NCBI GenBank assembly: GCA_002269645.1
Contig: NIVC01001350.1
Location: forward strand, 166,177 to 230,176
Source: Macrostomum lignano
Lineage: Eukaryota
Reading direction: 5' to 3'
DNA length: 64,000 nt
Positions 1 through 64,000 of the stretch are shown one piece after another. The translations under genes and the position numbers were made by a program. Below the pieces are notes generated by a model. That model did no database searches and had not been told where the DNA came from. It saw nothing but the letters and a program-made list of their open reading frames with translations. Position 1 is the first letter of the stretch. Each line of letters starts with the position of its first letter.

Positions 1-812
1 CTTGTGAACTTGTGAACTGGTGAACTTGTGAACTGGTGAACTTGTTAACTGGTGAACTTGTGAACTGGTGAACTTGTGAACTGGTGAACTTGTAAACTGG
101 TGAACTTGTGAACTTGTGAACTGGTGAACTTGTGAACTGGTGAACTGGTGAACTTGTGAACTGGTGAACTTGTGAACTGGTGAACTTGTGAACTGGTGAA
201 CTTGTGAACTTGTGAACTGGTGAACTGGTGAACTTGTGAACTGGTGAACTTGTTAACTGGTGAACTTGTGAACTGGTGAACTTGTGAACTGGTGAACTTG
301 TAAACTGGTGAACTTGTGAACTGGTGAACTTGTGAACTGGTGAACTTGTGAACTGGTGAACTTGTGAACTGGTGAACTTGTGAACTGGTGAACTTGTGAA
401 CTGGTGAACTTGTGAACTTGTGAACTGGTGTGAACTTGTGAACTGGTGAACTTGTGAACTTGTGAACTGGTGAACTTGTGAACTTGTGAACTGGTGAACT
501 TGTGAACTCGTGAACTTGTGAACTGGTGAACTTGTAAACTGGTGAACTTGTAAACTGGTGAACTTGTGAACTTGTGAACTGGTGAACTTGTGAACTGGTG
601 AACTTGTGAACTGGTGAACTTGTGAACTGGTGAACTTGTGAACTGGTGAACTTGTGAACTGGTGAACTTGTGAACTGGTGAACTTGTGAACTGGTGAACT
701 TGTGAACTGGTGAACTTGTGAACTGGTGAACTTGTGAACTGGTGAACTTGTGAACTGGTGAACTTGTGAACTGGTGAACTTGTGAACTGGTGAACTTGTG
801 AACTGGTGAACT
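1..812. repeat. 16-bp tandem repeat (GTGAACTTGTGAACTG), a dimer of an 8-bp unit; runs off the window start
   Basis: Directly visible; ORF 45..863 is its translation. Confidence 0.97.
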
Positions 813-1354
813 AACGAATTGATGAGCTCGTATGTGCACCACACCTGCTTCTTTAAATAACATGTCCTATCAAAGCTATTGAATCAGTTTTCTAGCGTTT
901 TTCTGTATTCTAATATTTTTATAGTTCAATATGCAGACAGAATTGAAGGCATTTATATGTAACCTGCTACTACACAATGCCTTGGTGGTTGCATAAACTC
1001 GGTCAAAAGAAAAACCTTTAAGATGCTTATTCAGCACCTCCTTTGATGCAGAAATTGCCAAAAAGAAATTGTCTTTTATTCTGATCACTGTCCGTTTCTT
1101 TGTTTGGGTAATTATGCCCTTTTCGGGTGTCAGCGGACCTGCCTGTAGCAACTTGTCAGTGTCATGTCCGATGTCACTTATTTTTTATTATTGTTTAGTT
1201 TGTATAAAACTGTTAACAAAGGACTAAAATTTAATATTGTAATATTCCAGTAGGCGGATAGGGGGAAGGGGGAAATTAGTCAACTGAATTTTATTTCACA
1301 TTTGATCTCAGATTCGACCACCAACTTGTGAGTGACTGCAACAATTTCTGACAA

Positions 1355-1715
1355 CGTGACGCATGACAAGACAATAAGACAACACGACAACGACAATATG
1401 ACAAAAACTACATCATGACAATATGACAACACGAGTACACGACATGACAACAACAATATAACAACATGACAACACGACAACGACAATATGACAACACGAC
1501 AACGACAATATGACAACACGACAACGACAATATGACAACACTACAACATGACAACACTACATTATGACAATATGACATTATGACAATACAACATGACAAC
1601 ACTACATTATGACATTACGACAACACGAGTACACGAAATGAAAATACAACACGACAACATGACAACACAACATGAAAACGTGACATGACAATACGACACG
1701 ACAACGTGAACACGA
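1355..1715. repeat. Degenerate ACAACACG/ACAATATG low-complexity repeat
   Basis: Recurrent ACAAC/ATGAC/ACGAC units with variable spacing. Confidence 0.8.
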
Positions 1716-1872
1716 AGAACTATCGTCTGGCATGTACACACTGTATCCCTCCCGTGTGTTCGCTTTCATAAGTTGGAGAATTCGGACTGAGAGTTTTGGA
1801 CTTGTTGAAGTTGAATCCCAAATTGATTCGCGGAATCGAGTCTGGGCTCCCGAGAACCATCTCAATATTATG

Positions 1873-3129
1873 TTAATAATATTCGTTGACATAAACACGT
1901 AGCACAGCCAGTGTCAGAGTGGGCAGAGTCATTAGCAGGGCAGTAGCGGTTTGCCAAGTTGCGCCGTTGCACAAACCGCGGTCGCTGCAGCAGCTGTAGC
2001 AGGTCTGGCCCCGTCTGCGGCACAGGTCCTTGGCTGAGGACTGCGGCTGTTGGCGGCATTGGCGGGCGTCCATGCAGCCCTGAGGGGCGATTTGATGATT
2101 TTGATTCTGTTATTAAATGATTCTCACTTGAGTCTCATCAGATTCTCACTTGAGTCTCATCAGATTCTCACTTGAGTCTCATCAGATTCTCACTTGAGTC
2201 TCATCACATTCTCACTTGTCTCATCACATTCTCACTTGAGTCTCATCAGATTCTCACTGGAATCTCATCAGATTCTCACTTGAGTCTCATCAGATTCTCA
2301 CTTGAGTCTCATCAGATTCTCACTGGAATCTCATCACATTCTCACTTGAGTCTCATCAGATTCTCACTGGAATCTCATCAGATTCTCACTGGAATCTCAT
2401 CACATTCTCACTTGAGTCTCATCAGATTCTCACTGGAATCTCATCAGATTCTCACTTGAGTCTCATCACATTCTCACTTGAGTCTCATCACATTCTCACT
2501 TGAGTCTCATCAGATTCTCACTTGAGTCTCATCAGATTCTCACTGGAATCTCATCAGATTCTCACTTGAGTCTCATCACATTCTCACTTGAGTCTCATCA
2601 GATTCTCACTTGAGTCTCATCAGATTCTCACTTGAGTCTCATCAGATTCTCACTTGAGTCTCATCAGATTTTCACTTGAGTCTCATCAGATTCTCACTTG
2701 AGTCTCATCAGATTTTCACTTGAGTCTCATCAGATTCTCACTTGAGTCTCATCACATTCTCACTTGAGTCTCATCAGATTCTCACTTGAGTCTCATCACA
2801 TTCTCACTTGAGTCTCATCAGATTCTCACTTGAGTCTCATCAGATTCTCACTTGAATGCCATCAGATTCCACTAAAATCTCACTAAGCGCCAGTGAAATA
2901 AGTTACTCTACTAATGAATTACACAAATGTAAGACACTGGCAAAATGCCCAGCACTTGCCATGGAGTAAACCTTGGCGGCCGGGATTCCTCTCGGGTCCG
3001 GGATCTCGGCTTTGAAGCAGCAGTGGGAAGCCGATCTGCATAGGGTCACGGTTGACAGGCAGATTGACAGGTCTTTGGATGAGCTGCAGCTGTAGCAGCT
3101 GAGCTGCTGGGTATGAGCTGTGCTGGCTG
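1873..3129 (-). CDS. Ly6/uPAR (three-finger) family GPI-anchored protein, last two coding exons; signal-peptide exon not identified
   Basis: Exon 3129-2960 (ACTAAC branch, CTGCAG acceptor, phase 1): ..QLSCYSCSSSKDLSICLSTVTLCRSASHCCFKAEIPDPRGIPAAKVYSM. Exon 2079-1873 (CCTCAG acceptor): GCMDARQC...CYSCCSDRGLCNGATWQTATALLMTLPTLTLAVLRVYVNEYY*. 10-Cys pattern with terminal CCxxxxxCN followed by a hydrophobic GPI-type tail. Confidence 0.85.
2119..2870. repeat. 22-bp minisatellite (GATTCTCACTTGAGTCTCATCA) filling the Ly6 intron
   Basis: Directly visible; about 34 copies with a few variant units. Confidence 0.97.
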
Positions 3130-3239
3130 CTGCAGTTTTGAGTCGAGGGTAAGCAATCGTACATGTTAGTTTCCGTCTATATCGATGTCTATGGGCAAGA
3201 CCAAATCCACTGCTGTCAAATGGCAATTCTCAACTTGGT

Positions 3240-3485
3240 AAGACTTAGCTATAGCTTTTTGCAGTCCGTTTGGGCTTACACGCATTGAATTTAGTCTAAG
3301 ATAGGTTTGTCAAAGTAATGCCGCTTTTGTCTATGGTAGCAAGGCAGGCACAGCAGCATTTAATTTGGTCCAATTTTGGTCCTTGCTACCATAGACAAAA
3401 GCGCCATACTTTGGCAAACATATATATCTTGGATGAAATTCAATGCGTGTCAGTTCAAATGGGCTGCACAATGCTATACTGACTT
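3240..3485. mobile_element. Imperfect ~245-bp foldback/MITE-like palindrome
   Basis: GCTTTTGTCTATGGTAGCAAGG pairs with CCTTGCTACCATAGACAAAAGC, and ACACGCATTGAATTT with AAATTCAATGCGTGT; outer arms are more decayed. Confidence 0.7.
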
Positions 3486-4214
3486 GGCTTAAAAAGCAAT
3501 AGTTAATACGATGAACTGTCTATGGCCGAAATAGAGCCAAAACTCTATTATTAACCGCCCCGATAATAGCAAATGGTCAGCTTTCAGAAGTTTATGTAAA
3601 GAAAACAAAAATAGTCTCTGTTCTGCTTAAGCTTCAAGTTGTAAATATATCCGCTTAGAGCCTTAGAAAGCTGCGCAATTGCTTATAGCAGACAGTCGCA
3701 GCTTGTGCCCGTGCCAATGCAGTTAATTTATACAGAATTAACGATTTGCTCACTCGCGCTAATGAGGCCCGCACACTCAAGATACACAACACTTTGTCCA
3801 TGAATGCAAGAAAATATACTTTACTCGCATTCTAAAGCAGACTTTGCTGCACCTCTGCATGCAGTCCCATGCCATTTCCATTGCAGGAAAGTTATAACAC
3901 TTGGGCTTCGCTTCCTCAGCTTTGTGCAAACATTAACAGTTGGGGGGGGGGCATGGCGCACCTTTTGTCCCTGCATGGGTAGAGTTGAATAAATCAATTG
4001 GAGCCTTTGCACTGTCTCGCTGCTCAACACATGTATGCGGGTCATTGCCAGCACCGCGCTATCTACCCGTAGAGTGTAAGTGCAAAATACTACAGTAATG
4101 GAACAAAATATTTTACGTGTAGTACAGTTTTTTGCTATTTAAAGTCTAGCCAGGCTGAATTTAATCCGAGATTTTATTGACAGCTGAATGAACACACTCA
4201 GTTCTGATATATTT

Positions 4215-5309
4215 ATCTCTGAGATATTACATTAGACTCTGTGACATAATAATTAGCTCTGAGACATGACTCTAGACTCTGTGACATGATAATTAGCTCT
4301 GAGACATGACTCTAGACTCTGTGGCATAATAATTAGCTGTGAGACATGACTCTAGACTCTGTGACATGATAATTAGCTCTGAGACATGACTCTGGACTCT
4401 GTGGCATGATAATTAGCTCTGAGACATGACTCTAGACTCTGTGACATGATAATTAGCTCTGAGACATGACTCTAGACTCTGTGGCATGATAATTAGCTCT
4501 GAGACATGACTCTAGACTCTGTGGCATGATAATTAGCTCTGAGACATGACTCTAGACTCTGTGACATAATAATTAGCTCTGAGACATGACTCTAGACTCT
4601 GTGACATGATAATTAGCTCTGAGACATGACTCTAGACTCTGTGACATGATAATTAGCTCTGAGACATGACTCTGGACTCTGTGACACGATAATTAGCTGT
4701 GAGACATGACTCTGGACTCTGTGGCATGATAATTAGCTCTGAGACATGACTCTAGACTCTGTGACATGATAATTAGCTCTGAGACATGACTCTAGACTCT
4801 GTGGCATAATAATTAGCTGTGAGACATGACTCTAGACTCTGTGACATGATAATTAGCTCTGAGACATGACTCTGGACTCTGTGGCATGATAATTAGCTCT
4901 GAGACATGACTCTAGACTCTGTGACATGATAATTAGCTCTGAGACATGACTCTAGACTCTGTGGCATGATAATTAGCTCTGAGACATGACTCTAGACTCT
5001 GTGGCATGATAATTAGCTCTGAGACATGACTCTAGACTCTGTGACATGATAATTAGCTCTGAGACATGACTCTAGACTCTGTGGCATGATAATTAGCTCT
5101 GAGACATGACTCTAGACTCTGTGACATGATAATTAGCTCTGAGACATGACTCTAGACTCTGTGGCATAATAATTAGCTCTGAGACATGACTCTAGACTCT
5201 GTGACATGATAATTAGCTCTGAGACATGACTCTAGACTCTGTGGCATGATAATTAGCTCTGAGACATGACTCTAGACTCTGTGGCATGATAATTAGCTCT
5301 GAGACATGA
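4215..5309. repeat. 40-bp minisatellite (AATTAGCTCTGAGACATGACTCTAGACTCTGTGACATGAT)
   Basis: Directly visible; the unit is itself a diverged dimer of ~20 bp. Confidence 0.97.
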
Positions 5310-6009
5310 TTCTATGATTCTAATAATATCAATAATTCCAATAATATCGCATGATTCTATGTGATATTATCCTTTATTTAAGAACCCCCACAGCCCGAGG
5401 TAAATGAGGAGCCGAACTGATATTGTGTAATGTACAACAGAAATGCATCAGCATAAATATATGTTCACAGAGGAAACAGCAAACAAGACATAGTATAATA
5501 ATTCAACTGGCTATATTTAAAAATTCGTGGTTAATGTAAATTCATAAGTCATTAAAGAGATCATGATTAAGCGCATTTTACAATAGCAGTAAAAATGTTT
5601 TACAATATCAGATCTGCAGCAATCAATAAGAGTTTAGACATGCCATCGAGAAATAATATAGATAATTCAAACAGCTTAACAGATAAAAGGACGCAATAAT
5701 TACTATGAATATTTCGCTATTCCAAACTCGTCTCCAACAACCCTGATTGGCTACTCATAGTAGATGATGCACAGGCTGTATTACTAAAAGAGTTGAATAG
5801 CAAGAGCACAGAAAGTCTGGAAAAAGAAAAAAAGGCGTTAGTAATTGGTGCTGCAGCAAAATAAGCTTGTTTGTGCTGCTTTAAACTTTGCAAAAGGCAG
5901 AAATAATTAAGTAAATATTAACAAAGCAAAAGGAAAGAAAGGATTACATGTAGATATAACGTAATTTCATAAACATTTGATCATTTATATGCATAATCGG
6001 ACCCTGATT

Positions 6010-6450
6010 CCAGTCCAATTGGCTGGAGCCTGCTACACCCATCTCACTCCCATCCGATCCAATTGGCTGGGGCCTGCTACACCCACTTCACTCCAGTCCG
6101 ATCCAATTGGCTGGAGCCTGCTACACCCACTTCACTCCAGTCCGATCCAATTATTGGCTGGAGCCTGCTACACCCACTTCACTCCAGTCCGATCCAATTA
6201 TTGGCTGGAGCCTGCTACACCCACTTCACTCCAGTCCGATCCAATTATTGGCTGGAGCCTGCTACACCCACTTCACTCCAGTCCGATCCAATTATTGGCT
6301 GGAGCCTGCTACACCAACTTCACTCCAGTCCGATCCAATTATTGGCTGGAGCCTGCTACACCAACTTCACTCCAGTCCGATCCAATTGGCTGGGGCCTGC
6401 GACACCCATCTCACTCCAGTCCGATCCGAGTGGTTGGAGCCTGCTACACC
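6010..6450. repeat. 44/47-bp minisatellite (CCAATT[ATT]GGCTGGAGCCTGCTACACCCACTTCACTCCAGTCCGAT)
   Basis: Directly visible; the three overlapping + ORFs at 5977-6554 are its translations. Confidence 0.95.
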
Positions 6451-6550
6451 CACCCCACTCAAACCTGACTCGTGAGAAAACTCACCTCAATCTGATAGGC
6501 AAAACATCATTCATATTAACTCCACTGCCTGACTATCACAGCCAGCTAAA

Positions 6551-8265
6551 TTAGTACACCTGCGAGTCTCTCAGCGGCGGCCGCCTCGACCGGTAAGCCG
6601 GCGCCTCGCCGTATCGATCGGCGGTCCGGTGCCGCAGGCTGCTGGCCAGCACCGGGTTGTAGCGCGAGTCCATCAGGGAGCTGCCCGAACCGGGCGCCAG
6701 GCACTCGGCCTCGCCCCATTCCGGGTACTCGTGCGCGAACGGCGCGTACGGCCGCTCGTAGTACCACAGCTCGCCGCTGGAGTCGCTCCGTCGAAGCCGC
6801 GACGCCGATGCCCGGCGTCGCCGAGATCCGCGTCGACCGTAGTCCTCGTAGTCGTAGTCAGCTCGGCGCCGATGCGTCGGAGAACTGTCCGCGCTGCCGC
6901 CGCCGCCGCCACCGCCTCCGCTGCGGCCTCCCTGGTAGCCCCAGGCGGTCTCGCCCAGCGCCTCCTCCTCCGGGTCCATCAGCTGACGCGGCGGCCGCAA
7001 CCGGGTGCGAATATTGTGCAGCACCGGCTTCCTGCCAGTCAGCCCGTCGGCCACGTGGCGCACCACGAACGGCGGCCGGTCGTCGGTGCGGTAGCCGGCC
7101 CGGCGGTCCTCGCCGGCTGCTGCGGTCGCTGAGTCGTCGACCTTCGACATCGACGGCGGCCGTTTGCCATGACGACGTGCTCGACGGTCGACGCTGTCGA
7201 TGGCGGCGGCGGCAGAGCGGCGCGGCTGGGTCACCTCCCCGCCGAAGTCGTCGCCAACGCTGCCAGAGTAGCTGGTGCGCAGCTCCTGAACCACGGTGTA
7301 AGTGCAGAACTCCAGCTTCGGGCTGACGCCGGAGAAGTCGACTGTGCGGGCCATCAGGGCCTCCCGGCCGGTGTGGCAGGCGGGCTTGGAGGTGGGGGCG
7401 CTGGGGAACAGAAACTCGCGTCCGTCCGAGTCGAAGTAGGCGAGCAAGCGGCTGCCGCGGAAGGCGTCGGTGGCCTGACGGAGCTCGATGGCGATGGGCA
7501 GCTCCTCCAGCCGGTCCACAACGTCGCGCGGGTCGGAGGCTGGCCAGAAGTTCTTCTCGAAGCGGAACCGCTCGTGGACTCGAAGTGGGAAGACGGGCGC
7601 CACTAGGCGGGAGCGCTTGACCTGCGGAGGGAATTTGGGAGCTCAGTGGTTGAGTTCCAGCTTCAGTGCGGGTGTCAGTCGGTTCAGAAGGATGTCAGGA
7701 TGTTTTTCAGGGATGTCAGACTCCTTGCGAAGAGGTCAAACTTTGAAGAGTGTCAAGATCTCTGCATGCATCAGAATGTCAGGATCTCAATGAAGATGTC
7801 ATGGTCTCTATAAAGATGTCATGGTCTCTATGAAGATGTCATGGTCTCTATGAGGATGTCAGGATCTCAATGAAGACGTCATGATCTCTATAAAGATGTC
7901 ATGGTCTCTATGAAGATGTCATGGTCTCTGATAATGTCAGGGTGTCATAAACGAAGATGCCAGTATCTCTATGAGAATTTAAGAATATTCATTCGAATGT
8001 CAAAACATTGATGTCACACTCCTTATCAACGAACCCGATAATATTTGTATGTAAAGAGATGTCATTTCAGTAGGACGGATACTTTCACGATATTGCCTAT
8101 AAAAGCTTAACAGAAACGAGTTTTTAAACAAAACAGCTGACTCCCAACCTGATTTAAGAAGTCAATTGTGAGGTAGACGTCGTCCCTATGAGGCAGCCAA
8201 GTACCGGGGGACACAACCAGCTCTATCGTTATTTCTGCCGTGCACCGAAATCCTTTTGGAGCCAT
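6551..8265 (-). CDS. SPATA6: SPATA6-family protein (N-terminal SPATA6 domain plus long low-complexity tail)
   Basis: Exon 8265-8149 MAPKGFRCTAEITIELVVSPGTWLPHRDDVYLTIDFLNQ (CAG|GTTGGG) joins in phase 0 to the exon starting 7621 (CCGCAG|) VKRSRLVAPVFPLRVHERFRFEKNF...VSPKLEFCTYTVVQE. This matches the SPATA6 pattern (..CPG..L...DIYL.I...Q; FPL...FEK.F; PKLEFST..VI.E). Stop at 6551, unless CAG|GTGTAC at 6560 is a further donor. Confidence 0.88.
7690..7940. repeat. Degenerate ~20-bp repeat (GATGTCATGGTCTCTATGAA) in SPATA6 intron 1
   Basis: Directly visible. Confidence 0.85.
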
Positions 8266-10573
8266 CCCGCACTGTACTGGCTGCTGCAACCAAATCAAAT
8301 ATGTTAAGCTGCTATCAATTTAGTATCTATTTGCAAATCCAAGCTTAACTTTAGGATTTAATGCCTTGTCAACTAATTTAATATTAATAATTGATTTTAT
8401 CATGCAATGGCTAAAAATGTTCAATCTTGAAAAATTACTACATGCAAGTACATAAAGGAAGGACATAATTTTTCTAGAATTGTTTTTTGCATTTGGTTAG
8501 TAGAAATCAAAAACAAAAAGATATTTCTCTGCCTTTATTTGATAGTCGATGGTAAACAGTGTTAGATTTATACTCATAAAATTTCAAAATTAGTAAGAGA
8601 AAAAAGTCTTGCAAAGCTACAGAAAAAAATAGAAAGCTGTTCCCTTCCCTGTAGTTACTTAATGTCTAATGCAATTTAAAATTAAAAGCTTTAGTCTTTT
8701 GAAAATAATTTTTAAGCCTAGCAGCAAAGTTAAAGCATGAAGAAAAAATTGTCCCTTATTTTAGCACATTTTAGTTATTTTAATTCCGTTTTCAGAATAT
8801 TTTTGTTCAACTACCAAATAGACACTAGATTTATTAATTTAGTTTACTCACACACTTCTACTTAAGTTTCATATTAGGTATATACAGATATTACAAATAA
8901 AGTAAGGCAATAATATGTTAATTTCATTTTGTCAGTAATTCCGATCTATATAATCAATATTTAATAATATATTTAATGTCTCCTATACTTAGTATACTAG
9001 AGGCTATGACAAGTCATTGGTCTTGATTCTCGAAAATACTCTAACATAAATGCATAAGTAATTCACTTTGTCATTTTTGCTGCATTCAGACCAGTTTAGA
9101 CTAATAATCTATCTACAATATTTTCATTGACGATTACAATAATTTTTAAAGAGAGCAGATTTAGTAGTTAAATATGCGCCAAAGAATTTACGGCTTGTTG
9201 CCATGGCAAATTGTTAAAACCACCAAAAATAGCACAACTCTTTAAATAACGAGTAAATGTTATGCAAAGTATAGAACACCGAGACTGGGAAAAATAAACT
9301 TATAGCAATTTTTTTTTCATTTTTACAAAAACTAGGCTTTTTTATTTTCATATCTAGCCGTTATCTTCAGTTTTCTCTGTTCAATACTTTCGTTTACAGG
9401 CGTCGGTCCTTGACTGACACCTAACTACGAATGATATGTACTCAAAAATCTTTTCAGGATTAACTGCACCCACATCAAAAAAATAAATTTCAACATACAC
9501 ATGCATATACTAGCGAATTAAATGCATGCGCATATAACTCAGAACTATACTGCCGTGCAATTCATGTATGTCTTCACAGAAATGTACAGCAGCCCAAAGT
9601 GTATGCGAAACGCACATGACGGCTTCATTCGATTCAAGACTCGAGACCATTACAAATCTTGCTTTAAAACAACCGCACCAGGCTGGGGTGATTTAAGAAT
9701 TTTTGCAAATTTTGCATGTACCTTTAATTACAATAATATATATAGAGATCTCGTGTGTTGATGGAACTGATGAAAAACAATTAATCTGAGTTGGTTAATA
9801 CAGCTATACACATGTTAGCTTTAGACAAATGAAGTATTACAACGCTGTTGCGCTGTACATATTCGATTTTCTTAGAAATGATTGCTGGAGGCCGGTATGG
9901 AACAACTTTCGGTTTTTCGAGCAGCATATTTCTCGACCGAACGTATACTTGTCTATGGCGAACCTCCATAATTCAAGGCTATGTGCTCTCTTCTAGACAA
10001 ACAAATGAAGCTCATTTTATTATGACTCTAACTCATTTTTAAGAAAACCAAGGGCACAGATTGGCTATACGGTTTAGCATCTCAAAATGGATTTGCATCA
10101 GTAATATAAAAAAAAAATTACGCGCTTCTGTAAAGCAGCAGTACGAGTATATAGCGTGATACTGGTAAACTGCATGTATCGTGTTACGCGCATCTACTTC
10201 TGTGTATAAAAATAATCTTTATGTCAATATTAGTCGCTATCGTGAATTACCCAGTCACGTGTACAACAGGAATATCAGCTCTGTTTACCAGCTCTTTTGG
10301 CAGCAACTTCTGTCCTGCACGTCAGTCACGAATATCGCGCATCTATTAACTTCGCTTATCTGATCTCCGCAACCGTCTTCACTGAAACACAATTATAGCA
10401 AACTCGCTCGCAACTAAAAATAACATCGCAATCAAGATATACAAGACTGCATGCCTGGCCTCGTCAAGGATGATGCAGCCTTATAAAAACCGAGAGAGAC
10501 AACGTTAAATTCGTCGCTGGTTTCACAGTTCATCCACTCTATTTGGCCAACTTCAAAGACCGCACGACTGCTG

Positions 10574-12937
10574 ATGGCTCCGCTGAGACTGTCAGGCCTC
10601 ATTACCGCGCTGCTGCTGCTGCTCAACTGCAGCCTGCTGGTGCATCAAGCCGGCAGCGTTGATCCGCTCTACATGTACGACCTAACGGCATCGTCGTTCG
10701 TCAAGGACGGCCAGGCCGACGACTCTTGGCAGGCAAGCCGGTTCAGCCCTCAGCTCAGCTACCTGTCCTTGGTGGCCTCGGCTGCCGCCTACGCCTCAGG
10801 AGCTGTGGGCAGCTGCTACCAAAACAGCGGCCTAGCGGGCACCTACGGACCAATGAGGAACGTGCGCCAGGTGTCCGTGCCGGCCTACTGGAAAACCATT
10901 GGCGGCACCTGGTCCGGCTTTGTGGCCCGGCTGCCGAGGAAACGCATCACCATGGTATGCGGAGCGGGGGATGCTGGGAGAAAGATGACCTTCACTGTTC
11001 TTTACTGCCTTGTACTGGTGTGGGTCTTGTACTGGTGTGTGTTGGTCCTGTAGTGTGTGTGTTCATCTTGTACTGGCGTGTGTATTGGTCTTGTACTGTG
11101 TGTGTTGGTCTTGTACTGGTCTTTGTGTGAGTCTTGTACTGGTCTGTGTGTGAGTCTTGTACTGGTCTGTTTGTGGGTCTTGTACTGGTATGTGTGTTAG
11201 TCTTGTACTGGTCTGTTTGTGAGTCTTGTACTGGTCTGTGTGTGGGTCTTGTACTGGCTAGCACATGTCTTGTACTGGTCTGTGTGTGGGTCTTGTACTG
11301 GCTAGTACATGTTTTGTACTGGCTAACACATGTCTTGTACTGGCTACCAAATGTCTTGTACTGGCTAACACATGTCTTGTACTGGCATCCCCCATCATCC
11401 TTCTCCAGATCGTCTTCCGCGGCACCAACCAAGACGGGCAGCTGATTGTCGAACTGCTCAGCGTGCTCAAAACGCCGCCGGTGCCGTCCCCTGTCGGAGG
11501 CCGGGTGCAGGCGTACTTCAGCATGGCTCAGCGGGCGGTCTGGTCTAAACTGGAGCCGGCGTTTGCCCAAATCCGTTCGGCGAATCCGGGAGACGCGATT
11601 CTGGTGACGGGCCACTCGCTTGGCGGGGCGATGGCGGCCCTGACGGCAGTCCAGCTGGCGGCCAAACGGCTGCGACCTCAGATGTTCACCTTCGGGGAGC
11701 CCCGGGTGGGCGACGCGACGTTTTCGGCGGCGTTCGACAAACTGATGGCCGGCGGCAGCAGCTGGCGGGTGGTCAACGGGCGGGTGAGTGAGGGATGAGG
11801 GCTGAAGGATGAGGGATGAGAGCTGAGGGATGAGGGATGAGGGCTGAGGGATGAGGGATGAGGGCTGAGGGATGAGAGCTGAGGGCTGAGGGCTGAGGGA
11901 TGAGGGATGAGGGATCAGGGCTGAGGGATGAGAGCTGAGGGCTGAGGGCTGAGGGCTGAGGGCTGAGGGATGAGGGATGAGGGCTGAGGGCTGAGGGCTG
12001 AGGGCTGAGGGCTGAGGGCTGAGGGCTGAGGGCTGAGGGCTGAGGGATGAGAGCTGAGGGCTGAGGGCTGAGGGATGAGAGCTGAGGGCTGAGGGCTGAG
12101 GGCTGAGGGCTGAGGGCTGAGGGCTGAGGGCTGAGGGCTGAGGACTGAGGGCTGAGGGCTGAGGGATGAGGGCTGAGGGCTGAGGGCTGAGGGCTGAGGG
12201 CTGAGGGCTGAGGGCTGAGGGATGAGGGATGAGGGCTGAGGGATGAGGGATGAGGGCTGAGGGCTGAGGGCTGAGGGCTGAGGGCTGAGGGATGAGGGCT
12301 GAGGGATGAGGGATGAGGGATGAGGGATGAGGGATGAGGGATGAGGGATGAGGGATGAGGGATGAGGGATGAGGGATGAGGGATGAGGGATGAGGGATGA
12401 GGGATGAGGAGTCCACGAAGGGTCAGAGGGAGACGATGGAAGTCAAAAGTCAGAGTCAGCAGGAATTTTAATAATCAAGAAATAGACCCCTGGAGAGACG
12501 TGTAGAGTCAGGGAGAGATCAGTAGAGTCAGGGGTGACTGCAGTTATTGGCAGCTCAGCTCAACTGTTACCCCACAGGACCCGGTGGTGCACCTGCCGCT
12601 GTGCCGGGGCCCTCTGGAGCGGTGCCAGCCGGACCAGAAGTCGGGCCCGTACCATCACGGCACGGAGGTGTTCTACCCGTCCGGCATGAGGCCGAACTCT
12701 CCAAGCGGATTTCGAATTTGCCAAGGCAAGCCGAAGAACGAAGACCGGAACTGCGCGGACTCGCCGAAGGTGTTCCTGCCGTGCCTCACCAAGATGGCCT
12801 CCTGCATCGGCTCGCACCTGAATTACTACGGCATCAAGGTGAGCAAGTGGTGGAGCAGCTCGCAGTGCAAGCCCAAGAAGGAGAGCGACGAAAAAATCAT
12901 GGGCCGACTGTTGATGGAGAGCGTAATAAACAGCTGA
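10574..12937 (+). CDS. Secreted class-3 lipase (Lipase_3, alpha/beta hydrolase), ~371 aa, 3 exons
   Basis: Exons 10574-10954, 11409-11783, 12578-12937, all phase 0 with GT-AG. Signal peptide; IVFRGT oxyanion motif; GHSLGG nucleophile elbow; TFGEPRVG; RVVNGR|DPVVHLP (catalytic Asp region); HLNYY (candidate catalytic His). Confidence 0.93.
10998..11385. repeat. Degenerate TCTTGTACTGG-core minisatellite in lipase intron 1
   Basis: Directly visible; ~21-23-bp period. Confidence 0.9.
11786..12410. repeat. 7-bp repeat (GAGGGCT/GAGGGAT) in lipase intron 2
   Basis: Directly visible; starts immediately after the GTGAGT donor. Confidence 0.97.
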
Positions 12938-13104
12938 TTGATCGGCTGGCTGATGGAGGATTGATTTTTGTATCCAATAGTTCACGATTTCTGTTCTTAA
13001 CTATCAGGCAATTGATTCTCTTGGTGAATACCTGGCAGATGAAGTCTACTTGTTTGACTGACTAATTAACTTGAACCTCAATTGATTGGGTGATTGACTG
13101 ATGT

Positions 13105-13118
13105 AGGATTGGTTGTTG

Positions 13119-13176
<58 letters not shown>

Positions 13177-13276
13177 TATTGGTTGATTAGTTGAATGATT
13201 GATCGATTGATCGATTGACTGATTGATTGAATGATTAGTTGATTGATTGATTGGTTGGGTGATTTATTGATTGATT
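13105..13276. repeat. (GATT)n microsatellite; it resumes at ~15902-16000 beyond the inserted element
   Basis: Directly visible on both sides of 13277-15901. Confidence 0.9.
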
Positions 13277-14235
13277 TGATGTAACCGCCCTTGTCGCCCG
13301 TCCGCTCCGCTGGGAGGCGAACGTATGACCAGAGGGGCCATGACCGTAGGCTGCCTATGACCGGGCAATGGCCTGACGGACCTCCAGCACCAGACTGTCC
13401 CGGCCACATGATTGATAGCTTTGGTAGCGCTTTCGTGACAAGAGGGCCAAGGACCCACATGGACCCCACCTGTAGCCAAGGTGCAATAGTCTGTCACTCG
13501 GTCAGAGCATGACCTGACCGAGTGGCTGCCACCACTCTATGTGACCTGGCGCACCTGGATCTTACTACCAGACCTCTCGAGGCTAGAGCCCCGCCTAGGA
13601 TGGTTACCAGGAGATTTAGGCTAACAGGGGAGACACATGCAGCCGAGTACAGGGACTCTGCTTGAGGCATGATCGGGAACTCTGGGCTCAATCTGGAGGA
13701 TTTCTCAGCAGGGGATCCTTTGTGGCTGTGAGCGAGGCGGACTTGCGGCTTCAATTACTAAGAGTAGTATGAGGCGAACATGTACTGTCTATAGTTTAGA
13801 TTGCTCAGGGCGAAGGGACGCGTCAGCATGGGGTTGCAACCTTCCTACTGCCATTCTGTGCCAAGACTCACTAATTCCCTCTACTGCCCTCACACACGGA
13901 CCCGCAGCACGCACACACAGGCGAGCTTTGCACGGGGAGAGGCCATTAGCTTACCCAAACTTCCTTATGCTTTGCCACCCAGGGAGAAAGGCATAGCAAG
14001 CCATGAATGAAATGATGGTGAAAGAGTGAATAATGAGGAGTTTAGTAATGGTTAATAATTAGGCCCTTAGGCAAATAATCAGGCAATTAGGCGGCTTCAC
14101 TATTGAGTAAAATACAGCAAAAAGTTACGGTATCACAATTTGCTCAGCTCTCTAATCAAGCAATGGGAAATAAGCAAACCCCGGATAAGCAAAGGCAATT
14201 AGAGCACAAATTAGTACAGGAACTCACCGGCAGCT

Positions 14236-14324
<89 letters not shown>

Positions 14325-15901
14325 CGGAGTGACCGAGGGCGGCTGTTGGCTGCAGACAGGCAGACTGTGAAGCGGCGATGCGCTGAAGCGACGAGGCGCT
14401 GATGTAGTTCAGGCAATGCTGAATATGCTGGGCGGTAACAGACCGCGGACCGGCAGATGAGCTCACTTGGGGAGCTGAGGTAACTTGGCGGTAACAGACC
14501 GCGGGCTGGCAGAGGTTCGTCCTAGACGAATGGGTCAGATCGGTGTCTGACAGCGTCATGAATCGGGCGCCATGTAGAGAAAACTAACGATTGAATTATG
14601 AGATATTTAATTGGAGTTAAATTGAATCTAAGATAAGCCAGTAAGTGGGCGCAGGGCCCAAACAAGTATATTTATACCAGACATTAACTTAGGGGGTTTG
14701 AATTGCAGATAATAAAGAGAGGGGGTGGAGTGCGCGACTGAGGAAAGAGGCGAGAACGGAGAGCCAATCAGAACGCAGCAAGGGAGAGAGAGAGATAAGA
14801 ATAACAAGATTGAGCTGGACAGAGAAGAGAGAAAACAGAGTAAACAGAGACAAGTGAAGGTGAACTAAGAAATGACTAGGAAAGTCGCGACACAGCGAGT
14901 CCACAGTAGGACGAGAAGGAACGCGAAGTCTGAGGGTTCTCACGCCGAAAACCGCTTCCTTAAATAGCCTTCCCAGCCGCCGCTCCAAGGTCGTTTCCAT
15001 GACTCCCTCTCTCTGATTGGCTGCCGGCGAAATGACGTCAGAATGAGTCAGAATGAGAAGTATGAGAACGACGGCATAGCAACATGAGAAATGGGGAAAT
15101 TGCGCAATCCGGAGGTGGGGTGGGGGATAATTGACGCAGCGGGAGGTCGAGAAAGTGTTGCGCAAGCAAACATTGAGAACAATGGGGCTGGGGTCAAGAA
15201 CAAAGGAAATGGAAATCGGGGATTATTGAGGAGAACCGAAAACAATAGAAAAGCAAACATTGGAAAAAAGGTGCTAATTGGGTGCGAAAAGGAGAACAAT
15301 AGAGAGAGAAAATCGGAGAAAATGTGATAATTAGGTGCGAAGACGAGAACAAAAGAATAAAAAACGAGAACAATAGAAGCGGAGGTGGGGTGGGTGTCGC
15401 ATGAGAAATATTGGGAGGAGAACAATGGCATGAGAAGAGGTTGCGCAAGAGGGGGTGATGAGTCATCGATGAGTCATCGAGGGGAAGGAGGGGTCAGAGG
15501 CCTTGCGTCACCGTTTGGGAGTTTAATAAGGGATGGGGTGACGGTGAGCGCCCAAAGTACTGTAAGTAGGCACGGGATGAGAGGGGACAGCGCAGGAAAA
15601 ACAGACCAAAAAGAGACAAAAGGATGGGAAGCGGGAGATGCACATGGTAGATAGGGTAGAGCGCATGGGAAACGGGGAGGCGGGTGAGGTGCAGTAAGAA
15701 AACGGGGCTCCGGAAAGGCATGTGTGGCGGAGTGGGAGCCGGAGACGAGACAGCAGGGGGGTGCAGCAGAGCGGGAGTCAGCAGGTCTGGTCAAGTACCT
15801 GGCCCAGTCTCGACGGCTCTGCCCAGTAGGTGCACGGAGATTGGAGGTACTTTCGAAAAATTTCCCTTGCCATATCCCGCGACCAGAGCGTGGTTACATC
15901 A
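13277..15901 (-). mobile_element. Non-coding ~2.6-kb insertion with imperfect terminal inverted repeats and an internal LTR-like segment plus PBS
   Basis: Ends TGATGTAACC / GGTTACATCA (10 bp perfect, ~23 bp imperfect), inserted in (GATT)n. Minus strand 15898-14573 runs TGTAAC...CTACA with TGACGTCA (15033-15040), CCAAT (15016-15020) and TATTTAA (14960-14966). It is followed directly by TGGCGCCCGATTCATGAC (14572-14555), a tRNA-Lys-like PBS. Confidence 0.6.
14239..14320. repeat. (GA)n microsatellite
   Basis: Directly visible. Confidence 0.97.
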
Positions 15902-16789
15902 TATTGATTTATTTATTGACTAATTGATTGATTAGTTTTTTGTTTTATTGATTGATTGATTGATTGAGGGGTTGATTCATTGATTAATTGGTTGATTACC
16001 TCTTAGTTATGTGAAAGTCACTAATTAAGATCTGTTTTCGCATTTATCCCAGGCCCAAAGCCATCCCAAACTTGTGACAGTTCTACAATATGCTGAGCAG
16101 CTCATTAAAGGATTTCCAAGTAGTATTTGTGTGTGATGGAATTCTCAAACGTAATTCTTGTTATTCAGCTGTTGATATTTAAGACTCATAACTCTAGAAA
16201 GTGGAGCTGTTTCAGAAAAATTGAATAAATGTTTCTGTTAACAGTTAATATTTGTTTTAATCGGACTTAATTTTACGCTTTAAAAAGTCTTTAATAAAAA
16301 TAACATGGCGCCACACTTTAATACTATAATTTCTATTAAAAATAATATTTTGTATGTTGAATATTAAATAAATATGCTGACACACTACTGTTAAATTTTA
16401 AAATTAAGTAGTAAACACGAAAAATATCACATTTATGGCCCGTTCGGCTTTTGTATGGTCTCTTTTGTATGAAACTTAGTAATGAGTCTTTGGAAATGAG
16501 AGTGCCAATATTGCAAAACTTTCACAAATAGAAGTTGAATCCAAAGTGCATAAATTTTAATGCAATTCAAATATTGCAACTAGCATGATGTCTATTAAAA
16601 TTTACAGCAAATATAATTGACATTTTTAGAAATTTTAAAAATAACATCAAATTTGTTTTGGCCAATGCGACAAGTTAGTGTTTAAAATGTTTTGCGACGT
16701 TCATTTTCATAGAAAAAATTAAAGGGAGTGGCGAGGAAAATCTAGAGAAGAAAAGTGAAAAGAAGAAAAGTGGAAAATCGAAAGAAAAG

Positions 16790-17900
16790 TGGAGAGTGGA
16801 GAGTGGAGAGGGGAGAGTCGAGAGTGGAGAGGGGAGAGTGGAGAGTGGAGAGTGGAGAGTGGAGAGTGGAGAGTGGAGAGTGGAGAGGGGAGAGTGGAGA
16901 ATGGAGAGGGGAGAGTGGAGAGGGTAGAGTGGAGAGGGGAGAGGGGAGAGTGGAGAGTGGAGAGGGGAGAGTGGAGAGGGGAGAGTGGAGAGTGGAGAGG
17001 GGAGAGTGGAGAATGGAGAGTGGAGAGGAGAGAGTGGAGAGTGGAGAGGGGAGAGTGGAGAATGGAGAGTGGAGAGTGGAGAATGGAGAGTGGAGAGGAG
17101 AGAGTGGAGAGTGGAGAGGGGAGAGGGGAGAGTGGAGAGTGGAGAGGGGAGAGTGGAGAGGGGAGAGTGGAGAGTGGAGAGGGGAGAGTGGAGAATGGAG
17201 AGTGGAGAGGAGAGAGTGGAGAGTGGAGAGGGGAGAGTGGAGAATGGAGAGTGGAGAGTGGAGAATGGAGAGTGGAGAGGAGAGAGTGGAGAGTGGAGAG
17301 GGGAGAGTGGAGAATGGAGAGTGGAGAGGGGAGAGTGGAGAGTGGAGAGTGGAGAGGGGAGAGTGGAGAATGGAGAGGGGAGAGTGGAGAGTGGAGAGGG
17401 GTGAGTGGAGAGGGGAGAGGGGAGAGGGGAGAGGGGAGAGTGGAGAGTGGAGAGTGGAGAGTGGAGAGGGGAGAGTGGAGAGTGGAGAGGGGAGAGTGGA
17501 GAGTGGAGAATGGAGAGTGGAGAGGGGAGAGTGGAGAGTGAAGAGGGGAGAGTGGAGAGTGGAGAGGGGAGAATGGAGAGTGGAGAGGGGTGAGTGGAGA
17601 GGGGAGAGGGGAGAGGGGAGAGGGAGAGTGGAGAGTGGAGAGTGGAGAGTGGAGAGGGGTGAGTGGAGAGTGGAGAGGGGAGAGTGGAGAGTGGAGAGGG
17701 GAGAGTGGAGAGTGGAGAGGGGTGAGTGGAGAGGGGAGAGTGGAGAGTGGAGAGTGGAGAGTGGAGAGTGGAGAATGGAGAGTGGAGAGGGGAGAGGGGA
17801 GAGTGGAGAGTGGAGAGGGGAGAGTGGAGAGTGGAGAGGGGAGAGTGGAGAGTGGAGAGGGTGAGTGAGTGGAGAGTGGAGAGGAGTGAGTGGAGAGGGT
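16790..17900. repeat. 7-bp purine-rich repeat (GAGAGTG/GAGAGGG/GAGAATG) between the convergent lipase and stomatin 3' ends
   Basis: Directly visible. Confidence 0.97.
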
Positions 17901-18197
17901 AGAGGTAGCCGATTCAGTGCTTTAAGCGATAAATGGAGCTTATACTGTAGAGCAAGTCCTCGCATCTCCAGAGATCAAGACTCAAAGTTTAATGGGGACA
18001 AAAACATAAACTACCGAGCCGAATAACACCGAGTTTCGAAAATCTATCCAAAAACAGAAGTTTTATACGCGGGTAGCAGAAAACAAACTAAAAACACAGC
18101 GGATAGACGGACATGCCGATGTTCAGAAGAGGCTGTTCATGCGTTTCAGATCGACCTGTTAACTTGAATTCATTGGACAAAGCTGCTCAAAAACTGC

Positions 18198-23142
<4,945 letters not shown>

Positions 23143-23454
23143 TGAATCACGGACTAAATTTTAAGCTTGCTGGCTTCTCTGACAAGCCGATGTCTTGCAC
23201 TGGTTGAGCAGCTCCCAAGCCAGCAGTTTAAAGCTTTATAGAGTGCTGGCGCCTGTGTGAGACCTCACCCACGGGGAGGGTGGGTCAGCGCCCCACCTGC
23301 AGCCTCCCCAGCCCCACTACCTGGAGATTAGTGATCTGGAGGAGTGACCAAAACCTCAAGCCAAACCCTGCGTTTCTCACACAAAGTCAAATAAATCATT
23401 TTACAGTTGGCACACAATTTTCAGCAGAAGTCGTTTCTCTTTTCTCTCTTCAGG

Positions 23455-24330
23455 AGAGACACTGGGAGAGGCACTGGAAGAGGCACTGAGACACTGAGAG
23501 AGGAGGCACTAGGAGAGGCACTAGGAGAGGCACTGAGAGGCACTGAAAGACACTGAGAGAAGAGGCACTAGGAGAGGCACTGAAAGGCACTGAGAGGCAC
23601 TAGGAGAGGCACTGAGAGAGGCACTGAGAGACACTGAGAGAGGAGGCACTAGGAGAGGCACTAGGAGAGGCACTAGGAGAGGCACTAGGAGAGGCACTAG
23701 GAGAGGCACTAGGAGAGGCACTAGGAGAGGCACTGAGAGGCACTGAGAGAAGAGGCACTAGGAGAGGCACTGAGAGGCACTGAGAGAAGAGGCACTAGGA
23801 GAGGCACTAGGAGAGGTACTAGGAGAGGCACTAGGAGAGGCACTGAGAGGCACTGAGAGAAGAGGCACTAGGAGAGGCACTGAGAGGCACTGAGAGAAGA
23901 GGCACTAGGAGAGGCACTAGGAGAGGCACTAGGAGAGGCACTGAAAGGCACTGAGAGGCACTAGGAGAGGCACTAGGAGAGGCACTGAGAGGCACTGAGA
24001 GAAGAGGCACTAGGAGAGGCACTAGGAGAGGCACTGAGAGGCACTGAGAGAAGAGGCACTAGGAGAGGCACTAGGAGAGGCACTAGGAGAGGCACTAGGA
24101 GAGGCACTGAAAGGCACTGAGAGGCACTAGGAGAGGCACTAGGAGAGGCACTGAGAGGCACTGAGAGAAGAGGCACTAGGAGAGGCACTAGGAGAGGCAC
24201 TAGGAGAGGCACTAGGAGAGGCACTGAGAGGCACTGAGAGAAGAGGCACTAGGAGAGGCACTAGGAGAGGCACTAGGAGAGGCACTAGGAGAGGCACTAG
24301 GAGAGGCACTAGGAGAGGCACTGAGAGGCA
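23455..24330. repeat. GAGAGGCACT-based satellite (12-bp GGCACTAGGAGA plus variants)
   Basis: Directly visible. Confidence 0.96.
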
Positions 24331-25044
24331 CAGTCAGCCATACTTCATAGCAGTGATGGGATTTGGAAGCAGCAGTTTTCACACCAGATCTTTCAGTGTA
24401 GAGCCCCATAAAACCAAACTCAGCACTTGCCAGCAGCCGGGACTGAGGTTAGAAGGGGTTCAGGGATTAATAATGGGAATCAGCAGAGCTTGCCTGTTCC
24501 AGCCAGGCTTACTTCGTATTCGCGTATATGCGGGTGGTTGCCATGACAACACCATTGGGACAGATGATCGGACAGCCAATGAAGCCATGCAGCCGGAGCC
24601 CTCTAAACCCATCACAGTGCAGATTTTCTCAGGCAGTTTAACTCAGCCGAGCTATGGCTACCTGTACAAGAGCAGTTGGCAGCGCGGACATTGCCAATGA
24701 AGGAGGGTAGACAAGTAATTAATTTCTGCTGTCAATAAAGTTTTATTGCCGATCGGGGAGGGGTCTTAAGGCCAATCAGCCAGACTTCTGTATCTATACA
24801 CTGCTCATCAATTTGTAGTTCTGACGCTAATGAGCTGCTGCTCAAAAAGTTTTCGGTGGATTAATTAAATTTATAGGCGGTAGTTAAACAAGAGTTGGCA
24901 TAAATGTATGATTGGCCATATAGTGAGGCTGAGTTAAATCTGCAGTTTGAAACAGCCGTGGGCGATGGGAGGGTTGGCTGAGACAGGTGAGCAGGATAGA
25001 AGAGATACATCTATAGGAGATGGGAGCTCTTTTCGCGGACCCCA

Positions 25045-25400
25045 GCTAAGCACGGAATCGAACTCAGGACATCCAAACCCAAAGTTATTAGTATAGCCAC
25101 CGCACACGGATTCGAACTCAGGACATCCAAACCCAAAGTTGTTAGCATAGCCACCGCACACGGATTCGAACTCAGGACATCCAAACCCAAAGTTGTTAGC
25201 ATAGCCACCGCACACGGATTCGAACTCAGGACATCCAAACCAAAAGATATTAGCATAGCCACCGCACACGGATAAGAACTCAGGACCACCAGACCCAAGT
25301 TATTAACGTCACTATCGAGCTTGGGACCACAAAAAGCAAAGCTATACAATCTATTAATATGGCTGCCGTGGAACGGAATCGAACTCAAGACCTACATGCA
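25045..25400 (-). repeat. 54-bp tandem array whose unit carries a tRNA T-loop/B-box-like GAGTTCGAATCC; probable tRNA/SINE-derived
   Basis: Unit (+) CCACCGCACACGGATTCGAACTCAGGACATCCAAACCCAAAGTTGTTAGCATAG, 5-6 copies with decayed end copies. Confidence 0.75.
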
Positions 25401-25862
25401 TGCACTACAATACGAAGGCTTTGGCGCTAGCCGGAGCCCCAGCTGAGAGGAAGATGAACAGGAAAAGCATACCACAGAGGAAGCATTACGGGAACTGCAG
25501 CTGAGCTACATGCAGCTGTGTGGACTGGCAGACACGGACGGGGCAGGATCAGAGAGACAGCCAGACAGACAAAAGCAGAGCTGCACCCAGTGGGGAAAAA
25601 ATCAATAATTAGTTTTCAAGCTGGGAATACCCACGTGCTGCTTTGATATAGGGCAGAAAATTTTTTTGGTATAAATTTATTATTCATCATAACTGCGTCG
25701 ATGCACCAAGCGAACTCGGACTCAGGCCAGTTGACAGCCTGCAGTCAGGTTTTAATTAGAGCGACGGTTACCATAGCAACGGTAATTGTCACAATTAATT
25801 AAGCATGGGTCTAGTTAACTTAACTTTGATGATAAGACGACGAACCGATTTCAGAAGAAGAT

Positions 25863-26400
25863 ATGGCCGACGCAGCAGATTTACAAGCGCTGAGAAACGA
25901 GCTCCAACGGCTTCGGGAAGAGCGAACAACAACGCAAATCCCAGGCATCGTACAGGCCGAACAACAGCGTCTGGGAAGGTACGAGATTGGAGCGCCGTTC
26001 ACACAATTCCTAAACCAGTTTGACCTTATGATGAGAACGTACGGACTTACGGATGCGGAGAAAGCTTGAATTCTACCAGCGTTCCTGCAACCAAATGCGC
26101 TAACAACTTGCGAGCGAGCAAACTGGTGGCCTAACAACTATCGTTCGAACAAAAACTTGTGTTCTAAACTTTCGATTGAACAGTAAAGCCAGTAAAGTTG
26201 AAAGGCTAATTGAAATCAAAAGGAGGCGCAAGCAAACATATTTAGCCGCTTAGCTCGACAGGCGCGCAACCTCCTATAGATGAATTTGAGTGCGATATAG
26301 TTTCGCTCTGAGGTTGTCGTGTTTGGAAGCTGCGAGTATTCTGGTGCGAAGTCTTCACGATGACGAAGCTAGGGTTCCACACAGGCGGAGTGACTCGAGT
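25863..26400 (+). pseudogene. Probable decayed retrotransposon gag N-terminal fragment
   Basis: MADAADLQALRNELQRLREE...GRYEIGAPFTQFLNQFDLMMRTYGLTDAEKA*ILPAFLQPNA resembles Ty3/Gypsy gag capsid N-termini (F..FL..FE.....GL....K...LP..L); stops and frameshifts follow. Confidence 0.5.
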
Positions 26401-26419
26401 GAGGGCAGGGCACTCAAAA

Positions 26420-26815
26420 AAGCTGAGAGGCACTGGGAGACACTGAGAGGCACTGAGAGCATTGAGAGAGGCACTGAGAGCATTGAGAGAGACACTGAGA
26501 GCATTGAGAGACACACTGAGAGCATTGAGAGAGGCACTGAGAGCATTGAGAGAGGCGCTGAGAGCATTGAGAGAGGCACTGAGAGCATTGAGAGACACAC
26601 TGAGAGCATTGAGAGAGGCACTGAGAGCATTGAGAGAGGCACTGAGAGCATTGAGAGACACACTGAGAGCATTGAGAGAGGCACTGAGAGCATTGAGAGG
26701 CACTGAGAGCATTGAGAGAGGCACTGAGAGCATTGAGAGGGGCGCTGAGAGCATTGAGAGAGACACTAAGAAAGACTCAAACTGAAAACATTGAGAGGCA
26801 CTGAGAGAGACACTG
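26420..26815. repeat. 21-bp satellite (GAGAGCATTGAGAGAGGCACT), related to the 23455-24330 array
   Basis: Directly visible; shares the GAGAGGCACT core. Confidence 0.95.
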
Positions 26816-27592
26816 ATGTAGTGAGAGTGAAGCAAGATAATAGAGAAAAAAACAAAAACCGCCACTCAAAGTCAGATTTGTTTGCACTGAAGCTGATGAA
26901 AATTATTTACCAGTATGACGGAGGTCAATCACAAATGTATTATTATATTAAAGTGATTATGTGAAACACGCATCAGTTCTTGGTTTAGCACAGGCTCAAA
27001 GACGAAACAGACAAAGACCAGTAGCAATAGTTTTGTCAGAAGCTGCATAAAATGGTGTTACACGTGCAATAAAATGTCAAGATGTTTACAGACGGCTGCA
27101 TGAACGGATATCGAAGAGATGATTTTTAAATTCGTTTCAACCTGAAGCTTCAATTTCAACCCCAACTGCACCCAGCAGAATGGGGAAATACTGATGCAAT
27201 CTTCTATTTGAGAGAGAGGGAGGAGTGAAGGAGGGACAGAGCGAGAGGGTGAGGGAGGAGAGGTAGAGGGTGAGGGAGAGGTAGCTAGAGAGGTAGAGGG
27301 AGAGTGGGAGAGCAAGGGAGGGATTGAGGTAGCTAGAGAGAGGAAGAGAGAGGAAGAGGGACGAGAGGGAGAGGTAGGAGAGGGAGAGTAGATCAGGAGA
27401 GGAACGCACTCGCACACTACTGTTACGTAGGCCATACGGATCATCACATGTGTTCTAAAAAAAGAATTTGCACCAATCTACGGATATCAAAATCAAATTG
27501 AACTATAGAAAATAATCACAAATATTAACTTTCGATATATTCTTTCCATGACCAGGTATAACACAATAGGCCCACCGACTACACCCTCAATG

Positions 27593-29598
27593 TCAGCTGC
27601 GGTCGCCGCCGCCTCTTGCGCTGCGCTGCGCGCTGTAGGACTTCTTTGGCTGTTGTGGCTGCTGCGGACCGCTCTGGCCCTGGCTGCCGCCCCCGCCTCC
27701 GCCGCCTCCGCGACCGCCTCGACGAGAATAGGAAGCGGAAGAGCCGTCCTGTCTGTAGCCGCCGCTGCCGCCGGCCCCTCCGCCGCCATATTCTTCGTAG
27801 CCCCCAATGCCCTGCAAGTACTTGTAGTACTCTTGCTTATAATCGAAGTCTGTCTTCCGCCTGCCGCCGCCGCCGCCACCGCGTCCTCCGCCGGCGGCTC
27901 CGCGACCTCCGCCTCCGCCTCCACCGCGACTGTCTGCACTTGCTTGCTGCTTCTGCTGCTTCTGCTTTGGTTGCGCCGGTTTCTGTTGCTGCTGCTGCTG
28001 CTGCGGCTGCTGCTGCGGCGGAGGTGGCGGAGGCTGAGGTGGCGGAGGCTGAGGTGGCGGAGGCTTCTCATCCACAGAGTTTCTCTCGTCAGCGGCAGTT
28101 GCAGGCCTACGTTTTATTTCTATTACTTTAGTTGATGAGGATGATGCTGATGGAGGCTGGGAAGCTTGAGCAGTTTCAGGTTTGGCGCCTGCCGAAGCTT
28201 GCTTCTGCTGAGACTGCTGCTTCTGCTGAGACTGCTGCTTCGGCTTGCCCTGCTGCTGCTTTCGCTGCTTCTCCCGCTCCCGGTCGCGTTTCCGCCTGTC
28301 CTCATCGTCTCGCCGCCGCGCCTCGGCCTTGTCCCGCTGCTGGCGCTGCCGGTCCAGCCGCTTCTGCCGCAGGTGCAGCAGCAGCGGGGTCAGCTTGGAC
28401 GCGTCGGCAGCCTCGGCGGATTCTTTCTCGCGCCGGCGAATGGCTTCGAGGCTGGACTCCCAGGTCGGCGCCGGCCGGTCCGCTTCGGCCGCCAGGTCGG
28501 CCAGGAAGGCGGCGTACTCGGGCGTGGCCTCCAGAGTGCCCTGCTTCGGATTCGGCTTGGCCCTCTTGGCGCCGTCTGTCACCTGGAAAGGTATTGAACA
28601 AAAGCCGATGAGAACGGTGCCCAGGCCAAGAAGCATCCCAGAGTCATTTCAGACTCCTCGAAAATCACTTTGAAGCGTTTTATTGTCTGCGACTGTGAAA
28701 CAACTCTGGGGCCGTAGAATCGTATTTCAAGCGCATTTGAGCGCTAGAAAAGTCGCAGAAGAAGCGCTTCAGCGTCACTGATAGAATCGTTAGTGCGTCA
28801 CTTCTGAGACGCTCTGGACGCCCTATTAAACTCCAAGTGCACTCTAACTAGCCTACTGAGTTAGGGGAAGTCTAGGCATAGCATAAGGATTGTGGTCTAA
28901 GTGGTTAGAGCGTCGAAAGGTCGGGGGTTCGATTCTCGACCCACTTGGAACAATTTCATGTGTCCTTGAGCAAGACACTTAACTCTGCATTGCTTCAGTT
29001 CACATAGTTGTAAAATGGGTGCCAGCATTAGCTGGGGTAATTGAGGGTGCGTGGCAACCCCCAGTCCTAGGACTGAACAGCCGTACGCAGCCTTCAGATG
29101 CGCCGCGCAATAGCTGCGGCTGAGCTGTCGGTTGTACATCTGCCTATTAGGCATTATTATTATTTATTATTATTAGAGGACAGGTGAGAGCGGCAGAGAT
29201 GGAAGGGGAGTAGAGAGGAAAAGAGGCACTTGGCTGCAGAGGCCAGGCCTTACCTGGTAGGGCGCCAGCTCGACCAGAGCGGCCGACTCGACCCCCTTGG
29301 CATCCACGAAGACGTAGCCATCCCACTGCTGGCAGAAGGGCAGCAGGTCCTCCTTGTTGCTCAAGCAGACGTAGGCCCGGCAGAAGCCGAGCTCCGGGTC
29401 GGCAGGGCAGTAGCGAAATTCGCTGTGCTGGAACGGCAAGCTGCCAACCTGGGCGAGGAAGTCGGCCTCAGACAGGCCGGCAGGCAGGCGGCGGAGAACC
29501 ACCTTGGTTGGCTGCTGCTGCTTTGGCTTTGCCAATTTCTGCTTCTGCTGCAGCTTTGAAGAGCCACGCTGCTGTGGCTTATCCTTGCTGATTGAAGG
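27593..29598 (-). CDS. UPF3: Nonsense-mediated decay factor UPF3 (Smg4/UPF3 RRM-like domain plus charged and low-complexity C-terminus); initiation codon not found
   Basis: Exon 29598-29254 (TTTCCAG| phase 0): PSISK...KVVLRRLPAGLSEADF...FCRAYVCL...FCQQWDGYVFVDAKGVESAALVELAPYQ (|GTAAGG). Exon 28582-27593: VTDGAKRAKPNPKQGTLEATPEYAAFL..TPLLLHLRQKR. Matches the UPF3 motifs KVVIRRLPP, SRAYINF, FDGYVF.D.KG....A.VEFAP.Q, GTIE.DPEY..FL, TPLL. Confidence 0.92.
28886..29175 (+). mobile_element. tRNA-derived SINE with CORE-like central domain and (ATT)n tail, antisense in the UPF3 intron
   Basis: A-box TGGTCTAAGTGG (28893-28904), B-box GGTTCGATTC (28926-28935). GTGTCCTTGAGCAAGACACTTAAC...TGTAAAATGGG resembles the CORE-SINE (MIR/AFC) core; ATT-repeat tail. 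No clear TSD. Confidence 0.85.
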
Positions 29599-30869
29599 CT
29601 GGAAATCAGTGGTGTGAAAACATACTACTACTAGTAGGAGTGCCTTAATTTATATTTATTTCATATTGTTAAAATCGTTTCGTATTATAAAAATTTCCAA
29701 ATACAACTACTTATTTGTTTAAAAAATATTGAAAGCAAAAGTATATCAATCTACTAATAAATATTTCATTAAATTAATATATAGAAATTCATTGAAATAT
29801 TCACTGTGTTATAAATTTGAAGCTTATGTAAATTACTCTAAACAAGATGAATTGCTTTTTAAATTGTCTTAATATTATGTTAATAGACTAAAATTCTACA
29901 GATAAATATACATGTAAAGGCAAAAGATAAAAAACTAACTTTCTTCATCTTTAATAAAAATTTTAATTTCAAAGGACAGGCTGAAGTCTCTAACTTTAGT
30001 AAAGGAGAATTCCTATATAGCTATTAATAGCTTTGCTTTTGTCACAATCTTAAGAGACATTGGCATAACTTTTAGTAATATATAAGTAACTTACCTATTT
30101 ATGAAAGAAACCTAAACAAAAATGATTATAATTCTGTAGTGATCCGCTAGTTGGTGTTAGGCGTCGCACTTTGTCAGCAGTCGCCCTTGCCTTCGCCCTC
30201 GCCCTGGGTTGCTGTCTGCCGCTGGTCAGCTTCCCGCCTCCCTCCTTTTGTCTGTCTGTTGCTGCTCCCTTCCCTCGTTTTGCCCGTTTTGCCCCTTCGT
30301 TTCTCAGCCCTCAGCTTCTCTCCTGTGGGCTGTCGCTGTTTCGTCAGTCTCGTTTTCCCCTGTCATGTGAGCCAGTCACATGACAGGTCTCTCGTTCTTG
30401 GAGTCCTAAAGTGCAGTAAACAAGTTTACTGCACTCGCTGGTCCTGTTTACTGAGTGAGTCACGTGCTTTCGGTCCCCTCCCTTCTCTAAGGAGAGGAGT
30501 GATTCAAGTTGCTAAAAATAGCAACTGAGTCACAGCCGTGTGTACTTCTGCCCGGAGACCCCAAGTGACGTCAGTTCTAAAAATAGAACGAGTCACGAGG
30601 TCTTGAGCGCATTGGGACTCTGCCCGGAGGCTTTGAGTGACGTCAGTTCTAAAAATAGAACGAGTCACGAGATCTTGTGCAATGGGACAGATGTGAATCC
30701 CGCGCTATAAATAGGACCCCTCTCAACTTGTTTCCGTCAAGGAGTTTTCAGTTATCAGTATTTGTAGCCGAGTTCCTGAGATTCTGACTATTCGTCTTCG
30801 GAATCTTCTTCCTGTCTAGTTTTCCAGACTTCGTTCAGTTGCCCATTTAAGCTATCACCAATTGGCCTG

Positions 30870-32527
30870 ACTAAAACTTAGACGCCCAAGCCAAAGGGAG
30901 GCTAACACTGCCTTCCCAGCCACCCCTGAGCCCGGCGGGGATCTGCTGATCAGGACGCCTTGTTCATTAATCTGCAAATCTGCACGCTGTGCTGAGTTCG
31001 TTGACTTGTTTATTTCGTTCCGACGAACTGACCTGAAGGACCTGAAGGAACTGGTGGCAGCACTACCTACTGAGAGAGCTAAGAAGGCTTCCGAGTGAGA
31101 AGACGGAGAGCCCAAATCACTGTGCTAGACAGCAGGAGAAGCAAAGGTACTTCCATTCTGAGTAAACAGCATGAGTAACTGACTTTAGTCAGCATCTAAT
31201 TAATACTTACTATATCTATTTTTAAGTATGCATTTTTGCAATTTACCTTGGTTGGGCCAAATTGCGCATGTATAGGTCTACCACTATCTATCTATTACAA
31301 AAAGCCTATCAAAGTTATTATCATTGAGTTAATATATAAAAAGTAAAAATAAAGACTAGGCATATAGTGATATATATCTAGCTAGACCTAGAGCTAGATA
31401 AGGTCACTAGTCAAGCAAATAGATTCTATTCTAATTCTAAGTTATTCTAGGCCTAACTAGTAACTAGTGTCCCAGGGCTCTTAATTATTCTTTTGTTAGT
31501 CCTACTCGCTGCCTCCAAGTTGTAACAGTGGTTATTGTTCTCTCTAGTAAATCCTATCACTAAGTCACCAAGTTGTTACAAGGCTTAACTTCTGTCTTTA
31601 TAAATGTCTTAATTTTGGTAGCTGCCACTAAGAAAGACTATTCTATTAATAAATTATGAGTTTATTAATCTTAGAATAAGTCTGAGAATATTTATTAGAA
31701 TAGGTCTGAGTATTTAGTCTGAGTATTATTCTTAGAAAACAGGAGAATGAGGCGCCACTACGAGTGCCAACAAAGCCCTGTAAGCCTGGAGGCAAAACCA
31801 AGAGATCGCCCCCGGCTACTACAAGTGAAGAACCGAGACTCAAGCGGGCTGCTTTGTTAGCTTCTCAAGCCGCGGCACCAGTACGATCGATGGTAGTCAG
31901 GGCCACCCCGCCAAGCAGCAGCCGTACGATCCAAATTGAAGCACCGGCCAAGGCACCGACAGCTCGAGGTTCGAAGACGCCGCGACAGAGCACGCCTGCG
32001 TCTGCAGCCACTGCGGCGCCGATATCGTCACGGCTGGGACCAAGAACATCGCCTCGGCGAAGCCCAAGACGATCACCACCACGGAGCCAGGGAGCTTCGC
32101 TGCCGAGCCCGAGAACGTCACCACGGAAGAGCCCGTCGCCAAGACAGCAGAGACGATCGCCGCCAAGGGAGGTGGCTGACTTTCGCAGAATAATACGCGG
32201 ATTGATCGAAACCCGCGGCGCCGACATCGAGAGGCTGCGCTATAATTTTCGGCAGTACATGCTGACACTAGCTTATCTTCGTCTGGACGTACGTCAGCGA
32301 CTGCCGCAGGCCTCCAAGGTCTGGCCAAGTGTAAAATTCTGCGGGAACAGTACTCCCATCAGGAAGCAGTCGCCGTCCTCCAGGATGTGGCCGACCAGTT
32401 GCACCAGAACTTCTGCAGTGATCGTCGACCACCAAACCGCCAGCTGATCAACGCCAAGATCGATTGGCTTTTCGGCCAAATCAAGTGGCCATACTACCGT
32501 GACCTACCGCATCCCTGCCAGTTTTAA
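30870..32527 (+). pseudogene. Decayed two-exon ORF of unknown function inside the LTR-like unit (S/TPxR-rich basic region plus helical C-terminal part)
   Basis: Exon to 31146 (AAG|GTACTT) with in-frame TGA/TAG stops; AT-rich intron 31147-31742; phase-0 exon from 31743 (AACAG|GAG AAT GAG) open to ~32310; one frameshift, then LQGLAKCKILREQYSHQEAVAVLQDVADQLHQNF...CQF* at 32527. Confidence 0.5.
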
Positions 32528-33204
32528 GGACTGAGTGATCCTAACAATTTGCGCTATAAACAATTTATTTCTTATGCTGTACTCTTTATTAATGTTTTAC
32601 TTTAATTTTAGCACTTTTAGTTGAAATTTTTGCACTTAAAATTCATAATATTCCTTTTGCATTTAAAAATTTCTTTTGGAGGAGGAAAGTTGTGCTAGCC
32701 TGCACTTTCTATAAGTTTTAGTATTTCTACGTGCCTAATAAACATCTCCAATGATAGTGCTGTTATATTATCGCAATTTATACAAGTAAAAATAGTTTCA
32801 TAATAGTCACGTTGAATTTGCGCGCAAACTAGAAATAAACTCACTGTTTTGTTTTACTATGCAAAATATTATCGATAAATATTTTTGTTATAAACATCGC
32901 CATCTAGACAGTATATATACGAGCCAATTTTTGCGCAAATATACCCAACTGGCTAAACTTGCTAACTTGCTGCTTGCTCTTAGCTTGTTCGTTCTATATT
33001 CTCAGATAAACTTTGAAACCTTATTGAGTTAGTCATTTTAAGGAAAGAGGGAGTTACAGTGCTCAGAAAATTACTTAAGAGAAGGGATTGGGAGATATAC
33101 AAAGGAAATTATGAGAGTTGTGCTGTGACCCTCTAATCCTGGTGAACGCCCGACTAAGGACAATTTAATAAGTTCATGTACCAGTACTATACCGCTCAGG
33201 CCAT

Positions 33205-33797
33205 ACATAAAACGCTACCAGACTAATACATAAAACACTACCAGACTAATACATAAAACGCTACCAGACTAATACATAAAACGCTACCAGACTAATACAT
33301 AAAACACTACCAGACTAATACATAAAACGCTACCAGACTAATACATAAAACGCTACCAGACTAATACATAAAACACTACCAGACTAATACATAAAACGCT
33401 ACCAGACTAATACATAAAACGCTACCAGACTAATACATAAAACGCTACCAGACTAATACATAAAACACTACCAGACTAATACATAAAACACTACCAGACT
33501 AATACATAAAACGCTACCAGACTAATACATAAAACGCTACCAGACTAATACATAAAACGCTACCAGACTAATACATAAAACGCTACCAGACTAATACATA
33601 AAACGCTACCAGACTAATACATAAAACGCTACCAGACTAATACATAAAACGCTACCAGACTAATACATAAAACACTACCAGACTAATACACAAAAACGCT
33701 ACCAGACTAATACATAAAACGCTACCAGACTAATACATAAAACGCTACCAGACTAATACATAAAACACTACCAGACTAATACACAAAAACGCTACCA
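33205..33797. repeat. 23-bp minisatellite (CCAGACTAATACATAAAACGCTA)
   Basis: Directly visible. Confidence 0.97.
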
Positions 33798-33966
33798 GTT
33801 TATTCAAATGAAATTCTAAGAAACAGTTAGGGAGTGAAAACAGAAGTGCAATTAGGATAACTTTAGTTAAGCAGACAGGAACAATACCTGTACAACTTGG
33901 TGGCATTTAGTGGGATTAAAATTGATAAAGTAGGAGGTATAGGAGGTAAAATCCCTGTTACAACTT

Positions 33967-33984
33967 TGGCGTCAACAGAGGGAT
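33967..33984 (+). other. Primer-binding site, tRNA-Ser-like format
   Basis: TGG-C-GTCAACA-GAGGG-AT fits the complement of CCA, discriminator G, acceptor stem and T-stem; lies 4 nt after ...GTTACA. Confidence 0.6.
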
Positions 33985-36900
33985 AGTTTCAGTGAGAGCA
34001 ATAACCCCTGTTACAATTTCAAGCTATTTAGGTTTTTTAAGCTCATAATAAAGCATAGGCCCATAAACAATTTTTTGCATGTATCAGCTTTCTACTAGAA
34101 ATAGTATTGCCAAAAATTGCCAAAGTATTGAAAAATTAACAATTCCTCTTGCTCTTTTCCTCATGTGTTTACGTTTGTTCCTTTAAGTTTGAGTGCGAGT
34201 AATTGCATTCTTCTTTATTTAGACCTTAAGTAATAGCATTAGCCTTTGCGTAAACTAACTTTCTTATTTAGCACCCTTGGCACAGCCAGATTAACTCTCA
34301 TTTTGTTGTTAAAATACCTGTTGGCAAATAATAAATAACTAAGTATCACCTGCTCATTATTTATTTATGTTAATTGATTGAAGCCTTTAATAGTTTATCT
34401 TGTGGTATTTGCCCTTGGGGCATTAAACAACCAAATTAATCTCAACTCTGAACAAGCTCTGAGATCTCAATGTTCTATAATAAAAAATTATGGTGGTGGC
34501 AGTGCTACTCTACTGAAAGTAATCAGTTCAGAAACTTAGAAAACAGAATTATGGTGTCTAGACTATTGAGTCTACTGTCTAAACAACCGTGCCTGCTTAA
34601 GACCGCTTGACTACGATTACCACTACTCTCCCCCTGGAATTGAGGACCTGGCAAATGGAGTAGCAATGGAGAAAAGCATTTTGAGTCATTTAGCAAAATT
34701 TTTCTGGCTTTCACAAGTGCCAAGATAACAAAGGTGGGAATTCAAAGTTGAACCGCCCCCACCTCATTGGTTTTGGCAACCAACTGATTTCAAAAGAAAT
34801 TTTATTATCTTATTCCTTTTATCCACCCCACCTCACTAGTGTCAGCTAAGTGAGATAGTAAAACACCAAAACCCATTTGACAAGTCATTCAGAATCTACA
34901 TTATGGCTTCGACTACTAACTCAATGGCTTCGGATGCAACAACCAACACCACAGGCCCTAAAAATTCAACTACCAGGCTGACCTAAAATGAGATGATCTA
35001 TGCAGTGACCGAAAAGGTGCAACAGTGTCTAGAGCAGACTAGTCTGGGATAGCCGCAACACTATCATCATGTGTATTAGCCGGCCCAATAGCCAGATTGA
35101 GCTCCAACACCAAAAACGGGTCAAGATCTAGCAGTACACCCCGAATGAGGACTTTGATGTCTGGATCTAAGCTCTCGAGGAGCATTGTGAGCTCAACGAG
35201 ATCACAGACAACCAATGTAAGAAGGCGGAAGTCCTAGTTCAAAGGCAAGAAGTGCCACCTGTTTTGGGCAAGCTTAAATTATCTGGGACACCTAGTTACT
35301 AAGGATGGCATCAAGACTGACCTAGCGAAGATTGAGGCTATTCAGACCTGGCCAAGACTAAGAACAGCTACACAACTTAAAAGTTTTGTCTGCATGTGTG
35401 CTTACTATGCAAAATTTGTACCTGGCTATGCAGAACTTGCAGCTCCGCTCCACAACTTAATTAAGGAGAAGAAAATCAGCAACTTCAACTGTCTATGGGG
35501 AAAAGCCCAACAGGATACATTTGACTAGCTCAAAGCAGCTATGACTTCACTTCAGTGAAGACCCTAACATTTGTCCTAGACATGGATACTTCTGCAACTA
35601 GAATTGGAGCCTGTCTGAGCCAATGCCAAGCTGACAAGATTGAGTGCCCAATTGGCTATTTCTCCCAGTAACTCAAACCAGCTGAAGCCCAATATTCCGA
35701 TTACTAAGCAAGAACTTTTGGCAGTCATAGATGGGATACACTTCTGCTTCTACCTGCTGGTCTGCCGAACCGACCATGTAGTATTGACCTGGATTCTCCA
35801 ACAAACTTAGCAAGTAGGCATCTTCAGATGATGGCTACAGTGGCTAAGTGAATTTGAGTTTGAGATCCAACATTGCAAATCAAGCCAGCATCAGAATGCT
35901 AACAGTCTCTCGAGATAGCCTAAGGACAACACTGAATGCATGGAGGAGGCTCAGCGAGAGGCAGCTAATGAGGACCAAAGTAAGCAGCCAGCCGCAATAA
36001 CTGGCATAGCAGCGCCAAAGGTCCACAACAGCAGCCACCCTAGCCCACCACTGAGCAAGAAGCCATCAACCTGCCAGAAGCAACGCAAACCACTGACTAA
36101 GCTGAAGGAGTCCAACAGTGAGGCTACACTACCAGTAATACCAACAGCGGACAGCAAGCCACTGACAGAGCTGCACCCACCAGTGACAAAGCTGATGCCA
36201 TTAGCCAGCCATTACAATGACTCGCAGAGGTCGCCTACTAGCTTCAGTAGCACATGTTGCCCATCTAGGAGCCACTGACTACTAGCTGGAGATGACATGG
36301 ACAGCAACCACAGCGCAGCCAGAAATGACTGCTGCTAACCCGCTTGCTACCCGGAGTTCAGGAAGAAGGTGAGATTTAGCAGCAATGTAGACAGCTCCAC
36401 TGACTCATCAACGTCTGCTAACAAATCTAAATCTGACAATAGTGACACCAAAGCCACCAATGAAGATTGACCTTTGGGCACATCAACTACATGGCAACCA
36501 GTCCAAATAATGATCATGCGGAGGGAGCTCTAGACCCCAAACCATGCCGCCACAGCTGAAGCCACACCAATCAATTCTATTGATCGACATTGAACTTTAA
36601 ACCTAATGGATCACATACCGAGGCCAGTCACCCGCGAGGAGCTCCAGACCCATCAGCGTGCTAACTCTGCCATCACTATGGTGATCAACCTTCTAGAAAG
36701 TTGACAACCAAAGCCGTTGCTAAATCAGCAATTAAACATGGTGCAAGATGAGTGAAGCCTGCTAGCGTTTTACAAGCAGCTTGAGGTCCAAGATGGCAGA
36801 CTACTAGTGATTCATCTTAATGATGTTGGCGAGGGAGACAGTGTGAATTATCCTGCTAAGGAGTCTAAGATTCTGGCAACCTGCCCTGGCCAAGGCAGTG

Positions 36901-38224
36901 TCTAACTATATTGCTTCCTGCCAAACCTGCACTGAGAGCAAAGGACGGCGACGAATTCTGGTGCATGTACAGTCGTTCCAAGTTTGTGAAATCTATGGGC
37001 AATGCACAATTGACATTCTGGGCTCCATTGGAGATCTAACAGACCAAGGCAACAAGTATATATCTTGACCTACGACGACACTAAATCAAAGTACCCCTTT
37101 GCCTGCGTCATGAAAAATCAGCGTGCCAAGATGATAATAAATCTCATGCAGGAACAAGTATTGCCAATCACAGGAATCCCAGCATGGATCCACTCTGATC
37201 AAAGAAAACAGTTCACAAGGCATAAGTTCCAACATTTCTGCGAAGTCTATGGCATCTGACAGACTATGATGCCGCCATATTTGCCCTGGGCTAATGGACA
37301 AGCTGAGTCATATAACAAGAACATCAAGAAGGTGCTCACTTGTCTCCTAGAAGATCATCAGCAATGATACAAAATGCTGCTAGCTGCTTTGACTGCCTTA
37401 AGATCAGCTGTCAATCATACTACTGGGTTCTTACTACACTATGTCATCTACAGAGCACCCTATTGATACCCTATCGACAACATCCTAGACTGCCTAGACA
37501 TATCAGCCAATCTCCCAGAGTACATTGCCAAGTATCAGCGCAGACTGGCAGAAACTGAGCACATCGTGCGACAGCAACTGAGGACTGAGATCCAACACCG
37601 AGAGGAGTACTATGAGAATTGACTGAAGCCTGTGGAATTGCAGCCCAGAGACCTTGTCTGCCTGGCCAACCCAAAGCTTGAGTTGGGAGAGCTGCCCAAA
37701 CTCCACCGGCCATACAAGAGTATATACAAGGTTGTCAAGAAAGTTGGAGAAGTGGTGTATTGGATTAAGCCTGCCTGCAACAGCCCGGCAGGACACCCAG
37801 CCGAGATGTTGGTACATTGCAACATCAAGGTGCTGCAGATGATGGCTGACTGACCACAGGAGCTGCCGCGCCAGACTGAGCAACAGATGTTGCCCTATGA
37901 GTCGAGCAAAGATAGCAAAGTTGATCTAGCCAATCAGCCCATGCCAGAACAGCCGGCCATAGCTCTGCCCAACCTGCAAGGCAGCTAGCTGTTTAAGCCC
38001 AGCTTGCGCCATCTAGAGGTGATCGCCAAGGGCAACCCAGATCTGCTTGATATCGGCATGGAAGTGGAATTGTCTATTAGCTAAATTAATGATGCACATT
38101 ACTATAAGTAATCAACTCTGTGAATGCATTTTTAATTCTGCTGCTGTAAACCTTCTATGCACCCACTAATGTGCTGAAGGTAATATTACTCCTTCTCTTT
38201 CCTTCTTATACTTTCCGAACAAAA

Positions 38225-38590
38225 GCAACGTTTGATGTACTTTTAATGTGACCTTATGCTTGAGGGCAAAAGCAGTTTATTTCTCTGTTTCCTTATGCTT
38301 TCAGGACAAAAGCAGTGTTTCAATGTACTTTTAATGTGACCTTATGCTTGAGGGCAAAAGCAGTGTTTCAATGTACTTTTAATATAACTTTATGCTTGAG
38401 GGCAAAAGCAGTTTATTCCTCTGTTTCCTTATGCTTTCAGGACAAAAGCAGTGTTTCAATGTACTTTTAATATGACCTTATGCTTGAGGGCAAAAGCAGT
38501 TTTTTCCTGTTTCCTTATGCTTTCAGGACAAAAGCAACATTTAATTTATTCTCAATTTTTGGTTTCCTTATGCTTGAGGGAGAAAAGCAG
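38225..38590. repeat. Composite repeats (CTTATGCTTGAGGGCAAAAGCAG / CTTATGCTTTCAGGACAAAAGCA) after the integrase; the last unit forms a PPT-like GAGGGAGAAAAG before TGTAAA (38592)
   Basis: Directly visible; the PPT reading is inference. Confidence 0.7.
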
Positions 38591-41132
38591 CTGTAAAATT
38601 TTGTGCTCATGCTCAATTTGGATCTCATAGTTATCCTATGCAACATGCACCTCTGCAATTGATATTTAGCCTTAGGCTTAACAGTAAAAGCCTGCACCAA
38701 TGCAAAATTAAATTATTGGCATGCGGTACATTATTCTATTGCTCAATTGCATTTCATTAACTTGCGAAACCCTAACCAACTTTTAACCTTCCAGTCAAGC
38801 TTGGGTTGGGACTGAAGGTATCTTTCTAATTTGCAAACCATTTGCTTATGTGCCTAGCTATTTTGCCCCGCTCAGGTCAAGAGACCCCTAGCTCGAGGTC
38901 TTGTCCTCAGCAGAGGGCACCCAAGGTGAATCTCCCCCTTTTTTGTTCATTCTTTGTTCCACTCATGCTGAGCCAGGGAAATTTGTTAGGGCTTCTATTT
39001 TTGGCTCATTTTCCCAGTGCTTTCTACTCTACCCCGTTTGTTATAACTCTTTATGGAGATCTCTGTATGATAACTTGGTCACTACATTAGCCTCTATTTT
39101 GCAATTTAACCAAGGAGAAGATGCTTCTGCTATTTCTAATATCTAATTCTATGTGAGGCTCTGCTTTCTTACCGCAATACTTGTTTATTATGAGCCTTAC
39201 AGGCTTCCCCCTTTCAAATTCTAATCGGGCCCCTACCTGGCAGTTATCTGTTTTATTGCTCATTGTTTAACTCACCCACCCTACTTCTGTGTGCCACTTT
39301 AGAGTGCAGGGATGAGGGCTCCCCCCCCCCTTCTTTTTCCAGCAGCTGGTCTCCCATGTCTATTGGCTGGCCATCTATAAGACTATATAAGTCAACCTTT
39401 TCCTATTTCTTTTTAATTGTTCATACGAGCCCAGTTTGTAACTCTGTAAAAGTTGAATTTTGATTTGTTTAAGTCATCTTTTGACCAAGTTCACCATTCG
39501 CCATGGCCAAGAACCACCTTGCCTACAATGAAAATGTCATACCAATAGGGGCAACTACCTGAGCTCCTTGGCTATGGCCGGGTGAGTCCGAAGCCCATAT
39601 GCCTATGTGGCTACAGCTGACAGCACAGAACTGGCACATTATCGACTGCATTGTGCCCTTGATGAGGCATTTTATCAGGCCTCCCAGAAGGGCCATCTCC
39701 AGGTTGATACCCAGTGGCGCTCATTATGCTGCCAGATGCCACCCTCATCAACATGGGACCTACTAGATGCACTTCTTGTTCGCACTGAGGATTCTTTCAG
39801 GCAAGGCAGCCATTGCCCATGACTTGCACTGGCACTCCTGGTGACCATTGCCTACTAGGAAGCTGGACATTTGCAAGATGGCTGGCTACCCTGTCTAAGA
39901 CAATTCTAGGACTAGGCCATTGAGAAATGGGCAGAGCACCTTTGCTTCAACAATAGCCAAATCCAGGTTCTTGGCTGGCCACCCAATCTAGCCCTACTGG
40001 ACAGCACCCGCAATGCCCGCCAAGCTAATCAAGGAGGCCACTTGCCTACCCACTGTGTCTGGCGCCCCTGAAGCTTGGGGTTGAGCTTTCTTTGCTACCC
40101 TCAATCTGACATTGCCGCACATGTAGTAATATGGTCTACCACAAAGGTTTGTGACAATTAATTTTGGCATGAACTTTCTGCAAAAACCCTTCCACATTTC
40201 CCCTTCTCCTATGACGAAATTTGTCATCATCGCCTGTCTGTGGCTTGCCCCATTGGTTGTTTCCCTGGTCCTGTCCCTATTCCCATGGCTGTTCTCCTCA
40301 TTGCCCTATCCTGTGTTTTATTTTTGTTTTTCCTGCATTTCGGCAGGAATTCTTGCATTGACCTAACTTGTGGGCTCTTTTTCTGCCGGTTGACCTACTG
40401 GCTACCCCGCTCTCTGCCCCACTGTTTGCCCTATGCATTGGCATTGTTCCCTACTACTATTTATATGGCTATCCCGGCCGCATTTTATTACATGCTCTTG
40501 CTTGTATGCGCTTGTTCCTCTTGCTCTTTTCTTTGTGCATTTACATTTGTTCCTTTAAGTTCAAATGCAAGTAATTGCATTCTTTATTTAGACCTTAAGT
40601 AATAGAGTTTAGGCCTTTGCATAACTACCTTACTTATTCAGCACCCTCGGCACAACTGGATTAACTCTCATTTTGTTGTTAAAATACTTGTTGGCAAATA
40701 ATAAATAACTAAATATCACCTGCTCATTATTTATTTACATTAATTGATTAAAGCTCTAAATAGTTTATCTTGAGGTATTTGTCCATGGGGTGTTAAACAA
40801 CCAAGTTAGTCTCAACTCCAAACAAACTTTAAGATCTTAATGTTCCATAATATGAAATTACAGTGGTGGCAATGCTACTCTACTGAAAGTAATCAGTTTA
40901 GAAACTCAGAAAATAGAATTACAATGTCTAGACCATCGAGTTTATTGTCTGAATGACCATGCCTGCTTAAGACTGCTTAACTATGATTACTACTACTCTC
41001 CCCCTAGAATTGAGGACCTGGCAAATGGAGTATCAAGAGAGAAAAGCATTTTGAGTCATTTAGCAAAATTTTCCAGCTTTCATGAGTGCCAAAATAACAA
41101 AGGCGGGAATTCAAAGTTGAACTGTCCCTACC

Positions 41133-41733
41133 CCATAGTCCGGATCATGTTGTTTACGCCGGAGATCTCTGGCATAAATCTGGTTGGGATCGGAGGCTGG
41201 CATAAGTGCTTGGCGTAAGTATAGGCCAAAATGTGCCTTGGCATAAGTGCTTGGCGTAAGTACATGGCATAAATCAAGTGGCATAAATGTTGGCACAAAT
41301 GAGATCATTCACAATCAAATGTATCACTATAGAACATTACACATTTGCGTTAATTATGATGTTAAAGAGTAGCATTAAAACAAAGTTCATTAAAACATTG
41401 CAGTTCGTATAAATGAAATAGCAGAATATCTATTGTAGGATAGCAAAAGTTTTTTTAGCTTTAAGATGTTTACTTTGATTCTTGATTCAGAATTTACAAC
41501 TTGTGAGATTTTTAAACAGTTGCAACTTCTGAATTTAATTAATCACGGATTAATTGTGAATCATCTATTCTATTTGTCTATTGTTTCAATTCATCTAACT
41601 CTAGCTTTTTTAAGTTCTAGTCCTTTGCTTAGTAATTGTCAGAGACCTTTTTTGGTTGGCCTAAGTCTGGCGTAAGTGCCAAAAAATGTTGGATTTTCCC
41701 TCTGGCGTAAGTCCAGCATGATCCGGACTATGG
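41133..41733. mobile_element. 601-bp MITE inserted in the Gypsy 3' LTR
   Basis: 17-bp perfect TIR CCATAGTCCGGATCATG; degenerate 8-bp TSD TCCCTACC/TCCCCATC (empty site CCCCCACC in the 5' LTR copy); repeated TGGCGTA/TGGCATA subterminal motifs. Confidence 0.9.
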
Positions 41734-42338
41734 TCCCCATCTTATTGGTTTTGGCAACTAACTGATTTCAAAAGAAATTTTATTTTCTTATTCCTTTTCT
41801 CCACCCCACCTCAGACAATAATACTTTTTATTTGTTTCTGTTAAGACTTGAGACGTTGAGTTGTTCACTTGTTAACATTTTGGCCATAGACTATTGTAGC
41901 TTTTCGGTGTCAGATATATTATAACCAGTGCTGGGCGTTAACTAGTTAATTGTTTAACTAGTTAATTAACTAGTTAAATTTTTTAAAAAATCGTTAAATT
42001 TTTGTTAAATTTTTTATGTATTAACTAGTTAACAAAAATCGTTAATTTTTTTCTGTAAGTTAAAGTTAAATGACAAAAGTTAATAATTCCGGGAAATAGA
42101 GTTCCCCGGGTTCAAAATCCGTGGGTTTCAACAGCTTGTATGCCATTAAAAAGTAAAATTAATACATACATAAAATAACTTCGCCTTTCTAAGCATTATT
42201 TAACGCGTCACAAACTATTACATGTATATTATTTCAGTTACAAGTTATAATGTATAGAATATTCCGGAAGATTCTGGAATCTTCAACTATTATCTATTGA
42301 TATTCTACCCAAGGACTACTAGAAGTTATCGTTGTACA

Positions 42339-43389
42339 TAGGGATGTCGATTCCCCGGGGAATTTTCTTATCGGGGACCCGGGTAATTTACTGTCATTCC
42401 CCGGGGACCCCGGGGACTCCGGGGAAAAAATAAGTAAAAAACGGCGGATAACTTAGATCTTAAGTCACTAAGTGGCATTTCTTAAACTTTGATTAAAGCT
42501 TTGGATGGACTACATGTTCAAGGCGCAAGGGTAAAAACTTAAGGCAATGTTTGTTTAAAACTGTATTTGACAACGTGGCATTACCAAATTGTGCACGCAC
42601 CTTTATCAGAAAGGGTCCAGACTCCGGAGGCGGAAAATGCATACTCAGCAGCTGCACTCGAGGGAGGATAATTAATGAATGAGACTGTTTTTATAATCGG
42701 AATTTTAATTTCTTGCAGATACATGTAAATCACAATTTTGTCCTGTCTAATAGGGAGTATTTTGTTATTGTATGACACCCCCCTATGCGTCAGTGACTGA
42801 CGCAGGATATAGCGCTGTGCCTGCGTCAAATGCGTCAAGCCATCAACGCAGACCAACACAATAGTCAGTAAGGCTTCTTTTTCCTGACGGCTTTCTACGC
42901 TCGTACGTTCAATTTGCTTGATTGAAAGACTCATAGTGAAAAAAACATTCAAACGGGTCGCTTTCATAAGACCGAAATTTCACAACGCCAAAAAGCACTA
43001 CCCTTCACAAGACCGAAACTTCATAAGACCGAAATTTCACAACGCCGAAAATTCTGCATGCAATACAATCCTTATTGTAAGATTTTCTACGATGCGAAAT
43101 TTCGATCTTATGAAGTTTCGGTCTTGTGAAGTATGGTGTTTCGGCGTTGTGAAATTTCGGTCCCATGAACCCCCCCCCATTCAAATGTGTGTTGTGTTTG
43201 AAATAATACATTGAAATAAGCAGTTTTGCGGTAAAAAAGCATAGACAGAGTTTCAATCAGCTTTCTGTGAATGATTTCCTTATTTAAATGGCAAAAATTT
43301 AGTTAAAAATGCTTTTTTTCTCCCCGGGGTCCCCGGTCTAATTCCCCGGGGAGTATTCCCCGACAAGCTCCCCGGGGTCGACATCCCTA
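42339..43389 (-). mobile_element. Deleted hAT element nested in the previous one, carrying a transposase dimerisation-domain remnant
   Basis: TIR TAGGGATGTCGA / TCGACATCCCTA; TSD GTTGTACA/GTTGTATA; subterminal CCCCGGGG repeats; minus-strand PPSSAAAEYAFSASG (~42622-42668) resembles the hAT motif PASSAxxERxFSxxG. Confidence 0.88.
42955..43178. mobile_element. 224-bp palindromic MITE (GG termini, 8-bp TSD, possibly Merlin-like), innermost element of the nest
   Basis: TTCATAAGACCGAAATTTCACAACGCC inverted against GGCGTTGTGAAATTTCGGTCCCATGAA; flanks ATTCAAAC / ATTCAAAT. Confidence 0.75.
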
Positions 43390-44307
43390 GTTGTATACAT
43401 GTAGTTGTAATTCTGCCTTTCCTGCTGCGCTGCTCCGCGTTGCGCTGCATAGATATTTCCTTGTCGCGTTGCACCATACTGCGCCATGTCGCGCCGCCGC
43501 GCGACTTCCCGCGCCGCCGCACGACCTTCTACGCTGCGTCGCGCCACCGCGCGCCGCGCCGCGCCGCACCGCGACCTGGCCACAGCCGCGCCGCGCCGAC
43601 CTGAAATTTAAAAAACGCGCCGGACGCATGTCCGGGAAAATGTCACTTTTTCTGTTAGAGAATTATTAACTTTAACTTTTAACTTTTCAGAAGTTAAATT
43701 TTGGGCAAAAGTTAAATAATTAACTAGTTACAGTTAATTTTTTTGGAGCAATTAAATTAACTTTTTAACTTTTAACGAGTTAAAAAAATTGATTAACTTG
43801 CCCAGCACTGATTATAACAAGTTTTGAAGCATAAAATTAGTGTCTGATTAAGCTTAAGTCTCTTAAGAATAGCTATTTGTACTTAAAATAGTTTGTACAG
43901 TACTTATCTAAAGTCAAAAAAATTTAATGAACAAAACTTGACAATTGCCAAAAGGTCATTTGTTAGTATTATCACAACACTAGCATAGTTTTGAGAATGG
44001 GCATGCACTTAATTTTTTGGCATGCATTTGTAAATAGGCCTATTTGATATTTGTTTGGGCATGCACCTAGCATGATCCAGCTATAGCCTATAGGATAAAT
44101 CCAAGTTCAACTATAATTAGGCCTACTAAAATAAAAAAAATGATGTCCATAAGCCCTATCTAGTCTAACTAAATGAGTTTTCTGGACACAAAAACCAGAT
44201 CAAAAAACAAAGGCAAAGATGCAAAAAATGATAGCCATTCTTTCATGAGACATGAACTTAGTATCAATATGATACTTATTGGCATGAATATATAGCCTAT
44301 AGGCAGG

Positions 44308-44886
44308 CCATAGTCCGGAAGAGGGATTAATCCGGCGTACACTCACGACTTTTGGCGTACACTTGGCGTACAATTTTTGACTTTTTGAAATCTGGCGTAC
44401 TTATCTGGCGTATGAAAATGCATAGGCCCTATTGAAAAAGTGGCGTACATGTTCCTGCAGTTGCGGAATCAAATCGAATAGTCTAAGAAAATAGTGCGCA
44501 TGCAGTAAATAGAATCACGCAAGAGTTCGTGAAAGGTACAAAAAACATAAAACAAGTTCATTTTTAAGCGTAAATTTCAAGGCTTCCGGGTTTTGAGAGC
44601 TCGTAATAAAAACTTTAAACAAATCTTTGCGTGTATTAAGTTTTCCCTATAAATAATATCAGCTTAAAAGCAGAAGTATCAATTATATTATTAGCTCAAA
44701 AGGGTTACTTTACGCAATTAAGGAGAAGAAGAAACATTGTCGCAACGTAAAAAAGGTCATTTATTGTCGCAACACCGGGGTAGATTTGAGAGTGGGCGTG
44801 CACTCAAACTTTGACGTACACTGACATACCAAAAAAATTGTGAGAGATTTTAGTCCGGCGTACATTCAGGGTGTTCCGAACTATGG
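44308..44886. mobile_element. Second MITE of the CCATAGTCCGGA family
   Basis: CCATAGTCCGGAA ... TTCCGAACTATGG (12/13 TIR); multiple TGGCGTAC motifs; TSD not clear. Confidence 0.8.
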
Positions 44887-47239
44887 TATATAGGCCTAGG
44901 CTAGGGCCACCTAGGCCTATCAATTTTTATTCAAAACAGTTTTTTTGTCTGTGAAACTTTATAATAATTCCTATGGCAATGGCAACTATACTTTTTTCTT
45001 GAATAGGCCTAGTCCTAGCAATGTCAATGATAGGGGAAGGGGCCTAACATTGATTGCTAAGCCACAATAGAATAGCCTAGCCTCATGGCCAATTGCACCT
45101 ATTACCCCATTTACTGTTTTCCTTTTTGTTCTGTCTCTAATAAACCTTAGACTGCTAGGGCTTTTACTCGTAATACAGACACTGTTAGATTTATTAATTC
45201 AATAAGCTTAAGTACTATACCTGAATGGTGGAGAAGAATAATTTAGGTCACAATTAAGGAACACAAGTGAATATTAAGCCTTCAACAGTACTTTATGCGG
45301 CGAACTTTTGAAATATTTAACGTTGATTAAAACAAACAGGTAATGATTAAGGTGACTCCAACTGCTTTGTTCCTCAAGTCTCGGTGGAAAATAGCTGTGG
45401 CTGTTGCAAAGCGGTTTAATTTATCTCAAATACTCAAAAAGTGGAAGATTTACGGTTATCTTTCCAACGGATTTGATAATCTTGCGCCGCAATTGCCGAA
45501 TTTAGGAATTTCAATCTCAAAATTCTATTGCTTTTACTTTAAGTAGACGCTGCTACCAGTTACCACTGCGGAATTGCTGAAAAGATTGCTAGCAATTTCT
45601 AACTCGGAACAGTTGGCATTACCCTTCTTGCATAAAGCTTGCTTTGGTTTTCGATCAGTTCCAATAGAGATGTTTGGTGCAGGAACAGAAACCGTAACCT
45701 CCAGGAAAGCGGAAATTTGCACAATTAAAATTACTGCTTTCTCCTTTTTTAGCCCACGGCTCTCTTTAGTCACTTCAAAGCTGAATAGGCGGATGGGGCG
45801 GCTTACTGTGGAATTAATGAAACTTAGACTTAGTGCAGAATAGATGGACCTCTCAGCGAGGGCATTAGGATCAGGGACCTTGGGGTCTCAGGGGAGGGGC
45901 CAGGACGGCGCAATATACGGAGACTAGTGTCATAAAAATATAAGGGCAGAGCCGACCGCCACATTTTCATCTTCATCATGCACATTTTCAACAAATGAAT
46001 GAATTCCGTACAACGCGTAGCCATAGGTCGCGGTCCTTCGATCATGAATTCTAGTCGATCGAGAGACTAATTGCTGCGCAGTGCTAGGCCAGTTACAAGG
46101 GCGAGGCTGCAGGCCAGGGCTTCGACTTGTGGAATCTGGACAAGACCTCTTTAATTAGAATTAAATGGTTCTAGAAATGATCATGGGCTTTTTTATTGCA
46201 GGTACATGTATAGGGCCTAATGTTGATGGAAATGAATGGGCTAATATGTGCGGTTCTTATTAATTATACTAATTAATCAATTATTCTAGCTATCTCTACC
46301 CACATGTGGTGTGCTCACATGAGCTTACAGTGACACTATCGGCTCAATCTATCATCAACTCTAGCTATCAAATGTCTAATCTACATGTAATTCTGAGATT
46401 GAGACTTATCACCCCCCGAGAGTCGAAGCGTACGTGTGTTTCGATCGGATCACTCGTGAGTGCGCTGGATGCTGTATGTTATATTCATTGTTACATTTAT
46501 GTGTACAGTTACATTTTCATGTACACTCTTGCATGAGCTATGTTACAGGGAAAACAGCGCGGGGGGCAGTTGAATGACCTTATATCGAACTGGAACACGC
46601 ACGTACGAGCGTACATAAATTGTAATGAACTGCATGTCCTATAAACTAAAAACTATATTCTATAATATATCCTTTTATAGGCAGTAAATATGATGGAATC
46701 AAAAGATAATACTCAAGATAGCACGAATTATAGTTAAACAGACACGAGTGGCAGCTTTTTAGTAGTGTCGGTGCAGTGTTTGGAGTTTTGATCAGCCCAG
46801 CGATAAAATCCTGCTTATCTATCTGTCTGTGTTCCACGTTGATCGTGAAGCACCCGCAGAGATCAAGCAAAACTTATAACAATATATCTATATAGCTCTA
46901 GGTATAATAAAGCCTTATATTTGGTGCAACAACTTGCTTTGATTACGCAATCATTCATATTTACACGCGTCCCTGCGCAGAGACAAGATTAGAATAGGCA
47001 AACTGCACCTCCAATTTGTTGTCGGAATGTGCAACGGCCTTGCAGAATATCACTTACCAGCAGTTCTGGTCTGCGATTCCCAGCTGTGAAGGGAAATTTC
47101 CATTTTTAAACCAGGGGTTTGCACACTTTATTTACCTCACGGTCCAGATTAAATAATCTAGCTTATAATAATCTAAATATTATTCTACATTTAGATTATT
47201 AGATTATTAGATTATTAAAATCCTATATTAAATAATCTA

Positions 47240-48140
47240 GGATGAGAGAAGAAATGAGAGAGGGTGTAAGAGAGAAGAGAGATGTGAGATGAGATTAGAG
47301 ATGAAAAGAGAGAAGAGATGACAGAGAAGATTAGAGGAGGGGAGAGATGAGAAGAGAAGATGAGAGGAGGGAAGAGATGACAGAGAAGATGAGAGGAGGG
47401 AAGAGATGACAGAGAAGCTGAGAGGAGGGAAGAGATGACAAAGAAGATGAGAGGAGGGAAGAGATGACAGAGAAGATTAGAAGAGGGAAGAAATGACAGA
47501 GAAGATTAGAGGAGGGAAGAGATGACAGAGAAGATTAGAGGAGGGAAGAGATGACAAAGAAGATGAGAGGAGGGAAGAGATGACAGAGAAGATGAGAGGA
47601 GGGAAGAGATGACAGAGAAGATTAGAGGAGGGAAGAGATGACAGAGAAGATGAGAGGAGGGAAGAGATGACAGAGAAGCTGAGAGGAGGGAAGAGATGAC
47701 AAAGAAGATGAGAGGAGGGAAGAGATGACAGAGAAGATTAGAGGAGGGAAGAGATGACAAAGAAGATGAGAGGAGGGAAGAGATGACAGAGAAGATGAGA
47801 GGAGGGAAGAGATGACAGAGAAGATGAGAGGAGGGAAGAGATGAGAAGTGAAGATGAGAGGAGGGAAGAGATGACAGAGAAGATTAGAGGAGGGAAGAGA
47901 TGACAGAGAAGATGAGAGGAGGGAAGAGATGACAAAGAAGATGAGAGGAGGGAAGAGATGACAGAGAAGATGAGAGGAGGAAAGAGATGACAGAGAAGAT
48001 GAGAGGAGGGAAGAGATGACAAAGAAGATGAGAGGAGGGAAGAGATGACAGAGAAGATGAGAGGAGGAAAGAGATGACAGAGAAGATGAGAGGAGGGGAG
48101 AGATGAGAGAGACGATGAGAGGAGAGGAATTGAGTGGAGA
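47240..48140. repeat. 29-bp purine-rich minisatellite (GAGAGGAGGGAAGAGATGACAGAGAAGAT)
   Basis: Directly visible. Confidence 0.96.
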
Positions 48141-48789
48141 GAAGAGAACCGAGAAGACACAGACCCTGAACAGACCTTGAGCTATTGTGAAGTTTCAAAG
48201 AACCCAGGGGCCGCGCAGAGAGTTTTCTGACCCCCAATTGAAACGGAAACTGGAAGACTTTCACTCATGTTGATTGACAGATAAATTTGCAACTGTTATT
48301 TCTGTAGATACAGACAGTCAAAAAATTAAACTAAAGTATAAAATATTTAACATTGCTTTATGAATGTTTAATTTACTTTTTTTTTCGGACCAAAATTGTT
48401 GTCAGGCAAACCAATTTTTCTCTTGCGTTGCTTTTTCTATCAAAACATTTAATTAAGCATGCAAGGCACCTACCTGTGCCACGCGCACGAATGACAATGG
48501 TATGGAGTGACGGCGCCTCAATCCCCGAGGCGACACTGCAGCTACCAGGATGACTAAGTATAATTTGTCTGTTTCTTTTAACAGCATTAGTAGGCATAAT
48601 GTTAATCGCCACAGAAGGTAACAGTGCGGATTATAAGCCCTTGGGGCGTGACTCACTCCACTGCGACTGCAGGCATGTAGCGGGCCAAATACAAGGCCAG
48701 TCTCCGCCAACTTGCATGCGAATTGATTGCGGGTAGCATCGGGTGCGGTTTTGGCCTGTGGGCGCCGATAGTGCGACTGGCCTGGACAA

Positions 48790-49580
48790 TTTCAGCTCCA
48801 AATCAGCTCTCGAAGAGAGATTGTAGCGCCAATTTAGCTCTAGAGGAGAGATTGTAGCGCCAATTTAGCTCTAGAGTGGAGATTGTGTAGCGCCAATTTA
48901 GCTCTAGAGGGGAGATTGTATAGCGCCAATTTAGCTCTAGAGGGAAGATTGTAGCGCCAATTTAGCTCTAGAGTGGAGATTGTGTAGCGCCAATTTAGCT
49001 CTAGAGGGGAGATTGTATAGCGCCAATTTAGCTCTAGAGGGAAGATTGTAGCGCCAATTTAGCTCTAGAGGGGAGATTGTATAGCGCCAATTTAGCTCTA
49101 GAGGAGAGATTGTATAGCGTCAATTTAGCTCTAGAGGGGAGATTGTATAGCGCCAATTTAGCTCTAGAGGGGAGATTGTATAGCGCCAATTTAGCTCTAG
49201 AGGGGAGATTGTATAGCGCCAATTTAGCTCTAGAGGAAAGATAATAGCGCCAACCTATAGCTCCTCAGAGGAGATTTTAGCGCCAACCTAGCTCCTCAGA
49301 AGAGATTTTAGCGCCGGCCTAACTCCTCAGAAGGGGTTTTAGCGCCGGCCTAGTTCCTCAGAAGGGGTTTTAGCGCCGGCCTAGTTCCTCAGAAGAGATT
49401 TTAGCGCCAGCCTAGTTCCTCAGAAGAGATTTTAGCGCCAGCCTAGCTCCTCAGAAGAGATTTTAGCGACAGCCTAGCTCCTCAGAAGAGATTTTAGCGA
49501 CAGCCTAGCTCCTCAGAATAGATTTTAGCGCCAGCCTAGCTCCTCAGAAGAGATTTTAGCGCCAACATGACTCCTCAGAA
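48790..49580. repeat. 31-33-bp minisatellite grading from AGCGCCAATTTAGCTCTAGAGGGGAGATTGTAT to AGCGCCAGCCTAGCTCCTCAGAAGAGATTTT
   Basis: Directly visible. Confidence 0.95.
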
Positions 49581-50314
49581 GATGACCCCCCATTTTTACT
49601 AGGAGGACATCTGACCCCCATTCGATCTCCCCCTGGATGTCTGGCCTATTGCCGTCAGGCAATAAACTCTTTTCAATGCCAGTGGGAGCTGCCTGAGTGA
49701 GTCTCCAAGTTAACACGTCCATACTGCACATGGTTAATCCACAATTGTTTGCAAAGTAGTCATGCAGAATAATTGCACTGTCCCTCTTCCAGTTCACTTA
49801 AAATTGGCAGAGCCACTAACTGCTTCAGAATTACGCAACCCACCGCATGCCAGAACTGCCTGCCCAGGCACAAAAAACGCAACCCATTTTCGTGTTTGAC
49901 AACGACATGTCAGTCTAAGCAATGGCAGAGGGAGCCTATAGCTATTATTGAACTGAATGAAGCACCAGACTGGCTAACATAATGCAACTGTCATCGCTAG
50001 CTGGATCTCGCTGCAGGAAATGCAGCCCTTCGTTCAAGTGCTTGGCTGTCATATCTCTGCTCCAGGAGTTTCCCTGCCTCTCACGATGCCTTCTCTCAGT
50101 CTGACTCATCACCAAATCCTGCATTAAATCTTGTACCATTCCTGATTTCATAATTCATGCCCAATAAATTCACACAACAGTTTATCCCGGGTCTTCTCTC
50201 TATATGCATCCATAGCTGTCAGGGACGTCGTCATGGATTTTATGGTGGAGGGAGAACAAAGCCGAGAATTCTACATGACTAAATTCCTACATTATCTGGG
50301 GAATCGGTGCTGTT

Positions 50315-51500
50315 AGAGCTCATTTTGGTGCCACAGGAACTCATTTTGGCGCCGCAGGAACTCATTTTGGTGCCACAGGAACTCATTTTGGCGCCGCAGG
50401 AACTCATTTTGGTGCCACAGGAACTCATTTTGGCGCCACAGGAACTCATTTTGGCGCCGCAGGAACTCATTTAGCGCCACAGGAACTCATTTTGGTGCCA
50501 CAGGAACTTATTTTGGCGCCACAGAAACTCATTTTGGCGCCACAGAAACTCGTTTTGGCGCCACCTGAACTCATTTTGGCGCCACAAAAACTCATTTTGG
50601 CGTCGCAGGAACTCATTTTAGCGCCACAGGAACTCATTTTGGTGCCACAAAAACTCATTTTGGCGCCACAGTAACTCATTTTGGCGCTACAGGAACTTAT
50701 TTTGGCGCCACAGAAACTCATTTTGGCGCCACCTGAACTCATTTTGGTGCCACAGGAACTCGTTTTGGCGCCACCTGAACTCATTTTGGCGCCACAAAAA
50801 CTCATTTTGGCGTCGCAGGAACTCATTTTAGCGCCACAGGAACTCATTTTGGTGCCACAAAAACTCATTTTTGCGCCACAAAAACTCATTTTGGCGCCAC
50901 AGTAACTCATTTTGGCGCTACAGGAACTTATTTTGGCGCCACCTGAACTCATTTTGGCGCCACAGGAACTCATTTTGGCGCCACAGGAACTCATTTTGGC
51001 GCCACAGGAACTCATTTTTGCGCCACAGAAACTCATTTTGGTGCCACAAAAACTCATTTTGGCGTCGCAGGAACTCATTTTAGCGCCACAGGAACTCATT
51101 TTGGTGCCACAAAAACTCATTTTGGCGCCACAGTAACTCATTTTGGCGCTACAGGAACTTATTTTGGCGCCACAGAAACTCATTTTGGCGCCACCTGAAC
51201 TCATTTTGGTGCCACAGGAACTCGTTTTGGCGCCACCTGAACTCATTTTGGCGCCACAAAAACTCATTTTGGCGTCGCAGGAACTCATTTTAGCGCCACA
51301 GGAACTCATTTTGGTGCCACAAAAACTCATTTTTGCGCCACAAAAACTCATTTTGGCGCCACAGTAACTCATTTTGGCGCTACAGGAACTTATTTTGGCG
51401 CCACCTGAACTCATTTTGGCGCCACAGGAACTCATTTTGGCGCCATATACATGCAGACACTCATTTTGGCACCGCAGACAGACACTCATTTTGGGCGGAC
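50315..51500. repeat. 21-bp minisatellite (AGGAACTCATTTTGGCGCCAC) with higher-order blocks
   Basis: Directly visible; the variant pattern recurs in blocks of ~231 bp (CAGTAACTC at ~50670, 50901, 51132, 51363). Confidence 0.97.
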
Positions 51501-52932
51501 TGAAATCAGCTACTGACAAACTTTGCTAAAGCAGTTTTCACTAGGGTGCACAGAAATCCGCATTCAAGGTTTGCGTCACCCGCGTCGACGTCAGGCTGCG
51601 CAGCCTGAAATTCATTTTTTTCGTTCGTCGAGCCTCATCTGTCACTGTCAACACAGCCTCTCTGCCTCTCCCTCCCCACGGCAGTCAATATTGGCTGTAC
51701 AGTTTCTCTGGAAATGTCAAGGGGCAGAGAATAGACAGCCATCTCGATCCATTTTCGTTCAGGGTTTCGAATGCATTGCAAATATGGTAGGTACTGTTGG
51801 CATAGGGTTCGCGGGTCTCGCAGCCCGTAGCGACCCGGCCTATCTGGCAGCTGCTCGGTTACGCAATATCGCGACCCACACCCACTCTCCGAATACCCCA
51901 TCTGCTCTGCTCGCCCTCCGCCCTCACCCAACCCGCCTTTCTCCAACTGTACTCACTGGAGGCAGAGAAGACTGGAGCTGGGCAGAGTTGAAAAAAATCG
52001 TCTTCATCGCTTTCTACATTCTCTCGTCCATGGGTCCTGGGTGCTGGGGGTGTTCTACAGTCTAGAGTCCTAGACCTCACTTCCTTCTTTTTCTGTCTGT
52101 AAGATCCTCCAATAACGCGCCCAGACCGCTCATAGCTGTCTGTGTCTGCTAATGAACGTGCTCACGAGATACACAACACAGACAAAGGACGACTTAACTT
52201 ACGCAGGTCTTGTAGGGGCCGAGATAGGAAGGCGGGAAGAGAAGGGGGCTACGCGCGCGTGAGCGGAGCGGCTCCGACTGTGTGACTCACTGCACGGGAA
52301 CGGCGCAGAGTGAGTGAGAGCCGCAGAGAGAGAGAGAGACAGAACCGATAGGAGAGACGGCCCAGGGAAGGCCGTCTGGCCTACTGTTCAATCAGCCAGC
52401 AGCCAACCAAGACCTCACTAACTGGGTGGTCGCGGGCAGCCCCCCTTGCTGAACGAACCCCATGTGGCCTCGGGGCGGCAGGGGTGGGCAAGGTGGCAGT
52501 CGGTCGCAGCTTGCATTAGGCAATCACTGTGGAAGCCAAGCAAGTTGTTTTCTTCTGCAGAGAAGTGAAGAGGATAAAAAAGCAGGTCTTGAACACAATT
52601 CAACAGCAAAGTGAAGATAATCAGGACCAGGAGCTGAGAGATCACTCTCGCCTCTCGCATACCTAGCCGCAACAGCCAGACTTCCTCAGGCGAGGAACCA
52701 GTGGAGCTTAAGTGAACAATGAGTCTCTCTCCTGGCTGTGAAAATCTTTGCACAGGGAGCCCAAATTTCGGACAATTTCTAATGCAAACTGCGCAGCAAA
52801 TTTTTTTGCGTTAATTAAATTAGCTAAATTAGTTCTACACCTGCAAAGAAAAGGAAGCCAAAGCCTGGGCATCAGTGGCTGAGAAATGTCTGCTCAAGAC
52901 TGTAAAGAAGCAATAGAGGCCTAATCATCTGC

Positions 52933-55905
52933 ATGGCCTGCAAACTCTTGGCCCTGCTGGTGGCGGTGCTGCTCGCCCTGCGCTGTCTCGAGGGCGACTC
53001 CGCCGAGCTGCGCGCGGTGGAGGGCGGCAGCGTCCTGCTAGACTGCCGGATTCCATCGTCAACAGGAACGCCACGTTCAGACGCCTCAGCAGTGAAGCAG
53101 CTCAGCCTCACCAAGTCAAACAAGCTCGCGTTCGAGCGGCACGGCAATTTCCCGGCCAGCCTTGGCAGCGGCTACTTCCACCGGCTGACAGTCCAGTCTC
53201 CGTCATCACGGATGCATCGGTTCAACCTGACTCATCTCCGGGAGAGGGACGACGGCCTGTACTTATGCCGTGTTGAGCTTGAGAATGGTGACAACAGCGT
53301 CCAGGAATTTCATCTTCAACTTTGGCTGCTGCCGAAGTTCGAGGCGAATGAATCGGCTGTACTGACCAGGACTCTTCACAGACAGGCTGGCGAATACGTT
53401 GTACTTCGGTGCCCGAAGTTCCGCGGCCGGCCCCAGCCGACTGTCTCCTGGCTGGTCAACGAGTGTCCCCTGGCCAACCGAGGCCGGGTTCGCATCGACC
53501 GGCACTTGCCGGAACAGTTGCAGGTGTACAACCTCAACGTCAACGATTCTGGCAGGTACGCCTGTCGCATAGAAAACCCTTACGGAGTGAGCGAACTCGA
53601 CTTCACAGTTCTGGTCGGCGCCGGCGCCGCCTTCATTCACCGGCCGCCGCCGAGTCAAACAACGGCACTCGAAGGCGCCCGACTGGAACTGCCGTGCGGC
53701 TTCCACGCTGACCCAGGCCTGCGCGCTAGAGTCGATTGGCAGCGAGCCCAGCCGGGTTCAAAGCTCAAACTCTGGACGTCGCTTCTCTCATCGCCCGATG
53801 CGTCCGTCGCCGTAGGCCACCAGAACAGCTCTTTGATTTTCCCCGCACTGGACCACAGTCACTCCGGAACCTACCGGTGCCAAGTCATGGTTGGATCGGA
53901 GCTGCACTTGACAAGCCGGCCCAGCGCCGTCACTGTGCTGCATCCGCCGACTTTATTGCCGAATTCTAGTCGAGACCAGTTCCTGCCGCTCGGCCAGCCG
54001 GGCTCGCTCACCTGTCCCGTGTTCGCTAATCCGCCAGTTGATACCACAGACTGGATTCGCAACAGCTCGCCCATTGGAGCGGCCTACCTGGGCAGGCGCT
54101 ACCGGTTCAACCTGGTCACACCGTCGCACTCCGGCAGGTACCGCTGTCGCGCGCTTCAAACTGCCAGCAGTTTCAACACCTGGAGCTCCTGGACGCCCGA
54201 GTTTACTGTTCAGACAGTGCAGTCGCCTCGGTTCATCGCCCGACCGTTGGCGCTGTACCAACTGGCTCTGGGAGAGTCGGTGCGAATGCCCTGCGCATTC
54301 TGGGCACCTTCGAATGTCCCCACCGGCCTTGTCTGGCTGCGCAACGGTCGGCGCCTTGACTACCGGGACAGGAGACTCGCATACGACCCGCTGGACCAGG
54401 AGCTGTCCGTTCGGGACGTCCAACCCGACCTTGAGGGGACCTACACCTGCGCTCTGGAGAACCCCGTGTTGCCATTGGCTGCTTCAGCGCGTCTACTGGT
54501 GGAGCTCACCTCTCCGCACCCGCCAGCCAACCTGACAGTCGTCAGCGTGACGCCCTTCTCCCTGCACCTGACGTGGCAGCCGGCTTATGACGCGGGTTGC
54601 GCGGTGCACTACACCGTCTGGTACCGGCGCCTGGGCGACAAGACCTGGAATAGGCAGCTGGCAGACCCGCCAACGGCCACCGAGGCCACGGTGACCAAGC
54701 TGCTAGCCGACACGGCCTACGAGCTGTCGCTAACGTCAAAATCGGTTGGCAGTTCGGCACTGGAGATGCGAGTCCGGCCAGAGACGACAGCCGGCCGAAC
54801 GGCTGGCTATTCGCCTGAGCTGGCCGACCGGCCGCTGCCCCGGGATCGCTCTGGACGGCCCTGGTTCCCGCCAATACAGCGCAGCTTGGGGCCTCGGCCG
54901 GGTCCGCCTGTGCCAGCCAGCTTCGATGTCGTCAGTGCCGGCGTTCTGTGTATCGCTTGGCAACCGCCGATGAGCACCCCGGTGCCGGTGCTCTACTACC
55001 GGCTTGAGGTTGGCGTTTGGGACTCGAGAGACGGAAGCCTCGATAAGGGAGACAGCTGGGAAGAATTCGCGCAGGTGCTTCAGCCGAAGGCATCGCTGTC
55101 CATCGACGCCCAGCCGCTACTCCGAGTTCAAGCTGCTCAGGCGGCCGCTACTCAAAGACGATTTCGCATAGCGGCAACCTCGTGCGCCCTGCTCAGCCGG
55201 AGCCGCCGCGTTGTTGTCGCCGATGTCGATCCAAGCCAGCTGTCCGAGCTGCTGCCCGCCGGCTCTGCGGCCGCCGCCCTGGCCTCCACAGGCGTCAACC
55301 GAGTGCCAGCCGGAGCCGCCTGGGCGCTGCTGTCCTGCCTGCTCAGCTTCCTGGTGCTGGCAGGCGCCCTGCTCGGCCTGACGCGCTCGTCCGCTCGCCG
55401 TTCGCCACGACGCATCGTTGTTGTCAACAAAAATGACGACGGCAGTCAACAGCGTCGAGGGAAACTCAACAAGCAGCACACGGCGGCTGACTTCTTGGCG
55501 GCGGAACCGCGGGGACGTCAGCCGCAGCTGCGTCGCCACCGATGTCGCACTCGACGCTGCTGCTGCCGTCAGCAACAGCTGGCAGCCACGGGCGCCTCCA
55601 GCGAGCACCCATTGCTGATGGCGTCAAGGCGCGGCCAGGTGGACAGGCCGGTCAGCGAGCCGGAGTCCGGCTTCCTGAGCGACGGCCGCGGAGGCGGCAG
55701 CCACTCAGACGATGAATGTCCGCCCGAAGCCAACGACGATGAGGTCAGCGTGTCGGACATTGAGTCGACTCTGCCGCCGGGCAGCTGGCAGGTGCACGGC
55801 TGGTCTCGACGGCTTCCCATTAGCGTCTATTTGGACAGCTACCACCGGATCAAGCGGCTGCGCAGGGCCAGTTTTCCGATTTATCGAGAGAGCGAACTAC
55901 TATGA
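52933..55905 (+). CDS. IGSF9: Turtle/IgSF9-like cell-adhesion receptor, 990 aa, single coding exon
   Basis: Signal peptide; five Ig domains (C...W...D/SGxYxC); two FN3; TM AWALLSCLLSFLVLAGALLGL; cytoplasmic tail. FLPLGQPGSLTCPVFANPPV and PHPPANLTV...LTWQPAYDAG...YTVWYR are turtle/IgSF9-like; the chain ends -LL. Confidence 0.85.
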   Translation: MACKLLALLVAVLLALRCLEGDSAELRAVEGGSVLLDCRIPSSTGTPRSDASAVKQLSLTKSNKLAFERHGNFPASLGSGYFHRLTVQSPSSRMHRFNLTHLRERDDGLYLCRVELENGDNSVQEFHLQLWLLPKFEANESAVLTRTLHRQAGEYVVLRCPKFRGRPQPTVSWLVNECPLANRGRVRIDRHLPEQLQVYNLNVNDSGRYACRIENPYGVSELDFTVLVGAGAAFIHRPPPSQTTALEGARLELPCGFHADPGLRARVDWQRAQPGSKLKLWTSLLSSPDASVAVGHQNSSLIFPALDHSHSGTYRCQVMVGSELHLTSRPSAVTVLHPPTLLPNSSRDQFLPLGQPGSLTCPVFANPPVDTTDWIRNSSPIGAAYLGRRYRFNLVTPSHSGRYRCRALQTASSFNTWSSWTPEFTVQTVQSPRFIARPLALYQLALGESVRMPCAFWAPSNVPTGLVWLRNGRRLDYRDRRLAYDPLDQELSVRDVQPDLEGTYTCALENPVLPLAASARLLVELTSPHPPANLTVVSVTPFSLHLTWQPAYDAGCAVHYTVWYRRLGDKTWNRQLADPPTATEATVTKLLADTAYELSLTSKSVGSSALEMRVRPETTAGRTAGYSPELADRPLPRDRSGRPWFPPIQRSLGPRPGPPVPASFDVVSAGVLCIAWQPPMSTPVPVLYYRLEVGVWDSRDGSLDKGDSWEEFAQVLQPKASLSIDAQPLLRVQAAQAAATQRRFRIAATSCALLSRSRRVVVADVDPSQLSELLPAGSAAAALASTGVNRVPAGAAWALLSCLLSFLVLAGALLGLTRSSARRSPRRIVVVNKNDDGSQQRRGKLNKQHTAADFLAAEPRGRQPQLRRHRCRTRRCCCRQQQLAATGASSEHPLLMASRRGQVDRPVSEPESGFLSDGRGGGSHSDDECPPEANDDEVSVSDIESTLPPGSWQVHGWSRRLPISVYLDSYHRIKRLRRASFPIYRESELL

Positions 55906-56176
55906 GTAGGCTGGGTGCGCGCATGTGCATAATAACTTGTAATTCACTATTTATCAGTCAATACTCAAATACGCTGTTGGGTACTGTCATAGCTCAAGCT
56001 CACGTACTTTGCATCCGTTTTAGTGCTATAATTTCTATTTGTATTTACATGATCCTAGCTATGCAGGAAGGCTAAATATAATGCAATTAAACTCTTTTCT
56101 GTATCTTTTTTAAACCGATTTGTATTGCTTTTGACAAAACAGAACAACATAAACAAACTGGAACTTACAGAACGTC

Positions 56177-56961
<785 letters not shown>

Positions 56962-57711
56962 TTGAAATATCTCTGATTTTCTCTGATTTTTGTTCTTTGC
57001 TTCAGCTTATTAAAACCTGTTAAAAACAGAATGGAAAGGCAGCTGATGACCCGAATCGGTGCATAGAGAACTCATTTCTCTGGGGTAAGGTCGGCACAGA
57101 CACTGTACAAAACTTCTCTTCACTCAAGACCAGCTGTTGTCTGCTAGCGTTTAAGAGCTAAAAAATAGCAAACCACGGCAGAACAATGGGGCGCACACGC
57201 AGAGTGCTTCGGCAAGCTTTAGAACAGCCCAATGCATTTCTCGGTCCCACCCACCCCGTGTGAGCGCTGGCTTGTGTACTCCGGCGCTGGAGCCTCATTG
57301 GACTGCACTGCACTGAGAAGCTGAGCTGCAGCGCTCAGGGTGAGAGTGATTCCAGCCAGCTGCAGACAGAGGAGCAGAGCGAGGGAAAGGAAGGTGGCTG
57401 CAGAGCGGCCCCCGCCTCGGTTCTTTTCTCTCCCCGCAACCAACCCCCCTCCGTGCGCCTATATTTGAGTAAAGGGGATTATTGAGCTCAGTCACTTCCT
57501 AGTTTTGAATTCCACTCTAAAGGCTGCCACTCCACTGCAGATTGTTCTGACAATAATGTAAGCTTAGCCACTGTTGAGCCGCCGTCAAAATTCTCAGTTC
57601 AAAGCGATGTCGTCAGACTGCCAGAGCCTCCGCAGCAGCCGGACGGGCACGCACGAGCCGATCTGCAGCCTCGCCACCCGGCCCTGCTGGATCGAGTTCG
57701 GCGCCAGCCTC

Positions 57712-60700
57712 TTCTTCTTCTTCTTCTTCCCTTTTGTCGCCGTGTGGCATGGGCAGTCTTCGGGGTCTCTCGTCAGCAGTCCTTGCAGGTGCGTAGGTGG
57801 CGTGCCATGTTCGTCGCGGCGAGCGTGCGCCCACAACCTTCGCATTGTTTAGTTTTCGCTCGGTACTTCCTCTCACCTCCGGGGACCGTGTCTCTTCCCG
57901 CGTTGTACCGCAGGTTTTGCGGTGTCTCGCTAGGTTTGATTTCGATATTTCTCGAGCACAGGTCGCGCATTTTACGCGGTTTCCTCCCACTTCTCTCTCT
58001 CCTCCGCAGACCTTTACGTGGTTTAACCACGTTGCCTCTTGTCTGAACTGCTTCTCGCATTTTACGCACTTGAACGTTACTGGTTCTTCTATCTTGCGGT
58101 GCATCCTCTTTTGGTGAATGGTCAGGCCTGCTTTGCTTTTGCACTCCTTTCCGCAGTCTTCGTATTCACATATGAATGTTCTTGTTTTCTCCTGTTTCTG
58201 TTTGTCGTTCCTTTCGATGTTCCTTGCTTCTGCCTTCTTTCCTTGTTGTTGTTCCCATCTCTTGAGGTGGCTTATGCTTTCTTGAACAATTTTACGCCAT
58301 TTCTGGCGGTCGGTTGCTAGTCTCTCTGTCATTTCCGGCTCGATCCCTGCTTGGCGTAGTAGTCGCTTCCAGTATTCGATGGTGTTACCTTTTCTCTTAC
58401 GTGTTTTCCTTATCTTTTCCAGACCCTTGTACCATCCGAGAACCATCTTTTTCGTTAGGCGGTTCGCCTCCATGCGAAGCACATGTCCGATGCGGATCAG
58501 GTGGCTCTTCTCAATCTTTGTTTGTATTGTCGTTACTTCTAGTTCATTGCGAATGTCCTGCATATTTATTCCTTTTGCCTCCATTTCCCTTAGTGGTTCC
58601 ATTTTCCTGCTGCTCCATATCTGCCGGTAGATTCGGTCCATGAAGCTTTGTAGTTGCTTCGTTTCTGACTTCAGGAATGGGCGTATGTTCGCGTGGAATA
58701 GCAGGATGCTCTCTATACAGGCTTCAACGACCTTCGCTTGCGTGGTCTTTTTCAACCTGCACTTGATGAAACGTCTACGGATCGTCGACCAGCTTCTCGC
58801 CGCTTTTTGCAATCTCTGGCTCGTGTCGTACTTCGTGTCCGTCCATGATCCTAGCATGCGTACTTTTCCTCCCTCTCTGGTTCCGAATATCATTACCTCT
58901 TGCTTTTTGTCGTTCGTTTGTTCTTCGAATCCTGTCATTATTTCTTTCGTCGACTCTAGGCCCGCGCTGAGTTCCTTGCGGTTGCCTAGGATAGTGGTGT
59001 CGTCTGCAAATAGAACTGTCCTGATGAGTTCGGTTTTGGTCTCCGAGTTTGGCTGGTTTCTTCGCTGAGGTGGGAGTGAGCTTCCTGGGAGGTATGTCCA
59101 TTCAATTCCACATATTTGCTCTTTCTCCTTTGCTGTTTGTGTTCTTTTCTCCTCAACTTCCCTGATGCATGCTTGGTGAAAGATATTAAATAGAACTGGG
59201 GATGTCGGGCATCCTTCGCGTAGTCCTCTTTCTGGCAACCACGATTCACTGGACTGTTTCTTTCCTTTCACTTTAAACTCCGTGTATTCATGAAGGTCCT
59301 TCAATTTGTCAATCACTTTTTCCGGCAGGGCGTACTTCTGTAGTATCCCCCAAAGTACCGGTTTGCTGACTCTGGGGTATGCTTTCCGGAGGTCTAGGAG
59401 AAATGCTAGTTGGTCTTCTTCGAGGTTGCAGTCTCCTACGGCGTTTTTCGCCTGGCGGTATTCTGTTATGTCTTCTTGTATACGGATGATTATCTGGGTG
59501 CTGTCTGCCGTTGATCGGTTGGCTCTAAAGCCATTCTGATTGTCGTCAAGCGCCCCGACTCGTTCTGCCCAGTCCCGTAACCTTGAGGCGATGATTCTTG
59601 CCAATATGCGACTTAGCATCGGCAGGAGGCACACTCCTCGGTAATTGTTAAGGTCGGTCCTGTCCCCTTTCTTAAAGAGTGGTATGATAAGGCCTACCTT
59701 CTCACTGGCTTCCCAGTGCCACGCTCGGTGTTCGTATAGATATCGGATTCTTTCCGGACAGCTTCTCTAACTTCTTCGGGCCCTTCCTTAAGGTAGCGCA
59801 GGCGTACTTCGTCCTCTCCGGGCTTTTGTCCCTCATTTCTTTGATTGCTCTATCGATCTCCGCGTCGCTCGGTGTGTCGCTGAGTTCTTTGTATTCTTCC
59901 TTGCTAATGGTTTTACTTCCCGCTGGGGTTTTGAGGTTTCTAATGAGCTCTGCGATCTTCTCCGGTTCGTTCTCCATTCTTGTTTTCTGTATGTTTTCTA
60001 GGTGTTCCTTGAATTCTTGTTCGTCGATATTCGTGCCTCTTTCACTATTGTTGAAGGCCGTGCCTCTTTTGTCTAGGAGTCGGAGTTTGTCGTATACCAA
60101 CGCTATTTGTCCTTTGTCTGCTGCGTTTCTACATTCGTCGGCCAGTTGATCCCACCACTGTTCTTCCCACTCACTCACCGTGTTTTTTTGGGTTTTTCGT
60201 GTTTTTCTCAGCGCCTCTTCTGCTCTCTTCGTCTGCTCGCTTCTCGGGCCGTGGGTTTCCCTGGCCCTGTTCCTCTGTTGGAGTCTTACAGCCAATTCTT
60301 CATGCAGCCTCTTTAGGTCGTTTTCGTGGGATGACATCCACGGATTTGTTTGTCGGTTCGCTGGTCCGCAAATCGACTTTGCACTCTCCACGATTATTCT
60401 TTGCACTTCTGTCCATGGTGCTTGTTCTCTTTCCTCCTTGTTCTCCTTCCACGTTTGCATTCTTCTTTCCACCTCTTTTTTGAATTTCGTTGCGTTCTCT
60501 TCGTCATAGAGCTTCTTCCAGTTGATGCCTTGATTACTTCTCCTGTACAGTCTTTTTGCGTTCGGTCTTTTTCCTGTGTCGGCTACGCCCCTGATTATTA
60601 ATGTCTTTGGGATGTGGTCGGACAGTGCACAGCCGTTGTGATTTTTTATTGATTTTATGATTTTATTACGGTCCTCTGCTCTTGTCGCGAATCCATCAAT

Positions 60701-61792
60701 TTCGTACCATCTTCCGTTACTTGGGTTCTGCCATGTCCCTCGTCGTTTTTGGTGGTAGAACGAGTTTACCCATGCGAGGTCGTTGGATGTCAACCAGTTC
60801 ACTAGGTCTTCTCCCTGCTTATTTGTTGTCTCCAAGCCAAATTTCCCTCTGTTTGATGTTGGTTTTTCTGAGTTTTTGCCAATCTGAGCATTGAAATCTC
60901 CTCCTATAATCAGTGGTCTTGGTGTCTTATCCACATGGATGTACCGTTCAATCTCATGTCGGAGTGCAGCCAGCTCTGTTTCGTATTGTTGACTGCCCAT
61001 GACCGGACTATAGATGCTGATGATTGATAACTTGTAGATTTCAAGCATAACCGCTCTCTCGCACCTCGTTACCTTTGCTCCGCTCTCTCTCCAGATGGGT
61101 GTGCCATTCGTCATTGAGTACAATTCCCGCTTTCCTGCTGTGAATCAGGTGGACATTCTTTCCTTTTTGGTGGTAGCTTCTTATTCCATCGTCTGGTGCT
61201 CTAAGTTCTGAGATTAGAGTGATTTGCCAGTTCTCTGTCATTATTTTCTTCGTTATCTCTCCGAAGCGTCTGTCCAGGATGTTAGCTCTCTGCACGTTCC
61301 ATGTTGTGATTCGAGTCTCCTCTTCAAGTCTCTTCTGTCTGCGGTTCTTCTCGTTTTGCTTCCTTCTTGTCCTTCTTTCTTTCCGTCTTTCATTTCTCCT
61401 CTTCTTCCATTCACTTGTCTTTTTTTTTGGTTTGCGCTCGTTTTTATTCGTTTTTGTTTGTTTTTTAGGTGCTTCCTGTGCTCTCGGTCCCGGATTCTTT
61501 TCAATAGTTCTTTAGTCTTATTCTTATTATTTCTGCAAGGTGTCTCTTCTTCTTCTTGATGTTGGTCCTGCTTGTTCTCTTTCTCTTCTCATCCCCGTCT
61601 CGACTGTGGTTGGCCTGGTGTTGTGCGGCAGCTAGGTCGGCCATGGCTACCTGCCGTTGCTGAAAAGGGCCGGTTGCACAGTTCCGACTTGCGTCGTGGG
61701 CTGGGCTCCGTGCCGGATTCCCTCTGTGTCTTCTTTGCCAGGATGCGTGACCGCATCCTGTCCGCTTGTCACCTCGGGAAGGTGAGACACAA
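57712..61792 (-). mobile_element. Full-length (4081 bp) RTE-like non-LTR retrotransposon: APE endonuclease, RT and C-terminal zinc fingers
   Basis: 14-bp TSD TCGGCGCCAGCCTC (57698-57711, 61793-61806); (GAA)n 3' tail. APE motifs TWNV, LISEL, GGDFNAQIG, YEIDGF, SDH; RT motifs QNGFRANRSTAD, DLRKAYPRV, GLREGCPTSPVLFN, LFADD; four CxxC/CxxxxC..H..H/C fingers. Confidence 0.96.
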
Positions 61793-62344
61793 TCGGCGCC
61801 AGCCTCATCAGCATCGTCCTCGGCATCGTCTGCGTCCTGGCCGGCGCCGCAACGACAGCAGCGCCGTGTCGGCAACCATCGGCGACAGCGGCGCCTCAGT
61901 TGGCGCCAAAGCCGCAACCTACCTGGGTGTGGCGCTATTGATTCTCGGCGCACTGCTCATGCTCGTCTTCGGACTGCACTTCCGGCTGGTGAAGCGACAG
62001 CTCGACCGTGACGCCTGCTGCGCTGCGCTCGGCTGGGCATCGGCCGGCAGCAGCAGGTACTCCGCCCTGCCCGATCTGCCCGCGCGGCCCGCCATCGCCG
62101 CCCTGACAGCTGCACCAGCGGGCTCCGACGGCTGCACCAACCCGGCTTTCGTCGGCGTCTCAACTAGCGAGTACCCGGACGTCGCGGACTCGAGGCCTCC
62201 GGCCGGCTCCGGAGAGTCTTTCTCGTCGGCGTCCACAAGCGGCATTGGCAGCTGCAGTCCAGCGAGCAGCAGCAGTGGTGGCAGCCTTGCCGAACCGTGG
62301 TACAGCTCTCGCCGTGAACAACTGCAGCAGCACGAACGGCATGC

Positions 62345-62712
62345 AGCACCAGCCAGCCCCACCAGCCCAGCACCAGCAGCACCGAGCAGCACCAGCAGCA
62401 CCAGCAGCACCAGCAGCACCAGCAGCACCAGCAGCACCACCAGCACCAGCAGCACCAGCAGCACCAGCAGCACCAGCAGCACCAGCAGCACCAGCAGCAC
62501 CAGCAGCACCACAGCAGCACCAGCAGCAGCGCACCAGCAGCACAGCAGCAGTACCTGCAGCAGCACCAGAAGCACCAGCAGCACCAGCAGCACCAGCAGC
62601 ACCAGCAGCCACCAGCAGCACCAGCAGCACCAGCAGCACCAGCAGCACCAGCAGCACCAGCAGCACCAGCAGCACCAGCAGCACAAGCAGCACCAGCAGC
62701 ACCAGCAGCCTC
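62345..62712. repeat. 9-bp (CAGCAGCAC)n repeat inside the 2-TM gene coding region
   Basis: Directly visible; read as poly-SST then poly-QQH. Confidence 0.96.
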
Positions 62713-63019
62713 AGCCTCTTCCGGCACCACAGCACAGGTCAAAGTTTGCTGCCTATGGATACAGATCTTCACAGATATAATGGAGTCTTACTCTTGGACG
62801 TCCAGATCGTGATGCTATAAGCTTTCTCATTGTGCTGCGACCTTTCTGATGCGTTCTTAGAGCAGTGCTGCTGTGCTGACTCAATTGACAGCTATTTTCT
62901 AATTGAGTCAATGACCCACTGACCGAATAATTGTAGACTCAAGCGTGCTTGATCAATATATATCAACAGTATGATGAACATTGAGTCACGATCAACGACC
63001 AACCAATCCATTCTCATCT

Positions 63020-64000
63020 GAGTCCCTTGACCCCAATCCCATTGTGAGTCCCATGACCCCAATCCCGTTGTGAGTCCCATGACCCCAGTCCCGTTGTGAG
63101 TCCCATGACCCCAATCCCGTTGTGAGTCCCATGACCCCAGTCCCGTTGTGAGTCCCATGACCCCAATCCCGTTGTGAGTCCCATGACCCCAATCCCGTTG
63201 TGAGTCCCATGACCCCAATCCCGTTGTGAGTCCCATGACCCCAGTCCCGTTGTGAGTCCCATGACCCCAATCCCGTTGTGAGTCCCATGACCCCAATCCC
63301 GTTGTGAGTCCCATGACCCCAGTCCCGTTGTGAGTCCCATGACCCCAGTCCCAGTCCATGACCCCAATCCCATTGTGAGTCCCATGACCCCAATCCCGTT
63401 GTGAGTCCCATGACCCCAATCCCGTTGTGAGTCCCATGACCACAATCCCGTTGTGAGTCCCATGACCCCAGTCCCGTTGTGAGTCCCATGACCCCAGTCC
63501 CGTTGTGAGTCCCATGACCCCAATCCCATTGTGAGTCCCATGACCCCAATCCCGTTGTGAGTCCCATGACCCCAATCCCGTTGTGAGTCCCATGACCCCA
63601 ATCCCGTTGTGAGTCCCATGACCCCAGTCCCGTTGTGAGTCCATGACCCCAATCCCGTTGTGAGTCCCATGACCCAATCCCGTTGTGAGTCCCATGACCC
63701 CAGTCCCGTTGTGAGTCCCATGACCCCAATCCCGTTGTGAGTCCCATGACCCCAATCCCGTTGTGAGTCCCATGACCCCAATCCCGTTGTGAGTCCCATG
63801 ACCAATCCCGTTGTGAGTCCCATGACCCCAATCCCGTTGTGAGTCCCATGACCCCAATCCCGTTGTGAGTCCCATGACCCCAATCCCGTTGTGAGTCCCA
63901 TGACCCCAATCCCGTTGTGAGTCCCATGACCCCAATCCCGTTGTGAGTCCCATGACCCCAGTCCCGTTGTGAGTCCCATGACCCCAATCCCGTTGTGAGT
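63020..64000. repeat. 26-bp minisatellite (CCCCAATCCCGTTGTGAGTCCCATGA); runs off the window end
   Basis: Directly visible. Confidence 0.98.

What the first reader, a model, noticed from the sequence alone, without database searches (positions are those of the whole stretch)
57607..62780. Full-length LINE inserted into the coding exon of a membrane-protein gene
The 14-bp TSD encodes FGASL at the start of the first TM helix. Removing 57712-61806 restores a continuous reading MSSDCQ...WIEFGASL-ISIVLGIVCVLAG. This is a clean, recent insertional knockout in antisense orientation, possibly polymorphic, or tolerated because a duplicate copy exists.
Basis: seen in the sequence. Interest (0 to 1): 0.7.

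Follow-up and report, generated by a model that had tools for sequence, protein, structure and literature searches.

The report
LINE insertion disrupting a flatworm membrane-protein gene
One copy of a small flatworm-specific membrane-protein gene in a Macrostomum genome has been broken by a 4.1-kb LINE retrotransposon, while an uninterrupted copy of the same locus exists in the published M. lignano assembly; this is ordinary gene decay in a recently duplicated genome.

Summary
A 4,081-bp non-LTR retrotransposon (57712-61792, minus strand) lies between two perfect 14-bp target-site duplications (TCGGCGCCAGCCTC, at 57698-57711 and 61793-61806). It encodes a 2A-like NPGP motif, an AP endonuclease, a reverse transcriptase and four C-terminal zinc fingers, and ends in a (GAA)6 tail.

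The window is from Macrostomum, either M. lignano or a very close relative. A syntenic locus in M. lignano assembly Mlig_3_7 (L001) is 93-96% identical.

That gene encodes a two-transmembrane protein. Its only detectable relatives are four M. lignano paralogues (Mlig026798 g1-g4). The insertion splits the first helix after residue 35.

- The LINE is full-length in extent, but its reading frame is broken by 4-5 frameshifts.
- The host copy has further 1-nt indels, so removing the LINE gives a 79-codon ORF that stops at 61941, not a restored gene.

I read this as pseudogenisation of one redundant copy in a neopolyploid genome. I could not tell whether L001 is a paralogue, an allele or an orthologue. 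Interest is low.

The parts
57460..57493 (+). Candidate core promoter of the host gene: TATATTT (57460-57466) and an Inr-like TCAGTC (57488-57493) 30 nt downstream. An AG at 57596-57597 could be a (trans-)splice acceptor 9 nt before the ATG.
   Evidence: Read directly from the sequence. The block is conserved in L001. This is inference only, with no transcript data.
57607..57711 (+). Host gene CDS, codons 1-35 (MSSDCQ...CWIEFGASL). It includes the conserved THEPIC...CWIEFGASL motif and the first three residues of TM1.
   Evidence: 100% nucleotide identity to L001 over these codons. Aligns to M. lignano P0124 across the junction, E=3e-14.
57698..57711 (.). Left copy of the target-site duplication, TCGGCGCCAGCCTC.
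57712..61792 (-). Non-LTR retrotransposon (LINE), 4,081 bp, with a single-ORF architecture. It is full-length in extent but its frame is broken by 4-5 frameshifts.
   Evidence: Pfam domains. Aligns to residues 8-1089 of the 1106-aa P0071 and residues 127-1309 of the intact 1317-aa P0129, in four frame segments. No long terminal repeats. Absent from L001.
57712..57729 (-). 3' tail (GAA)6, which reads (TTC)6 on the + strand. A 43-nt 3' UTR follows at 57730-57772, and the stop codon is at 57773-57775.
   Evidence: The relative L002 ends in a (GATGC)n/(GAT)n tail.
57782..58176 (-). Four C-terminal zinc fingers, one C2H2 and three C2HC-like. The last finger is in a different frame, with the frameshift at about 57862.
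   Evidence: zf-C2H2 hit at residues 487-512 of the 673-aa ORF. Motifs located. Frame change seen.
58852..59682 (-). Reverse transcriptase domain, from PLFKKGD to FADD at 59010-58999.
   Evidence: RVT_1 E=3.6e-16. Motif coordinates.
60614..61307 (-). AP-endonuclease domain (TTWNVQ, ISELRA, GGDFNA, YEIDGF, LSDH). It is split by a frameshift at about 61100-61115.
   Evidence: Exo_endo_phos_2 E=4e-9. Motifs. Frame change seen.
61485..61505 (-). 2A-like motif IEKNPGP upstream of the endonuclease. The probable start codon is the ATG at 61644-61642 (MADLAAAQ...), in another frame. The 5' UTR is 61792-61645.
   Evidence: Relatives carry NDIEPNPGP (L002 and P0129) and IHPNPGP (P0071).
61793..61806 (.). 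Right copy of the target-site duplication, TCGGCGCCAGCCTC.
61807..61941 (+). Host CDS continuing in the frame of the ATG. It covers the rest of TM1 (ISIVLGIVCVLAGAA, to about 61851) and then out-of-frame sequence ending at TGA 61939-61941.
61849..61850 (+). Site of a 1-nt deletion relative to L001 (GCCG-CAACGAC against GCCGCCAACGAC). It shifts the rest of the gene out of frame.
   Evidence: The paralogue P0124 (AGVSADSSAV) supports the L001 reading AGAANDSSAV.
61851..62780 (+). Remainder of the host CDS, read in the +2 frame. It comprises the DSSAV loop, TM2 (AATYLGVALLILGALLMLVFGLHF, 61911-61982), a Ser/Thr/Gln-rich tail, the native C-terminus GYRSSQI and the stop at 62778-62780. Further indels against L001 lie at 62012 (-1), about 62048 (+1) and 62295 (-1).
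   Evidence: Hydropathy analysis of the intact copy shows two hydrophobic segments, residues 29-50 and 71-97.
62325..62709 (+). CAGCAGCAC repeat inside the host CDS. It is read partly as poly(STS) in the window copy and as poly(HQQ) in L001.

Best explanation
An APE-type LINE integrated by target-primed reverse transcription into the single coding exon of one genomic copy of a Macrostomum-restricted gene for a two-transmembrane protein. The + strand was nicked after ...GCCAGCCTC, and the 3' end (...CTC) could pair with the (GAA)n RNA tail. Second-strand cleavage 14 bp away produced the 14-bp duplication. These mechanistic steps are inferred from the anatomy. The element lies antisense to the gene and separates residues 1-35 from the rest of the protein, so this copy can at best give an 81-residue product without intact transmembrane helices. 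The copy is now a pseudogene, because it also carries frameshifting 1-nt indels. The LINE itself is a dead copy with 4-5 frameshifts, although every catalytic motif is still recognisable. The loss is probably tolerated because the genome holds other copies. An uninterrupted, annotated copy of the same locus exists in M. lignano Mlig_3_7, and a paralogous gene is present in four copies. M. lignano is a neopolyploid in which about 85% of the genome is present in three paralogous copies.
For: - TSD and element anatomy.
- Species: the neighbouring Ig/FN3 gene is 97% identical in protein to M. lignano BOX15_Mlig031011g1.
- Empty site: it lies in syntenic locus L001 (GCA_002269645.1, NIVC01000237.1), inside a called 326-aa gene. 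The predicted 24-mer is present there once, and the flank matches overlap by exactly 14 bp.
- The host gene is real. L001 protein against P0124 gives E=9e-33 over 115 aa. The two proteins share THEPIC..CWIEFGASL, two hydrophobic helices, LGIxPxSRYxxLP and a C-terminal GYRSSQI. Mlig_3_7 annotation is transcriptome-based (PMC5730564).
- Redundancy: about 85% of the genome is in three paralogous copies, with a paralogue SNP rate of 2.2% genome-wide and 1.1% in CDS (PMC10733133). Mlig026798 g1-g4 exist.
- The indels are probably real rather than assembly errors. The adjacent 2,964-nt Ig CDS has no frameshift against L001, only one in-frame 9-nt indel, and pN/pS 0.24. The 598-nt host CDS has four 1-nt indels.
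- The LINE is younger than the split between the two loci, because it is absent from L001. Its frameshift density, about 5 in 3.9 kb, is below the noncoding indel density between the loci, about 1% of sites.
Against: - No reads, transcripts or second assembly of the window's own genome were available.
- The window's Ig protein, junction ORFs and LINE ORFs are not on record in the gene-position collection. The assembly, and therefore the species or strain, is not identified.
- Divergence from L001 is about twice the published mean between M. lignano paralogues: 2.1% in the Ig CDS and about 4.9% in noncoding flanks. L001 could therefore be an orthologue in a sibling species or strain rather than a paralogue.
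- No other copy of this LINE family was seen. The best database proteins are only about 50% identical, so its age and activity cannot be measured.
- Several indels lie in short C or A runs, so assembly error is not excluded for any individual indel.
Confidence: 0.85

Rival explanations
1. L001 is not a paralogue in the same genome. It is the allele or orthologue of the same locus in another line or sibling species. On that reading the insertion is a segregating polymorphism or a lineage-specific difference, and redundancy at this locus is not shown.
For: - The window's proteins are not on record, whereas Mlig_3_7 proteins are.
- Only one Mlig031011 copy (g1) is annotated, and its cluster has a single member.
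- Divergence is about twice the published paralogue mean (against PMC10733133).
- No M. lignano protein resembles this LINE at more than about 53% identity.
Against: - The published distribution of paralogue divergence is broad, and 2-5% is not outside what a recent duplication could give.
- The Mlig_3_7 assembly is known to miss or collapse copies.
- The related Mlig026798 gene still supplies four paralogues.
Confidence: 0.3
2. The host copy was already a pseudogene, through frameshift mutations, when the LINE landed. The LINE would then be a passenger in dead DNA rather than the cause of the knockout.
For: - The host CDS has four 1-nt indels in 598 nt, polarised to the window copy by the outgroup P0124.
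- This density (0.67%) is close to the noncoding indel density between the loci (about 1%) and several times that of the LINE (about 0.13%).
Against: - Numbers are small.
- Two of the indels (62012 -1 and about 62048 +1) compensate each other within 36 nt, and the native C-terminus and stop are still in an open frame. Only one net frameshift, at 61850, separates the N- and C-terminal parts.
- Substitution divergence of the host CDS (about 2%) is at the coding level, not the noncoding level.
Confidence: 0.3
3. The frameshifts in the LINE and in the host gene are assembly or polishing errors. On that reading the LINE is an intact, possibly active copy, and the host gene is disrupted by the insertion alone, as the reader's 'clean' knockout.
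For: - There are no in-frame stop codons inside any homologous segment of the LINE, and all catalytic motifs are intact.
- The TSDs are perfect.
- Several indels are length changes of short C or A runs.
Against: - The adjacent 2,964-nt Ig CDS is free of frameshifts in both assemblies, so the local indel error rate is low.
- The frameshift at about 61100 is not in a homopolymer.
- Five independent errors in 3.9 kb plus four in 0.6 kb would be a very uneven error distribution.
Confidence: 0.15
4. The flanks are not a gene. On that reading the ORF is a chance open frame in GC-rich, CAG-repeat DNA, or the last exon of the upstream Ig gene.
For: - There was no hit for the joined protein in the word-indexed search and no Pfam family.
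- The repeat part of the ORF is open in all frames, and the two copies read it in different frames.
Against: - The exhaustive search found M. lignano paralogues with 53% identity over 115 residues, and these also share the extreme C-terminus.
- A gene is called at the empty locus.
- The Ig ORF has its own signal peptide, TM segment, cytoplasmic tail and stop codon, and about 0.8 kb of (TGTC)n lies between the two genes.
Confidence: 0.03

Closest known systems
Exonic LINE insertions that inactivate genes, such as de novo L1 insertions in mammalian disease genes, and transposon-mediated loss of duplicate genes after whole-genome duplication
   Same: Integration is by target-primed reverse transcription, with a short TSD and a 3' repeat tail. 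The insertion lies within a coding exon and truncates the ORF. An intact duplicate remains.
   Different: The host is a flatworm and the LINE is not L1. The element is full-length rather than 5'-truncated. The disrupted gene is a lineage-restricted orphan of unknown function.
L1Tc/Ingi (trypanosomatid LINEs) and the related animal Vingi clade
   Same: All have a single long ORF with an N-terminal 2A-like NPGP motif, an AP endonuclease, a reverse transcriptase and C-terminal C2H2-type zinc fingers. For L1Tc, the N-terminal 2A motif, AP endonuclease, RT and RNase H come from the main text of PMC3383444; its C-terminal C2H2 fingers with nucleic-acid chaperone activity rest only on the title of its reference 13 (Heras et al. 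2005), seen in that paper's reference list and not read. Vingi is reported as single-ORF (PMC3708506).
   Different: Pfam detects no RNase H domain in the element or in three full-length relatives. No 2A motif was reported for Vingi. Clade assignment by RT phylogeny could not be done here.
CR1 / L2 / Rex1 / Crack group LINEs with 2A-like sequences (Odon et al. 2013, PMC3708506)
   Same: A 2A-like motif lies immediately upstream of the endonuclease in single-ORF elements of marine invertebrates, including Branchiostoma. The 3' tail is a simple repeat rather than poly(A). That simple-repeat tails are typical of this group is from my own knowledge.
   Different: As far as I know, C-terminal C2H2/C2HC fingers are not a described hallmark of these clades. 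The paper did not list flatworms among the hosts.
M. lignano BOX15_Mlig026798 g1-g4 (hypothetical proteins PAA71072.1, PAA71029.1, PAA68237.1, PAA79092.1)
   Same: 53% identity over the N-terminal 115 residues, two TM helices, the conserved motifs THEPIC, CWIEFGASL, DSSAV and LGIxPxSRY, and the C-terminal GYRSSQI.
   Different: The low-complexity cytoplasmic tail is longer and different, and the locus is different. No function is known for either gene.

Membership tests
APE-type non-LTR retrotransposon (LINE) | Encodes an apurinic/apyrimidinic-type endonuclease N-terminal to the RT | tested here: met
   Exo_endo_phos_2 E=4e-9. The motifs TTWNVQ, ISELRA, GGDFNA, YEIDGF and LSDH are present.
APE-type non-LTR retrotransposon (LINE) | Encodes a reverse transcriptase with a YxDD/FADD box | tested here: met
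   RVT_1 E=3.6e-16. FADD lies at 59010-58999. There are 131 homologues at up to E=4e-185.
APE-type non-LTR retrotransposon (LINE) | No long terminal repeats; the 3' end is a simple-repeat or A-rich tail | tested here: met
   The only direct repeats in 57400-62100 are the TSD and short chance matches. The (GAA)6 tail is at 57712-57729.
APE-type non-LTR retrotransposon (LINE) | Flanked by a target-site duplication, with an empty site demonstrable | tested here: met
   Perfect 14-bp TSD. The empty site in L001 contains a single copy of the 14-mer.
Intact (autonomous) LINE copy | Uninterrupted ORF from the start codon to the stop | tested here: not met
   Homology to P0071, P0037, P0002, P0052 and P0129 runs through four frame segments, and the start codon and 2A leader are in a further frame. 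An intact relative has one ORF of 1317 aa.
Full-length LINE copy (not 5'-truncated) | Covers the whole coding region of intact relatives plus a 5' UTR | tested here: met
   Aligns from residue 8 of P0071 and contains the 2A-like motif, with about 290 nt further upstream that include an ATG.
Ingi clade (L1Tc/Ingi) | RNase H domain between the RT and the C-terminal fingers | tested here: not met
   No RNase H hit at E<=1 in the inter-domain region or in P0002, P0037 and P0071.
Ingi/Vingi or CR1-group clade assignment | Placement of the RT domain in a reference phylogeny (RTclass1/Repbase) | not testable with these tools
   No reference LINE library was available. The Vingi description paper is not held.
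Mlig026798-like two-TM protein family (host gene) | Conserved N-terminal motif, two hydrophobic helices and the C-terminal GYRSSQI | tested here: met
   The window copy retains all of these, but they are split by the LINE and lie in two frames.
Known Pfam membrane-protein family (host gene) | Significant match to a curated family | tested here: not met
   Only sub-threshold hits, with E>=0.03.

The most novel reading that the evidence does not exclude
There are two speculative readings, and they could both hold. First, this LINE family may be a still-active, undescribed 2A-containing single-ORF lineage in Macrostomum, whose insertions differ between subgenomes or individuals. Second, the insertion may have created a new gene form. 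An ATG at 61743, in the antisense 5' end of the LINE, opens a 345-codon ORF. Because of the 1-nt deletion at 61850, this ORF is in frame with TM2 and the native C-terminus. If an antisense promoter in the LINE 5' end drives it, the product would be an N-terminally replaced single-TM protein.
Probability: 0.08. Interest if true: 0.45.

Novelty: new member of a known kind. Interest (0 to 1): 0.25.

Why it matters
This is a well-documented example, with both the filled site and the empty site in hand, of transposon-mediated loss of one gene copy in the neopolyploid model flatworm Macrostomum lignano or a close relative. It can serve as a marker to tell paralogous or allelic copies apart. It shows that a 2A-containing, zinc-finger-bearing LINE was mobile after the duplication or split. 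It also gives a first family description for an unannotated two-TM orphan gene. None of this challenges current understanding.

Tried and rejected
- The word-indexed homology search with the joined host protein found nothing. Low-complexity words probably saturated the candidate list. The exhaustive search then found the paralogues.
- Exact-protein look-ups found nothing on record for the window's Ig ORF, the two junction ORFs and the two LINE ORFs. I therefore could not recover the window's own assembly, other individuals or other LINE copies.
- Rfam found nothing in the window.
- The bacterial promoter/terminator scan is irrelevant here and was empty.
- I considered the idea that the host ORF is the last exon of the upstream Ig gene. 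I rejected it because that ORF is complete, with a signal peptide, TM segment, tail and stop.
- I considered a programmed frameshift in the endonuclease, because the relative L002 is also frameshifted within about 8 codons of the window element's shift. I rejected it because intact members of that family (P0129, 1317 aa) read through in one frame.
- I tried to assign the LINE clade from the literature. The Vingi paper is not held, and the other papers give the architecture only.
- No other copy of the LINE is present in the window or in L001, at either DNA or protein level.

Full report
**What is in the sequence**

The 14-mer TCGGCGCCAGCCTC occurs at 57698-57711 and again at 61793-61806. Immediately after the left copy comes (TTC)6, which is a (GAA)6 tail on the minus strand. 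Immediately before the right copy the homology to LINE proteins and their upstream leader ends. The intervening 4,081 bp (57712-61792) encode an endonuclease, a reverse transcriptase and C2H2 zinc fingers on the minus strand. The Pfam matches are Exo_endo_phos_2 at E=4e-9, RVT_1 at E=3.6e-16 and zf-C2H2. There are no long terminal repeats. A 14-mer at both boundaries is not a chance event; the expectation is about 1e-6 even with generous slack in the boundaries.

**Organism and the empty site**

The window is animal DNA. It contains a complete single-exon Ig/FN3 receptor-like gene at 52933-55905, plus SPATA6-like and UPF3-like exons. The Ig protein is 97% identical to Macrostomum lignano BOX15_Mlig031011g1.

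I fetched that gene's locus from assembly Mlig_3_7 (GCA_002269645.1, contig NIVC01000237.1), which is L001 here. It is a syntenic region of at least 12 kb at 85-96% nucleotide identity. Window 56692-57711 matches L001 13234-14240, and window 61793-62628 matches L001 14227-15045. The two matches therefore overlap in L001 by exactly the 14 bp of the duplication.

This is direct proof of an insertion event with target-site duplication.

**The host gene is real**

At the empty site, L001 carries a called gene (14136-15116) for a 326-residue protein. It has two hydrophobic segments, at residues 29-50 and 71-97. The insertion falls between L35 and I36, three residues into the first segment.

An exhaustive phmmer search of 1.84 billion representative proteins with the right-flank translation found only two relatives. 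They are M. lignano BOX15_Mlig026798g2 and g3, and g1 and g4 also exist. These proteins are 53% identical to the L001 protein over 115 residues (E=9e-33). They share THEPIC...CWIEFGASL, both helices, a DSSAV loop, LGIxPxSRYxxLP and the extreme C-terminus GYRSSQI.

The window's joined N-terminus aligns to these proteins straight across the junction (E=3e-14). No Pfam family matches, and nothing was found outside Macrostomum. The gene therefore belongs to a lineage-restricted two-TM family of unknown function. The C-terminal S-x-I could be a PDZ ligand, but that is my inference only. The Mlig_3_7 annotation is transcriptome-based (PMC5730564), which argues that the gene is expressed.

The host gene is also a separate unit from the Ig gene. 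The upstream Ig ORF ends with its own TM segment, cytoplasmic tail and stop codon, and about 0.8 kb of (TGTC)n lies in between.

**The LINE**

On its sense (minus) strand the element has these parts:
- a 5' UTR at 61792-61645;
- an ATG at 61644;
- a 2A-like motif IEKNPGP at 61505-61485;
- a basic stretch;
- the endonuclease at 61307-60614;
- the RT, with its FADD box at 59010-58999;
- four C2H2/C2HC fingers at 58176-57782;
- a stop codon at 57775-57773;
- a 43-nt 3' UTR and the (GAA)6 tail.

The element aligns to residues 8-1089 of the 1106-aa relative P0071 and to residues 127-1309 of an intact 1317-aa relative, P0129. It is therefore full-length in extent.

It is not intact. The homology runs through four frame segments, with breaks near 61100, 59821, 59752 and 57862. 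The start codon and leader lie in yet another frame relative to the 2A motif, with that break near 61505. There are no in-frame stops inside the segments, and all catalytic motifs are preserved, so the copy is not old.

The closest database proteins are only about 50% identical. Most come from unnamed ENA eukaryotic contigs, and the named ones are from Branchiostoma and acoels. A relative, L002, has the canonical NDIEPNPGP motif and a (GAT)n tail.

The architecture is 2A, APE, RT and C-terminal C2H2 fingers in a single ORF. This matches L1Tc/Ingi except that no RNase H domain is detectable; L1Tc's C-terminal C2H2 fingers are known to me only from the title of reference 13 of PMC3383444 (Heras et al. 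2005), not from a text I read. 2A-like motifs are also described in CR1, L2, Rex1 and Crack elements (PMC3708506). I could not assign the clade with the tools at hand.

**The knockout is not clean**

Against L001, the window's host CDS has these differences:
- a 1-nt deletion at 61850;
- a 1-nt deletion at 62012;
- a compensating +1 near 62048;
- a 1-nt deletion at 62295;
- length changes in the CAG/CAC repeat.

The outgroup paralogue supports the L001 frame at the first three sites (AGVSADSSAV and AERFAQLGIQPSSRY), so these changes are derived in the window copy.

The consequence is that the joined ORF stops at 61939-61941 after 79 codons. TM2, the tail and the native stop at 62780 are read in a different frame.

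The neighbouring 2,964-nt Ig CDS has no frameshift between the two assemblies. It shows 2.13% substitutions, one in-frame 9-nt indel and pN/pS 0.24. The local indel error rate is therefore low, and I take the host and LINE indels as probably real. This is not proven, because several of them are length changes of short C or A runs.

**Timing and redundancy**

The LINE is absent from L001, so it inserted after the two loci diverged. The divergence figures are pS about 0.05 in the Ig gene and about 4.9% substitutions with about 1% indel events in about 2.3 kb of noncoding flank. The LINE's frameshift density, about 5 in 3.9 kb, is below the noncoding indel density, which is consistent with an insertion clearly younger than the split. 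The perfect TSDs are uninformative at this divergence.

The host CDS has a higher indel density, 4 in 598 nt. One possibility is that the gene copy was already decaying when the LINE arrived. Against this, two of the four indels compensate each other and the numbers are small.

M. lignano is a neopolyploid in which about 85% of the genome exists in three paralogous copies. The published paralogue SNP rates are 2.2% genome-wide and 1.1% in CDS (PMC10733133). The window-L001 pair is about twice as divergent as that mean. None of the window's ORFs is on record in the gene collection. I therefore cannot say whether L001 is a paralogue in the same genome, an allele, or the orthologue in a sibling line or species. 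Either way, an intact copy of this gene exists in the species complex, and a paralogous gene is present in four copies.

**Verdict**

The predicted empty allele was found letter for letter. Two corrections are needed: the LINE is a dead copy, and the host copy has additional lesions.

Biologically this is ordinary: a transposon-associated pseudogenisation of one redundant gene copy in a repeat-rich, recently duplicated flatworm genome. The minor new points are an undescribed LINE lineage with a 2A-like motif in a flatworm and a first description of an orphan two-TM gene family.

Noticed in passing
window 61485-61505 (minus strand); L002 about 2664: The LINE carries a 2A-like 'ribosome-skipping' motif (IEKNPGP) just upstream of its endonuclease. 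Relatives have NDIEPNPGP or IHPNPGP. Such motifs are described for Rex1, L2, L2A, Crack, CR1 and Ingi LINEs in chordates, molluscs, echinoderms and cnidarians (PMC3708506). Flatworms are not among the hosts listed there.
   Followed up: partly
window 61743-62780 (+): An ATG inside the antisense 5' end of the LINE opens a 345-codon ORF. Because of the 1-nt deletion at 61850, this ORF is in frame with TM2, the tail and the native C-terminus GYRSSQI of the host protein. It is a possible chimeric ORF. There is no evidence that it is transcribed.
   Followed up: no
window about 61100 and L002 about 2990-3000: The window LINE and an only 36-50% identical relative from an unrelated ENA contig both have a +1 frame change within about 8 codons of each other in the endonuclease domain. 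Intact members of the relative's family (P0129, 1317 aa) read through in one frame, so this looks like coincidence and not programmed frameshifting.
   Followed up: yes
window 62325-62709 and L001 14760-15045: The CAGCAGCAC repeat in the host gene is open in all frames. It is translated partly as poly(Ser-Thr-Ser) in the window copy and as poly(His-Gln-Gln) in L001. The two copies also differ there by several indels.
   Followed up: partly
window 52933-55905 (+): A complete single-exon gene encodes a 990-aa receptor-like protein with a signal peptide, a V-set domain, about four Ig domains, an FN3 domain, a TM segment and a cytoplasmic tail. It is 97% identical to M. lignano BOX15_Mlig031011g1, with pN/pS 0.24 against that copy. 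The next-best hit in the protein search was a mammalian nephrin at 30% identity over 21% of the query.
   Followed up: partly
window 56179-56960; 63019-64000; whole window: The window is packed with tandem repeats (35 TRF rows). Examples are (TGTC)~195 between the Ig gene and the host gene, and a 26-nt unit at 63019-64000 that is shared with L001. The latter produces long spurious minus-strand ORFs such as 62892-63953. Repeat-made ORFs elsewhere give misleading Pfam hits; for example, 45-863 matches ALTTAQ_rpt and Sep15_SelM.
   Followed up: partly
window 57460-57493 and 57596-57597: TATATTT and TCAGTC lie 30 nt apart, about 115 nt upstream of the host ATG, and are conserved in L001. They are a candidate TATA/Inr core promoter. 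An AG 9 nt before the ATG could be a spliced-leader acceptor, since 38.8% of M. lignano genes are trans-spliced according to PMC5730564.
   Followed up: no
window 6551-7603 (-) and 27593-28636 (-): There are GC-rich exons with SPATA6 (E=1e-24) and Smg4/UPF3 (E=3e-9) domains. The window alternates between GC-rich coding blocks (about 0.6 GC) and AT-rich or repeat blocks (about 0.33-0.4 GC).
   Followed up: no
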